Shown: positions 1-64,000 of the stretch, one piece after another
How the letters are laid out: every line of letters starts with the position of its first letter
Position numbering within the stretch: position 1 is the stretch's first letter
The notes under the pieces: generated by a model
What the model was told of the DNA's origin: nothing
Seen by the model: only the letters and a program-made list of their open reading frames with translations
Databases searched by the model: none
IMG/VR virus record: IMGVR_UViG_3300022745_000032
Span: 3,788-67,787 of that record
Source: a virus
Length of the DNA: 64,000 nt
Direction: 5' to 3' (one strand)
Position numbers and translations under genes: made by a program

Positions 1-1226
1 AAGTATGCTTTTGCAGTCTTGTTACCAGCCTTGGCCAGAGCCCTCAGCTTGTCAATCTTGTCATCGATGGATGCGGATTCGGGCGTTTTGGCTGCTTTTA
101 CGGGCTTTTCTTGGTCAGGGGTGGTATCTGACCCTCCCTTGTCATCAGAAGGCCTGGAAGTGGCCTTAGAATCTCCGGAATCGGCATCCCTGAGCTTCCT
201 TAGCTCCTCATGATCCCTCACCATCTGGTCGGTGAGGTATTTGGCCTGCTTGGCCGATTCAATGCTGGACCTCCTGAGGGTAATGTACTGCTCATAAGCA
301 GCCTTGGTCTCGGGAGAGGCATTGGCCACGCTCTTGATAAATGGCAATCCCTTCTCCCTAGGCACCTGATTGCCATCCTTGTCTGTGGTGTAGGCTTTGT
401 CGTACCACTCACTCAGCTTAACCGGAACCATGGGATTCAACGGATCTGGTACCACGGTATTGCCAAGCCTTGAGGCCTCAAGTGCATCACTGTCGCGCTG
501 CTTCTGGAGCAGTTTGACGGTTTCCGCTTGTGAATTGATCTTGCTAATCATCGCGTTGGAACGATCGGCAAGGGCCTTGGCCTGGATCATCTTGGCCTCA
601 CCCTCCTGCTTGAGGTAATTGGTATTGGCCAAGGTAAACCCGATCTTAGCGGAATCAGCCGCCTGCTGGAGCTGGATGTTGTCGGGCTCGGCCTCAGCTT
701 TGGCAAGGGTGGCATCAAGATTGGCCTTGGCGAGATCGACCTGCTTTTGGGCGGATTCCTTGTTCCAAGTGCCCATTGCCGAAGCAACTGCCAACCTTCC
801 TTCCTGACCCGCCTCATCTACTGCAGCCTGACGCTGCTCAGCTCCAGTCTTGAGCTTTGCTTGGACAGCACCTTGGCCAAGAATATCAGACCTTGATTGA
901 GCATCAGTAGCCAGGAATGGGGCTTTGGCCGCATTCTCGGCAACTTGGGTATTGGCATTGGAGATGGTCGCAGCAGCGCTTGGCGCATAGGTGTCCTTGA
1001 GCGCCCCAAGCTTGGCCAGAATGTCCTGCTTCTCGGCCTCATGGGTTGCACGCTGGGTATCCAGCATGAGGTTCAGGAGCTGGTTCTGGGTGTCGGCCCG
1101 ATTGATGTTCAGGGACGCAAGCTGGCCCTGCTGGAACGCTTGGGGATTAAACGCCACCAACCCCGGATCAACCGGGGTGAATTGTGGCATGACCTGAACT
1201 TGAAAACCGCCAGTATTGATCGGCAT
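1..1226 (-). CDS. Internal virion / DNA ejection protein, partial (runs off the left edge; not in the ORF track)
   Basis: ATG at 1226 (MPINTGGFQVQVMPQFTPVDPG...). The frame reads open where checked at both ends and is Ala/Gln/Lys-rich. Follows the gp7-like gene. Confidence 0.6.
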   Translation of the reverse strand, partial: MPINTGGFQVQVMPQFTPVDPGLVAFNPQAFQQGQLASLNINRADTQNQLLNLMLDTQRATHEAEKQDILAKLGALKDTYAPSAAATISNANTQVAENAAKAPFLATDAQSRSDILGQGAVQAKLKTGAEQRQAAVDEAGQEGRLAVASAMGTWNKESAQKQVDLAKANLDATLAKAEAEPDNIQLQQAADSAKIGFTLANTNYLKQEGEAKMIQAKALADRSNAMISKINSQAETVKLLQKQRDSDALEASRLGNTVVPDPLNPMVPVKLSEWYDKAYTTDKDGNQVPREKGLPFIKSVANASPETKAAYEQYITLRRSSIESAKQAKYLTDQMVRDHEELRKLRDADSGDSKATSRPSDDKGGSDTTPDQEKPVKAAKTPESASIDDKIDKLRALAKAGNKTAKAY

Positions 1227-1232
1227 GATGCT

Positions 1233-2213
1233 TTAGCCAGTTGGATAGTAACCGCCAAATCGGGTGTTAACCAACTTGGAGTTGTCGGGGATGATGTTGC
1301 CATTGCCACCGCCAAATGCCCCAGCCAATCCAGCCATGCCGCCTGCATTCTGGAACATGGAACCGGCCAAGCCGTACATATTCTGGGATTGGCGACCGTA
1401 GATGTTGGCCTGATTGGCAAAGGCCGCACCACGGGCATTCTGGTTACCAACGGCGATGTTGGCGATTGAACCCGGATCAAGACCAACAACAGGACGTTGG
1501 ATCCCCTCGCCATATTGGGCTGCACCCATGGCCCGATTGAAGTTGGACTCGGAAAGGCTTTTCAGCAGCTGGATCTTTTGGAGGAGGTTCTGGGCGTTGA
1601 ACTGCTGGTTTTGGGTGTCGAGCTGGCCGAATTGCGAGGCATCGTTGAGCCTCTGCTGCTGGAGCTGGAGTGAGGTAAGCCCAAGATCCCTCGCCACAAT
1701 ATCACGGCCCAAGCCCAACCTGCCACCACCCACCATACCTGCATGAGCCAAGCCCGATTGGGTAACTGCGTTCTGGGTTTCTGTTGAAAGCGACCCGCCA
1801 AGTGCAAGATTTGCCTTGGCCCTGGCAATGGCGGCGGCAAGCAGTGGGCTATTGATGTTATTGCCCAAACCAGAAAGAAGCAGGGACTGGGAGGCCTGAT
1901 CGGAGGCGGAGGGGGCTAGACCCGCCAACACCGCCTGATTGGCTGCAGTCCTCAGCTGGGGAACCTCTGGGGTAAGCTGGCGCTCAAGCTCGGCTGAATC
2001 CAAGGCATTCTGACGGGCAATCGACCTGACCTGCTCATTCAGTTGGTTGATGTCAACCTGGGCAGCCTGACCCGCCTGACCAGCAGCACGATTGGCTTGA
2101 TTACCCGACAATGCACCACCCAGCAAGGTACCGCCAATGCCAATGGCGGATGATGCGGCGGTTCCGAGACCGGCTGCACTTGCAATGGGACCGGCTAAGG
2201 CGAGGAGGGGCAT
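1233..2213 (-). CDS. DNA pilot/ejection protein (P22 gp7-like)
   Basis: Gly/Ala-rich hydrophobic N-terminus (AGLGTAASSAIGIGGTLLGGALSG), Gln/Asn-rich body, position after the GNAT gene. Confidence 0.6.
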   Translation of the reverse strand: MPLLALAGPIASAAGLGTAASSAIGIGGTLLGGALSGNQANRAAGQAGQAAQVDINQLNEQVRSIARQNALDSAELERQLTPEVPQLRTAANQAVLAGLAPSASDQASQSLLLSGLGNNINSPLLAAAIARAKANLALGGSLSTETQNAVTQSGLAHAGMVGGGRLGLGRDIVARDLGLTSLQLQQQRLNDASQFGQLDTQNQQFNAQNLLQKIQLLKSLSESNFNRAMGAAQYGEGIQRPVVGLDPGSIANIAVGNQNARGAAFANQANIYGRQSQNMYGLAGSMFQNAGGMAGLAGAFGGGNGNIIPDNSKLVNTRFGGYYPTG

Positions 2214-2215
2214 GA

Positions 2216-2692
2216 CTATTTAAGTTGAGATTCCCATTGGGAGCGGGTGATGGAAAACCAAAGCTCGTCAACCTTCTGACCGTTGACGGTGGTAGGATGG
2301 GGCTGACGGCCCACAAACGACCATCCAGCGGTGCGGATGAAATAAAGCGCCGATTTTGCGGAAGACAGGCAGTAGCCAACAACCGCCTTAATGCCCATGC
2401 TAGAGAACATCTCATTAAGGGCCAATTTGAGGGCCTCACGGGCCTTTGCGCCCCTGCAGGCCTTGGTCAGGCAGGTGTGGATCTCGCATTCATCTCCATG
2501 GCCAAGGAAGACAAAGCAGCCAACTACCTTGCCACCATCCTCAACCGCCAGAAATACGTTGGCGTCATCCTGGATCTGGCTGGAGGCGCTTGCCTCCTTT
2601 GGTGTTGAGTCGTCGGAAATTCCCGCAAAGACATCCTGATGATGGAGGATTCCATCGACCAGTGAGACATCCTTGGTGCGGTAGACCGTCAT
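2216..2692 (-). CDS. GNAT-fold virion assembly protein (P22 gp14/DUF2824-like)
   Basis: VGCFVF...CEIHTCLTKACRG...SALYFIRTAGW GNAT pattern; syntenic between tail and ejection genes. Confidence 0.65.
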   Translation of the reverse strand: MTVYRTKDVSLVDGILHHQDVFAGISDDSTPKEASASSQIQDDANVFLAVEDGGKVVGCFVFLGHGDECEIHTCLTKACRGAKAREALKLALNEMFSSMGIKAVVGYCLSSAKSALYFIRTAGWSFVGRQPHPTTVNGQKVDELWFSITRSQWESQLK

Positions 2693-2693
2693 C

Positions 2694-3542
2694 TTAGTAC
2701 CCGTGGACCAGCTCGATGCAGAATTGGGAGTTGGGTGAGATAATCACATCGTGGCCTGAAGCTCCATCATTGGACTCAAGATAGACTTGGATGGAATCTC
2801 CAGCCGCCAGATTCAATAGGCCGGTAACCTGAGGATACCAGCGATCTCCCGGAGGATCCTTTACTGCAACGCCGGAAGTTGGAGCAAGCGGATCACCAAG
2901 GGCGTTGTTGGTCGTGATCTTGACGCCAAATTCGGCTTGGCTGTGGTTGGCGGTGTTGTTGTCCACTTGGATGTTAGTGGAGGCGCGATAGACTCCAGCA
3001 ACCGGAGCGATGTACTGGGAGTTGGCGTTGTCGTAGATGGTGAATGGATCCAAGATGGATTGGTTGAAAATCACCTTGTAGAAGTTGCCATCCACCGAAA
3101 GGGTCTGACTGCCGGTAAGCTTGGCGGCTGCAGGATAGCCCTTGAGCTTGTTGAAGGTGTCCTCGTAGATGTCCTTCCACCCACCTGCGTAGTAGGTCTT
3201 GATGGCAATGGCCTTACCGCCAGCATCCGTCTCAATCCAGATGGTGTAATCGGAGGCCGAGGGTTGGGTATTGGCTACGATGTAGCGCAGGCTGAGCGAA
3301 TCCAGCTTCTCCGGAACATAGGACCCAGTAATGGAATCCCAAACGTACCAAGTGGTTCCATTCTTTAGGAATGGACCAACATTGGTCAGTGGAGGCGTCG
3401 AGCCAATCGTGAAGATCGAATAGTTGGTATCGGTCTCAATGGCCAGCCTAGCCACCAATGCGTCAAGAAACTGCTGAGGGGTACCCCTGAAGTTAGAGGG
3501 AAGCGCAGAAGCGCGAAAGGTGACTGGTAGCGTAACGCTCAT
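2694..3542 (-). CDS. Tail needle/short fibre with C-terminal C1q/TNF-like knob
   Basis: C-terminal KVIFNQ...YDNANSQYIAPVAGVYRASTNIQV...LNLAAGDSIQVY is C1q-like. Confidence 0.6.
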   Translation of the reverse strand: MSVTLPVTFRASALPSNFRGTPQQFLDALVARLAIETDTNYSIFTIGSTPPLTNVGPFLKNGTTWYVWDSITGSYVPEKLDSLSLRYIVANTQPSASDYTIWIETDAGGKAIAIKTYYAGGWKDIYEDTFNKLKGYPAAAKLTGSQTLSVDGNFYKVIFNQSILDPFTIYDNANSQYIAPVAGVYRASTNIQVDNNTANHSQAEFGVKITTNNALGDPLAPTSGVAVKDPPGDRWYPQVTGLLNLAAGDSIQVYLESNDGASGHDVIISPNSQFCIELVHGY

Positions 3543-3581
3543 GGTCTCAGGTGGTAGTGTGATTCCTGTGGATTGTCAAGG

Positions 3582-6536
3582 CTACTGGCCAACGCCGATC
3601 CATGCATACATCGTGGTTCCGCTCGCCAAAGTGGCTCCGGAAACATTACGGATGTCGATCTTGATCTCGTTGGCGTTGACGAAGGCATTGGAGTTAATGC
3701 CGTCAATGATGCATCCCTGCAGCGATGCCGGAAAGATCCTGAACGACGTCAGATTGTCTCCTCCGAAATTAGCACCATCAACGTATGGGTGATAGGCGTA
3801 GAATGACGTCGATGACCCATTGGCCAGATTAGCACCAAGGGTCATTTTGGCATAAAAGCCATTGGAGGTTACAGGTATTCCGGAGTTAAAGGATGAGCGA
3901 TTATTGGGGGTCGTAAAGCACGCAAGTCCAGTGGCCGTACGGTACAGCGAAGATGCAGATTCGTACCTATTCCCAGCCGCCCCATCGCCAATTTGAGGAG
4001 TTGGAACGAAAGACGCATAGCTGATGGTGTCATTCCAGGCCAAGAAGAAGTTGCAACCATCAAAATTACCGGCCACGTATCGTGGGTGGGTTAGCGCTAG
4101 ATAACCATTGGCGATGTCCGTGGCCATTGAACCACTTGAGGTGTAGCTGCTTGTAACGCGATAGGAATCGTACCCGGTTCCCGGGTTGCCCCAAATGACG
4201 TTATTAGTTGAGTACGATGTAGATGCGGCCCAGTTGTTTGGCCCAGCCAGCGGATCGCTTAGGGCACCACCAAACCAAGTATCAACCCTAAAAATGGACC
4301 TCGCAACCCACACAGAGTCAACAATCCCGTTCTGGAAGCCGATGGGGGACGTGACGCCCTGCATTTCAATTCCCTGGAACACCACCTTGATTGCATCGGC
4401 ATAGTAATGCCCGGTGAGTGTTCCGGAACCAGATCCGCTGAAGTAAACGGCTCTCTTGCATCCATTAACGAAATTTGCAGCAACATCTATTCCCTGGTAC
4501 TCCATGTTGGTTGAGCCATTGCCAACGGAATAGAAATTGATGGCAGATGTGACTGCCAAGCTCAGGTACTGGGCCCTGAAGTTATAGTTCTGCAGTACAC
4601 GCCTGACTGGGCTTGTCGTTGCATCAACGTAGAACTGGACGAGGTGGTTGCAGTAGTTTACGCTTGGGCATGAAACATCGCAGGTGTCTCCGCCAAAAAT
4701 CCTGATTCCGACGCCCGCAGTAAAATTGGAAATGGACGGAAGTACCATTCCTGAGAACTTGATCCCAAGCAGGGTAAACCCATTGGTCTCGCCATATGAT
4801 TCAAGCGAAGCCGATGAGGATGAATCGATTGATGCCTTTGGATTATCTCCAAGACCATCGGATCCAACTACAATGTCACCACCTCGGTAGGTGGCGGAAA
4901 AGTAGACGGTTGGCCAGTACGGGCTCGATGAATCAAAATTATCGCAGGCATCTAGGCAGGACTGGATCGCATTGCTTGAGTTTACTCCAGACCCCCTACC
5001 CTGAACTGCACCAAACCATTCTGGATAAACGAGGTATGAATTTTTACCGATCCTAACCCTTCCGGCTCCTGTATTTGGTGATGTAGCCCAAGACGCACGA
5101 TAGGGTGCATTGAAGATCTGGTAAAGTCCGGCCTCAATCCCGCCCGTAAACGTAACCGTGACAGCATTTGAAACCACCAGCTTCCCGCCCTCAAACTTGA
5201 TTGGGGATGTAATGTTTAGGTTGCTATCGATCAGATAGCTTCCGTATGGAACCAAGATCACACCATTGACAGCGGCGGCTGCCGTTTGGGTAGTCGAAAA
5301 TGCAGCCGTATCGGAGGTTACGCCATCTCCAACGGCCCCATAGTCTTTAACGCTAAAAGTCTGCTGTTCGGACCATTTCGTGTCGTAGTTGGCAGTCGAT
5401 GCCTTGACCAGCCTCGCGTTTTTTCCGCCTCCTGTTCCCAGAAGGCCCGGGATGGTCGCTTCTGAGGCCGCTGTGGCCCTTCCCTTGGCGTCGAGGGTGA
5501 TGATGGCCGATTTGGTGGCGGAGCCGTAGGTTGCAGCAGAAACGCCCGTATTTGCCAAAGTGGTGGTGGAGCTGCCAGAAGAGGCCGTAACGTCACCCGT
5601 GAGGGCTCCCCGGCTAAGCACCCCTCCTGAATAGCTCAAGGTTGAGCCGACTGAGATGGCAGCAACGGTGCCTGCGCCATTTGCAGCAAGGATGCCGTTG
5701 GCACTACCCGCACCGCCATTATTTGAGCTAAGGACGCCCGTGGTGATGTCGGAGGCAGAAACCGTCACATTGGACGAGAGGGGATGACCATTAACAGTAA
5801 CGGACGTCGAGACCTTGGCGTCAAGGGCCGTCTGTAGGTCAGTTTGGCTTGAGAGAGTGCCCGTAATGGCACCCCAGCTTACACCTCCAACGGAAGGAGC
5901 CGCCCACGTACCATCACCCCTAAGGAACAGCAGATTGCTACCCGGAAGCTTGGGGGCCAAGCCGTGGTAGAGGGTTGAGACGTTAAGGTTGGTGTTATCC
6001 GATGGGGTGCTAAGAGCATCAAGCGCAATCGGATCACTTCCACCGGCCTGGTGGGTTGAGGCGTGAAGGTTAGGATTGCGGCTATTGGTCATCCGGGGAT
6101 CATTACCCCTCGGAACCTCCGTGGCGGTGGCGGCAACGCCAGATGCGGCGATAGTCAGACCTGCATTCTTGATCAGCTTCCCAGTAGCCCCATTGAATAG
6201 GACAAGGCCGTTATCAGTAGAACTAGCAGGACCAGATACGTCACCAGAACCCGATCCCCCTCCGCCAATGGTTGATACGAGGGTCCACGTGGTGGAGTTG
6301 GTCTTTTGGTAGACCTTGGTGGTGGCGGAGGCGTCATCCATCCACTCGTACCAGTCTCCGGCGACACCAATGGTCTCGGTGGGGGCGACTGATGCAACGA
6401 AAAGGTTGTAGGTTGCGGGTACAGCCTGCTGGTCAGGGGTTGTTCCGGTTGGGGTTTGGAAGATGGCATAGTTGACCTGGGAGACCGCCTGCGGAAGCGG
6501 AGAAACGGCTGCAACGGAGGAGCTGACGTCGGGCAT
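3582..6536 (-). CDS. Tailspike / receptor-binding protein with pectate-lyase-like beta-helix
   Basis: SVKDYGAVGDGVTSDTAAF and YPEWFGAV beta-helix entry motifs; Ser/Thr/Gly-rich N-terminal fibre; CBM5/12-like WAASTSY segment. Confidence 0.8.
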   Translation of the reverse strand: MPDVSSSVAAVSPLPQAVSQVNYAIFQTPTGTTPDQQAVPATYNLFVASVAPTETIGVAGDWYEWMDDASATTKVYQKTNSTTWTLVSTIGGGGSGSGDVSGPASSTDNGLVLFNGATGKLIKNAGLTIAASGVAATATEVPRGNDPRMTNSRNPNLHASTHQAGGSDPIALDALSTPSDNTNLNVSTLYHGLAPKLPGSNLLFLRGDGTWAAPSVGGVSWGAITGTLSSQTDLQTALDAKVSTSVTVNGHPLSSNVTVSASDITTGVLSSNNGGAGSANGILAANGAGTVAAISVGSTLSYSGGVLSRGALTGDVTASSGSSTTTLANTGVSAATYGSATKSAIITLDAKGRATAASEATIPGLLGTGGGKNARLVKASTANYDTKWSEQQTFSVKDYGAVGDGVTSDTAAFSTTQTAAAAVNGVILVPYGSYLIDSNLNITSPIKFEGGKLVVSNAVTVTFTGGIEAGLYQIFNAPYRASWATSPNTGAGRVRIGKNSYLVYPEWFGAVQGRGSGVNSSNAIQSCLDACDNFDSSSPYWPTVYFSATYRGGDIVVGSDGLGDNPKASIDSSSSASLESYGETNGFTLLGIKFSGMVLPSISNFTAGVGIRIFGGDTCDVSCPSVNYCNHLVQFYVDATTSPVRRVLQNYNFRAQYLSLAVTSAINFYSVGNGSTNMEYQGIDVAANFVNGCKRAVYFSGSGSGTLTGHYYADAIKVVFQGIEMQGVTSPIGFQNGIVDSVWVARSIFRVDTWFGGALSDPLAGPNNWAASTSYSTNNVIWGNPGTGYDSYRVTSSYTSSGSMATDIANGYLALTHPRYVAGNFDGCNFFLAWNDTISYASFVPTPQIGDGAAGNRYESASSLYRTATGLACFTTPNNRSSFNSGIPVTSNGFYAKMTLGANLANGSSTSFYAYHPYVDGANFGGDNLTSFRIFPASLQGCIIDGINSNAFVNANEIKIDIRNVSGATLASGTTMYAWIGVGQ

Positions 6537-6537
6537 C

Positions 6538-6732
6538 TTATTTCTTGGTAAGGAGTTTGCTCAGCAGGCCCTTCCAGTAGCATGAGCAGGTGATCTTGGC
6601 AAGGAAAGCCGCCACCTTGTCGGAGGCAGCATTGAGCTTGCGCTGGCGTTCGGCACAATCCGCGCAGTTCTCGTACTTCGTTCCGGCCACAAATGGGGCC
6701 AGTACCTTATGAACCAAGTCTCCTAGTTTCAT
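6538..6732 (-). CDS. Small Cys-rich phage protein
   Basis: MKLGDLVHKV...CADCAERQRKLN; fills the operon gap. Confidence 0.55.
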   Translation of the reverse strand: MKLGDLVHKVLAPFVAGTKYENCADCAERQRKLNAASDKVAAFLAKITCSCYWKGLLSKLLTKK

Positions 6733-6736
6733 GGGT

Positions 6737-8665
6737 TTAGATGATTTCTCCAATTTCCGACAGAACGTACCATTGGGCCATTGCAGTGGCCTTGCGGGTG
6801 GCATCCACCTGCGAGATGATGGAGGATTGGGTGCAGGTCTTGCTCACGGGCAGACCGGTCTCGGGATTTAGCTTTGAGAAGGTAACGGTGGCGGAAAATG
6901 TCTCGAAGGGGGAGCTGGTAGAGTGGGGTTGGGTAGATCCGCAGCCATCGGGAGTCAAAAGTCTGGTTTCGCCCGTCTCATCATCCTCGCAGATGCCTTG
7001 GTAGGTCTGGGGCTCGTTTTGGCTGAAGCCACGATAGGCGTACAGCCCTGCAATACCACTCCAGACCACAAGGAAGGAGAAGCCCTTATCCACTAAGCCA
7101 CGATACTCATACTCAACGCATTCGGCGTTGCAGTCGCTTGGATTGGAGTTGTCCTCGGATCGGATGATGCGGGATTGGACCTTGCTGCCATCAATCAGGA
7201 AGTCGGTTTGGTTGCCGTAGAGGGAATCGGCATAGACCTGACCTAGAGTTGCGGCTACATCCTTACGGAGTATGGGTTGGAAGGCGCCACGAGTACCCCT
7301 TGCAGCAACCATGATGGCTACATCGCCGCTGACGTTGACAAACTCAAGTTCGGCATAGCGGAAGCGCTTCCAATCCCGATTGCCCCAAAAATGCTCCCTG
7401 GTGGCAATGAAGCAGGTGATGGGGATTCCATTGTCGGTCTTTTCGGGCCTCATCAGCTCCCATAGGCGGTTGACGCCATCGTAGTCCACGCTGACGCAGA
7501 ACAGCCTCTCCTGCGATGAAACGACACCCCTCGCAAACTCCACCGGTCTCCACCCTGTCCAGTAGGATGCCCAAGAGTTTGCATTGCCCTCAAACGGGGC
7601 CTGATCCAGCACATGGACGCGGCTATTAAGCTTCTCGCCCACTGGCAGGGCGTGGAGCAGGAAGTTCTCATAGAATTGACCGCAAACACCCGTTAGGTTG
7701 TAGCTTAGGTCAATCTTGGATTGTAGCATCTCGTTGTCCTGAATGTCAGTCCGGGACGAGATGTTGATGTTGAGGGCACTATTGAGATTGATCAGGCCCT
7801 TGCTCGTGTACCACCAGATCATTCCGTACTGGGAGACGATGGAGCGGTGGGAGATGCAGCCGATTCCGACAAGGATGTTCTGCTGGAAGTTGGGCGTTGA
7901 GAGCCATTGCGTACGGTCCTGAATCGCCGACTGAAGAAACGTTCCAGTTTCCTTCGTGAAGCAGATAATTCCTTGTCGGTCGGCGGTTTCGACGATCCCG
8001 GTGCATTCTCCGGGTAGATAAAACGCACGACCTTCACTGATGTATTGGGATTCGGTGAACTTGAGGGGGTTGCCAATGTCGGAAGCGAACACCTGGGAGC
8101 CACGACTGACCCACAGGCGGTTATTGGACCAGCACATCCACAGGCCCACAGGAGTACCGTTTCGGTCGGTCTGGGTGGTGGTGGACTGGGTGGGGTTAAG
8201 ATGACCCGACACAATCCCGTCCCAATAAGCTGCCCTTGTGGCACCATCCTGCATGATCAGGATGGCCTTGGGCTGGTCAAGAAAGCGGATGATGCCAGCT
8301 TCATCAAAGTAGGTAGTTTGGACGGTAGCAGCCCAAGCGATGGCGCTGGAGTTGGCATTAAACGCCACATTCGCCAGCGGAGCGTAGGTCGTGAACGGGG
8401 CGGGCGAAACATACACCGTTCCGCCAACACAAAAGACCAGATAGGGGACTCCGGACGAAGGCGTAAAGAAGGTGAGGCCTTGGAGATTGCCAGCGGGCAG
8501 ATCAAACTTGCTGACCGAACCGGGCCTGGTTTGGGCAATTCCACCCCTGCACATGATGTTCATCCCGACAGCATACTCCCCGTTTTCCAGCTTGGACGGC
8601 TGGGTGTACGAGTTCATCCCAAGGACGAACGAATCGGAGCCATCTGGTGCGATTTGGGCGTCCAT
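6737..8665 (-). CDS. Tail hub / DNA stabilisation protein (P22 gp10 / T7 gp12-like)
   Basis: 642 aa, beta-rich and propeller-like (WSNNRLWVSRGSQVFASDIGNP); follows the adaptor gene. Confidence 0.65.
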   Translation of the reverse strand: MDAQIAPDGSDSFVLGMNSYTQPSKLENGEYAVGMNIMCRGGIAQTRPGSVSKFDLPAGNLQGLTFFTPSSGVPYLVFCVGGTVYVSPAPFTTYAPLANVAFNANSSAIAWAATVQTTYFDEAGIIRFLDQPKAILIMQDGATRAAYWDGIVSGHLNPTQSTTTQTDRNGTPVGLWMCWSNNRLWVSRGSQVFASDIGNPLKFTESQYISEGRAFYLPGECTGIVETADRQGIICFTKETGTFLQSAIQDRTQWLSTPNFQQNILVGIGCISHRSIVSQYGMIWWYTSKGLINLNSALNINISSRTDIQDNEMLQSKIDLSYNLTGVCGQFYENFLLHALPVGEKLNSRVHVLDQAPFEGNANSWASYWTGWRPVEFARGVVSSQERLFCVSVDYDGVNRLWELMRPEKTDNGIPITCFIATREHFWGNRDWKRFRYAELEFVNVSGDVAIMVAARGTRGAFQPILRKDVAATLGQVYADSLYGNQTDFLIDGSKVQSRIIRSEDNSNPSDCNAECVEYEYRGLVDKGFSFLVVWSGIAGLYAYRGFSQNEPQTYQGICEDDETGETRLLTPDGCGSTQPHSTSSPFETFSATVTFSKLNPETGLPVSKTCTQSSIISQVDATRKATAMAQWYVLSEIGEII

Positions 8666-9618
8666 TAGTAGAACAGCGTATCCTGGATAGACACGGGAAG
8701 GCCCTCATTGAACGTGATTTGGGGGCCAACGGACGAGGGAGGGCGAAGGGACTCCGCCTCATTGGAGAGCAGGCGAACACCCTCGGTTTCAAAGGCCCTG
8801 GCCTGCTCCGGCTGATTATCCAAGCGGAATTTGACCGCCTTGAGCAGCATCAGAAGGGCCTCCCGGTTATCGATGTTGATCCAGTCGGATACACCCCTGA
8901 CTTCAAGGTCCTTGCGGCGATACTTGATCTTGATCCAGCTCCTGTCCGGAACCTTGATCCGGCGATAGGAGGGATCGGTCTCCCAAGGTTGGTAATAGCC
9001 GATGAGGGTGTGGGCGGTTAGGTCGGAAGGATTGAGGGCGATCAGCTTGACGAAACCAACCGTAACAGCCTTCTCGATCCTATCTATGCGGCCAATCGCG
9101 GGAGCCTCCGGATTCGGAGCAAAGAACCCATAGACAGTAGGAACAAGGAACCCGTCTTCGAGGGTATTGTTGGGGCCTGGGGTGTAGATCCTCTTACCGT
9201 TCTCATCCCATCCGAAAACCCGCAGCACGCAATTAGAGTCCTGAGAATTCTCGACCTGGGCCGCAAGCAGTACAGGGGCCGATGGATCACGGAAGGTGGA
9301 AACGGGACCAAGTTCGTCGGTATACCCGCAGGGCACGCAGCAATCGCTACCGGAGCCATTGGCATGGTACTCATACCACTGATCACGGAGAAGGGTTGGC
9401 TGCCCAGCATTGTTGACAGCGATGACGGTCCCAACATCAGCAGGGAGAGTAACGCAGCCATCGCAAACGCACAAAGACATGACCCCAATGTTCCAGTCGT
9501 TACCCTTTGCTTGGTTGTTGGCGAGGCGTACTGCGTCCGTGATCCTACGATAGACCGTTGCGTCACTGCAGCGACCGAGAACATCTTTGGCCTCATTCAG
9601 GATGTCGGAGACTCTCAT
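8665..9618 (-). CDS. Head-tail adaptor (P22 gp4 / T7 gp11-like)
   Basis: Start [11 protein letters not shown] by TAATG coupling; helical N- and C-termini; precedes the hub gene. Confidence 0.55.
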   Translation of the reverse strand: MRVSDILNEAKDVLGRCSDATVYRRITDAVRLANNQAKGNDWNIGVMSLCVCDGCVTLPADVGTVIAVNNAGQPTLLRDQWYEYHANGSGSDCCVPCGYTDELGPVSTFRDPSAPVLLAAQVENSQDSNCVLRVFGWDENGKRIYTPGPNNTLEDGFLVPTVYGFFAPNPEAPAIGRIDRIEKAVTVGFVKLIALNPSDLTAHTLIGYYQPWETDPSYRRIKVPDRSWIKIKYRRKDLEVRGVSDWINIDNREALLMLLKAVKFRLDNQPEQARAFETEGVRLLSNEAESLRPPSSVGPQITFNEGLPVSIQDTLFY

Positions 9619-11168
9619 TAGCGGAGCTGTTCTAGGGTGAAGTTGTAGCAGTTGATGGAGCAGATTGGGTCGGCGGCTCCCCATTGGACGTAGATTCCAA
9701 CCTCCTGATCGGTCGTTGTGTCGATGGTTCCAGTTGCCGGAGTGACGAGATAGGCCTGATCGGAGGTGTCGCTGATGCCGAACCTGCCATGAAATTCGCA
9801 GAAGTATTGACCGGCACCACCACTTGAGCGGACTACAATCGTTGCCTCAAGATTCCAAGGTTTGCTGGTTGCGGATGGAATGCTATTTGCGTTACCGACG
9901 ATAAAGGCCAACCCACCACCAGCATACGTCACGTACATCTTAAGGGTTGTGCCTGCACCGTTGGAGTAGTTGCCGGAGGCCTTGAAGCGCAGGACGGATC
10001 CTGTAGCCAAACTCCCGCCGGGAATGGTAAGGGTTCCAACGCCAGTACCGCTCAATGAACTCAGTGAGGTAGTATTGCTGACGGTTGCAATGGAAGTCTG
10101 GGAGAAGAGGGTCTTGCTAGTGGCGCTTGACCCAGACGAGCTAAGAACTCCAGCGGAAAGGCTTAGGCCGCTTCCGACGGTAATCTCCTCAATGGCACCC
10201 GTTGAGGCCGTTGAGCGACCAAGCAGCTTGCCCGTGGTCATGGTCAAGCCAGAGGTAGTGGTGGCCCCAGGGACAACGTAGTCGGTACCGGCAGAGGCAG
10301 TCACCAAAGCCCCGGCAGAGCCCTTTAGAAGGCCTGAAGCGGACAATCCCAGCACAATGGTACCTGTGGTAGTGACCGGACTGTTGGTGACCGTAAAACC
10401 AGCGGGAACCGACAATCCAACGCTGCTGACGCTACCACTTGATGTGGGCGGAACGGCCCAAGTGCCATCACCCCTCCAAAAGGTCGAGGATGAGGCTGAA
10501 GCTCCTCCATTAAGGTGAGACACCCCAAGATTTCCAGTGACTCCGGAGGCTAGATCCACTTGAGCCCAAGCTGGGCTGTTGCTTGTTCCTTGGTTGGAAA
10601 GATAGGCCTTGGATAAGCTGCTCTTGGGTAGGGCGGCAAGGGTGTTGGCGGCGTCGGCGTACACCAAATCGCCTTGGGAGAAGGTGGATAGGCCGGTTCC
10701 ACCATTGGTAACCCCGATAGTGGTGCCACCCCATGAAGCCCCTGAGAGCACGCCAGCCGCGTAGATCAGGCTGGAGTCCTTGACAATGGTTCCGCTGGCC
10801 CCATCCCAAAGAACAACGGCATTATTGGTGGCCGACCCAGGGCCCGAGATGCCACCTCCGCCTCCACCCCCAGCCGGAACCGCCCAAGTGCCATCTCCTC
10901 GCCAGAACGTCGTATTGGAGGCTCCGCTGCCGTTATTCAGCTTGGTAACGGGCAGATTGCCGGTTGTGGCCGTGGCCAGATTCACCAGCATCGCATTCTC
11001 ATCGCTGATGATAACCTTGTTCTTGATGGAGCCGGAGAGCTGGCAAACCGAGTCGGCGTAGTTCTGGAATGAGATGGTCTTGTTGGCACCCAGGCTCTCC
11101 TGCCAAACAAGGATTACATCGTCAGCCGTAAGGCCAAGAATCTCGCCATACTGGTTGTAGATCGCCAT
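9618..11168 (-). CDS. Virion fibre protein
   Basis: Gly/Ser/Thr-rich, with two [12 protein letters not shown] repeats and a beta-rich tip. Confidence 0.65.
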
Positions 11169-11461
11169 TAGGTCGTAACGGTCTGGATGGGATGACCTCC
11201 CTCATCGAGAATGGGGTTGCAGTTCTCGTCCCTGAGGGTGGAGAGGACGCTGAATTTGGGCGTGGCATTGTGGTCGTAGCGCATGACAAACGAGGTGTCA
11301 TTGCACGACGGAACCGGCAGCTCGACCACTTCACAGGTCAGCTTTACTCGGTAGGGCGAGCATTGGCCCTGATCGGGATGGACGGGCTCCTCAAACGTAC
11401 CGCAAACGATCTGGGTATTGGTTGTGGAGCACCCGCAGCGGGTGGTGGGGAGGTAGGCCAT
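11168..11461 (-). CDS. Hypothetical Cys-rich protein
   Basis: Coupled ORF in the late operon. Confidence 0.5.
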
Positions 11462-11466
11462 AGTAA

Positions 11467-11787
11467 TTATTCATCTCCCGACTCCTCCATCTTGTCCTTG
11501 GCAATCTTGTCCATGGCGCCCTCAAGGCCATCACCCTCCTCCTCGTCGTGGCAGTCGCAGGAGACCTCGCGGATCTCGATGGTGGCGGACACCCGCTCGC
11601 CATCCTCCGTCTCCTCCTCGGTGATGCGCTTGATCACGCCCTTGAGCATGACCTCGTCACCCACCGCACCATCAATGGCCTCGATGTTGTCGATGAAGAC
11701 GGTGGGGTAGTACTTCTTGTCCTTGCCTGCGACTTTCGACGCAGCAATGTCATTGGAGGGGGTCTGGCCGATGTCGGTGAATTCCAT
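11467..11787 (-). CDS. Hypothetical acidic protein
   Basis: Fits the operon; D/E-rich. Confidence 0.55.
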   Translation of the reverse strand: MEFTDIGQTPSNDIAASKVAGKDKKYYPTVFIDNIEAIDGAVGDEVMLKGVIKRITEEETEDGERVSATIEIREVSCDCHDEEEGDGLEGAMDKIAKDKMEESGDE

Positions 11788-11801
11788 TTGGGTTGGTTGG
11801 G

Positions 11802-12107
11802 TTACTTGTTGAGATTATCAAGCTTGCGCTCAATGGAGTCAAGCGAGGACCGGATCGCCCTTACGTCCGTCTTGAGCACCGCCACATCGGTCTTCATGTC
11901 GGCGATTCGTTCCATTTCGGCTGTTTCGTGGTTGTGGAGGCGGTTTTCATCCACCGCAGCGGACTTCTTGACCTCAAGCAGGTCAGCAACGCTTCTCTCC
12001 ACCGCCCCCTGCAGCTTGACGTAGCCCGCAATGAAGCCGACGACCACAAGGGCCCAGGATACGATGTTACCGATTGAGATTTCGCTATTTACCTTCGGGG
12101 GTGACAT
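11802..12107 (-). CDS. Single-TM coiled-coil protein (possible lysis/holin-like)
   Basis: ISIGNIVSWALVVVGFIAGY hydrophobic helix followed by a coiled coil. Confidence 0.5.
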   Translation of the reverse strand: MSPPKVNSEISIGNIVSWALVVVGFIAGYVKLQGAVERSVADLLEVKKSAAVDENRLHNHETAEMERIADMKTDVAVLKTDVRAIRSSLDSIERKLDNLNK

Positions 12108-12855
12108 GGTGACGATGATTTGAGTAGCCGAGGGCTCCAGCCACCAACGCAAAAGCGAAGGCTAGGCCGATGCCCGAGTAGATGATCCAAGGATGGGCCT
12201 CCAGGGCCCTTTCTATGGCGTTTACGGCGATTCCGGTGGCGATTAGGGTGATCCCACCACCCATGGTGGCAAAAGCCATCCTTGGGCCTAAAAAGGGGTA
12301 CTGCGAGCCAGCCACCAGCATGACCACACCAGCCGCCAGCGCCAACGCTCCAAGGCCGATGGTTGAGAGCATGATCCAACGCTTCCTTTCCTTTGCGGCT
12401 TCATCTTGGATTTCTTTGATTTTGGCTGCCATTTCCGCCTTGGCCCTCTCCTTTTCGGCGGCTACCTGCTGCTCAAGGGATTGGATGCGGGCATTAAGGG
12501 CTTCTGCATCCCCCCTTGCCTTGGCCCATCCAGTCAATGCCTCGTTAAGCTTTCCATTAAGGGCAGAATTGACCAGCTTGATGGCCTCAAGGCGATCCGA
12601 TTCAGTGGCCGGTCCGGCAAGCTTTCTAACCACCGAATTGGACTCGAATACTGCGGTCTTGGCCGGTCCATCGGGATTATGGGAGTTGGCCAACTCGGTT
12701 GCCTCCGCCGAGGCGCTAATCCTGCTTAACCTAGCATCCGACGCCTCCCCCAGCTTGGGGGCCGATGGGAGGTTGGTCGGAGCGGGCTGGGACGGTCCAT
12801 GACAGGCCGACGGCACAAGGCTCATCAGCGCTGCCATGAACACGAATGTCCTCAT
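12085..12855 (-). CDS. Signal/lipoprotein-like coiled-coil membrane protein (possible spanin)
   Basis: N-terminal signal ending PSAC, coiled coil, three C-terminal TM helices. Confidence 0.5.
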   Translation of the reverse strand: MRTFVFMAALMSLVPSACHGPSQPAPTNLPSAPKLGEASDARLSRISASAEATELANSHNPDGPAKTAVFESNSVVRKLAGPATESDRLEAIKLVNSALNGKLNEALTGWAKARGDAEALNARIQSLEQQVAAEKERAKAEMAAKIKEIQDEAAKERKRWIMLSTIGLGALALAAGVVMLVAGSQYPFLGPRMAFATMGGGITLIATGIAVNAIERALEAHPWIIYSGIGLAFAFALVAGALGYSNHRHHVTPEGK

Positions 12856-12858
12856 CGA

Positions 12859-13290
12859 TTACTCAACATCCTCAACCTTAAGGATACCGGCAATTTCCAT
12901 TTGGCGCAGGAAGCCGATGGAAAGAGGGTTGTTATCGCCAAGATCGGAGATCTCAAGCGGCTTGATGGCCTCAACATTCGAGTCCTGATCCAGCAGATCG
13001 GAGAGATCCCTCTGGAAGGATTCGAATGCCGGGGTGTTGGGCTTGATTGCAATCCCGAGGGACTTGCGATTGGGCTCACCAGCAGGGAGGTCGAACGCCT
13101 CCTCCCCATACTTGCGAATGAGCGCATCGCGCTCCTTGTCGAAGAATTCGGCATCACCCTGGATCTTGCGCAGAATGGTGGAAACCTTCAACCGGGTACG
13201 GAACGGAAGGAACGAATCCTTCTCATCTCGCTTAACCAGCTCATTGAGAACAAGCTGGGCCTGAACGATTTTATCGAGTTTTAGTGCCAT
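12859..13290 (-). CDS. Hypothetical phage protein (DUF1617-like)
   Basis: LPFRTRLKVS...FFDKERDALIRKYGE pattern common beside fibre genes. Confidence 0.5.
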   Translation of the reverse strand: MALKLDKIVQAQLVLNELVKRDEKDSFLPFRTRLKVSTILRKIQGDAEFFDKERDALIRKYGEEAFDLPAGEPNRKSLGIAIKPNTPAFESFQRDLSDLLDQDSNVEAIKPLEISDLGDNNPLSIGFLRQMEIAGILKVEDVE

Positions 13291-13341
13291 AGGAGTATCT
13301 GGAAGGAAATTGGATCAGCCGCTTTAGAGGAGTCAAGCTTT

Positions 13342-13842
13342 TCAGAAAACCGACAGGATGATGGTCTTGGGATCAACCTTGATCTCGCTTCCATTTTGGG
13401 GCTCAACGAACACGGGGCCCTTTTCGGTTATGAAGACCACGACTGCATGGCATGACTTGGGGCCGTCAATGAACCATACGGTCCCCATGGCCAAGGATTG
13501 GGCCTTGGTGTTGGACTGGAAGGTTGAGATGAAGTAGTCGGTCTGGGTCTTGGCGACAAAGTAGGAGGCGAAGTGGTTGCAGTCGAAGCGGCTATCCCAA
13601 TGGGCCACACCGTCCTTGAATAGGGCGGATTTGTACTTCTCGTAGAGGGCCGGGATTGCTGCGCTTGAGACTACCGCATATGATTCATCCCCCCAATAGG
13701 TTTGACCACCGGCATAGACCGCCAACTTGGGCAGTACCTCGCCGGTGGTTGGTTTTATCTCATTGCGCGGCGAGCAAGCCGCCAAGATCAAGATTACCAG
13801 CCCTATTGGGCCGCAACCAAGCCAAGATTGGCGAGCACGCAT
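13342..13842 (-). CDS. Lipoprotein with papain/transglutaminase-like Cys-His-Glu motif
   Basis: Lipobox LAAC; FDCNHFA...HAVVVF...VEPQ. Start codon uncertain. Confidence 0.55.
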   Translation of the reverse strand: MRARQSWLGCGPIGLVILILAACSPRNEIKPTTGEVLPKLAVYAGGQTYWGDESYAVVSSAAIPALYEKYKSALFKDGVAHWDSRFDCNHFASYFVAKTQTDYFISTFQSNTKAQSLAMGTVWFIDGPKSCHAVVVFITEKGPVFVEPQNGSEIKVDPKTIILSVF

Positions 13843-14081
13843 GACTCGATGTACGGCTGGTCGGACTGGTTGGTCCAGTTGGCCCACTGGTCGGGCGTCA
13901 TGGCTACGGAGCCGCTGGCGACCGTGGTTTCGGTCTTGGCATCGTCGTTGGCCACCTTGTAGAGGGCGTAGTTGAAGGTCGGAGTGCCGCCAAGGGCGTT
14001 GCTCCAAGTGTCCGAGATGAAGAGCCGCGAGGCCGCAGGCGGGAAGTCAGGATTGGTCGGGGTAAGGATGTCAATTTTCAT
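13803..14081 (-). CDS. Small fibre-associated hypothetical protein
   Basis: Follows the fibre gene; MTPDQWANW...YIESCVLANLGL. Confidence 0.55.
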   Translation of the reverse strand: MKIDILTPTNPDFPPAASRLFISDTWSNALGGTPTFNYALYKVANDDAKTETTVASGSVAMTPDQWANWTNQSDQPYIESCVLANLGLVAAQ

Positions 14082-14090
14082 GGAGGAGGA

Positions 14091-15761
14091 TTAGGCTGCG
14101 GCGATGGTAGTGACGGTGCCCGAGGAGCCACGGTACTTGAGCGCACCTGACTCGACGTAGAGCTGGCCAACACCAGCCGGAGACGATGAGGGGGCGGTTC
14201 CGTTGGCCATGACGATCACCTTGGCACCCGAGGTGCCTGCGTCTGTGGTGGTGCCCAGCAGCAAATTGGCGTTGCCCGTGAGCGACATCAGGCGATCATT
14301 TCCGTAGAAGCCCCAAGTCAAGGCATTGGAAGTAGACCCGCTCGACGAGTAGTAGAAGGCATCGTAGCCGCTGTTGTTGGTGGAGCGTCCAACACCAACC
14401 ATACGGAGCACGAGATGCCCAGTGGTTAGATTCGTGGCTTCAAAGTATGACGCCCAGACATACGCACTGTCGGTTGTGCCATAGATCGAAAGGATACCCG
14501 GTCCACCAGTCGTCGAAAAAGCGGAAGTGATGGTGACCCGACCCGTACCGAGACTCGCGATGTCGAGATTCTGATTGGGGGACGTGCCCGACGCAGAGAT
14601 CGTGGGGCCGTTGGTACCGTCGCCGATTTTGAGGCCCGTCGGCCCGAAGAACCCTTGATACCAGCGCAGGGCTGAAGTCCCCACCGTTTTTCCGCTGGTG
14701 TTATCCGCAGATGGGGAAAGCGTCGTAGTTACTGCAAGTGAACCCGGCGCTGTAATGGCACTCGGAAGACTCAGCGTGATCGCGCCGGTAGTAACGTCGG
14801 TGCTGATCTGGTTGGCCGTTCCGGTGACAGACGTGACGCCACCACCACCTGCAACCGTGGCCCACGAGGAAGTCGTGCCGTTCGTGGTCAGGTACTTCCC
14901 GCTATTACCCGTCTGCGACGGAAGACCGGCGTCAGCATTGACCGTGATCGTGTTGACCGTGCGGGTGAGTCCGGTCGAGAACGTGAGCGGGACCTCGTAC
15001 GCACTCGAAGCGGTGTAGGCAGCGGAACCGAGCGTGCCACCCACCCCAATCGCCAGCGTAGCACCGTCCGTCGCAGTGAATGTGACCGTATTGCTCGCGG
15101 TCAGCGTCTTGCCATTGGCGATCGTCAGCGTGCTGCCCGTGGCAGGCTGGGTGATCGTAACCTTGTTGAAGCTGGTAAGGCCGTAGATCGAAAGAGGGAG
15201 GCTAAGCGTAATTGCACCAGTGGAGGCGCTGGCGGTGATTTGGTTGGCGGTTCCTGTAACAGACGTGACGCCGCCGGATGGGGTGGCCCAAGTGCCGTCC
15301 CCGCGCCAGAAGGTGGTAGAGCTTGCTCCCGTTCCGCTATTGAGGTTGTTGACCGAAAGGTTGCCCGTGACACCCGTGGAAAGAGGGAGGCCTGTAGCGT
15401 TGGTTAAAACGACACTGGCGGGGGTTCCAAGGGCGGGTGTAACCAACGATGGGGAGTTGAACGTACCACCACTCAAGGTCTTTCCCGTGAGGGTAATTGA
15501 GGTCGGAAGCGACAGGGTGATGGAGCCCGTGTTGGCCGAAGCTGAAATTTCATTTGCCGTACCGTAAACGGCGGTTGCTCCAATGTTGGTGACCGTGACT
15601 GCGCCCGTGGCTGCAGAGACCGAGATGCCTGCACCGGCCAGCAGGGAGGTAACACCACCACCGCCTCCACCCCCATCAACAATCAGGGCCGTATTGGTGG
15701 CAATGCGCTTGAGCAGTTCGGGCTCGTTATCGTTCCATTCCGGGTAAACGCCAGTGGCCAT
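14091..15761 (-). CDS. Head/tail fibre protein
   Basis: Thr/Ser/Gly-rich; repeats [12 protein letters not shown]...TGAITLSLP and [10 protein letters not shown]; C-terminal [20 protein letters not shown]. Confidence 0.7.
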
Positions 15762-15789
15762 TTTGTTGGTGGGTTTTCAGCTAGGGCTT

Positions 15790-15978
15790 TTAGGGATTCT
15801 CGACAATCTTGGCAGAGTAGTAGGCGGACTTCCTTTGGAGGTCCTTGGAATCATCGTTCCAGCTTGGCGGATTGAGGCCGCTTACGCCCTTGGTGATCGC
15901 AACATCGTAGAGATTCGAGGCGATGCGCAGCCAGAAATCGCGCTTGTTGTCGTTCCACTGGGGGTAGTTACCAGCCAT
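15790..15978 (-). CDS. Small capsid-associated protein with two PxWND repeats
   Basis: YPQWNDN...RIASN and PPSWNDD...RKSA; similar to the N-terminus of the next gene. Confidence 0.6.
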   Translation of the reverse strand: MAGNYPQWNDNKRDFWLRIASNLYDVAITKGVSGLNPPSWNDDSKDLQRKSAYYSAKIVENP

Positions 15979-15996
15979 GATGTTCAGTATGGGCTC

Positions 15997-16024
15997 TAAA
16001 GAGCCCCCAAGTTACTGGGGGCTC
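15997..16024 (-). terminator. Hairpin downstream of the major capsid gene (probable terminator/attenuator)
   Basis: GAGCCCCCA-loop-TGGGGGCTC followed by a short TTT. Confidence 0.55.
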
Positions 16025-16052
16025 GAAGAACTCACATTAAACTGGCCAACCC

Positions 16053-17285
16053 TTAGAGGGTCGCGTCAGTAATGGCGGCACACGTTGCGAAGCCAAAATC
16101 GAGGGCACACCTCTTATAGAGCACGGGCACGACGCCATGGGGCCTACGAGCCTGGAAGGCGCGGACCACCTGGTAGATGTGGTACCCGAAGTCACCCCAC
16201 GGATTGCAGACGTTATCGCGGATGTTCACCCAATCAAGCTCACCCATGATGAACTGGGGCTGGAACTTGAAGGAAGCCTCACCGACATAACGCTCCGGAA
16301 CGAGACGACGGAACGTACCCTTGGAGACTAGGAAGCCGACCTCGTACTTGGCCTCCACCCAATCCGGATTCGTCACATTCGAGACGCCGGAGGTGGTGGC
16401 GGTACGGACGAGGGGCTCGATCAGGACCGGGAAGCCGTTGCTGTCAACGGTGTTGAAGCGCAGCGGCTGCTGGTCGATCGCCAGCTTGATCTGGCGGTAC
16501 GGATAGTCGATGAAGGCATACTTCATCAGCTCGTCCTTGGCATCCTTGAAGGAGCCCTTGGCGAAGGCGAGCATCTCCGTGTTGACGTTGCTCTGGTTGC
16601 GCAGGGCTTCGATCTGGTCGCTGGAGGCGATGAAGACGAAGTACTGGCCGGAGCCGTCGCCGAAGAACTCAGGCGAGAGGTTGTCTCGCATGTAGTTAGA
16701 CAGCGCCACAAGGAACTTGTGGGTGACCGCCGTGGTGGGGAGACCGCCAAGGAAATTGACGTTCACTTGGTTGTAGCCACCCGTTAGGATCTGGCCGAGG
16801 CTCGTCGCACCAACCTTCAGCACCGCCTTGACGCCGGAGAGGGTCAGGAGCTGGTTGCGGATGTCGGCGGAGAAGACCGTCTTGATCGCATCCTTGAGGT
16901 TGGCCTCAGCGATACGATACGAGTCAAGCACCGCAAAGCGGGCCTGATTAAGGCAGATCGTAGGACCCTTGCCACGGAGAGTCTCCAGGTGGGTCGTAAA
17001 GACCGTCTGGCCGAACTCGGCGGCGTTGCCGACCGTACCGCAGGAGTCGATGGTAGCACCGAAGACCGGGGCGGTCAGGCTCTGGTTGGTCACAAGACGC
17101 TCGGTCACGATGGTCTTGATCTGCTCGCCCATGTTGTTCGGGGTGGTGCCACCGTCAACGAGGTTCGAGTAGGGGTCGTTAAGGGCAATGAAGCGGATAA
17201 GCTCATTGCGCAGGGCGGAGACCTGCGAAAGGATGCCCGACGAATAATCGGAGGGCGTCAGGGTACAAGTAGCGGGAAGGGCCAT
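16053..17285 (-). CDS. Major capsid protein
   Basis: 410 aa, strongly biased codons, long leader and terminator, downstream of portal/scaffold. Confidence 0.8.
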   Translation of the reverse strand: MALPATCTLTPSDYSSGILSQVSALRNELIRFIALNDPYSNLVDGGTTPNNMGEQIKTIVTERLVTNQSLTAPVFGATIDSCGTVGNAAEFGQTVFTTHLETLRGKGPTICLNQARFAVLDSYRIAEANLKDAIKTVFSADIRNQLLTLSGVKAVLKVGATSLGQILTGGYNQVNVNFLGGLPTTAVTHKFLVALSNYMRDNLSPEFFGDGSGQYFVFIASSDQIEALRNQSNVNTEMLAFAKGSFKDAKDELMKYAFIDYPYRQIKLAIDQQPLRFNTVDSNGFPVLIEPLVRTATTSGVSNVTNPDWVEAKYEVGFLVSKGTFRRLVPERYVGEASFKFQPQFIMGELDWVNIRDNVCNPWGDFGYHIYQVVRAFQARRPHGVVPVLYKRCALDFGFATCAAITDATL

Positions 17286-17494
17286 TTTGGTAGCTGTTGA
17301 CCTAACTTAGGTGGCTTCCAATGGCGGAATTGCCGAAGGACTAAACGCCACCGATGAAGAATGCAGGATTGGAGCCTGCTCATTCCCCGGCGATGGGATC
17401 GTTTTTAACGCCTTCGGACTTTCCTCGCAGGGCTGCGGAAATCGAGGAGGTCCTTGTCGCAGCGAGCGGACCCTCTAACACTAAGGCCCTTATG

Positions 17495-18283
17495 TCAAGC
17501 CAGTAATTTGCTGCGAACGCAGTCGATGCCCGCAGTACCCTTGATTCCGTGGAGCCATGAGGGCTTGAGTTCTTGGCCGGAAAGGGGGTTGTCGGGGTGG
17601 GTGTGCTTCCTTGGGGCAAAGAGATGGTTGCAGCCGAGAAGGGGGTTGTCGGGGGTGTTTAGGCGGTAATCGGAGTAGATTAGCCTTGAGGGGTGGGCGA
17701 AAGGCCTGATCCTGCTCCAGAAGTGCATATCCCATCCCCACATGGGAACCTCACCATCAGCTAGTTCAGGAATCTCATGGACCAACTTTGGGTGGAAGAT
17801 GAGGTTGCCGTTCATGTGGGAGGAGGGCGGATTGCCATCCCTTGAGCCGTCCCAGTGGCCCGAAGCGAGCTTTCCAGAGGCGACGAACTCATCCAGGATG
17901 TCGTCTGCCCATGAAAGTGTGAGGGGGACGCAGTCAGCCTCCATCAGCAGGGCTCCTGCGTAGGGGAAGTTACCATCATCGTAGAGCTTCCTTACGTCCA
18001 TGAAGGCATCCATGGCTTGGGCGTTGGGGCCATAGGGCCAGCCAGAGCGTTGGCGGCGGCTCCTCATCCCTCCCACGTTAAAGGCCTTTTCTAAGGCTTT
18101 TAAGGCCGTCAATTCCCTGATGTTGGTATCATACCGTGGGTATAGGAGAAAATCGATTCTAGGGGCATAGGATTGCGCCAAATCAGCCATTAGGTTCATC
18201 AGCCCATTCATCTGGGCAAGATCGGCGTGCCAGAACTGCAAAACGCCCAAAAGGCGGGGCTTATTTTCTTGTGGCGCGTGCAT
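17495..18283 (-). CDS. Putative glycosyltransferase (GT-A-like)
   Basis: GWPYGPN...LLMEADCVPL...HMNGN...GWD...LHGIK. Confidence 0.6.
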   Translation of the reverse strand: MHAPQENKPRLLGVLQFWHADLAQMNGLMNLMADLAQSYAPRIDFLLYPRYDTNIRELTALKALEKAFNVGGMRSRRQRSGWPYGPNAQAMDAFMDVRKLYDDGNFPYAGALLMEADCVPLTLSWADDILDEFVASGKLASGHWDGSRDGNPPSSHMNGNLIFHPKLVHEIPELADGEVPMWGWDMHFWSRIRPFAHPSRLIYSDYRLNTPDNPLLGCNHLFAPRKHTHPDNPLSGQELKPSWLHGIKGTAGIDCVRSKLLA

Positions 18284-19025
18284 GATGATCAACCCATGGC
18301 AGGAAGTCCTTGAGCCTGCAAGGCCAGAGGGTATTGGCCTGAAGGCGCTTCCAGTGCTCGACCGCATTGGTGTAGCCGTAAAACTTCTCCTTGTAGGCTA
18401 CTTGAGCCTCACTATGCCAGCTGAAGTGGTCGAAGACGAGGTCGTGCTGGCGGGTAATGTGCTTAGGCATCATGTTGCCCATGTTGAGATTAAGCACTGG
18501 TGGCTCATGCTTGTTCCAGCGCATCCGAGTGTTGAAGCGCCAAGCCCTCACCCACTCATAGTCGTTGTTTCCGTAGCAGTTCTCGCCAACCGTAACCACA
18601 TCAGGACCAACGTAATAATTGCAGTATAACTGCATCCTGGCTACGTCTGGGTGAACCTCGAAGAGCTGCACGATCTTGGTCAGCTGCTCAGCCGTCCATA
18701 CCTCGTCGCAATCAAGTTGGACAAGTACGCCATCGGACTTGAATGCCGAGGTGCCTGCATTGACCATCTGGGTCTTGTTGTCCCAGAATGGGCTTTGGAT
18801 GACGGAGACATTAGGCAGGGAGGATAGCTCTTTTAGGTATTCGGTTGTTCCGTCGGTACTTAGGGACGGAGTAAGGCTGCGACACCAGGACGTATCCCTT
18901 GTGTTGCCTGCCTGCCCCTCCACAATACTCCACCTCCACGGAATCCTAAGCTCTTGGAATACTGGTAGATGCCTCTGGATGTAGGGCATCCCATTGAGGA
19001 CGATGGTGAGGATGTTGAGGGTCAT
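18261..19025 (-). CDS. Glycosyltransferase family 2-like
   Basis: TIVLNGMPYI...IVEG...STDGTTEYL...QLDCDEVW (DxD). Confidence 0.8.
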   Translation of the reverse strand: MTLNILTIVLNGMPYIQRHLPVFQELRIPWRWSIVEGQAGNTRDTSWCRSLTPSLSTDGTTEYLKELSSLPNVSVIQSPFWDNKTQMVNAGTSAFKSDGVLVQLDCDEVWTAEQLTKIVQLFEVHPDVARMQLYCNYYVGPDVVTVGENCYGNNDYEWVRAWRFNTRMRWNKHEPPVLNLNMGNMMPKHITRQHDLVFDHFSWHSEAQVAYKEKFYGYTNAVEHWKRLQANTLWPCRLKDFLPWVDHHARATRK

Positions 19026-19696
19026 GCCGAAAGCAGGTTCTTACCACTCAACTCCCGTAGCTCATCCGGGGTCAGTTTCTGGGCATAGAATACGGGATCG
19101 CTAAAATTGATCGGCCTTTCCCGGTCATAACCGAAGGAGAGTCGGCGGATTCGTGCTGTGCCTAAGGCGTCCTCCAACTTCTGGAACTTGGTCTCGGGTA
19201 GGTTGGCGGGATCGCCATCGGGGCCCATTGCTAGGTAACGGGAGACAAACTCCGGGATGAAGCGATGCCGGATTAGGAAGAGGCTTTGACCGCAGGCCAT
19301 GAAGGGAGGGGAGGTCATCTTCCTGCCAAACACCATATCCCCATCGCCAAGGTCCTTGTAGACTTGGGATACCCATGGTCCAAAGGCCAAGGCGTCCTGC
19401 TCAAGGTAGAGTAAATCTGCCTCGCCAGAGTAGGCGATCATGGCCAGCGCAATGACTCCAGCCGACCATCCGCAGAAGTCATGGGGCTTGGACTTGTTGA
19501 GCAGATCGCCAACATGGCCAAGGTTACCCGGTACGCAGATCCTATTGACGTCAATTGGACCGTTGGGATTTGCGCCAACCTCAAGCTTGACCACGGCATT
19601 GGGCCTTCCGGTTAGATTGGATAGGTTATGCTGCCTCCAGATTCGCTCCCACTCCCTGCTGACGTTGAACCGTCCAGTACCAAGGATGTAGTTCAT
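19022..19696 (-). CDS. Putative glycosyltransferase-like protein
   Basis: DLLYLEQDALAFG DxD-like motif; island context. Confidence 0.5.
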   Translation of the reverse strand: MNYILGTGRFNVSREWERIWRQHNLSNLTGRPNAVVKLEVGANPNGPIDVNRICVPGNLGHVGDLLNKSKPHDFCGWSAGVIALAMIAYSGEADLLYLEQDALAFGPWVSQVYKDLGDGDMVFGRKMTSPPFMACGQSLFLIRHRFIPEFVSRYLAMGPDGDPANLPETKFQKLEDALGTARIRRLSFGYDRERPINFSDPVFYAQKLTPDELRELSGKNLLSA

Positions 19697-20133
19697 TTGG
19701 TGGCCTCCATTCTGAGGGTTTCTGCGGAATCGAGAGCTTCCCCGATTTGCCGGTGATGGCCATCAATCTCCTTTCTGCCCGTCCTCTCGATAGAGGAGAA
19801 GCCAGCGGCCTCAAGCATAAGCCGAAGGGACTCCTCCGCATACACCATCAGGTGTCCGTGGTTGCAGATAATGTCGCAACGTTTATTGAGATCCAGTCGA
19901 GCGAGTTCTGGGACGCAGATCCTGAAGACCCCACCTGGCTTGAGGATGCGCCTGACTTCGCACATAAAGCGGAAGCCTTGGGGGCCGGTCGTGTGCTCGA
20001 CGACGTGCTCGGCAAGCACTTGCTCCACTGAGTTGTCGGGGAATTTGAGGGGCTTGGTGATGTCATGGTCTGGGTACTCGGTGTTCATCCAGCCCTGAAG
20101 CTGGTTTCCGCCTGATCCAAATTGAACCTTCAT
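19693..20133 (-). CDS. Class I SAM-dependent methyltransferase
   Basis: VQFGSGG...EHVVEH...EVRRILKPGGVFRICVP. Confidence 0.85.
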   Translation of the reverse strand: MKVQFGSGGNQLQGWMNTEYPDHDITKPLKFPDNSVEQVLAEHVVEHTTGPQGFRFMCEVRRILKPGGVFRICVPELARLDLNKRCDIICNHGHLMVYAEESLRLMLEAAGFSSIERTGRKEIDGHHRQIGEALDSAETLRMEATK

Positions 20134-20354
20134 GACTGCTTGAAGGGAAGGCTCCACTGGTCTCGGAGGGCGAGGCAGGCCGTGTAAACGGCATCTTTTC
20201 GGTCATGGGATGTATTGCCCTCTGCCAGGGTCATACCATCCGTGAAGCAGCACTTCCAGCCATTGGGGCCGCTCTCCATTGAGCACCCGAAGCCCATGGT
20301 CCTTGCGGCGGACATGATATGGGCGCAGAATTCCTCCTTGTGGTCTTGGCTCAT
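20130..20354 (-). CDS. Hypothetical protein
   Basis: ATGA-coupled small ORF. Confidence 0.5.
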   Translation of the reverse strand: MSQDHKEEFCAHIMSAARTMGFGCSMESGPNGWKCCFTDGMTLAEGNTSHDRKDAVYTACLALRDQWSLPFKQS

Positions 20355-21028
20355 AGTCTGAGGGAGGGCATGTTGCTCCTGCACCACTCTCTTGCAAGCT
20401 TCATGTTGTGGAGGTTGGCGGGATAGGAGAACTCATTGGCCCCAGCCCATCCGCTATCATGCTTCTCATGGATAGCGTAGCGGTGTTCGGTATCTGAGGG
20501 GTAGAGGTCGGCGCTCATATTGCCGACCGTGGAGTTAATCCCATGGAGCTTGCGAATGAGGGCGGCTAGTACGATGTCGAAGCAGGGGGCCCCGAGGATG
20601 AAGTCGGGAATGGAGTCCAGATTGGCCTTAAGCCATTTCGAGGTGAAGGCGAACAGTTCCCTGCCCATATGGATCTCGCTCGATCCGGGCTCGCTGCGCC
20701 TCATGCTGATAGCCCCATGCAGCCTCACCTCAGAAGCGGCCCATAGGACAGCCTGAGGGTCTATCTGGACGTCATCGTTGGTCCAGATGATGACATCGTC
20801 ATCCTTGTCAGACATACCGAGGGCGGCTGTTAGCAGGTCCTTGAGGTAGGGAAGCGGACGGCTCTCCCCAATGTCCATTGCCGTGCGCGGAGCTGGATTG
20901 GCTGGATCATCCGTGATGTACTCCAGCACCCATGCCCCGGCATTGGCCAGCTTCTCACGGGACTCGCCCGCTCGCTTGTGGCGGTCGGTGGCTAAGTGGG
21001 AGGCATAGACGATGAAGATGACCTTCAT
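20351..21028 (-). CDS. Putative glycosyltransferase (GT-A-like)
   Basis: VIIWTNDDV...GRELFAF...GAPCFD...HEKH. Confidence 0.6.
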   Translation of the reverse strand: MKVIFIVYASHLATDRHKRAGESREKLANAGAWVLEYITDDPANPAPRTAMDIGESRPLPYLKDLLTAALGMSDKDDDVIIWTNDDVQIDPQAVLWAASEVRLHGAISMRRSEPGSSEIHMGRELFAFTSKWLKANLDSIPDFILGAPCFDIVLAALIRKLHGINSTVGNMSADLYPSDTEHRYAIHEKHDSGWAGANEFSYPANLHNMKLAREWCRSNMPSLRL

Positions 21029-21795
21029 GGACACTTAACCTTGATGGCCTTGAGCACCGGCTCAAGTGAATTGGCCAGCTCGGAGTAGCAGAAGGATGCG
21101 ATAGTATTGGGTGGTGGGATTGAGCCATACCAACCGTCATTCAGAATGGCTACCACCGGTATCTTGGAGGCTGCGGCCAGATGCAGGTGCATGGTATCGA
21201 TGGTGACAAGCAGGGCGGAGTTATCCATCAGGCCAAGCAGGTCATACACCCGCTCGACCCTGATTGAGGACAGGTCAACCACATTGTACCCCGGAAACGC
21301 CTTCCTGATTTCCCCCACAAGATCACCCTTGAACGGGGATGATACCCCCTTTCCAGAAACGAGTATGGTGGACTTGTTCACGGTGAATGGATCGGTCAGA
21401 AGCGCCGCCTTCAACTCGACTTCATTTTCCCTTTTCTTGTCGCGCCTGTCAAATACGAGTGGGAGCTTGCCGAACTTGTCCAGGTAGCCCGCCCTCTCCC
21501 AAGACTCCATCTGGTAGGAGCTTGTCTTTCTGGTCTGATCTGGATGGGTATAGACTTGGGCGATGTGGGCCTTCAGCCCTTTGGTCCTTTGGATGGCAAA
21601 GGGGATGTTCTTGTAGTCCATGTCCCAGACCACGGGATTGACGTACGACACGCCCTCCAGAATCCTCCAGAACTCGGAGGATACGACAAACTTGGGAGTC
21701 GTGCCATGCTGGGCCAGATCCCAAGCTATCGGAAGGGCATTGATGATGTCGCCATACCTGCCAAGGGTGACGACAATCGGTACGTCTTGGCTCAT
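21025..21795 (-). CDS. GT9 (heptosyltransferase-like) glycosyltransferase
   Basis: LGRYGDIINALP...LLVTIDTMHLHLAAASKIPVVAI. Confidence 0.8.
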   Translation of the reverse strand: MSQDVPIVVTLGRYGDIINALPIAWDLAQHGTTPKFVVSSEFWRILEGVSYVNPVVWDMDYKNIPFAIQRTKGLKAHIAQVYTHPDQTRKTSSYQMESWERAGYLDKFGKLPLVFDRRDKKRENEVELKAALLTDPFTVNKSTILVSGKGVSSPFKGDLVGEIRKAFPGYNVVDLSSIRVERVYDLLGLMDNSALLVTIDTMHLHLAAASKIPVVAILNDGWYGSIPPPNTIASFCYSELANSLEPVLKAIKVKCP

Positions 21796-22370
21796 TTCTT
21801 CTTCTTGGCGGGAGCGGCTTCAGGAATGGGCTCAGGGGTCGGCTCCAGCTTGGTGACTGGAAGTTCCTTGGTCATGTCGATGAACTTGTGGGGCAGCATG
21901 GTCTTGGAGGCCCAGTTGGTTAGCCAAGGGAGGGCGTTGCCCTCGGACAGCATAACATCATTGGTCACATCCCTCACGATGTGGGGGATCAGGGCTAACG
22001 ACACCACCATCAACTGGGCGGGATTGCCGCTGCGGAATGCCCAGTTCTGCTCGGCTCCCATCCACCCACCCCCGATCATGGCATGGATGGCAGAATAGTC
22101 GGTCGGGATTACCATGTTGGGCATGACAATCCCCACCATTTCCCTGCCCCTGACCTTCAATAGGTGATTGGTCATAACCAGCTTGAGCTGGGCTGGCTGG
22201 GTGGCGGGTGTGATGACGTTGAAGCCAAAGGCGTCGGCGGGAGCCTTGAGCTTGGTATAGCAGAAGACCGATCCAGCCGACTTGAGGAAGTTGAGCGCAT
22301 TGCCCAGCTCCCACTCGTTGTCGGCTTTGGTGATGACGGCTCCCAGTTTAGTGTTGGTGTTTTGGATCAT
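21792..22370 (-). CDS. Hypothetical protein (possibly degenerate GT fold)
   Basis: ATGA-coupled within the GT island. Confidence 0.5.
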   Translation of the reverse strand: MIQNTNTKLGAVITKADNEWELGNALNFLKSAGSVFCYTKLKAPADAFGFNVITPATQPAQLKLVMTNHLLKVRGREMVGIVMPNMVIPTDYSAIHAMIGGGWMGAEQNWAFRSGNPAQLMVVSLALIPHIVRDVTNDVMLSEGNALPWLTNWASKTMLPHKFIDMTKELPVTKLEPTPEPIPEAAPAKKKK

Positions 22371-23326
22371 ACTTCTGGCGGTCGATTCATGGTGTTGTGG
22401 CCTCCATAGGCGCATTCTCCAACGTGGAGAACCTCAAGGACGGGGTCTAGGTAGGATTGGATGCCAATCTCGCCAGCCCTTAGACCAAAGGAGACATCCT
22501 CACCCATCCCCTCCTGCTTGGGGGTGAAGAAGCCGTAGGGACGACCCTCAAAGAGGGGCTTGCACTCCGGGAACTGACCGGCATCGATGGCCTCCTTCAT
22601 GCGCTCGAAAACCGAGCGATGGATGCGCATGAAGCCGGGAGCAACCCACCTTACGGGTATCGGGGAGTTGTATTGGTGGCGGCGGAGCTTATCCGCCTCG
22701 ATCTCCCAGCCTTGGTCAAAGCCCAGCGAACATTGGGCGGTTCCGAAGCGGTGGCGACCGAAGTAAAGCGCCCCTGTGATCAGCATCTCGGGAGGGAGGG
22801 AGAGGAGGCGGTCAAAGGCCAGAAGGCCTGCGCTGGACTCAGGCATGGGACTGCCGTACCTCCCATTGATGATCCTTGGGTCTCCGGTCGGGAGGATCAT
22901 GTCATCATCCACGAACACCAGCCATTCCGCATCCGTCTTCAGGCCCTTGTGGACAAGGATGTTCCTTGCCACATGAATCTGGGTGCCCTTCTCCTGCGTC
23001 ATACCGATCCTGCTGGGACCGTACTTGGCGTAGTTGGCGAACAGGGTGTAGTGGGTATCCGCCGAGAAGGACCGATAGACCGGCAGTAGCACATGGACCT
23101 TCCTCCCCTCCCAGAGCTTGGGCTGGAATACCTCAGACTGCTGGATGATGGCCTCTGCGGCCAGTCCCGAGTCTTCGGACAGCACCTGCTCCGCCGCATC
23201 CAGCGACGGAGAGGATTTGCCATTAAGCCAATTGGAGATGGTGCCTGTGGACACGCCAAAGTGGCGTGAGGCCTCCTTGACCCCAAGGGCGTTGATTTTG
23301 TCGATAACCCGCTGCTTGAGTTTCAT
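22367..23326 (-). CDS. Cro/XRE-type HTH fused to a GT-A glycosyltransferase
   Basis: N-terminal GVKEASRHFGVSTGTISNWLNGKSSPS; ARNILV...WLVFVDDDM...GEDVSF...HVG. Confidence 0.75.
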   Translation of the reverse strand: MKLKQRVIDKINALGVKEASRHFGVSTGTISNWLNGKSSPSLDAAEQVLSEDSGLAAEAIIQQSEVFQPKLWEGRKVHVLLPVYRSFSADTHYTLFANYAKYGPSRIGMTQEKGTQIHVARNILVHKGLKTDAEWLVFVDDDMILPTGDPRIINGRYGSPMPESSAGLLAFDRLLSLPPEMLITGALYFGRHRFGTAQCSLGFDQGWEIEADKLRRHQYNSPIPVRWVAPGFMRIHRSVFERMKEAIDAGQFPECKPLFEGRPYGFFTPKQEGMGEDVSFGLRAGEIGIQSYLDPVLEVLHVGECAYGGHNTMNRPPEV

Positions 23327-24816
23327 TATTCATCATTCTCGGCCTTCGACGCTTCGATGGCAGCAAGGGCATCTTCAAGGGATTGCGGCTTGGCCGGTTT
23401 GGACTCGGTGTGGGCACCGCCAGCCAGCAGGGAGCCGGGTCTGCTGACCGTGGAGGAGGCCTTCCGATAGCGGGTGATCTCGTCCTGCAGGCGGGCGTTG
23501 TCCTTGCGGATGGCCTCAAGCTGGGCGGCAGTACGGGCGTGCTGACGGCGCTCCTGATAGTAGTTGATGGAGTTCTCCACCACCTCAAGGAGGGTGTTCA
23601 CGTCACGAGCGCCAAGGGCCTTCTGGAGTTCGGCATGAATCTGCTTGGTGTGGCGGTTCTCCTCCTCGATCTGGGCCCTCACCTCGGCGCTGGCATCGGA
23701 CGGAAGCTCCTTCTCCTTCAGCCACTCCTTCCTTGCGTATAGATCCTTCTGCCACTGGTCGATGGCCTTTTGGGCTTCGGCTACGGCCTTGGCCTGCTCC
23801 TCGGATTGGCGCTTTCCGACCTCATCGCGCTGTTTGAAGTACTCGTTGGCCTTGCGCTGCTCCTCGGCAAAGTACCGATCCCGCTCACGCTGGGTGGTGA
23901 TCTGCTCAAGGGTGATGGCCTGAAGGGTTTGGCGGTCGGCGAACGGGAGGCGCTCAAGGACGATATTCGCCACCTCACTGGCGGGCTTGACCTCACCGGC
24001 GACCTGGATCGGGCGGTTGGACTTGGCGAACTTGAGCCAGCCACCCTCCTCCTGCACCATCTTGGCCAGGGCCTCAACCCCATGCTTGATCAGAATCTCT
24101 TGGATGGGCTTTTCGGCCTCTTGAATGCGTTGGTCGAACTTGTTCTTTACCTCAGGGTCATTCTCCAGCTCGTAGCGACGGCGGAACATGGCCAGCTCCT
24201 CCTGCTGCTTCTTGATCGCCTCCTCCGTCTTGGGGTCGATGGTTTGGGTGCGGGCAGTGGCCAGCTGGGCCTCAAGCTCCTTCAGCTTGGCGTCACGAGC
24301 CTCCAGCTCCTTCTTGGTGACAGCCTCCGACTCCTTGATGACGTTTACCTTATGAAGGAGGGCTTGGATGCGTTTGGCGGTACGGGGCTTGTCCGAGACA
24401 AGGACCTGAAGCTCCTCCTCCGGCACATCCTCCTGCTTGGTTGTGGCAGCCGGGGCCGGTTCCGTCTTGGCCGGAGCCTGCTCATCGGGTTTGGCCTGCT
24501 GGCGCTTGGATTGGGTGTCGAGCGCGGCGTCAAGGCCCGCATGGCCCGTTTCTTTTGATTCTACGGGCTTTTGATTAGCCGGGGGTGTCTCGGTACTGGT
24601 CGGGGCGGGTTCGGCCTTTCCAGTGGCCTTAGCGGCTGCCTTAGCGGCTGCCTTAGCGGCATCCTCAACGGACAGGCCCTGCTCCATCTTGTCGAAGATG
24701 GAGGCAAGCGTGCCCGTGTTGTTCAGCGTGTTGCCATCCTTGTCGAGGATTTCAACGGTTTCCCGCTTCTCAAGGATGCGGACGTCACTTTCCAGCGTTT
24801 GGGTGTTATCGGCCAT
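23326..24816 (-). CDS. Capsid scaffolding protein
   Basis: Highly charged coiled coil downstream of the portal. Confidence 0.65.
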   Translation of the reverse strand: MADNTQTLESDVRILEKRETVEILDKDGNTLNNTGTLASIFDKMEQGLSVEDAAKAAAKAAAKATGKAEPAPTSTETPPANQKPVESKETGHAGLDAALDTQSKRQQAKPDEQAPAKTEPAPAATTKQEDVPEEELQVLVSDKPRTAKRIQALLHKVNVIKESEAVTKKELEARDAKLKELEAQLATARTQTIDPKTEEAIKKQQEELAMFRRRYELENDPEVKNKFDQRIQEAEKPIQEILIKHGVEALAKMVQEEGGWLKFAKSNRPIQVAGEVKPASEVANIVLERLPFADRQTLQAITLEQITTQRERDRYFAEEQRKANEYFKQRDEVGKRQSEEQAKAVAEAQKAIDQWQKDLYARKEWLKEKELPSDASAEVRAQIEEENRHTKQIHAELQKALGARDVNTLLEVVENSINYYQERRQHARTAAQLEAIRKDNARLQDEITRYRKASSTVSRPGSLLAGGAHTESKPAKPQSLEDALAAIEASKAENDE

Positions 24817-24828
24817 GGTCTTATCTTA

Positions 24829-25065
24829 TTACGGGTTTTCCAGAGATTGGGGGTCTTCCTTCGGAGTGCTGACGATCTCCGCAATTTCATCAAGACAGGC
24901 CCTCCAGCCTTGGGCCCTGCCTGCATCAAAGATGATGCCATCCGCATCCCCCTTAAGGACAGAGGGGGCTTTCTCGCGGAGATACAGCATGCCTTCGACC
25001 CCTGCCTCGGAGGTCAGGAATCGACGCCATGCCAGATTGGTTACTCGTTTCAGTTCTTGTGCCAT
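24829..25065 (-). CDS. Small portal-adjacent protein (Bbp19-like)
   Basis: FLTSEAGVEGMLYL...FDAGRAQGWR; position after the portal. Confidence 0.55.
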   Translation of the reverse strand: MAQELKRVTNLAWRRFLTSEAGVEGMLYLREKAPSVLKGDADGIIFDAGRAQGWRACLDEIAEIVSTPKEDPQSLENP

Positions 25066-25068
25066 AAA

Positions 25069-27174
25069 CTAGACCGCCCCCGACTGCACCAAGTGCTGGG
25101 CGACCTGATCTGCCTGAGCAGAAGCCTGCTGGTGCTGCTGCTGGATAGCGGCACGCTTCTGCACCTCCTCCAGCATCCTGGCATAAAGAGCGATGATGCT
25201 CTTCTCCTCGTTGATCTTGTCGGGGGGAATTTGCTTCTTGGCCACACCCTGCGAATAGTGGCCGGTGTAGTGCTCCAGTGCGACTTGGGCGAGCGGCACA
25301 TTACCGCTCTTCACCACCTGATCCAGACCGGGCTTCATGGTCTGCATGTGGACCCAGTCATTATCCTTCGGGATGACCGGGACGGACTGGCCAATGGCAA
25401 GGGCGGCGTTCTCGGTCAGCTGCTGGCGCTGGGCCTCCATGACATCGGATTGATCGCCATCCGGAACCACGATTTCATTGACGAAGCGCTCGTCACCCAC
25501 GCCAGCGGCCATAACGCGGGCCACTTGGGTCTGGCGGAAGAGGGGATCTCCCTTGACGGAGGCGGCGAACATCGCCCTCTGCTGGGCGCGGTATTCGGTG
25601 AACTCCATGATGGAGACGACCGGAGCCTGGTTGCAGAGATAGTCGATCTCTTCCTCGCTCAGCTTCTGCAGGAGGGTATTGCGGTAGCTTTGGGCCACCG
25701 GATCGGGGGAGTCCGGACGGGCAAGACGGCGAGTCATTGCCCGAATCAGCCAAGCAAACTGAGATAGCCAGTTCTCCAGGCTATCCTCTTGCAGCTCATG
25801 CTCCTTGCTGAGGGCGGCATTGATCTGGGCCGCTTTGATGTCGGATGGCTGGAGGGGAATGGGCGGAACGAATGCACCGATCCTCTGCTGGGCGATCTGG
25901 GTAAGCTTCTGATCCAGAAGCTCATAGCTTTGGATGTCTTGAGGCATCGAGGCTTGATTCCCGGCAAACTGAGCCCCCGAAACGATCATCATCGTGTCAT
26001 TGACCGTCATCTTGACGTCGTTGACATTCTTGGCCTCTGGGACCTGAAGCTTCATCTTGTTGGTCATCCGCATGTTGTCCACGGAATCGCAACGAATCTT
26101 TTCTACTACGCCGGAAAGGTCATAAAGGATCTGGGCCGCACCCCAAGAGCCATGGACCGTACCATCACCAAACTGGAAGACGATGGTGTTGACGGCATCG
26201 GCCATCGTGTCGAATTGGTCCAGATTCTCGTAGAGCAAGCGGGCATTGTTGCCCTCCTGGATGGAGGGGTTGGGCGGATTATTGCCATCGGAGGCATAGC
26301 CCTCGGCGCGGAGGATGTAGTGGCTTACCTTGCCCGTGACCTCCTTGGCAAACAGATGCCACGTACGAATGAGCTTCTGGCCCTTGCTGTAGCGGAAGCC
26401 CCAGACCGACTGCCTGACCATGTCTTCGTACGTCCTTACGTTGGGGTAGGACGCATCAATCGGGGGCGGCATGGCCGTGTTGATCGCCCGGATGACGTTA
26501 TCCTTCTTCCACTCGGTCCTTCCGCTATCCACCGCAAACTTGAGCTGGTTGAACAGCTCGCTCGGGGTGTAGTCGTATTTGGCAAGGAAGAAGGCCGGTT
26601 CGGTATCCATGACCTCCGTGCCTTGCGGTACAAAGCCCTTGTCCATACGCATGAGCGTCGGCCTCCACTCATACTCATCGAAGAAGACATTGAAGGCGTA
26701 CCCAAATACCCCAACCTCACGGGCCAAGCCACGGGTGTAGAAGTTGAACTTGCTCCAGCTTCTAATGGTGTCCGTCGTTACTTGGCGGAAGAAATCGCTC
26801 TTTGCGGCAGAATCGGGCCAGTCGAGAGGAAGCGAGGCTGACGTGAGGTACTTTGCCGTTTTGATCGGCATATGGAGCCTCGGCTGGATCTTGAGGCACT
26901 CCGTTGCAAGGAAACCAGTGGAGATGTTCGTTTTGTAGTCCTTCGCAGCCGCCTTGAGCCTAGCTTGGTTGTAGGGGCGCTCACCGTTGAGTTTGGCGGT
27001 TATGCGGGCGGCGTTAAGGATCAGCTTCTTGGCATCGTAGACCATCGACTCGCAGATCGAGAACGCTTGGTCGATGTTGGAAATGACCCTCTCCGGAGTG
27101 CTTGAAACATCCCGAAGATCCGGAGAGGATCCGACTGAGTCTTGTAGTACAGCGTTACTGCCGGGTTCGGACAT
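25069..27174 (-). CDS. Portal protein
   Basis: 701 aa, Gln-rich helical C-terminus, between terminase and scaffold. Confidence 0.7.
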   Translation of the reverse strand: MSEPGSNAVLQDSVGSSPDLRDVSSTPERVISNIDQAFSICESMVYDAKKLILNAARITAKLNGERPYNQARLKAAAKDYKTNISTGFLATECLKIQPRLHMPIKTAKYLTSASLPLDWPDSAAKSDFFRQVTTDTIRSWSKFNFYTRGLAREVGVFGYAFNVFFDEYEWRPTLMRMDKGFVPQGTEVMDTEPAFFLAKYDYTPSELFNQLKFAVDSGRTEWKKDNVIRAINTAMPPPIDASYPNVRTYEDMVRQSVWGFRYSKGQKLIRTWHLFAKEVTGKVSHYILRAEGYASDGNNPPNPSIQEGNNARLLYENLDQFDTMADAVNTIVFQFGDGTVHGSWGAAQILYDLSGVVEKIRCDSVDNMRMTNKMKLQVPEAKNVNDVKMTVNDTMMIVSGAQFAGNQASMPQDIQSYELLDQKLTQIAQQRIGAFVPPIPLQPSDIKAAQINAALSKEHELQEDSLENWLSQFAWLIRAMTRRLARPDSPDPVAQSYRNTLLQKLSEEEIDYLCNQAPVVSIMEFTEYRAQQRAMFAASVKGDPLFRQTQVARVMAAGVGDERFVNEIVVPDGDQSDVMEAQRQQLTENAALAIGQSVPVIPKDNDWVHMQTMKPGLDQVVKSGNVPLAQVALEHYTGHYSQGVAKKQIPPDKINEEKSIIALYARMLEEVQKRAAIQQQHQQASAQADQVAQHLVQSGAV

Positions 27175-27250
27175 TTCCTAGGTAGGTTTCCTTTGGTTGG
27201 AGATGCGCCACAAGAACCACAAGAACCTGAAATGGCAAGAGAAATTTCTG

Positions 27251-29098
27251 CTACTTAGCTGGTTCCGACTGGAAGTAGGGGATTGGGGCCCGCTTTGTCG
27301 TGTGGAATTGGCAGGCGTCCGGATCGAAGAAGGTTACGATTTCGCTTTCCTGACCATCCCCAAAGCGCTGCTTGTCGATGATGATCTTGCCATCTGGCTG
27401 GTCTAGCCATTGAGAGAGGGTCTCGATGTCGTTGGCTTGGCGGGCCTCGTCAATCTTGCGCTTCTTTATCTTGTTGCGCCAGAACACAATGACATTGAAT
27501 GCGGCGTTGGTAATGTCGCTTGAGCCGGCAACATCCGACTTGGATGGAGGGGTTAGCTCGTTGCCATTCTGCGTCTTACGGGAGTGGGCAACCAAGATGA
27601 CGTGTGCACCGGTATTATTGGCAAAGGATGTCAGCCTATCGGAGAAGGCCCTTGCTGCACCATAGTCCTCACCAGACATCCCGCACTTAAAGAGGGAGTC
27701 GATGACAAAGACGTCAACTCCGTGGCGCTTGCGGGCGTATTCCATGGCGTGCATGAGGCGGTCTACGTTGACGGTGCCAATGCAGTCCAAGAAGAACATC
27801 CGGTCATTAAGCCAAGATACGCAGGCCTCCGCTTCCTCCTTCGAGGCGTGCTTCTTGGCCATGGCGCACCGGGTCATGTAGTAGAGCGTTAATCCGGGGC
27901 GGATCTCAAGGGATGCGTCGAAGATGGAGCACCCCTGCTGGGCGAGGTGAAGCATGAGCTGGTTAAGCCCGAGAGTTTTACCGTGCCCGCTAAAACCCGA
28001 CCACACCGTCAGCTCACCCGGACGGACCCTCCATGGTAGGCTATGACTCCACGGCGTCTCAAAGCCTTCAGTAGCGGGATCTCGGTTGTAGTGGGAGACG
28101 ACGTCAGCGCGGAAATCATCGGGGCGCTTGATCTCGTCGAGTTCGATGGCCTTGGCGGATTCAAGGCACTTTAGCATGGTCTCGCGGGTGACTCCATCCA
28201 CCAAGCAGTCGTTTGCGTCCTTTTTGGGGAGGGAGACGATCCAGCTGCGATGAAGGCCTAGGCGCTTGGCTACCTCGGTGGAGGCTGCCTGACCTGGCTC
28301 GTCCATATCCATCGAAACGTAGATCTTCTCAAAGCGGGCCAGCCAGTCCCAGTCGATGTCCACCCACTCAAAGTCAGAGACTCCGTTTGGTACGGAGATG
28401 GCGGGAATGCCCCAAGAATGCCACGACAGGGCATCAATCTCACCCTCGCAGATCACAAGCTCGCTGACATTGGCGTCGATGAGGTTCTTGCCATAGAGAC
28501 AGCGCTTGGTGCCCTTGGTTGACCAAGAGTCCTTCTTTCCGTCCGGACGCTCCAGCTTGAGGTATTTCTTGTGGGCACAGACCCAAGCCTGCTTCTCTTG
28601 GCTGAAGTCGGCGAATGGGAAGATGATGGCTTTGCCGTCGTCAGTCTCCCCGATCTTGGCGGAAGCGACCACGATTGGGTTTAGCCTACGCTCCAGCGTC
28701 AAGTAGTCCATGACGGGAGTATTTGGCTCGGCTGGCTTGACGGGGGCTCCATCCGGCTTGGCATAGGTCTTCTGCTTGTGGCGCTTTACCCCATAATCGT
28801 CTGCCTTGACCCCAAGCCAGTCAGCGGCCTGCTTCATGGCTTCCGTAAACGGAATGCCCTTAACCTTCGCCCACAGCCAAAGGGGGGTTGCACCCTTTGT
28901 CTCCTTGTCAGCAAAATCGATGAACCTGCCGGTGGCAGATCCAGACATGGTAACCTGAAGCGACTCTCCGGCCTCACCAGAGATGCTTCCGACTAGCCAG
29001 TGGTTACCCTTGCGCTTTCCGTTGGGGAGCAGGAAGAGGCATAGCTCCTCCATGCGTTCTGAAAGGAGACGATTGATTCCATGGGCGTCATGACTCAT
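27251..29098 (-). CDS. Primase-helicase (TOPRIM + SF4; T7 gp4/Twinkle-like)
   Basis: ICEGEIDALS, DMDEPG, KDAND; Walker A GFSGHGKT; FVIDSL; LVAHSRK; GSSDI; KQRFG. Confidence 0.92.
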   Translation of the reverse strand: MSHDAHGINRLLSERMEELCLFLLPNGKRKGNHWLVGSISGEAGESLQVTMSGSATGRFIDFADKETKGATPLWLWAKVKGIPFTEAMKQAADWLGVKADDYGVKRHKQKTYAKPDGAPVKPAEPNTPVMDYLTLERRLNPIVVASAKIGETDDGKAIIFPFADFSQEKQAWVCAHKKYLKLERPDGKKDSWSTKGTKRCLYGKNLIDANVSELVICEGEIDALSWHSWGIPAISVPNGVSDFEWVDIDWDWLARFEKIYVSMDMDEPGQAASTEVAKRLGLHRSWIVSLPKKDANDCLVDGVTRETMLKCLESAKAIELDEIKRPDDFRADVVSHYNRDPATEGFETPWSHSLPWRVRPGELTVWSGFSGHGKTLGLNQLMLHLAQQGCSIFDASLEIRPGLTLYYMTRCAMAKKHASKEEAEACVSWLNDRMFFLDCIGTVNVDRLMHAMEYARKRHGVDVFVIDSLFKCGMSGEDYGAARAFSDRLTSFANNTGAHVILVAHSRKTQNGNELTPPSKSDVAGSSDITNAAFNVIVFWRNKIKKRKIDEARQANDIETLSQWLDQPDGKIIIDKQRFGDGQESEIVTFFDPDACQFHTTKRAPIPYFQSEPAK

Positions 29099-29206
29099 AA
29101 AAGTTGGATTGGTTTCGGATGGAGGCCGAGCTTACCTAGCTACTCGGCGGTGACGAAGACTTGCACCGACTCACTGGTCGGCGGAGGGAAACAAGGGAAC
29201 CCCCGA

Positions 29207-29797
29207 CTAGGATTTAACGTCACCGGCATTCAGCCCTCCAAGGACGAAGCAGTCCTTAGGTGGGACTGCAGGATCTTTTCTGGCTGAAACCTTGTCTGGT
29301 GCATCTAGGAAAGCAAGTAGCCCCAGGTCAGCGCCATGACAAGTGCAAAATCCAACATCGTCCGGAACATCCTTTCCCTGACGGAGAAGGAATAGTCGCC
29401 GGTCGAACTCTTCAGCCTCTGGACTGGTGGCCCAATCCATGGCGGAATTGAAGGGACAGTCCCGGCACTTCTCCCATCGTAGCTCAGCCTCTTTCACGGT
29501 AAGGAGTTTCTTGGGAGGGGCGAACCACATGTAGCGTACCCAATCCCTCCACCTGCGGTACTTCTCATTGAGGGCGGGCTTCTCACGCTCCCCGTTCTGC
29601 ACCATGGCGGGATAGTGCTCGGCGTAGTACTTGATGATGTCGCCCTCCGGATCTCCCACCGGCTGGCCGTTGGCAATGCGCAGCTCGGTGATCTTCTTCT
29701 TCAGCTCGTCAATGGTATCAGCACGCAGCACCAGCCCCATGATGGGGAAGTGGTGGCCTCCTGGCGGCAGGGTCTGCTGCTTGTGATTGATGACCAT
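29207..29797 (-). CDS. Hypothetical Cys-rich protein
   Basis: PPGGHHF...RWEKCRDCPFN...CTCHG; coupled to terL. Confidence 0.55.
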   Translation of the reverse strand: MVINHKQQTLPPGGHHFPIMGLVLRADTIDELKKKITELRIANGQPVGDPEGDIIKYYAEHYPAMVQNGEREKPALNEKYRRWRDWVRYMWFAPPKKLLTVKEAELRWEKCRDCPFNSAMDWATSPEAEEFDRRLFLLRQGKDVPDDVGFCTCHGADLGLLAFLDAPDKVSARKDPAVPPKDCFVLGGLNAGDVKS

Positions 29798-32700
29798 TAT
29801 TCCAAGTCTCCTGTTTCGGCGTCGCCTGAGATGGAATCGTCCACCTCTACCGTGGCGTAGCGGGAAATGGGGTGGAGTTGGACGCCTTGCGTCCTTTCCT
29901 CGATTACAGGATCAGGTGTCCTTTCCTCAACAAGTCCGGGCAGTACGCCGCCCTTCATCCTGACTAGGTGGGGGAGCATGACAAAGGCGTCGGCCTCGTC
30001 GGGTGAGGCATTGGCGTTGCGGGCCTTGTACTCGTCCTTCGGCTCAACCTTGATGCCCCTCTTGCCGGTGCGGTAGCGGCGGCTGGTGAGCTGATGGTTG
30101 ATTGGGGAGGTCGGAATGATTGGATTGATGAAGATGGCCCCGGTATGGGGGTCCATCCAGCGCCGGAAGGTCCACCACATCTCGGACATCACTCCCTCGC
30201 ATTGGGCGTCTGCGCCTTCGGTGTCCTCGCTGAGAATCTTTCCTTCGGTTGCGCCCTCGTTCCAGCTTACTCCATTCACATCGCCCCATACCTTGCGGAG
30301 GTGGGAATAGACGCCAAGGCCAATTCCGGTCTTGTCGATCACCACCCACTCGGGCTTGATCTTCATCATCTTGCAGCGACCGATGATTTCCTCGCTCATC
30401 TTGACGGTGTCGTCGTGCTTGGCTAGGGGGAGGAGCTGGTCGATCTGGAGAACGTGGCGGGGCTTTGATTTGGACACGTTGAGGCGGTCGGCAAACGTCG
30501 TATGCTGGCCCTTGAAATCCCTCCAGCCTGAGGCCCTTCCCCACCTGGCCACCACCATCTGGGCGGTGTCGTTGCCCATGAAGGCCAAGTCGATGGAGGC
30601 GAGAACGGACGGGTTCTCGATGAAGGTAACCTCTCCCCGCACCTGATTTGGCCAAGACGGAGGGATGATCGTGTTGACGCTGCCCGAAACCGGAGGAAAC
30701 CCTCGACCGAAGCATAAATACGCCGGGGAGTTGTCGCCACCACCCTTAAGGTACTTAAGAAATCCATCATAAGTCTGGAGGCCGTCATAGACCACCTTCC
30801 TAGCCATGACGTTTTCGCTCTTAGCTGCGTCAAGACGGCAAACCCTCCATCCGGCCTTGCTCTCATAGTCGTAAAGACTATCCAGGTCCTCAATGATCCA
30901 TCCATGATCCGGTTCAGCCAACTGGACAGCCTTGCAGGTGGTGTTCTCGGGATTGAAGGCGCATACGATCTTGACCTTCTCGGTTGAGGACAGGGAAGCG
31001 GTTAGAGAGTTAAAGTCCTGGAATGGGCCTCCGGGGATATTTTGGCAGTTATGGACACACACGCCTTCGACAAAGAAGTTGTGCGTTCCATCGACGTCTA
31101 TGCAGAAAACGACGTCTTCCTCCTCATGGTCCATTCCAACCTCAGTTGCCTTGCTAGGGCCATTCTGCATTTTGGTGAGCAGGTGAGTGCCCTCCTTAGC
31201 TTGCGAAATGGGGACCCGCATATCCTGCATGGAATTATCATCGGGCCATTTAGCATTGGCATCTCTGCTGGCTTTGGGGGTGGCGAGTCGCCCGAAATCT
31301 TGTAACTCAGGCAGGGGTGGATAAATGGACTGACTGAGGCCACAAAGCGACGCGATGCATCCGCACTCATTGCTATGATCAGCCTTCCCTTGCTCTTGCT
31401 TGGCTTCGACTGGAATCCAAGTCCCGTAAGAAACGCCGCAGCCGCATGAACATCCTCCGCTGGCCATGCGTATGTCGATAGTTTCACGTGTGGTCCCTTC
31501 AGGAACTGGCCGTGCGATGAACTGCCGTCGTCCATGAACCAAACAGCAAGCGCCATCATGTCTATCATCTTGACCATTTCTGGGTGAAAGCGCCTCACTC
31601 CGTTGATGCAGGTCTTGTGGTAGATTTCCGTGAAAATTGGATGGCTGATTGTTGTGAAGCTGTAAATCATCCCCCCGAACTCCGTCGATTGAGGACCCTT
31701 GATTTGGGAAGTTGTGAAGTTTGCCATCAGATCCCTCTTCCATCTCAAGTAATCCAGCTGGGCCACACCATGCATGAATTTGATTCTGGAGTTTGCCTTT
31801 GAGACTGGCGGCATAATTGACGCATCGCCCATTAGGCCCCCGATCACCAGTGAAAGCTGCTCCCTGCTTAACTTGTCCGAAGGTGAATAGGTTTTCATGG
31901 TCGATTTTGAGACACGTCATCCTAGACAGGATGGCCTCATCTGCAATCACAAAACCTCGCTCTTTGGTCAAAATCCTATGGTCGTAGGTAACGACCGCCC
32001 CATTTACAGAAACAAAGCGTCGGCCACGGCGCGGTACTTCTCTCCATCCGGTAATTTCCCTTGGCTCAATTATGCCAGTGGCTGGGTTGAGAGATAGGAC
32101 ATGCCCTTTAACCCTGTTCCTTACCAGTTCGCATATCGTGATAAGCGATCCGTCTGCCATCGAAACTCGCTGATCTCCGCGTACGCATTCGTCAGCGAGC
32201 ACCCTTAGACGGGAGTGGGGAGGGAGCTTTGATCCTATTGGACGCTTAACGGGAAGGGACTTGTACCCTTTGAATTGGCCGGATGTCTCTTGGGATTGCT
32301 TGAAGGCAATACCAGATATGCCGAACTCCATGCCTGCATCCTTGATCCCGATCCACATGTCGGCCTCCTTGAAGTCGAACTTGGTGGCGGGGGGAATGGC
32401 AAGGCCCCGGATGAGCTTGGCGACGTGAGGGAAGAGATTCTCCCTTAGATGCTTTTCGGAGACGGCTGCCAGCTTGATGGAGGTGTAGCGCGGGTCCTTG
32501 AGGTAATCTAAGGCCATCCATGCACCCACGGAGTACGATTTGCCCATCGAGCTTGCTCCGGGAATTAGGAGGAGGGCGGATGTCGCAACGGCGTTGAATA
32601 CGCGCTGAACGCATTCCGGCTCAGCGTTGAAGAGGACGGGTCCCCATTGGAGGGTTGCGGCCTCAAGGTACAGGCCTTCGCTTAGGAGGTGCTGGAAGAG

Positions 32701-32841
32701 ACCCCTGCAGATCGCCAGAGCCTGGGCCTTGGTTGTGACGGTGGGCTTGTTGCCCATCAGGTCCATCACATTATTCCCGGCCTCAATCCAGTTATCCGCC
32801 GAGATCAGGTCATTCAGCTCCCTTGCTTCCTTGATTGTCAT
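29797..32841 (-). CDS. terL: Terminase large subunit containing an intein
   Basis: Walker A GASSMGKS; Walker B LRVLADE interrupted by the intein; nuclease motifs IDLAFMGND, IDKTGIG, SPDEADA. Confidence 0.9.
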   Translation of the reverse strand: MTIKEARELNDLISADNWIEAGNNVMDLMGNKPTVTTKAQALAICRGLFQHLLSEGLYLEAATLQWGPVLFNAEPECVQRVFNAVATSALLLIPGASSMGKSYSVGAWMALDYLKDPRYTSIKLAAVSEKHLRENLFPHVAKLIRGLAIPPATKFDFKEADMWIGIKDAGMEFGISGIAFKQSQETSGQFKGYKSLPVKRPIGSKLPPHSRLRVLADECVRGDQRVSMADGSLITICELVRNRVKGHVLSLNPATGIIEPREITGWREVPRRGRRFVSVNGAVVTYDHRILTKERGFVIADEAILSRMTCLKIDHENLFTFGQVKQGAAFTGDRGPNGRCVNYAASLKGKLQNQIHAWCGPAGLLEMEEGSDGKLHNFPNQGSSIDGVRGDDLQLHNNQPSNFHGNLPQDLHQRSEALSPRNGQDDRHDGACCLVHGRRQFIARPVPEGTTRETIDIRMASGGCSCGCGVSYGTWIPVEAKQEQGKADHSNECGCIASLCGLSQSIYPPLPELQDFGRLATPKASRDANAKWPDDNSMQDMRVPISQAKEGTHLLTKMQNGPSKATEVGMDHEEEDVVFCIDVDGTHNFFVEGVCVHNCQNIPGGPFQDFNSLTASLSSTEKVKIVCAFNPENTTCKAVQLAEPDHGWIIEDLDSLYDYESKAGWRVCRLDAAKSENVMARKVVYDGLQTYDGFLKYLKGGGDNSPAYLCFGRGFPPVSGSVNTIIPPSWPNQVRGEVTFIENPSVLASIDLAFMGNDTAQMVVARWGRASGWRDFKGQHTTFADRLNVSKSKPRHVLQIDQLLPLAKHDDTVKMSEEIIGRCKMMKIKPEWVVIDKTGIGLGVYSHLRKVWGDVNGVSWNEGATEGKILSEDTEGADAQCEGVMSEMWWTFRRWMDPHTGAIFINPIIPTSPINHQLTSRRYRTGKRGIKVEPKDEYKARNANASPDEADAFVMLPHLVRMKGGVLPGLVEERTPDPVIEERTQGVQLHPISRYATVEVDDSISGDAETGDLE
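31048..32187 (-). mobile_element. Intein (380 aa) inserted just after TerL Walker B
   Basis: C1 CVRGDQRVSMADGS; block B VTYDHRIL; blocks F/G VFCIDVDGTHNFFVEGVCVHN; +1 Cys. Confidence 0.92.
31098..31898 (-). CDS. LAGLIDADG homing endonuclease nested in the +1 frame of the intein
   Basis: VIGGLMGDASI...HGVAQLDYLRWK...HPIFT...ALAVWFMDDGS; C-terminal CxxC...CSxxC zinc finger. Confidence 0.85.
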   Translation of the reverse strand: MKTYSPSDKLSREQLSLVIGGLMGDASIMPPVSKANSRIKFMHGVAQLDYLRWKRDLMANFTTSQIKGPQSTEFGGMIYSFTTISHPIFTEIYHKTCINGVRRFHPEMVKMIDMMALAVWFMDDGSSSHGQFLKGPHVKLSTYAWPAEDVHAAAAFLTGLGFQSKPSKSKGRLIIAMSADASRRFVASVSPFIHPCLSYKISGDSPPPKPAEMPMLNGPMIIPCRICGSPFRKLRRALTCSPKCRMALARQLRLEWTMRRKTSFSA

Positions 32842-33184
32842 CTTTCTTGGTCATCTTGCTGAAGTCGATCCCGCTTTCGGCGGGCAGGGCTTCGACGGGG
32901 GTTGCTTGGGTGGGGTCGGGATCCTTGTAGACCTGCTGGGAGAACTCGGCAAGGGATTTACCGGCCTCCGCCAGATCCCTTAGCTCCTTGGGGGTCATGG
33001 GACCATCCAGGTTCTGGAGCTTCTTGATGTTCTGCTCAAGGAGGTGGCGGATGGCTGCGGCGAGCAGGTGGTTGGCGATTCGATTCTCACCTGCATCGCC
33101 GGGAACGCGCACGATTGCGCCATCCGTCTCGACCTCGTAGGCCTTCGGCATCAATCGGGCGATTTCCTTGGTTTTAGCAGCCAT
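32810..33184 (-). CDS. Probable terminase small subunit
   Basis: Helical 124-aa protein directly upstream of and overlapping terL; positional call only. Confidence 0.45.
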   Translation of the reverse strand: MAAKTKEIARLMPKAYEVETDGAIVRVPGDAGENRIANHLLAAAIRHLLEQNIKKLQNLDGPMTPKELRDLAEAGKSLAEFSQQVYKDPDPTQATPVEALPAESGIDFSKMTKKDDNQGSKGAE

Positions 33185-33201
33185 GACTTGTTAGGGTTAC
33201 C

Positions 33202-33457
33202 TTAGCCGTTCCCCTTCTCGGGAGAGAGTCGTAGCGGTGGTACCGCTCGCAGGCGGTGATAGCGGACGGGCCTCCAGACTCCATCATAGACCGCCATGCC
33301 CGGGACCGTTTCGACGCCTTCGCCGAGCTTCTTGAGCCACCTTTTGGCGGATTGGTGGGTGACTCCCATTGCTTCCGAGATTTCATTGAGGGTATACCAT
33401 CCGGCACCTTCCGGCCTTCCACGCAGGCTATGGCGGGCGGCGTTGGCTGCTACCACC
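33202..33457 (-). CDS. Small winged-HTH protein (start uncertain)
   Basis: GWYTLNEISEAMGVTHQSAKRWLKKL. Confidence 0.5.
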
Positions 33458-33463
33458 AGCAGA

Positions 33464-34327
33464 TCACCTTCCGGCGAGTTCTGGGGTCCATGCGCAGGGG
33501 CGGGGACTTTCGTAGAGACGCTTGCGGACGTCAGGGAGTTCGCCTTTACTCTTGCCCCTGAAATCGAGTAGGAAGCCTCCCGATTTGGTTCTGGATTGCG
33601 ATACGACCTTGTGGCCGAAGCGGGTGAGCCCCTGCCACGGCGGGCTGACGATGATGATCCCGTTGTCATTCTCATAAGATCCGAATACATGGCGATGAGC
33701 GCAGCAGACCACGTTGGGCATGATCTCGCCATTGTTGACCGCCTCCAGCTGTTCCTCCGCGAGGTTGATGGAGAGTTGGGTTGCAGCCAGACCACGACGA
33801 ATGGAGGTTCCGATATGGTGCCTCCAGACCAGTCGCAGTCCATTAAAGTCGATGGTGAGGCGTTGGTGGGCCCATGAGCGGGGTTCGCCCTTGGCGTCCA
33901 CTCCCGCATAGAGGTCGGGCTTGGCCCTTAGCACCTTGGCCAATGTCTGCTCTTGGTTGTGGGTATGGCATTCGGTGCCAGCGACCACAAACACAGCCTC
34001 GGCCTTTCTGGCCAGCGGCTCAAGGATCTCAATCGCCGCCTTGAGGTGGTCGCCGGAGTCGGAGGAGATGATCTCGGTTGTCTTGTGATGCACGCCCTCC
34101 ACCGCATCCCCGTTGATGACGAGGGCGAATCCGTCCCCGTTCATCGTCTCCTCCACCCACCGGTTGAAGTCCTCCCACTGCTCCCACAACTCCTGTTGCA
34201 TCCGGTTCTGGACGATCTCATTCTCGTTCACGGTTACAAACCCCGGAGGGAGCAACGCTCTCACGCTACCAGCGTGGATGTCAGCAACGGTCAAGATCGC
34301 CTTGATCGGCTTGGAGGATTTTCTCAT
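33464..34327 (-). CDS. Calcineurin-like metallophosphoesterase
   Basis: DIHAG, NGDAVEG, GTECH, RHH and AHRH motifs. Confidence 0.85.
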   Translation of the reverse strand: MRKSSKPIKAILTVADIHAGSVRALLPPGFVTVNENEIVQNRMQQELWEQWEDFNRWVEETMNGDGFALVINGDAVEGVHHKTTEIISSDSGDHLKAAIEILEPLARKAEAVFVVAGTECHTHNQEQTLAKVLRAKPDLYAGVDAKGEPRSWAHQRLTIDFNGLRLVWRHHIGTSIRRGLAATQLSINLAEEQLEAVNNGEIMPNVVCCAHRHVFGSYENDNGIIIVSPPWQGLTRFGHKVVSQSRTKSGGFLLDFRGKSKGELPDVRKRLYESPRPCAWTPELAGR

Positions 34328-34370
34328 GGTTGTGCAGTGGTGGATACGGTGGTGGCGGGGGAAGTCAATC

Positions 34371-34571
34371 CTAGAACGATCGATTCCTTTCCGCCAACCT
34401 GACCCACTCCTCCCTTTGGAGCTTCTTGTCGTGGTTGTATCGCCAGTTGCAGTTGCGATACGACGACCTTACCTCATTCCACAACCTATCCCGGTAACGG
34501 GAGTCTTGAGACTCCTTCCCCGTAAACTCCTCGACCTTGATCAAGGATTCCCTTGGTTTGAATTGGATCAT
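34371..34571 (-). CDS. Hypothetical protein
   Basis: Short ORF in operon orientation. Confidence 0.35.
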   Translation of the reverse strand: MIQFKPRESLIKVEEFTGKESQDSRYRDRLWNEVRSSYRNCNWRYNHDKKLQREEWVRLAERNRSF

Positions 34572-34983
34572 TCAAACATCAAGATAGGTTTTGGTTGTTT
34601 AGTCAACCCGGGGTTTCAATGAACCCGGGGTTTCCCGGGGTTCGTTCTTTAGCGATTTCGGAGAGCACGTTGCAGACACAGCTCACCCAGTGAAGGGATG
34701 AGTCATGTCTGCAACGCTTGGGATCACTTCGTTCAGAAGCGCTTCCGGTTGAGTATCGCAGTTTCTTGGAGGACCATCCCCTCGGAATTGTCAATTAAAG
34801 GGTCTTGCGGCGGTCCACGCTCACGCCATTGCTGGCACAGGATTTAATGCCGGTAGGTGAATTCCGGCATCCGATTTCCCGTTGCCCTCCTTCCTAGAAA
34901 TCGGAGGGGCGTTGTTTTCAGCTGTTATCCGGGTGCTGAAGAAACCCACTACCGACATGACTTGAGGCCCATCGGCCTCCAAG

Positions 34984-35235
34984 TCAAGCGGGATTTGGCT
35001 TCATGACGGAAGGGCGCTTGTCTATGACAAGCCTACGACCGGCCTGCTTGTTGATGACATGGCCCCTTTCATCACGATCCCAATCCCGGTCCATTTGGCT
35101 GGCTATACGGGCATGTTCCGGGGCGACCCATGAGTTATCATGGTAGTGCCGACGAAATGGCCTACGGGCAGGCAAATCGGGCGAGAAAGAGAATTTAAGG
35201 GGACTATCCGACTCCTTGTTTTGGCTCATGGTCAT
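34984..35235 (-). CDS. Hypothetical protein
   Basis: Directly abuts the upstream ORF. Confidence 0.5.
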   Translation of the reverse strand: MTMSQNKESDSPLKFSFSPDLPARRPFRRHYHDNSWVAPEHARIASQMDRDWDRDERGHVINKQAGRRLVIDKRPSVMKPNPA

Positions 35236-35454
35236 TTACGGATTCTTCGCACCACCCTCCAGGTCCTTGAAGTACGGATCTACACCGTTCAGGCTGGGGG
35301 TTTCGGTGAGGTCGTACACCAACGGACCACGACGGTCCGGGATGGGGGCATTCGGCTTGGTCGCCTCGCGCATGCGCAGATAGGCGTCCTCAAGCGGTTC
35401 GATTTGATCAGCGGGCATTTCTTGGGTAGGTTGAGTTAACTCACTTCCACTCAA
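35236..35454 (-). CDS. Hypothetical protein
   Basis: Fits the operon; start uncertain. Confidence 0.45.
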   Translation of the reverse strand: MSGSELTQPTQEMPADQIEPLEDAYLRMREATKPNAPIPDRRGPLVYDLTETPSLNGVDPYFKDLEGGAKNP

Positions 35455-35483
35455 CTACCACCCTAATATGGTCCCGTCAAGGA

Positions 35484-35593
35484 TGAAGCCCGATGGAGGA
35501 TTCGAACCTCCATCCCCCGACTTAAGCGCCTTGAAGCGCCCCACCAGAAACCTCCGGTGCCATTCAGGGTCCTGCCAATTAGACGAATCGGGC
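35484..35593 (-). ncRNA. tRNA-like RNA with a 43-nt two-hairpin insert replacing the anticodon loop
   Basis: Acceptor GCCCGAT/ATCGGGC; D arm GTCT-AATTGGCA-GGAC; stem CCTGA/TCGGG; T arm GGAGG-TTCGAAT-CCTCC. Confidence 0.75.
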
Positions 35594-35803
35594 TAAGGTG
35601 CTGGCTACTTATTGATCGCGGCCAGCCATCACGTTTAAGGAGTAGTCGTGAACGCGAAAAGGGAAGAGGATCGGCCCCGATTGGAACCGACCCCCTTGTT
35701 GATTACTTGGCGTTACGCGGAAGCAGAATCTTCCACAAGGCAATGTACGCCGTTAGGATTACGGACAGGGTGACCATATCAATGAACACCCCCACGATAT
35801 GGC

Positions 35804-36145
35804 TCAGGATGGCTTCTTGTCAACTGGCTTTTGGTACCTGTCATCTATGGCCGTGCCATCCGCTTGGTTCTGGAGGACGAACATGAGCCTGCAGGCGGCA
35901 TGGGCCAGGTGGCTCCTGCCCGACTCGCCATCAAAGGTATTCCCGTCCATGAACTCGTAGATATGGCGGAGGGCGCAGGAGAGGTTCCTTGAGACCTCCA
36001 TCCCCTTCCTGTAATTGTTGAAGTCACGGTACTTGTGATGGCCGTAGGCTTGGACCATGGAAATCTCCCTCAGGGCTGCCGGAGGGAGGTTGGCCAGGGG
36101 CGGTTTGCCATCATCGTAGGTGGCGGCTTTAGCTTCCGGTGTCAT
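35804..36145 (-). CDS. dATP/dGTP diphosphohydrolase domain protein (DUF5664-like)
   Basis: YDDGKPPL...YGHHKY..NNYRKG...RH...DGESGRSHLAHAAC. Confidence 0.85.
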   Translation of the reverse strand: MTPEAKAATYDDGKPPLANLPPAALREISMVQAYGHHKYRDFNNYRKGMEVSRNLSCALRHIYEFMDGNTFDGESGRSHLAHAACRLMFVLQNQADGTAIDDRYQKPVDKKPS

Positions 36146-36338
36146 GGCAGGTGCAGGGTCGGGATTTCTTGCAGTCCTCGCAGGTGAGGCCTTCTCCGCA
36201 GCTCACCGTTTCCAGCGCATCCCAGTTGGCCTGGGCCTGGGCCTGGGCCTTGGTCAGTTCGGCATGGAGCCTTTTGACCTCGGCTTCCAGGTGGGCGATG
36301 ACCTGCTTGTAGGCGTATTCGTTGTCGGAGGTGAGCAT
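36129..36338 (-). CDS. Hypothetical coiled-coil/Cys protein
   Basis: Fits the operon. Confidence 0.45.
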   Translation of the reverse strand: MLTSDNEYAYKQVIAHLEAEVKRLHAELTKAQAQAQANWDALETVSCGEGLTCEDCKKSRPCTCHDTGS

Positions 36339-36341
36339 GGA

Positions 36342-36542
36342 TTAGGCTCCTCGTTGGGGGGTTGAACGGCACTCCTTCATGCCGAAGTGCTTCAACCAGG
36401 CAACCCCGATCTTGATGGAATAGCTGCAATCAGGGCAGAGGAAGCCGAGATCGGGATCCTCCCGCAGCTGGGACTTGTCCAAGTACTCGATCCTGCTTTC
36501 GCAGCAGGAGCAGGTGACGTGCTGGACGGCCTTGGCGTTCAT
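36342..36542 (-). CDS. Small zinc-finger protein
   Basis: CSCC...CPDC; TGATG coupling. Confidence 0.5.
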   Translation of the reverse strand: MNAKAVQHVTCSCCESRIEYLDKSQLREDPDLGFLCPDCSYSIKIGVAWLKHFGMKECRSTPQRGA

Positions 36543-36733
36543 CAGGCCACCTCCTTCATCGCCTCGACGGCACGGGCCATGCGGACGAATTCGGAGCTGA
36601 TGCTGCGCTTGGCCAGACGGTTGGCCTTGTTCAGTTGGCCGAGGCGGTAGAGGGGCTTCGGCTTTTCGAGGCCCATCCACTTGAGATAGGCCTTCTGCTT
36701 GCGACTCACCTTGGGAGCAGGTTTGATCTTCAT
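36542..36733 (-). CDS. Small basic protein
   Basis: K/R-rich; first gene of a leftward unit. Confidence 0.5.
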   Translation of the reverse strand: MKIKPAPKVSRKQKAYLKWMGLEKPKPLYRLGQLNKANRLAKRSISSEFVRMARAVEAMKEVA

Positions 36734-36789
36734 CGATTGGGGGAATATCGGGAATCGGGATTCGGAAATCAAGTCCCTTGTTCAGAAAA

Positions 36790-37116
36790 ATGAACTTTCC
36801 TCTTGAATTCATCGCCATGAGACGTACGCTCGGATCCCTCATGGAAGACAAAACAAGTCCCTCTTCGGACATGGAGGCGCTGAAGGAGCGCTTTCTGATC
36901 CTCAGCCAGCAGGCGAGTTACCTTGAGGTAACGGCCAAAGCCGCCTCCCTTGACCCATCGGTCAGGACCTTCGAGGCCGCGTTGGAGGATTTGGCGCGGG
37001 TTTCCGCCGCCGTCAGCCTCCTCCTTTCGAGGGGAGGGTTCGCCCATCCCCCGACCAACGATCAGGTCAGGAACGCCCTCAATGCGCTCAAGGAGGCGTC
37101 CAAGCTGAACAAATGA
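36790..37116 (+). CDS. Hypothetical protein
   Basis: First of an ATGA-coupled rightward operon. Confidence 0.5.
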   Translation: MNFPLEFIAMRRTLGSLMEDKTSPSSDMEALKERFLILSQQASYLEVTAKAASLDPSVRTFEAALEDLARVSAAVSLLLSRGGFAHPPTNDQVRNALNALKEASKLNK

Positions 37117-37514
37117 ACAACCGCTACCAGTTCACCTTCAGTTGGAGGGTCAAACTCCCCAAGGGGAAGTTTTGGGAGGGGGAGAGCACGATGAATATCG
37201 ACGCCACCAATCCCGTCTCCGCTATCTCGGAGTTCCACAAGCGGGTCCAGCTGAGCCGCCAGTTGGATCCCTCCAACCGCACGGTCACCCTCCGCCCAAC
37301 CCTCAGGGCGGATGAATACTCGGTCAAATCCTTCACCCAGATCTACCACGATGCCCACAAGAACCTTGTCCGATCCGCCTTCGACTACCCCCAATCCCCC
37401 AACCCCGACCTTCAGGACCATCACGGGAAGCGATTGGAGGGAGGCCATCAGAAGGGCGAGGAATACGCCGAACTCGATCTCGGATCGGCTAAGGGAGTTG
37501 CGAAATCTTCATGA
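37113..37514 (+). CDS. Hypothetical protein
   Basis: ATGA-coupled. Confidence 0.55.
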   Translation: MNNRYQFTFSWRVKLPKGKFWEGESTMNIDATNPVSAISEFHKRVQLSRQLDPSNRTVTLRPTLRADEYSVKSFTQIYHDAHKNLVRSAFDYPQSPNPDLQDHHGKRLEGGHQKGEEYAELDLGSAKGVAKSS

Positions 37515-37723
37515 AGCCAAGAATCGATCAGTTCTACCTTGATCCCCGGTTTGGCCGGATCAAGGCCGCAGGCGAGGAGGGCGATGCCTACCTCTTTCAC
37601 GGCTACGAGACCTTGAGCAAGGGGCGGATCCTGGAGTCCAGGTACGCCTACAAGATCAACCGGGACGAGTTCAGCAAACGGGTTGAACTCGGCCTTATCC
37701 AACCCTCCGTTCCCCCGCAATGA
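37511..37723 (+). CDS. Hypothetical protein
   Basis: ATGA-coupled. Confidence 0.5.
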   Translation: MKPRIDQFYLDPRFGRIKAAGEEGDAYLFHGYETLSKGRILESRYAYKINRDEFSKRVELGLIQPSVPPQ

Positions 37724-38130
37724 AGCTTAACGACTACCAATCAGGCGCCCTTAGAACCGCCCCGCAAGGCCACGACACCAACCGGGAGATGCTCCATGCC
37801 GTCCTGGGCTTGGTCACGGAGGCGGGGGAGTTGGCGGATGCCTTGAAGAAGCAGCTCGCCTATGGCAAGCCCGTTGACCGGGTGAACTTGATCGAGGAGG
37901 CGGGGGACGTGCTTTGGTACCTGCCGTTGTTGGCGAGGGCCCTCGGCACCGACCTTGAGACCATCGGCAGGATCAATTTGGAGAAGTTGAGAAAGCGCTA
38001 TCCCGACAAGTTCTCGGAGGATCTCGCCAACCATCGGACGTTGGAGGTGGAGAGGGAGACGTTGGAGAGGCTCTCGACCCCTTCCGCCCACCGCAACATC
38101 TCCCTCCTTGACCACGGGGATGAGTCATGA
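37720..38130 (+). CDS. mazG: MazG-like nucleotide pyrophosphohydrolase
   Basis: LGLVTEAGELAD..KK...EEAGDVLWYL...NLEKLRKRYP. Confidence 0.9.
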   Translation: MKLNDYQSGALRTAPQGHDTNREMLHAVLGLVTEAGELADALKKQLAYGKPVDRVNLIEEAGDVLWYLPLLARALGTDLETIGRINLEKLRKRYPDKFSEDLANHRTLEVERETLERLSTPSAHRNISLLDHGDES

Positions 38131-38805
38131 GGGTGCTTGTTGGATGCGAGATGGGAGGTCGGGTGAGGGATGCCTTCATCGCCAAGGGGCATGAGGCCGT
38201 TTCCTGCGACCTCCTTCCCTCCGAGACTCCCGGCCCCCATATCCAAGGGGACCTCTTGGAGGTCCTTGATCAAGGTTGGGACCTGGGGATCTTCTTCCCT
38301 CCCTGCACCTATCTCTCAAGTTCGGGCATCCATTGGACGAGGAGGGGGGCTGAGGGATCCCAAGCTGACGGAGGATGCGGCTTATTTCTTCCTTCGGCTT
38401 TGGCTCGCCAAGATCCCCAAGATCGCCATTGAGAACCCCATCGTGGTCATGAGCACCCGCTTCCGCCCACCCGACCAGATCATCCAGCCCTACGACTTCG
38501 GGGAGGATGCCAGCAAGCGCACCTGCCTTTGGTTGAAGGACCTCCCTCCCCTCAAACCCACCAAGAGAATCCCTCCAAGGTACGTTTGCCCCTCCTGCAA
38601 GGGAGAGTTCAGGGAGGCGGACGGATTCAAGGTTGGAAAGAACCCCAGATGCCCCTCCTGCCCCCAACCCTCCAAACTCCTCCCCCGTTGGAGCAACCAA
38701 ACCTCCTCAGGCCAGAACAAGCTACCCCCATCAGAAAGAAGGGCAATTGACAGGTCCAAGACCTACCTCGGGATAGCAAAGGCAATGGCGGAGGCTTGGG
38801 GTTGA
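38127..38805 (+). pseudogene. Phage C5-cytosine DNA methyltransferase, frameshifted at a G6 tract (38344-38349)
   Basis: MRVLVGCE...FPPCTYL in one frame; LRDPKLTEDA...IENP...KRTCLWL...RSKTYLGIAKAMAEAWG in the next frame. Confidence 0.8.
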
Positions 38806-38932
38806 CAGGATCATCCTCCCAGAATCAACGGGGAGGCCCTTCTTTTGGCTTTTACGGGCATTTGAGGGTTGGGGGTATACGTTGGTAGCCATTTGGGGAG
38901 ATCGGGCCTTTAAGGCCCCTTTCCGCCCCAAC

Positions 38933-48430: not shown

Positions 48431-49090
48431 ATGACCAGAAAGATCTACGTCGCGGGCAGCATGGACAGCGTGGCCAACTGGATGGAGGGGGAGGTTGTCC
48501 GAAAGCTAAACGAGGCTGACGTCGTGGTGTTCCCGGGAGGGGCCGACGTCGATCCCAAGCTCTACGACCGAACCTCCAACCCCAACACCAACTCCAGCCC
48601 GACCCGAGACACCTTTGAATTGGGCATCTTCAATGAGGCCATCCAGCTGAAGAAGCACATCGTCGGTATCTGCAGGGGAGCCCAGCTCTGCTGCGTCAAG
48701 GCGGGTGGAATCTTGGTCCAGCATCAGGCCAACTACAGCCCCTCCCACAAGATCAATACCATCGACAAGACGAGCATCATCACGACCTCCGACCACCACC
48801 AAGCCCAATACCCCTGGCTTCTCCCCAAGGACAAGTTCAGGGTGCTGGCCTGGACCCAAGACTACTCACCCTTCCATGAGGACGGTGATGGCAGCGAGAT
48901 GGTTGTGGGGGTTAAGGAGGTTCCAGACGGCAAGGAAGTCGAGGTCTGCTACTACCCCGAGATCAAGGCGCTGGCCATCCAAGCCCACCCCGAATGGGAG
49001 TACTTCAAGCGGAACTCCGACGCCGCTGCCGGTGCCTCGATTGAGTGGTATCGCAGCAAGCTCAACCGCCTGATCTACAACACGATCTAA
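48431..49090 (+). CDS. Class I glutamine amidotransferase / peptidase C26 (PuuD-like)
   Basis: FPGGADVDP..Y, GICRGAQ, HHQA, QAHPE triad. Confidence 0.9.
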   Translation: MTRKIYVAGSMDSVANWMEGEVVRKLNEADVVVFPGGADVDPKLYDRTSNPNTNSSPTRDTFELGIFNEAIQLKKHIVGICRGAQLCCVKAGGILVQHQANYSPSHKINTIDKTSIITTSDHHQAQYPWLLPKDKFRVLAWTQDYSPFHEDGDGSEMVVGVKEVPDGKEVEVCYYPEIKALAIQAHPEWEYFKRNSDAAAGASIEWYRSKLNRLIYNTI

Positions 49091-49104
49091 CCGGAGTGAT
49101 CAGC

Positions 49105-49425
49105 ATGAGACAGCTAGTTATTACCCTGCCAACTAATTGGTCCAGGACGCTTTGTGGGGTTGCGCCAGCAGGATACGTATATGAGTTCGTCTCCGACACG
49201 CTTGCTACCGCCTGGTCATCCAACCGATACTACTCAATCGATGGGATTTTCATTGGGACTACGCCACCACACCTGACCAACATCCCGGTCATCGACGCCA
49301 TTCAAGACTTTAAGGTCGGCTGTAACCACATCGTCGCCTACAAGTTAGTTAAGACGGGATCAGCGGCCCAAGCCAAGCAAACTTCCATTTCCAAGATAGC
49401 ATCCATCCCATGCCCACTACCATAA
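49105..49425 (+). CDS. PxPLP-tail protein 1
   Basis: GGAG upstream of the ATG; ends ISKIASIPCPLP*. Confidence 0.6.
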   Translation: MRQLVITLPTNWSRTLCGVAPAGYVYEFVSDTLATAWSSNRYYSIDGIFIGTTPPHLTNIPVIDAIQDFKVGCNHIVAYKLVKTGSAAQAKQTSISKIASIPCPLP

Positions 49426-49607
49426 AAGAACTCAGGAAGAAGCTAAGGCAGCGAGAAGCCGAACTCGTTCGGGTCAAGTTCGAGGCCCGGGAGATGAGAT
49501 CCATCCTGCTTCGCATCCACTCGGCCAGAATCGGCATGAGTGAGTCTGGTGTCATCCAGGGACTTAATGACATCGACTCATTCTTCAGGGAGCCCCATGT
49601 CAACTGA
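49410..49607 (+). CDS. Small coiled-coil protein
   Basis: Fits the operon. Confidence 0.45.
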   Translation: MPTTIKELRKKLRQREAELVRVKFEAREMRSILLRIHSARIGMSESGVIQGLNDIDSFFREPHVN

Positions 49608-49791
49608 TCGTCTCTTGGCTGAGGTTAATAGGGTTGGCAGGAAAGGGTCTGCGGCAATCCTTGGATGCAGCGAAGAGTACGTGGAGTCCTGGTTTCCGAG
49701 GATAAACTTCCGGAGCGGCAGGATTGAGTCCGGGCTTGAGCCTTCAGCCGGATTCACGGCTGCAGCATTGGCGGAATTAAGCCGCCACTAA
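49597..49791 (+). CDS. Small HTH-like protein
   Basis: GRKGSAAILGCSEEYVESW. Confidence 0.4.
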   Translation: MSTDRLLAEVNRVGRKGSAAILGCSEEYVESWFPRINFRSGRIESGLEPSAGFTAAALAELSRH

Positions 49792-49868
49792 CATCTTCCA
49801 TCCACGGTGCCCGATACGTGGATGGTCTTCAACATCGGGTGCGTTAACGCAATAAGAGAAAGACAGAT

Positions 49869-50282
49869 ATGAACAAGTACTACCTCCAGAATGGCTCCGG
49901 CCTTTACTTCGTTGCTGGTCGCGGTTTCTCCGCTTCCAACAAGGGTGATGCGTCGCAGCTGACTGCCGCCGAGATCCATAGCCTCCGGGCCTTGGGCTTC
50001 TACGGCACGTCCGTCGATGCCACGCGGAACTTCACGGTGAACTACGTTCGCCCGCAGGACCGCACGACCTATGGTGGCCGCGCCGCCGTCTCCAGCAATG
50101 CGAACAATCCTTCGTCGAAGGTGTTCGCGTCGATTGGCGAGGCCGTCAACCACGCCAGCCGCAACCTTGAGTCCAACGGCCACGTTGGCTTCTGGGTGAC
50201 CGAGACCTCCAAGGCCGTCACGCACTACGTGTCGGTTAAGGAGGACCCGCGCGGTCTGACCTGCCCGATCGAGAACAAGTAA
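49869..50282 (+). CDS. Hypothetical, probably highly expressed protein
   Basis: Strong codon bias; followed by a stable hairpin. Confidence 0.6.
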   Translation: MNKYYLQNGSGLYFVAGRGFSASNKGDASQLTAAEIHSLRALGFYGTSVDATRNFTVNYVRPQDRTTYGGRAAVSSNANNPSSKVFASIGEAVNHASRNLESNGHVGFWVTETSKAVTHYVSVKEDPRGLTCPIENK

Positions 50283-50299
50283 TCGTCGGTGGCAGTAAT

Positions 50300-50325
50300 A
50301 GCCCCGGGGCTTCGGCCCCGGGGCT
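50300..50325 (+). terminator. Perfect C(UUCG)G hairpin (terminator or stabiliser)
   Basis: AGCCCCGGGGC-TTCG-GCCCCGGGGCT; weak U tract. Confidence 0.6.
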
Positions 50326-50358
50326 CATCCCTTTCAATCATCAACCAAGTCCAATATC

Positions 50359-52374
50359 ATGGCGTCAATCAAGAAGGAAGAGGAGGAGTCGAGGAGCTTT
50401 TATTCCATCGACGGGTTCCTTCCGCTCGCCGGTAGCGTGCCAAGCATTCCCGGTGACATGCTGGCCAACATCAAGGGTGGATGCACACCCGACACCGTCA
50501 AAGCCGATGATTCCTACGTTGGTAAGTCGATCTCCAAGATCACGGGCGATCGCAATTACCGATTCTACCGCAGGACTGAACTCATCAAACCCGGGCAAAT
50601 CTGCCCCACCTACATGTCATCCATGATTAAACTTGATGGACGCAAGACTGGGCGTCCGCGTCCGACCGCATGCAGCGAGAACGCCAGTGCGCTGCCCGAT
50701 AATGTCGATCCCAAGACGACCGTCTCCATCTACCGCTTTACCTATCCTGATTCCGTCAGGGCTGATTGGCAGGGGTATGCCGGTTTCGGCTGGCTCCATG
50801 TCAGCGAGAGGATGTACTTCACCAACGATTTCTTCTTCTGCCAGATCGACGGAACCTTGGCCAGTCGCTCGTTTGGAGTCATAGCCTACACCGGAGCCAT
50901 GATCAACAACCGCCATATTAAACTTGGCGAGTGGTTCGTCTGCGATTACGACGGCAAGGCCTATCCCAAGAGCAGGCTTGTGGTTGTCAAGGGTCTTGAG
51001 GGCGATGTCAACATGAGCGATGCCTGCGCCACTGAGCGCTCGTTCATCTGCGACTACGACAAGGCACGCTGGGAGCGCTCTTGCAGGGTGCATATCTCGT
51101 CCTCATCCAAGTACAAGGTTGTCTCGCGCAAGTATGTCAGTGGCGAGGGGGATCCCTTCATTCTTTGCCCAGAGTGCTCCAAGGCATTTGAGACCTCGGC
51201 CAATGCGGTCCTGCCAAGGGATGACATGGGCGTTGTCGCCTGCACTGGCTGTTACGAGACATTCATGGCAAGGGATGTCATCAAGGCCCATAACTTCACG
51301 GGCTATCCCAAGCCCATCTTCCACGCCATCCGCCAGCCCCTCATCACAGAAGAGGCCGCAGCCAAGGCCGAGGAGTTCATGAGCAACATGGGCCATCCCA
51401 TGGCCGCTGAAGGCTACCTAAGGTCCCTCAAGAAGTCCCGGTATCTTTACGGCATTGAGTGCGAAACCGAGTTCACGGGTCGTGAGGATGGCCTCAGGGC
51501 CAAGCTGGCCCTTCAGGCCTGGAAGGCCTTGGGTCAGGACTTCTGCATCATCAAGCATGATGGCAGCCTTTCGGGCAAGCGTGATCCAGAGCCGGGTGAG
51601 AAGGTGCGTCGTGGTGGCGACTTTGGCTTTGAGATCGTCTCCGCTCCATGTGACATCGAGACTCACCGTGAGCGCTGGCGCAGGCTCGAATCCATGCCCG
51701 ATTACAAGCAGCTCAGGGCATGGGATGTGGGCACCTGCGGCCTGCATATCCACGTCAGCCGAGCCCCGATGACGTCCCTCCAGATCTGCCGGTTGTCCTA
51801 CATGATCAACCATCCCAAGCTCAAGGGCTTCATTGAGATGGTGGCGGGTCGGGCGGCTGCTAGGTACAACAAGTTCGTACCCAAGCGCCTGCCTGATGGC
51901 ACCAAGCCCAACATCGACAAGGACAAGTACACCGCCATCAACCTCAAGCATTCGGCCTCCATTGAGTTCCGCATCTTCCGTGGCACCGTCAACTGGCGTC
52001 ATATCATCCGCAACCTTGAGTTTGTTGCCGCCTGCGTGGCTTACTGCCATCCTGCCGACCGATCCCTCAAGGATCTTGAGTCCCATGAGAAGTTCGTGAC
52101 CTTCATCTCCGAGCATCGCAAGGAATGGCCCGAGCTGAATCGCTGGCTTGATCTGCAGGAGGAGTTCAAGCGCATGATCAAGCCTGCCAACAAGGGTGCC
52201 TTTGGCCCCAAGGACAACCGCACCAAGGCTGGCGAGAAGCCCATTGTCCTTGAGGAGGTCCACGATCCCGACCGAGTTCCCGCCAAGCCCAAGCCTAAAC
52301 CCGCCAAGCTTGAGCCTGCAACCCTGGCTCCGTCGGGATTCGATTTCGAGGAACTCATCGACGACAACGCTTAA
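50359..52374 (+). CDS. Putative amidoligase (COOH.NH2 ligase) with N-terminal Cys-rich repeats
   Basis: YGIECE, KHDGSL, GFEIVS, TCGLHIHVS, KYTAINL, IEFRIF; CDYD twice, CPEC, CTGC. Confidence 0.88.
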   Translation: MASIKKEEEESRSFYSIDGFLPLAGSVPSIPGDMLANIKGGCTPDTVKADDSYVGKSISKITGDRNYRFYRRTELIKPGQICPTYMSSMIKLDGRKTGRPRPTACSENASALPDNVDPKTTVSIYRFTYPDSVRADWQGYAGFGWLHVSERMYFTNDFFFCQIDGTLASRSFGVIAYTGAMINNRHIKLGEWFVCDYDGKAYPKSRLVVVKGLEGDVNMSDACATERSFICDYDKARWERSCRVHISSSSKYKVVSRKYVSGEGDPFILCPECSKAFETSANAVLPRDDMGVVACTGCYETFMARDVIKAHNFTGYPKPIFHAIRQPLITEEAAAKAEEFMSNMGHPMAAEGYLRSLKKSRYLYGIECETEFTGREDGLRAKLALQAWKALGQDFCIIKHDGSLSGKRDPEPGEKVRRGGDFGFEIVSAPCDIETHRERWRRLESMPDYKQLRAWDVGTCGLHIHVSRAPMTSLQICRLSYMINHPKLKGFIEMVAGRAAARYNKFVPKRLPDGTKPNIDKDKYTAINLKHSASIEFRIFRGTVNWRHIIRNLEFVAACVAYCHPADRSLKDLESHEKFVTFISEHRKEWPELNRWLDLQEEFKRMIKPANKGAFGPKDNRTKAGEKPIVLEEVHDPDRVPAKPKPKPAKLEPATLAPSGFDFEELIDDNA

Positions 52375-52399
52375 ACCACAACCCAACCATATCCAGATC

Positions 52400-53575
52400 A
52401 TGTGCATCATCATATCGAAGCCCGCTGAAAAGAAACTGCCCAAGTCCATCTACGAGGAGTGCTTCCGCTCCAACAAGGATGGGGCGGGCATCGCCTACAT
52501 CGAAGATGGCAACATCGTGCTCAAGAAGGGCTTCTTCAACTTTGAGGAGTTCTACAAGGCCATCGCCGAGAAGGAGGATCATGGCATGCTGATCCACTGC
52601 CGCATCGCCACCCATGGTGTGGTCGGCAAGGATAACTGCCACCCGTTTACCTTCACCTCGTCGGACAAGAAGTACCAGTGGGTCATGGCCCATAACGGCA
52701 CACTTGACTGGCGCTCCACCAAGGAGATGTCGGACACCGCCTGCTTTGCCGAGGATCTGCTCTGGCCCATGGTTGACCATGTTCCGGATGTCTTCGACAA
52801 GCCGTTCGGTGACGAGATCATGGACAAGATGCTCGGAGCCAGAAACAAGATGGTCGTGGTGCGCTACGAGCTGGCTAAGAATGAGTACACCACCTACATC
52901 TTCAATGAGACCGCAGGCAACCGCCATAATGGCTGCTGGTTCTCCAACATGAGTTGGAAGCCCTACCGCGCCTCCACCACTGGTTACGGCTATGGCTACG
53001 GCAGCAATGTCCAATATGGGATGGGCGGGGCCTACGACGATGGCGACTTCTACGGTCACAAGGACGAGGACAACAGCATCTCCGTTTATGGCTGGCGGAA
53101 GAACAAGCACGGCATCTGGATCAACGACAAGGACAAGAAGGCCCAGTTCGATGGCCAGTTCCACGACATCAGCAAGGTAACCAATATCGACAATGCCGAC
53201 GAGCTGGACATCCTCAAGGCCAATGGGGATGATGCCAATGACTCGCCCTCCAACGAGCCCAAGGACAAGAGCAGCAAGCCCAAGCTTGAGCCCATGTCCA
53301 GCGATCGCAAGAGCCTCATCCGTCGGGGTTTCATCCATGTTCGCACGACTGGCCAGCTATCACGGGATCTCAAGTCCGAGGACAGAGTTGCAATCATGCG
53401 GAAGGATTTCCGGGAGCACTTTCCTGAGAAGTTTGCCAACGCCTCTGGGATTGAGGCGTGCGATACCATCATCCTTGGGATGAGCGAAGACACCTTCACC
53501 TCATCCTGCCTGCGTATTGCCGACAATCGCAAGGCTGCCAAGCGCGAGGAGGAGCGTGCAGCCTCAGCCACCTGA
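52400..53575 (+). CDS. Class II (Ntn) glutamine amidotransferase
   Basis: MCII, NKDGAG, HCRIATHG, NCHPF, HNG, SDT. Confidence 0.9.
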   Translation: MCIIISKPAEKKLPKSIYEECFRSNKDGAGIAYIEDGNIVLKKGFFNFEEFYKAIAEKEDHGMLIHCRIATHGVVGKDNCHPFTFTSSDKKYQWVMAHNGTLDWRSTKEMSDTACFAEDLLWPMVDHVPDVFDKPFGDEIMDKMLGARNKMVVVRYELAKNEYTTYIFNETAGNRHNGCWFSNMSWKPYRASTTGYGYGYGSNVQYGMGGAYDDGDFYGHKDEDNSISVYGWRKNKHGIWINDKDKKAQFDGQFHDISKVTNIDNADELDILKANGDDANDSPSNEPKDKSSKPKLEPMSSDRKSLIRRGFIHVRTTGQLSRDLKSEDRVAIMRKDFREHFPEKFANASGIEACDTIILGMSEDTFTSSCLRIADNRKAAKREEERAASAT

Positions 53576-53587
53576 TGAGCGGACGGG

Positions 53588-54166
53588 ATGGTGGGTCACA
53601 ACATGTCACAAATCAAGACGGACGGCGGTACTGTTGTTAGGTTCAGCGCCATAGAGGCCAACACGTACTACCACAGGCACCTTCTCAGCCTGAAATCATG
53701 GGGCGAACTCAAGGACGATCAAGCAGTCACGCTTGGGGACATCATCACGCGGATCAGGGTAGACACCGTCCTGTGGGCTGAGTGGATTTGCTTCAGGCAA
53801 AGGTACGGGGATGCATTCATGAAGCCCGATGATCCACTGGCACTGAGCAAGGCAGACACCCGCCAAGCAATGGCATTCAGGGTTCCGAGTCCGAACTACG
53901 TGTGCACTGGCAAGGATATACGAGAGATGTCCGGGGTTGGAAAGCGGGTGAAGCTGTTCAGATACACTCCGATCATGTGCACCTTCAATCAGTTCAATTC
54001 GTGGCTGATTGGGATCATGATCGACCCAAAGCTGATGCGCAAGCCGACGCTGTCCATGCTGAAGTCAAAGCTCAACCCCGCGTTTGTCGATCTCTCGTCA
54101 ATACCGGACCCAAGTCCCGAATTCACTGTAAGTCCGATTGCTTCGCTACCCGTTCCACTTCCATGA
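53588..54166 (+). CDS. PxPLP-tail protein 2
   Basis: Ends VSPIASLPVPLP*. Confidence 0.65.
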   Translation: MVGHNMSQIKTDGGTVVRFSAIEANTYYHRHLLSLKSWGELKDDQAVTLGDIITRIRVDTVLWAEWICFRQRYGDAFMKPDDPLALSKADTRQAMAFRVPSPNYVCTGKDIREMSGVGKRVKLFRYTPIMCTFNQFNSWLIGIMIDPKLMRKPTLSMLKSKLNPAFVDLSSIPDPSPEFTVSPIASLPVPLP

Positions 54167-54723
54167 TCCCAATCGTCCTCATCGACCCAAAGTCCATCAT
54201 TAGGCACGGGGATTTAGTCTTCAGTGCAGACCTCACGGCTGAACAGCTGCTTTTGGCCATAAGGCCAGGTTCCATCCTGATGCATGATCAAACGAACGTA
54301 CTGCACGGATTTGGAAACAAATTCATCTGCGTGGCATTGGGGTGGAGCAAATCTAGACTAGAGTCCATCGACCATGGCCCAGCCGCCATCATCAGGTATG
54401 GTTCGTTTATTAGGAACGATGGAACCGCTGAACCTGAAGCCTTCAAGAGCCTTGGATTACTGATTCGGGTGATTACTGATGGAAATCCATCGAACCTGAA
54501 GGTACCAGTTGTTGAAGTGATGAAGAACTACATCGAACGACCCATTCAACGAGATCAAGTTGCTGGGACTCTCTCCATCAATGAGATTGAGTCCATTATC
54601 TCAAAAAGTATTTGCAGGAGAGTTAAGGATTTGCCGAACTACTACCATGCGCACACATCCCAATACGCGGTAATGAGCGCGGCGATCTCCCCAATAGCCT
54701 CCCTGCCATCCCCACTGCCATGA
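54163..54723 (+). CDS. PxPLP-tail protein 3
   Basis: ATGA-coupled; IIRHGDLV; ends ISPIASLPSPLP*. Confidence 0.65.
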   Translation: MIPIVLIDPKSIIRHGDLVFSADLTAEQLLLAIRPGSILMHDQTNVLHGFGNKFICVALGWSKSRLESIDHGPAAIIRYGSFIRNDGTAEPEAFKSLGLLIRVITDGNPSNLKVPVVEVMKNYIERPIQRDQVAGTLSINEIESIISKSICRRVKDLPNYYHAHTSQYAVMSAAISPIASLPSPLP

Positions 54724-55163
54724 GCACCGTCCATAACATTTTGGTAACCAGAGAGCCCAATTTCATGATTCGTTCCGGTGATGTCATCGTCCCGGAGGGC
54801 ATGATAGTACTTCATCTAATGTTGTTTTGCGATCTTAATCCCAGTGGGCGATGGCACTCAGACAACCGATGCGGTAAACCAATTCCATTTATCGTCAACA
54901 ACTGGACCGAGAAATCGCTTGGATGGGTCGAGGAGCGGCTGCTCCTCAGCTGCGTCCTTATCAGAGGGGTTGCGATGAAAGACCCAATGTCTTTGGTTTC
55001 AGATCGATTCATCGTTAATTGCGGGCTATTCAAGAAGCTGCCAGGGGACCTTGACCCCAATAAGTCAATGAGCGCGTATTGGGCGAGTTTTTCGATTTGT
55101 GGTGACGATAGGCCCTCCAGATCCATCTCCTCCACTGCCTCCATTCCCGCTCCACTACCATGA
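54720..55163 (+). CDS. PxPLP-tail protein 4
   Basis: ATGA-coupled; MIRSGDVI; ends ISSTASIPAPLP*. Confidence 0.65.
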   Translation: MSTVHNILVTREPNFMIRSGDVIVPEGMIVLHLMLFCDLNPSGRWHSDNRCGKPIPFIVNNWTEKSLGWVEERLLLSCVLIRGVAMKDPMSLVSDRFIVNCGLFKKLPGDLDPNKSMSAYWASFSICGDDRPSRSISSTASIPAPLP

Positions 55164-55621
55164 GCCTGCAAGACGTTGAGATTGTTCACCCTACCAAACT
55201 GGTTACAAGCGGAGATCTGATCATCGACAGATTCCTCAAGGCCTCCAATTTCAGGAGAATTGTCCAGTTGGCAGGAAAATCGACCTCCAGGCTGGCATCG
55301 TTCCATCTCAACATCGATCCCCAGTACTTCATGGATGTGATCAGGTTCAATGCCGACGATTACGGGCTGACGGCTTCGACCGTGTCCCACCACAAGAGCC
55401 AATACGGCAGGCCCTACTGCAGCACCATTACCCCGATAGCCATTGGTGGCATTGGCATGGATGGCTGGATTCAGTGGGGTGTACTTGAGCAGCTGTGCGA
55501 TCTGCTCGATCTGTATCGCATGTACCCAGATGCGCTTGCGCTGGATGTCATTGCCAACCCGAAGAAACATCCGAGGGTCCGCATCTCAGAGATTGCCTCC
55601 ATCCCCGTACCACTTCCATGA
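55160..55621 (+). CDS. PxPLP-tail protein 5
   Basis: ATGA-coupled; LVTSGDLI; ends ISEIASIPVPLP*. Confidence 0.65.
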   Translation: MSLQDVEIVHPTKLVTSGDLIIDRFLKASNFRRIVQLAGKSTSRLASFHLNIDPQYFMDVIRFNADDYGLTASTVSHHKSQYGRPYCSTITPIAIGGIGMDGWIQWGVLEQLCDLLDLYRMYPDALALDVIANPKKHPRVRISEIASIPVPLP

Positions 55622-55818
55622 AATCAACCACCAAATACCCGGATGCAAACGATCCGGGACCTTCCGACATTCAGCTTGCCTCTATGAGGCAGCTTGATGT
55701 TGGCACCAAAATCCGTCGCGGAGATTGGATTGATGACATTTCAGAGTGGGCGGATGGATCAGACACCCATGCCAGAGTGGGTCGTGAGTTCCTGGTTGTC
55801 TGGCGGAAAAAGCAATGA
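55618..55818 (+). CDS. Small protein with IRRGDWI motif but no tail
   Basis: ATGA-coupled. Confidence 0.5.
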   Translation: MKSTTKYPDANDPGPSDIQLASMRQLDVGTKIRRGDWIDDISEWADGSDTHARVGREFLVVWRKKQ

Positions 55819-56102
55819 GTTCACACGATCAAGGGATTAGCAAGGAGCAGCTTATGAAACTTGTGAAGGCTGGAATGGTCAAGCTGGCTGCCAAACAGAC
55901 TGAGTTGACGCTGGATGATAACACCCCAACCGATGAGGAGATCCTTCGGTGGCTCTTTGAGAAGTCAGAGTGGAAGGAGATCATGCCCGAGATCGACGAT
56001 GGCGAGGACATTGAGCAGATCATTCAAGAAACCAAGGACTGGTATGGGAATTTGCTCACTCGTGAGTTTCTGGGCTTGACCGACTCCGATAACCCGTCCT
56101 GA
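55815..56102 (+). CDS. Acidic hypothetical protein
   Basis: ATGA-coupled. Confidence 0.5.
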   Translation: MSSHDQGISKEQLMKLVKAGMVKLAAKQTELTLDDNTPTDEEILRWLFEKSEWKEIMPEIDDGEDIEQIIQETKDWYGNLLTREFLGLTDSDNPS

Positions 56103-56121
56103 ATCTTGTCCTTTCTAAATT

Positions 56122-56520
56122 ATGGACAAAGAAACTGCTGATCTGAACCGAAAGCGGGTTGTTGGCGAGGGTGCGGCGGATGGCATCTATGCTGCCGCCA
56201 TCCTCCTGTGCTCCCATGAGAAGATCGACACCACCCCATCCAAGACCTTCACCAACCCCATTGACAGTCTGGTGGATCAGCTGACGTGGGAGTATGGGAA
56301 GGCTCATCCAGGAACCCTTCAGATCCCGATCAAGGAGAAGGTTGACGCCATCTGCAATGAGCATATTCCCGCCATTGACCTCCTGATTGCCTCCAATGAC
56401 CATGTTGAGGCCAAGAAGCTGGTTCGCTGGCTGGTGTGCGGTCAGGTCCTTGACCTCCTCCATCCCGAGAAGGACAAGATCAGGGCCTTCATCGATGGCC
56501 TACGTCAGGAGGCCGCTTGA
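56122..56520 (+). CDS. Hypothetical protein
   Basis: Phage-like codon bias. Confidence 0.55.
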   Translation: MDKETADLNRKRVVGEGAADGIYAAAILLCSHEKIDTTPSKTFTNPIDSLVDQLTWEYGKAHPGTLQIPIKEKVDAICNEHIPAIDLLIASNDHVEAKKLVRWLVCGQVLDLLHPEKDKIRAFIDGLRQEAA

Positions 56521-56708
56521 GCTTGGTCTGTTTCATTTTCCGTCCTTGCGTTGCAATGCTGCGCATTAACTTGGCAGATGCGATGCAGCCTCAGGGGTGA
56601 TGGGCTGGACGGCGGACGCCAACGATGGAAGCTCCATCGCTCCGTCGTCCCATGTGGTAGCGTGTTGACCGAGCGCGATTTAATCACCCTATCGGTCCCT
56701 ATTTTTCC

Positions 56709-57401
56709 ATGATAACCATCAGTCAAATCCTGACCCTCCCCGATCAATGCCCGGTGGATGCGGTCCAAATGAAGATCACGGGGGTATTCCCCCGCAAGAC
56801 CAACATCGGCCAGTACAAGACCTCGGTGCAAAATGCAGAGGGTCAAGACATTGCAGGCAACAAGGTTCGTCTGTGCGTCTGGGGCCATGCCGACATCGAG
56901 CCCTACAAGGGCAAGGACATCGTGCTTTCCTCCGGCCCCAAGGGTGGGGTTAAGGTCAAGCATGGCAAGTACACCAACAAGAACGGTGAGGAGGTAAAGA
57001 CGGTTGAGCTGGAGGTCTCCAAGTCTGGGCAGTTCCAGTACGTGGAGGTCCATAAGGCGCAATCTGAGGCCTCTGGCGGGGTTTCGGCTCCGACCCCTGG
57101 TCCTACCCCTCAGAAGGCCCCAGAGGCCCGTAATGGCCAAATTAACCCCATCCACGGGGCAACGGTGGGCATGGCCATCAACCAAGCCTGCTCCTACGTG
57201 ATTGCCAGTGGGGGGGGCCTTGACCCCAAGGCCATCCATATGATCGCTTCGGACATTGTCCGGGTGGCTTTGGTGATGGAGAAGGGGGATCTTTACGAGC
57301 GTGAGAAGCCCGCCAACAAGACCACCACCATTCTGAAGGACTCGACGGTTCTGCCCGAGGCCCTGCAGGATCAGCTGGGTGAGCAGGAAGAGCCGTTCTA
57401 A
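56709..57401 (+). CDS. Single-stranded DNA-binding protein (OB fold)
   Basis: OB-like D..GNKVRLCVWG segment; acidic tail EQEEPF. Confidence 0.7.
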   Translation: MITISQILTLPDQCPVDAVQMKITGVFPRKTNIGQYKTSVQNAEGQDIAGNKVRLCVWGHADIEPYKGKDIVLSSGPKGGVKVKHGKYTNKNGEEVKTVELEVSKSGQFQYVEVHKAQSEASGGVSAPTPGPTPQKAPEARNGQINPIHGATVGMAINQACSYVIASGGGLDPKAIHMIASDIVRVALVMEKGDLYEREKPANKTTTILKDSTVLPEALQDQLGEQEEPF

Positions 57402-57649
57402 TGCCCAACCCCCACGTCTTTGAGGTGGTCAAGGGGAAGGATCTAATCCCCGTCCACCGGGTTCGCAGGCCATACAACAAGGGCAAGAACCTCGACATTC
57501 TCCTGAAGATGGAGCCGGGGGATTCCATCTGGGAAGTTCCTTACCGCAAGGTCAGGTCTCTGCGTTTCTCCGCCTTACGCAGGGGCATGAAGATAAAAGC
57601 AAGGCGGATTCCAACCAGTGAAAGGTACGCGGTCTTCCGCGTTTCATAA
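57401..57649 (+). CDS. Small basic DNA-binding protein
   Basis: KMEPGDSI...VFRVS; resembles the next gene. Confidence 0.6.
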   Translation: MPNPHVFEVVKGKDLIPVHRVRRPYNKGKNLDILLKMEPGDSIWEVPYRKVRSLRFSALRRGMKIKARRIPTSERYAVFRVS

Positions 57650-57876
57650 TGAGTAACTACACCGTGGTTAGTTCCGTCAAGATGCCCGAGTATCGGAACG
57701 CGGGTCGTCCTAACAAGTATCCGTTCAAGGAGATGGAGAAGGGTCAGTCCTTCGTCGTTTCCCTGAAGGAGTACTTCTCGGCCCGTTCCGCCGCCTACAC
57801 GTTCGGATTCCGTCATAGGAAGAAGTTTTCCGCAAGGAAAATTGGAGACCATGCCAGGATCTGGCGGACTGCCTAA
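57649..57876 (+). CDS. Small basic DNA-binding protein
   Basis: GRPNKYPFKEMEKGQSFVV...RIWRTA. Confidence 0.65.
   Translation: MSNYTVVSSVKMPEYRNAGRPNKYPFKEMEKGQSFVVSLKEYFSARSAAYTFGFRHRKKFSARKIGDHARIWRTA

Positions 57877-64000: not shown

Follow-up and report, generated by a model that had tools for sequence, protein, structure and literature searches.

A terminase-like gene of the window (the whole 64,000-nt stretch of viral DNA analysed here, taken from IMG/VR record IMGVR_UViG_3300022745_000032) most likely carries a mobile intein, inserted at the Walker-B DE↓C site (the arrow marks the insertion point), whose homing endonuclease is encoded by a separate gene that overlaps the intein in the +1 frame and lies between the two Hint lobes. 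We put the probability of this reading at about 0.85. On this reading the endonuclease is a gene in its own right, of the free-standing type, instead of forming a domain within the intein polypeptide. Direct support comes from the anatomy of the locus (Table 1), from a host frame that is open beyond chance and a layout conserved in relatives, from the selection seen in the endonuclease frame and from the predicted folds; intein-less alleles exist as well. The intein is a further case of a rare design that has already been published, not the first one.

Table 1. Features of the terminase-like gene, its intein and the overlapping endonuclease gene (window coordinates)
Feature	Position	Strand	Basis or remark
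Host gene, terminase large subunit-like precursor	29797..32841	-	1014-aa ORF, intein included
N-extein, 218 aa, ending in Walker-B-like RVLADE	32188..32841	-	translation
Walker A GASSMGKS in N-extein	32559..32536	-	
Intein, 380 aa, host-frame reading	31048..32187	-	Cys1, T67xxH70, terminal HN, +1 Cys
Hint N-lobe, intein residues 1-96	31900..32187	-	pLDDT 78-91 per 10-residue block (AlphaFold2), mostly beta strands
Linker in the host frame, 259 aa (residues 97-355 of the intein); endonuclease gene read in -1	31123..31899	-	
Hint C-lobe, blocks F and G, intein residues 356-380, EEDVVFCIDVDGTHNFFVEGVCVHN	31048..31122	-	pLDDT 86-88 (residues 361-380)
C-extein, 416 aa and stop, beginning CQNIPG	29797..31047	-	
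Homing endonuclease gene, +1 frame, 266 aa and TAG	31098..31898	-	wholly within the intein
LAGLIDADG motif 1, LVIGGLMGDASI	31815..31850	-	G24, D25 invariant (12- and 7-sequence alignments)
LAGLIDADG motif 2, MALAVWFMDDGS	31521..31556	-	A116, A118-G125 invariant (12- and 7-sequence alignments)
C-terminal CxxC...CxxxC zinc-ribbon-like module of the endonuclease	31167..31229	-	conserved Cys and model

The intein starts with a Cys directly after RVLADE and ends with VHN before CQNIPG, and its GC content (51.5%) is lower than that of the exteins (57.1%). When the exteins were searched separately, the C-extein matched phrog_2, terminase large subunit (PHROG, E 4.7e-8), the N-extein alone gave zero Pfam or PHROG matches, and no terminase family was detected in either extein by Pfam. 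The terminase assignment therefore consists of a single PHROG match to the C-extein, with GASSMGKS and RVLADE also present. A blastn comparison of the region with a phage collection gave no match.

The residues C1, T67, H70 and N380, typical of a class 1 intein, are invariant in an alignment of six inteins of the family, and the C-lobe motif EEDVVFCIDVDGTHNFFVEGVCVHN is kept within the family as well as in dnaX inteins. In Pfam, the host frame yields just a weak Intein_splicing match at its C-terminal end (21.1 bits, under the cut-off of 35.8). The confidently modelled parts of the intein (residues 1-96 and 356-380) match the Ssp and Npu DnaE and Mtu RecA mini-inteins (Foldseek, E 7e-6 to 1e-5 over 113-122 columns). 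In case of the linker, pLDDT is below 50 at residues 97-103 and 105-355 and secondary structure is almost absent (AlphaFold2), so that the unstructured linker proposed by the sequence-only reading is borne out as predicted disorder. That reading had also described this filler as rich in Cys, His, Arg and Gly, of which Gly stands (30 of 259 residues, followed by L, A, Q, and S), while Cys, His, and Arg are not markedly enriched. As its splicing motifs are intact and the gene that it interrupts is essential, the intein presumably splices the terminase.

All positions proposed earlier for the ORF, the intein, the start codon and the end in block F proved correct; the ATG at 31898 lies inside the host-frame codons GAC CAT GAA and the TAG (31100..31098) inside the block-F codons ATA GAC. 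The complete two-motif LAGLIDADG protein proposed for the +1 frame is recovered over practically the full Pfam profile LAGLIDADG_2 (PF03161; E 8.3e-26, 91.4 bits, cut-off 25, profile positions 2-168 of 168), and the product also matches phrog_11023, LAGLIDADG homing endonuclease (E 8.7e-15). The AlphaFold2 model shows a confident I-SceI-like fold (mean pLDDT 87.5), and its top structural matches are I-WcaI (6x1j, E 3.1e-14) and I-SceI, with TM-scores of 0.76-0.77 normalised by target length. The motif residues G24-D25 and D123-D124-G125 are invariant, as expected for a monomeric two-domain LAGLIDADG enzyme with two motifs. The C-terminal zinc finger proposed earlier is represented by a conserved zinc-ribbon-like module, modelled as two short strands and a helix (pLDDT 75-91), in which C224, C227, and C244 do not vary among 7 members of the family and C240 is invariant in a 3-sequence alignment. 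Relatives contain one to several such modules each. The predicted activity of this protein would be to cut, at a specific site, alleles that lack the intein.

Over the 266 endonuclease codons the host frame contains 0 stops, in agreement with the unbroken host frame noted before, and the third frame contains 24. Synonymous-codon shuffles of the window sequence contained on average 9.3 host-frame stops and were stop-free in 1 of 20000 cases; the corresponding numbers are 0/20000 for each of the relatives L002 and L082-L085 and 305/20000 for the partial locus L087. A host-frame stop requires a T-ending endonuclease codon followed by a codon starting with AA, AG, or GA, and consequently synonymous choice alone avoids all stops. 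Indeed, T is found at 0 of the 62 junctions of the window at which it would create a host-frame stop and at 40 of the 203 other junctions, and at-risk junctions are likewise devoid of T in six relatives (from 0/35 to 0/87). In the +1 register the endonuclease thus pays no amino-acid price for an open host frame. As a control, the -1 frame was stop-free in 2 of 96 other LAGLIDADG_2 relatives, both of which share the frame with 714-723-aa ORFs, and the other metagenome relatives (n=77) carry 2-32 stops (median 17). The +1 ORF as a mere chance ORF was rejected, since the open frame lies far beyond the shuffle expectation.

The record is a metagenome-assembled virus, and indels near 31898 and near 31100 would formally restore a canonical intein, so that two compensating sequencing or assembly errors might have shifted an ordinary in-frame endonuclease domain. 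Such indels were sought in a second assembly and none were found: the contig of X1 (67681 nt, depth 25.6) is identical with 0 gaps. The X1 run is the likely source of the record, in which case this agreement speaks to the assembly step but not to the underlying reads. Furthermore, the interval 30758-31123 is covered, with a single substitution, by 151-nt contigs that come from two other studies. Together with the rarity of a displaced frame that is stop-free by luck, and with the recurrence of offset, start position and stop position in 8 independent loci, these observations leave such an artefact extremely improbable.

The same layout was found in 8 further loci (L002, L082-L085, L147, and the partial loci L087 and L148), resulting in nine with the window. 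In this layout, scored for start and stop positions where the contig holds both ends, the endonuclease is shifted by +1 relative to the host frame, begins at intein residue 96-98 and stops 14-16 codons before the intein end; the TAG inside block F recurs in the 8 other loci. All 8 are hosted by UvrD-like helicase genes and occur on viral contigs, metagenome contigs and a Nostoc MAG; the viral-contig relatives were found by an alignment-based scan, and a single-protein scan of viral contigs found none. Their endonucleases are approximately 32-42% identical to that of the window, and the Hint parts within the intein family are 35-43% identical (N-lobe only in case of L083). L149 was considered as a further member and rejected due to 2 stops in the would-be host frame and the lack of a Hint C-lobe downstream.

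Among the relatives, nucleotide divergence at endonuclease codon positions 1, 2 and 3 is 0.45, 0.37, and 0.66, respectively, and amino-acid identity amounts to 45% in the endonuclease frame vs 22% in the host frame (mean BLOSUM62 2.27 vs 0.47). Codon positions and identity thus follow the endonuclease frame in the per-frame check called for by the sequence-only reading, which indicates that purifying selection acts on this frame and not on the host frame; selection is read here from codon-position divergence and per-frame identity, at a divergence where synonymous sites are near saturation. Taken together, the open frame, the independent assembly, the 8 additional loci and the substitution pattern support the true dual coding proposed before. 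Profile searches of both frames, as suggested there, gave LAGLIDADG_2 in the +1 frame and the weak Intein_splicing match in the host frame.

The +1 ORF could alternatively be what remains, silent or decaying, of an endonuclease gene that once invaded a mini-intein, selection then acting on the open host frame only. The homing-cycle model predicts such decay, the endonuclease ORF is shortened in one dnaX relative (L118), and neither a Shine-Dalgarno nor a promoter signal was found (see below). A relic would, however, collect stops fast because the host frame gives the +1 frame no protection, but all 9 copies found in inteins have an unbroken ORF without variation in either catalytic motif, the third codon positions of the ORF vary most, and the endonuclease structure is modelled with confidence. 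We consider a relic quite unlikely. The host-frame linker, for its part, might be functional, e.g., by sensing redox state or metals and thereby gating splicing, since it contains the stretches CSCGCG and ECGCIASLCG and is part of every terminase precursor translated. The low host-frame conservation among relatives and the lack of a predicted structure render this highly improbable, and the few conserved host-frame residues sit beneath conserved endonuclease motifs.

With regard to expression, no RNA run was found to contain the stretch. The start codon is ATG or GTG in all 8 loci that cover it, always in the same place and with AAA-A as the next bases. This conserved start suggests that the endonuclease is translated separately from an internal start codon. 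No Shine-Dalgarno-like 4-mer was detected upstream of the endonuclease start in these 8 loci, but this weighs little since the long ORFs of the window are not enriched for such 4-mers either (13 of 74 vs a background of 0.23). A promoter and terminator scan of 30900-32900 revealed nothing above shuffled expectation; its sole promoter-like site falls inside the endonuclease gene, and within the intein no promoter-like site is located upstream of the endonuclease start. The A-rich run after the start in all 8 loci and the missing Shine-Dalgarno motif would also suit a programmed +1 ribosomal frameshift near CAT GAA AAA, resulting in a fusion of N-extein, Hint-N and endonuclease. We regard this as very unlikely: none of the 8 loci has lost the ATG or GTG from this place though the host-frame residues vary (DHE, NSE, TSE, DGQ, and NHE), +1-frame stops 6-24 nt upstream leave scarcely any room for a shift site, and in the relatives P0001 and P0002 the same Met is the annotated or called start of a stand-alone protein.

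The intein is absent from 12 of 12 related terminase genes examined. The 7 closest intein-less terminases (61-65% identity) read RV(L/I)GDE↓G(QN/NQ)WP at the site, and candidate empty sites are present in L124-L130.

With the overlapping +1 gene as the preferred reading, separate initiation, splicing, cleavage and homing would proceed as follows. Ribosomes in the host frame would produce a precursor in which 96 N-terminal and approximately 25 C-terminal Hint residues are joined by the 259-residue disordered linker; the Hint lobes would fold round this linker and the terminase would be spliced. Ribosomes starting at the internal ATG would produce a LAGLIDADG enzyme that carries two motifs, acts as a monomer and has a zinc ribbon at its C-terminal end; this enzyme would cut intein-less alleles at sites resembling GAY GAR ↓ GGN CAR AAY. 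Cleavage of the empty alleles would then lead to homing of the whole module.

In canonical bifunctional inteins, e.g., PI-SceI, an in-frame LAGLIDADG domain is present and both activities reside on a single polypeptide. LAGLIDADG_2 relatives are indeed found in frame in such inteins, e.g., the RecA-type P0009 and P0015. The window intein shares with them the Hint fold and the placement of the endonuclease between the Hint lobes, but differs in having two reading frames, presumably two products, and a disordered linker.

The novelty implied by the sequence-only reading does not hold, since out-of-frame intein endonucleases have been published for cyanobacterial dnaX and for actinophage inteins. 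Cyanobacterial dnaX inteins with an out-of-frame LAGLIDADG endonuclease are described by Phillips, DeSimone and Gogarten (bioRxiv 10.64898/2026.09.14.751524), who cite Gorbalenya 1998. According to this preprint, the LAGLIDADG gene of the dnaX inteins is likewise on the same strand, overlapping and situated between the Hint lobes, with disordered host-frame filler and purifying selection in the endonuclease frame. We checked the dnaX layout in 10 loci (L111 in part). Insertion after the Walker-B DE, a Cys at +1 and the C-lobe DNHNF(F/V)ANG..VHN are common to both. In contrast, the dnaX offset is host+2 and that of the window family host+1, the zinc module of the dnaX endonuclease is an N-terminal CxC and that of the window a C-terminal zinc ribbon, and the hosts are different. 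The dnaX and window endonucleases are 24-30% identical and fall into separate clades (100/100); Hint identity between the two (25-29%) is below the 35-43% inside the window's family. The window intein thus appears to work like the dnaX intein, outside that lineage.

Non-canonical inteins of actinobacteriophages (Gosselin, Arsenault and Gogarten, bioRxiv 10.1101/2025.01.02.630785) are similar in being phage-borne, in some cases in terminase large subunits, and in having the endonuclease as a separate ORF inside the intein. The types described there comprise antisense LAGLIDADG, antisense VSR-like and same-strand endonuclease VII-like in frame 3; a same-strand +1-frame LAGLIDADG is not among them, although the supplements of that preprint may hold more. 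Its authors propose that a mini-intein was invaded by a free-standing endonuclease gene and that exteins are switched via shared nucleotide-binding motifs. A comparable case is ShiLan, where a phage DNA methylase carries an insertion that lacks stops in the host frame and hides an HNH endonuclease gene in a different one (Arsenault et al. 2025, PMC11855218). As reported there, this case differs in that a splicing domain is lacking, so that the insert remains in the host protein, and in that the endonuclease is HNH and not LAGLIDADG.

Tentatively, and at somewhat less than even odds, the nine loci may represent a second overlapping-gene intein lineage, independent of dnaX and in the +1 register, which apparently moved from motif II of phage and cyanobacterial UvrD-like helicases (DE↓CQD) to the terminase Walker B (DE↓CQN). 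If so, free-standing endonuclease genes would have colonised mini-inteins repeatedly, the register would predict which endonuclease invasions survive, and shared nucleotide-binding motifs would serve as stepping stones between unrelated ATPases.

To our knowledge, most examples of this rare out-of-frame design came, until recently, from cyanobacterial dnaX. The window adds an environmental, terminase-borne case and a nine-locus family to the overlapping intein and endonuclease genes, in which an essential frame is kept open over approximately 800 nt through synonymous choice alone. Gene callers and intein surveys restricted to in-frame domains would mistake such loci for mini-inteins or for inteins whose endonuclease has degenerated. 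The finding bears on the view that inteins began as splicing domains and were invaded later by free-standing endonuclease genes.

The window makes up most of a 67.8-kb IMG/VR virus record rated 97% complete, and the runs containing the stretch are labelled as freshwater metagenome. The host ORF (see table) matches phrog_2 (terminase large subunit) with its C-terminal 416 aa (E 4.7e-8) and contains GASSMGKS and RVLADE in its N-terminal part. Since the Pfam search returned no terminase family for either extein, i.e., the parts flanking the intein, the terminase name is based on the PHROG match and these motifs. The insert begins with Cys, carries T67xxH70 and ends with VHN, followed by Cys-Gln-Asn, and judged by its sequence it is a class-1 intein. 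Its GC content of 51.5% (31048-32187) compared to 57.1% in the exteins (29797-31047 and 32188-32841) and 56.2% in the whole window is consistent with a foreign origin. Directly downstream of the terminase gene, a 615-aa ORF (27251-29098, minus strand) with the P-loop GFSGHGKT is primase-helicase-like by eye only.

Coordinates of the host gene, its intein and the out-of-frame endonuclease in the window
Feature	Position	Strand	Description
Host ORF	32841..29797	minus	1014 aa
Intein	32187..31048	minus	380-aa insert directly after RVLADE
Endonuclease ORF	31898..31098	minus	266 aa, one base out of step inside the intein

The sequence-only reading had placed a LAGLIDADG endonuclease in the +1 frame of an intein whose host frame stays open. 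All of its coordinates are correct, and the two-frame observation is confirmed. The +1 ORF matches the entire Pfam LAGLIDADG_2 profile (E 8.3e-26, 91.4 bits versus a cut-off of 25) and phrog_11023 as well. Its ATG is contained in the host codons GAC CAT GAA (intein residue 97), and its TAG in the block-F codons ATA GAC, 16 codons ahead of the intein end. The model of the +1 product (mean pLDDT 87.5, 12-sequence alignment) resembles the monomeric two-domain I-WcaI (E 3.1e-14) and I-SceI, with invariant LAGLIDADG motifs (G24-D25, D123-D124-G125) and a CxxC...CxxxC module after the endonuclease core. The host-frame model of the intein (6-sequence alignment) is confident only at residues 1-96 and 356-380, a part similar to mini-inteins, while residues 97-103 and 105-355 have a pLDDT below 50 and are nearly without secondary structure. 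According to both models, the structured part of each frame would thus overlie the unstructured part of the other, except for some 8 codons on either side.

For a stop to arise in the host frame, this register requires an endonuclease codon ending in T followed by one starting with AA, AG or GA. T occurs at none of the 62 at-risk junctions of the window and at 40 of 203 elsewhere, and across the 266 endonuclease codons the host frame contains 0 stops and the third frame 24. Shuffling synonymous codons of the endonuclease gene gave on average 9.3 host-frame stops and a stop-free frame in 1 of 20000 cases; the host frame is open beyond chance. Due to the genetic code, avoidance of these stops is purely synonymous for the endonuclease in this register, which makes the overlap affordable. 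The same test on relatives yielded stop-free frames in 0 of 20000 shuffles for L002 and L082-L085 and in 305 of 20000 for the short piece of L087. In the control set (102 of the loci L002-L104 with a tblastn match, 96 of them outside the family), a stop-free -1 frame was observed in only 2 of the 96 LAGLIDADG_2 relatives outside the family (L032 and L058, which share the frame of ORFs of 714-723 aa), and a stop-free +1 frame in none of the 102. Among a further 77 relatives from metagenomes, stop counts are 2-32, with a median of 17.

A sequencing or assembly artefact as source of the two open frames is rejected. Over 30700-32600, the window is identical to a 67681-nt Logan contig of run X1 (depth 25.6) with 0 gaps; since the source sample is possibly X1 itself, this agreement tests the assembler only. 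Two other studies provide 151-nt contigs that span 30758-31123, and with it the endonuclease stop as well as the splice junction at the C-terminal side, with one substitution. The stronger argument is recurrence: the layout is shared by a Nostoc sp. JL33 MAG (L002), by viral contigs (L082-L085 and partial L087) and by metagenome contigs (L147 and partial L148), with the endonuclease at host+1 in all eight loci and 32-42% identical to that of the window (tblastn). In L002 and L082-L085, where both ends are present, the endonuclease starts at intein residue 96-98 and its TAG lies 14-16 codons ahead of the intein end. The hosts of the recurring inteins are UvrD-like helicases, with the exteins of L002, L082-L085, and L147 matching UvrD_C and/or UvrD-helicase (Pfam); the insertion site is again DE|C, then QD. 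In addition to this intein, L087 (2-2578, plus strand) has an apparent second one of about 330 aa farther downstream in the host frame, near the C-terminal helicase motifs (GTNH|CSPPDE...AVVHN|SVKGGEG). L149 (1-1659) is a GC-rich partial endonuclease relative whose presumptive host frame contains 2 stops. It lacks a Hint C-lobe downstream of the endonuclease, is directly followed by a 295-aa ORF (transposase-like by eye only), and could be either free-standing or decayed.

As dN/dS would be saturated at this divergence, selection was read from codon positions and per-frame identity (211 aligned codons, 6 members, 15 pairs). Nucleotide divergence at endonuclease codon positions 1, 2, and 3 is 0.45, 0.37, and 0.66, the least variable position 2 being the third position of the host frame. 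Amino-acid identity is 45% in the endonuclease frame versus 22% in the host frame, with mean BLOSUM62 scores of 2.27 versus 0.47. Within the overlap, staying open is apparently the sole constraint on the host frame. The non-chance open frame, the recurrence and the conservation of the endonuclease frame support the dual coding proposed from the sequence.

ATG or GTG followed by AAA-A occurs at the same position in 8 of 8 loci that cover it, where host-frame residues vary, and the closest database proteins (P0001, P0002) start at this Met. A Shine-Dalgarno-like 4-mer precedes the endonuclease start in none of these 8, and by a crude count such 4-mers are not enriched in the long ORFs of the window either (13 of 74, background 0.23). 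We infer that the endonuclease is probably translated separately. An intein is absent from this site in all 12 related terminase loci examined (of 23 found), the 7 closest of which (61-65% identity) read RV(L/I)GDE|GQNWPG or GNQWPS. In the endonuclease tree, the copy of the window lies among helicase-borne copies with moderate support only (nested forks 82/87, 89/83, 80/63); the midpoint root serves for drawing and gives no order of events. This is a hint that the intein reached the terminase Walker B from motif II of a helicase, via the shared site GAY GAR | TGY CAR RAY.

The novelty implied for an out-of-frame intein endonuclease does not hold, since the available text of two preprints already describes the design. 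Phillips et al. (bioRxiv 10.64898/2026.09.14.751524), crediting Gorbalenya 1998, report a LAGLIDADG gene in the '+2ORF' of a cyanobacterial dnaX intein, where the in-frame filler is disordered and selection depends on the frame. Gosselin et al. (bioRxiv 10.1101/2025.01.02.630785) describe actinophage inteins, some in terminases, with antisense LAGLIDADG, antisense VSR-like or frame-3 endonuclease VII-like genes, and give the Synechocystis dnaX endonuclease as antisense. In the text consulted from the two, no report of this +1-frame LAGLIDADG/zinc-ribbon family was found. In 10 dnaX loci (L106-L111, L113-L115, and L118) taken from 301 sampled genomes of the phylum to which the Nostoc MAG belongs, the intein is located at VIDE|C...HN|CHML with the endonuclease on the same strand at host+2, in agreement with Phillips et al.; in L118 the endonuclease ORF is shortened to 169 aa and the host frame is still open. 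Seven further cyanobacterial loci (L112, L116, L117, and L119-L122) carry LAGLIDADG_2 relatives of 214-341 aa without a long overlapping same-strand ORF, some (L120-L122) with CxxC modules at the N-terminus. These appear to be free-standing endonuclease genes, the presumed source pool.

Unlike the host+1 endonuclease of the window with its module after the core, those of dnaX have an N-terminal CxC module, form a separate clade and are 24-30% identical to it; the Hint parts of the dnaX inteins are 25-29% identical to that of the window, compared to 35-43% inside the family. Given these differences in register, clade and identity, as well as in endonuclease architecture and hosts, the element would work like the dnaX intein, yet appears to be of a different lineage. 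With dual coding supported, it represents a fresh case of the published design of out-of-frame intein endonucleases.

Follow-up and report, generated by a model that had tools for sequence, protein, structure and literature searches.

What does a short peptide that ends five otherwise divergent phage proteins do, and why do the genes of these proteins stand among the enzymes of an amidoligase/GATase cassette? The question was addressed in a window of 64,000 nucleotides (the whole stretch of DNA that was analysed) and in the complete 67,787-bp genome of the uncultured freshwater phage from which it comes. A six-frame regular-expression scan of both returned the full motif [IV]SxxAS[IL]PxPLP-stop five times and nowhere else. 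Every copy lies in frame at the C-terminal end of a plus-strand ORF with the stop codon directly after it (Table 1), in agreement with the original prediction that five ORFs share a C-terminal tag. The start of T3, previously placed at 54166, lies at 54163, where ATGA overlaps the end of the preceding gene. When 576 ORFs encoding 40 aa or more were compared all against all by their 12 C-terminal residues, 10 of the 10 pairs of tagged proteins shared 7 to 10 of the 12 residues, and just one other pair reached 7. The T1 frame scored best of six by codon log-likelihood (0.107); the T4 protein (not to be confused with phage T4) has the weakest coding signal among the carriers (−0.043), yet its frame is also the best of six. 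In the tag, a hydrophobic stretch (phi-S-x-phi-A-S-phi) is followed by an end in which prolines alternate with other residues (P-x-P-L-P-COOH).

Table 1. Tagged genes and cassette genes of the phage; positions are those of the window.
Feature	Position	Strand	Description
COOH-NH2 ligase type 2	46099..46956	+	First enzyme of the cassette; PF14395, E 1.3e-11; phrog_3815, 8e-49; 285-aa database copy
X	46952..47701	+	About 249 aa, no family, start uncertain; homologues in L267, L266 and Leptolyngbya phage Lbo-JY46
Y	47707..48429	+	240 aa, no family; not in relative L267
Class I GATase/peptidase C26-like protein	48431..49090	+	PF07722, 1.1e-17
T1	49105..49425	+	106 aa; tag ISKIASIPCPLP at 49387-49422; stop TAA; 14 nt after class I GATase
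65-aa ORF	49410..49607	+	ATG inside T1 tag, codons Pro8-Cys9
137-aa protein	49869..50282	+	No family; conserved in L267 (34%), as paralogues in L266
Amidoligase_2 protein	50359..52374	+	671 aa; PF12224, 3.6e-6; N-terminal extension of about 350 aa with two CxxC pairs
Class II (Ntn) GATase	52400..53575	+	PF13230, 3e-7; starts MCII (Cys2); long C-terminal extension conserved in L267
T2	53588..54166	+	192 aa; tag VSPIASLPVPLP at 54128-54163; 12 nt after class II GATase
T3	54163..54723	+	186 aa; tag ISPIASLPSPLP at 54685-54720; ATGA-coupled to T2
T4 protein	54720..55163	+	147 aa; tag ISSTASIPAPLP at 55125-55160; ATGA-coupled to T3
T5	55160..55621	+	153 aa; tag ISEIASIPVPLP at 55583-55618; ATGA-coupled to T4 protein
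66-aa ORF	55618..55818	+	No tag; ATGA-coupled to T5; end of tagged array

The bodies of the five proteins had been described as dissimilar. In a shuffle-tested comparison this stood for 7 of the 10 pairs, in which no likeness was found, but not for T3, the T4 protein and T5, whose first 45 residues are weakly alike (z 3.5–4.7; score reached by 0–2 of 300 shuffles). No family was found for the T proteins in Pfam, PHROGs and PADLOC scans, no membrane segments were predicted in the tagged proteins, and profiles of the tails matched nothing in the PDB at E ≤10. The linkers before the tag are hydrophilic or polar and proline-rich, and the tails are hydrophobic (GRAVY 0.2–1.2). Fold prediction with ESM Atlas yielded a pLDDT of 0.31 for T3 (best feature score 0.88) and 0.34 for T2 (no usable match); with AlphaFold2, T1 reached 36.3 and the N-terminal extension of the amidoligase 27.9, all of low confidence. 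Because the folds of T1, T2, T3 and the amidoligase extension have a pLDDT of 28–36, the linker is called flexible from its composition alone.

One distant syntenic relative was found, the IMG/VR locus L267, with cassette enzymes 33–41% identical to those of the present phage. Its gene order is ligase, X, GATase I, 137-aa protein, amidoligase and GATase II, followed by two ATGA-coupled ORFs, Ta and Tb, which end in SLSSYASPLPLP and TLSSYSECLPLP (...YASPLPLP and ...YSECLPLP). The position of the motif in homologues had been set beforehand as a refutation test of the original prediction; in this sole relative found it is terminal. No relation was found between the bodies of Ta and Tb and those of T1–T5 (z at most 1.13). 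P-L-P is invariant in all seven tails (T1–T5, Ta and Tb), each at the extreme C-terminus. These observations bear on the idea that the carriers are paralogues of a single, fast-diverging family. On this view the tail has no tag function of its own and is just a structural element at the C-terminus, the part in which common descent is best preserved. The N-terminal likeness within the tandem of T3, the T4 protein and T5 would fit such a family, and the tail-sharing pairs in another locus, L266, did prove to be plain paralogues. However, the bodies of T1, T2, Ta and Tb are unlike any other carrier, the tail follows polar, proline-rich linkers and not a hydrophobic core, and its conservation climbs toward the final residues; we regard shared ancestry as an unlikely explanation of the tail.

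At the codon level, selection acts on the tag peptide and not on the DNA. Identity between the tag copies was 0.76, 0.82 and 0.42 at codon positions 1, 2 and 3, and 0.67 over the whole tag versus 0.27 in the 36 nt upstream. With Pro10 and Pro12 left out, the same codon was used in 24 of the 68 identical-residue pairs versus 22.4 expected from codon usage, and serine is written as TCN in some copies and as AGY in others. The synonymous sites of the tag are saturated, except in the two prolines, which are encoded by CCA in 10/10 cases (genome share of this codon, 0.195). The original prediction had noted the synonymous variation, which it took to point to selection on the peptide, and the invariable CCA of the last two prolines. 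At the Pro10 position Ta has CCA and Tb has CCC; taken with the constant CCA of the present phage, this shows that the gene junction is also constrained to some degree at the nucleotide level, a point against the reading preferred below. What the data show of the tag is its existence, its terminal position, selection on it as a peptide, and a place beside GATase II that a distant relative has kept.

Could the conserved translation-initiation region of the next gene have left the tail as a by-product? In other phages the tails LENK, FKGNK and VERLV are spelled by a Shine-Dalgarno site and its spacer, and such tails are common in cassette loci (L302, L294, L319, L290 and L342). Like the tag, they are shared by small neighbouring ORFs and overlap the next start; here, the final CCA supplies the A of ATGA and the leaders are rich in C and A. 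Unlike the tag, they comprise only 4–5 aa over a GGAG-type site, whereas 12 residues are kept here, no such site is present and third positions vary freely. The 24 nt that precede the start codons of T3, the T4 protein, T5 and the 55618 ORF contain no Shine-Dalgarno or GGAG-like site. The exchange of TCN for AGY serines and the tagging of only 4/9 ATGA junctions also argue against an initiation by-product, which we consider highly improbable.

The ATG of the next gene overlaps every tag, as CCATGA in T2–T5 and at 49410 in T1, where the tag is followed by TAA with no ATGA overlap. Since 5/9 ATGA junctions carry no tag, ATGA coupling does not need it. Together with the position of the T1 tag off ATGA, this weakens the translational-coupling alternative that the original prediction had offered, although coupling still explains the final CCA. 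Alternatively, nascent P-L-P with Pro-tRNA in the P site could slow termination at a stop codon that overlaps the next start, and thereby tune re-initiation or mRNA fate. About twelve residues are held in the upper exit tunnel, which matches the length of the tail. A TnaC-type arrest peptide is marked by protein-level conservation within about 12–17 positions of the P site and by a proline before the stop; the conserved 12-residue tail with its Pro-stop shows this likeness, which is compatible with such a peptide but not specific to it. The overlap of every tag with an ATG and the constant CCA would fit stalling, and coupling may matter in a phage in which most genes are without a Shine-Dalgarno site. 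A C-terminal proline is able to stall termination, according to the accessible part of PMC7246954, which cites Hayes 2002. The tag-free ATGA junctions and the TAA of T1 speak against stalling, as do the carriers, open ORFs of 106–192 aa that a leader peptide would not need, and the proline-ending genes of the phage (10 of 81), five of which are untagged. Stalling as the function of the tail is very unlikely in our estimate.

The distribution of the tails was assessed in other cassette-bearing loci. They occur in 1 of 93, L267 alone, and a relaxed tail pattern applied to 99 loci picked without regard to the tag (5,625 ORFs, each encoding 60 aa or more) matched Ta and Tb only. No common C-terminal motif was found in the small proteins of classical cassettes. 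Co-occurrence with ligase and GATase genes, as predicted, holds in L267, where the tagged genes come directly after the class II GATase, but such genes generally occur without the tag: with 92/93 other loci free of such tails, the tagged proteins cannot be the general substrate of the cassette.

Wider searches brought no further carriers. A profile of the 30-aa tails found no other protein with the tag among 1.84 billion representatives; it returned T1, T5, T3 and T2 (the T4 protein was not listed), along with two giant proteins (3,694 and 4,211 aa) in which no single stretch matched. A word-indexed search with the five T proteins (1,943 candidates) gave only T2 and T3 themselves, and neither megablast of 49000–56000 against phages nor tblastn with T3 gave a match. 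Degenerate DNA patterns of the tag required TCN at the second Ser and, in two of the scans, allowed no Gly, Cys or similar residue at x; variants beyond these limits would escape them. They matched 50 loci in viral contigs, once each, nearly all by one and the same off-frame hit in open frames of at most 29 codons. They matched 87 loci in metagenome contigs, once each with no second tail, the best-looking (L090) being off-frame inside a 779-aa ORF. In genome contigs they matched at least 120 loci; among the matches listed all were single, with a longest frame of 101 codons. None of these loci was retained. Relatives of the phage were found neither via the full-length amidoligase nor via the exonuclease or a 230-aa protein, each taken singly, and alignments of GATase II and the exonuclease returned nothing beyond the L267 contig again. 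A 22-kb fragment found via the primase (G001) has neither the cassette region nor the tag. No RNA sequencing run was found to contain the phage; one freshwater sequencing run is its likely source, and a second freshwater run contained identical short contigs with zero variants.

In the cassette itself, the ligases match PF14395 and PF12224 only. Homologues of the COOH-NH2 ligase with 38–43% identity lie on contigs of 67–75 kb. ATP-grasp and GGCT gave no match at E ≤0.001 in family scans, and 43721–44560 gave just a faint AH_C match (E 0.25). The N-terminal extension of the amidoligase was found only in the present phage and L267. X and Y were considered as the two ~320-aa hypothetical proteins of classical cassettes and rejected (hhalign probability <0.1). 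The tagged genes sit in the early plus-strand block, far from the structural genes, and among 44 plus-strand genes both tagged clusters come directly after a GATase gene; this adjacency argument is post hoc, and the synteny argument comprises two genomes. The common slot in both genomes may be inherited rather than functional, and T1, which has further small inserted genes around it, may occupy a hot spot for insertion.

Overall, the tail is probably a shared address label on early accessory proteins. Our tentative reading is that it serves as a strictly C-terminal recognition peptide with one common reader, which is most likely to be found among those parts of the amidoligase/GATase cassette that are specific to this lineage. 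The label would mark soluble early proteins with accessory roles, a set that evolves fast and can expand; four of them stand in one slot after the class II GATase and one is inserted after the class I GATase, and a single common partner would read them all. Candidate readers are X, the 137-aa protein and two terminal extensions, the zinc-ribbon one at the N-terminus of the amidoligase and the one at the C-terminus of GATase II. The variable bodies would in this way be brought to the cassette enzymes as adaptors, regulators or substrates. That the tag is bound, which partner reads it and any chemistry at its end are what we infer from these arrangements. The original prediction, in which the tail is a recognition, conjugation or sorting tag that lets shared phage machinery ligate, dock or degrade a variable set of cargo proteins, is partly supported.

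The reader may instead lie outside the cassette: a host hub, a host protease for which the tail would be a degron that shortens the lifetime of early proteins, or the inside of the procapsid, to which the tail would direct its carriers as the capsid-targeting label does for the phage T4 internal proteins, though from the opposite end of the protein. C-termini of non-polar residues are known to act as degrons. Selection on the peptide and its terminal position fit an outside reader equally well, and so does the rarity of the tails among cassette loci. Diverse bodies with one conserved label are also seen in the T-even internal proteins, as the available text of PMC3012670 describes. Against an outside reader stand the location of both clusters directly after GATase genes, a slot kept in L267, and the distance from structural genes in the early block; the phage T4 label, moreover, is N-terminal. 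Neither the LAA-type nor the clamp-binding consensus was matched in a by-eye comparison with known motifs; compared with an SsrA-like degron (LAA-type, ClpX or Tsp), the tail is hydrophobic but ends in P-L-P. An outside reader is in our view doubtful, but deserves serious consideration.

To return to a reader within the cassette, GATases feed ammonia to a partner synthetase, and carboxylate-amine ligases activate carboxylates. Because the tag always ends the protein, its free terminal carboxylate may itself be amidated or ligated. In the most specific form, the cassette would work on protein C-termini with the tagged proteins as clients, the Pro carboxylate being activated and then amidated with GATase-derived ammonia or joined to a target amine; we hold this form to be improbable. 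If true, the effectors would be exchangeable, and through one short tail the phage could modify or conjugate whichever of them it carries.

Shared terminal labels on unrelated phage proteins point to a common reader, and to our knowledge few such label-reader pairs have been described. In two phages the present label has persisted while its carriers diverged completely, and each time it stands beside the cassette enzymes. The role of these enzymes has been open since they were first catalogued, although they occur in hundreds of phage genomes (homologues of the COOH-NH2 ligase are present in 307 phage records); in full-text literature from 2019 on, we found no functional study of COOH-NH2 ligase or Amidoligase_2, only genome descriptions. 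If a cassette enzyme is the reader, assays of the cassette would for the first time have concrete clients or adaptors to work with, namely the tagged proteins. If the tail is instead read by a host hub or a protease, it would offer a portable handle by which to find what a set of host-takeover proteins targets.

Several known systems resemble the present one in part. Sliding-clamp-binding tails (T4 gp43, gp33 and gp55) and SSB tails dock unrelated proteins on one hub. As in those systems, unrelated proteins here end in one short peptide; unlike them, the carriers are without DNA-handling families, and the sequence does not resemble known clamp motifs. No clamp gene was seen in family scans of the phage. 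PafA, the Pup ligase, is an ATP-dependent carboxylate-amine ligase. RimK acts on the C-terminal carboxylate of ribosomal protein S6, as stated in the accessible portion of PMC10375531. In both cases, as would be the case here, an ATP-dependent carboxylate-amine ligase meets a defined protein C-terminal sequence, but the substrates of RimK and PafA are single proteins ending in Glu or Gln, whereas the five to seven different proteins considered here as putative substrates end in Pro. A Pup- or ubiquitin-like tag would be one small modifier protein with Gly-Gly or Gly-Gly-Gln/Glu at its end, joined by a ligase of the PafA or E1 type; here five different bodies end in P-L-P.

The internal proteins of phage T4 are a diverse set of which a short terminal label is the sole conserved part, some of the genes lying side by side (PMC3012670, in the text available). 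The phage T4 capsid targeting sequence resembles the tag in being the only conserved part of diverse, fast-evolving phage accessory proteins. It differs in being N-terminal, removed by the prohead protease and read by the scaffolding core, whereas the label is C-terminal in 7/7 tails here, and the carriers are encoded in an early enzyme cassette. The phiEco32/LUZ24-type phage amidoligase cassette was reportedly described by Iyer et al. in 2009. As in the gene lists of that cassette (PMC3890496, accessible part), COOH-NH2 ligase type 2, Amidoligase_2 and a class II GATase stand in one early operon in the present phage. Unlike that cassette, those of the present phage and L267 are without ATP-grasp and a clear GGCT, and add a class I GATase, X, a long amidoligase extension and the tagged genes.

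The five tagged ORFs (carriers T1–T5; the tag is the 12-residue C-terminus [IV]SxxAS[IL]PxPLP followed by a stop codon) lie in the early block of the phage, 44 genes on the + strand between 36.8 and 61.7 kb; the − strand up to ~36.8 kb holds the structural and replication genes. The window covers 64,000 of the 67,787 bases of the virus record, which is one contig; scanning all six frames of the complete genome gave no sixth or internal copy of the tag. When the last 12 residues of 576 ORFs (≥40 aa) were compared, all ten pairs of carriers shared 7–10 residues and one unrelated pair reached 7. A codon log-likelihood, trained on the other phage genes, was computed for all six frames of each ORF. 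The frames of T1–T5 each scored best of the six, with values that are low compared with the 0.41–0.57 of the four cassette enzymes, as expected of young or fast-changing genes. An antisense ORF of 252 aa overlapping T4 and T5 scored −0.044, the same as T4 and lower than T5.

Carriers, cassette genes and neighbouring features (positions in the window, except the last two rows, which refer to the IMG/VR locus L266)
Feature	Coordinates	Strand	Details	Codon score
Family 2 glycosyltransferase	18261-19025	-
Methyltransferase domain protein	19693-20157	-
dATP/dGTP diphosphohydrolase N-terminal domain protein	35804-36145	-	PF18909, 2.2e-26
MazG-like pyrophosphatase	37720-38130	+	phrog_229, 6.5e-45
tRNA-Arg	44751-44826	+	anticodon CCT
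COOH-NH2 ligase type 2	46099-46956	+	PF14395
X	46952-47701	+	no family
Y	47707-48429	+	no family
Class I GATase / peptidase C26-like protein		+
T1	49105-49425	+	106 aa, tag then stop	0.11
137-aa protein	49869-50282	+
Amidoligase_2 protein		+	671 aa
N-terminal extension of Amidoligase_2 protein	50698-51420	+	residues 114-354
Class II GATase		+	N-terminus MCII
C-terminal extension of class II GATase	53000-53575	+	~190 aa
T2	53588-54166	+	192 aa, tag then stop	0.15
T3	54163-54723	+	186 aa, tag then stop	0.01
T4	54720-55163	+	147 aa, tag then stop	-0.04
T5	55160-55621	+	153 aa, tag then stop	0.20
Antisense ORF	54812-55570	-	252 aa	-0.044
L266 paralogue of 137-aa protein	13287-13955
L266 paralogue of 137-aa protein	14011-14484

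A single tRNA gene was found just 5' of the cassette. The diphosphohydrolase and MazG-like genes lie on opposite sides of the strand switch; such pairs accompany base-replacement pathways, for instance those of 2-aminoadenine genomes. The glycosyltransferase/methyltransferase pair, beside family-less ORFs, sits downstream of the − strand replication genes.

Selection acts on the tag peptide, as the original prediction held. Mean identity between copies was 67% over the 36 bases of tag DNA and 27% over the 36 bases 5' of it; at codon positions 1, 2 and 3 of the tag it was 0.76, 0.82 and 0.42. With Pro10 and Pro12 (tag positions) omitted, pairs of identical residues used the same codon in 24 of 68 cases, close to the 22.4 expected from phage codon usage; synonymous sites are thus saturated, which together with the third-position divergence argues for selection at the peptide level. 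A recent DNA repeat as the origin of the tag was ruled out by this saturation and by the mixed Ser codons (TCC, TCA, TCG and AGT). The last two Pro codons were indeed CCA throughout (10 of 10), a codon with a share of only 0.195 among Pro codons of the phage. For Pro12 of T2–T5 this is because the following gene takes its ATG from CCATGA; in T1 the following ATG falls within Pro8-Cys9, which accounts for the Cys. Most genes of the phage have no Shine-Dalgarno site and a C/A-rich leader, so A may be preferred at Pro10, an explanation that is weak; in L267, the distant relative described below, the equivalent codon is CCC in one of the two tailed ORFs.

The bodies of the carriers had been described as little alike. 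In BLASTP within a five-sequence database, the tag-less bodies gave nothing below E 0.086, and Smith-Waterman scores of whole bodies against 300 shuffles yielded z of −1.1 to 2.6. Over the first 45 residues the description stood for seven pairs (z ≤1.05) and failed for those among T3, T4 and T5, which were weakly alike (z 4.7, 4.0 and 3.5; 0, 2 and 2 of 300 shuffles reaching the score). From this N-terminal likeness T3–T5 look like old tandem duplicates; for T1 and T2 no kinship to them is visible beyond the tail. None of the five matched Pfam, PHROGs or PADLOC, and none contained membrane-like segments. In all copies a hydrophilic stretch immediately precedes the hydrophobic tail. Structure prediction by language model or AlphaFold2 gave a mean pLDDT of 28–36 for T1, T2, T3 and the amidoligase extension.

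The COOH-NH2 ligase was aligned with 70 database homologues, and 80 IMG/VR loci were retrieved, among them L267 (from a 26.4-kb contig, GC 0.52), which is syntenic with the window. It encodes, in order, the ligase (36% identical), X (32%), class I GATase (39%), 137-aa protein (34%), amidoligase (33%, the alignment taking in most of the N-terminal extension) and class II GATase (41%). Directly after the latter come two ORFs (117 and 163 aa) coupled by ATGA, and then genes with homologues in the window, including those for the 230-aa protein and the exonuclease. The two ORFs terminate in SLSSYASPLPLP and TLSSYSECLPLP, with CCATGA in both, so that the motif is terminal in the relative as well; the tails align to the tag with one gap, and P-L-P is invariant in all seven. 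Their bodies showed no likeness to T1–T5 or to each other (z ≤1.13). The tail was thus kept while the enzymes diverged to about 35–40% identity and the carriers past recognition. Judged from these two genomes, the tail is always terminal and its place immediately behind the class II GATase is always kept. L267 has no equivalent of T1 or Y, which makes T1 a later addition elsewhere in the same cassette.

Further relatives were sought in several ways. A relaxed tail pattern, applied to 99 loci not chosen by tag (1.81 Mb, 5,625 ORFs ≥60 aa), matched only the two L267 ORFs, and alignment searches with the class II GATase and exonuclease returned the L267 contig again and no other relative. Contigs of 67–75 kb hold ligases 38–43% identical to the query. 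A word-indexed search of the five carriers against 5.8 billion proteins returned only T2 and T3 themselves. A 30-residue tail profile against 1.84 billion representatives gave T1, T5, T3, T2 and two giant proteins in which no single stretch matched; T4 was missing and may have been skipped by the gene caller. Degenerate tag DNA patterns gave only single, mostly off-frame matches in IMG/VR (50 loci) and JGI/ENA metagenomes (87 loci), as did, among the matches listed, the prokaryote genomes (at least 120 loci). Two freshwater metagenome runs contained the phage itself, one of them being the probable source; no variants were seen, and none of the runs listed for it was RNA.

Shared C-termini of another kind were found in the 80 loci. 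Forty-five ORF pairs had at least 7 of the last 12 residues in common, compared with 15 pairs when the comparison was moved by 14 residues as a control. Most came from arrays of 60–90-aa genes ending in LENK, FKGNK, F[KR]GN or VERLV (L302, L294, L319, L290 and L342), interleaved with larger genes, namely cassette enzymes and further large ORFs; other pairs were plain paralogues (L266). The shared codons of the array tails read TTGGAGAAYAAA, AAAGGNAAY or GAGAGGTTGGTN directly 5' of the next ATG and are the next gene's Shine-Dalgarno site and spacer. In L302, 2 of 12 LENK copies use TTA GAA (no GGAG) with no adjacent start, so a residual constraint, peptide-level or ancestral, may persist there. 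Whereas array tails span 4–5 residues and spell such a site, the tag of the window has 12 residues, no site and free third positions, and a Shine-Dalgarno by-product was rejected as its origin. Of the 9 ATGA junctions in the early block, only 4 carry the tag, and T1 is tagged without an ATGA overlap. That the tail acts co-translationally at the Pro-stop (PMC7246954) is very improbable, as this leaves unexplained both the long ORFs being kept open and the five junctions without a tag.

Ligase homologues occur in 307 phage records. The phage amidoligase block was reportedly treated by Iyer et al. in 2009. Its known form (ligase, 190-aa protein, Amidoligase_2, class II GATase, small protein, ATP-grasp, GGCT) surrounds the ligase of Bruynoghevirus Ka1, Lahexavirus LAh_6, a Zobellviridae phage and Kuravirus Paul, and also appears in the UFV-P2 gene list (in PMC3890496). 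A shared tail of this kind is absent from these four phages and from Leptolyngbya phage Lbo-JY46, where X has a homologue. A full-text search of the literature from 2019 on found genome descriptions and no functional study of the ligase/amidoligase/GATase block. The amidoligase extension (~240 conserved residues) has two conserved CxxC pairs and a below-threshold zinc-ribbon-like match at residues 264–302; the word-indexed search gave no homologues, and only L267 shares it. The class II GATase extension contains low-complexity sequence (GYGYGS) and invariant aromatics at several positions; it is likewise kept in L267, and no family was found for it. In L266, from the phage whose ligase matches best, two paralogues of the 137-aa protein follow the class I GATase and share a ~90-aa C-terminal domain that ends TNPVIG..RTNR; the contig stops before any amidoligase. 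The few Shine-Dalgarno sites and C/A-rich leaders, the freshwater source and the Leptolyngbya X homologue, seen together, hint at a host, perhaps cyanobacterial, in which translation starts without Shine-Dalgarno pairing.

The tag is real, its position is conserved in one distant relative, and within the databases searched it is previously unrecorded. It forms a strictly terminal, peptide-selected tail, carried on a polar linker by soluble accessory proteins; these make up a set open to expansion and are encoded at a conserved position of the cassette. We infer that one common partner reads the tail and that, the tag being lineage-specific, the reader is most likely so too; candidates would be the amidoligase extension, the class II GATase extension, X and the 137-aa protein. 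A reader in the cassette is favoured because both tagged clusters, in a block of 44 genes, stand immediately behind a GATase gene, as originally claimed, and because the slot is kept in L267. The free terminal carboxylate may form part of the recognised feature, since no carrier extends beyond the tail and the last three residues of the tail are invariant. GATases give ammonia to a synthetase and COOH-NH2-type ligases activate carboxylates, which makes C-terminal amidation or ligation of the tail chemically plausible. The link between tag and ligases is suggestive but unproven: the predicted co-occurrence with ligase and GATase genes holds in L267 but fails in 92 of 93 other cassette-bearing loci, where the tails are absent. 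This counts against a reader in the cassette, as do T1 lying among other small inserted genes and a synteny seen in only two genomes. A reader elsewhere, such as a host hub, a protease or the procapsid, is a serious if less likely rival, and follows the same logic as the internal proteins of phage T4 (PMC3012670). The tag is a new form of terminal address label, a theme already known for phage proteins; like the T4 internal proteins, the carriers combine varied bodies with a single label.
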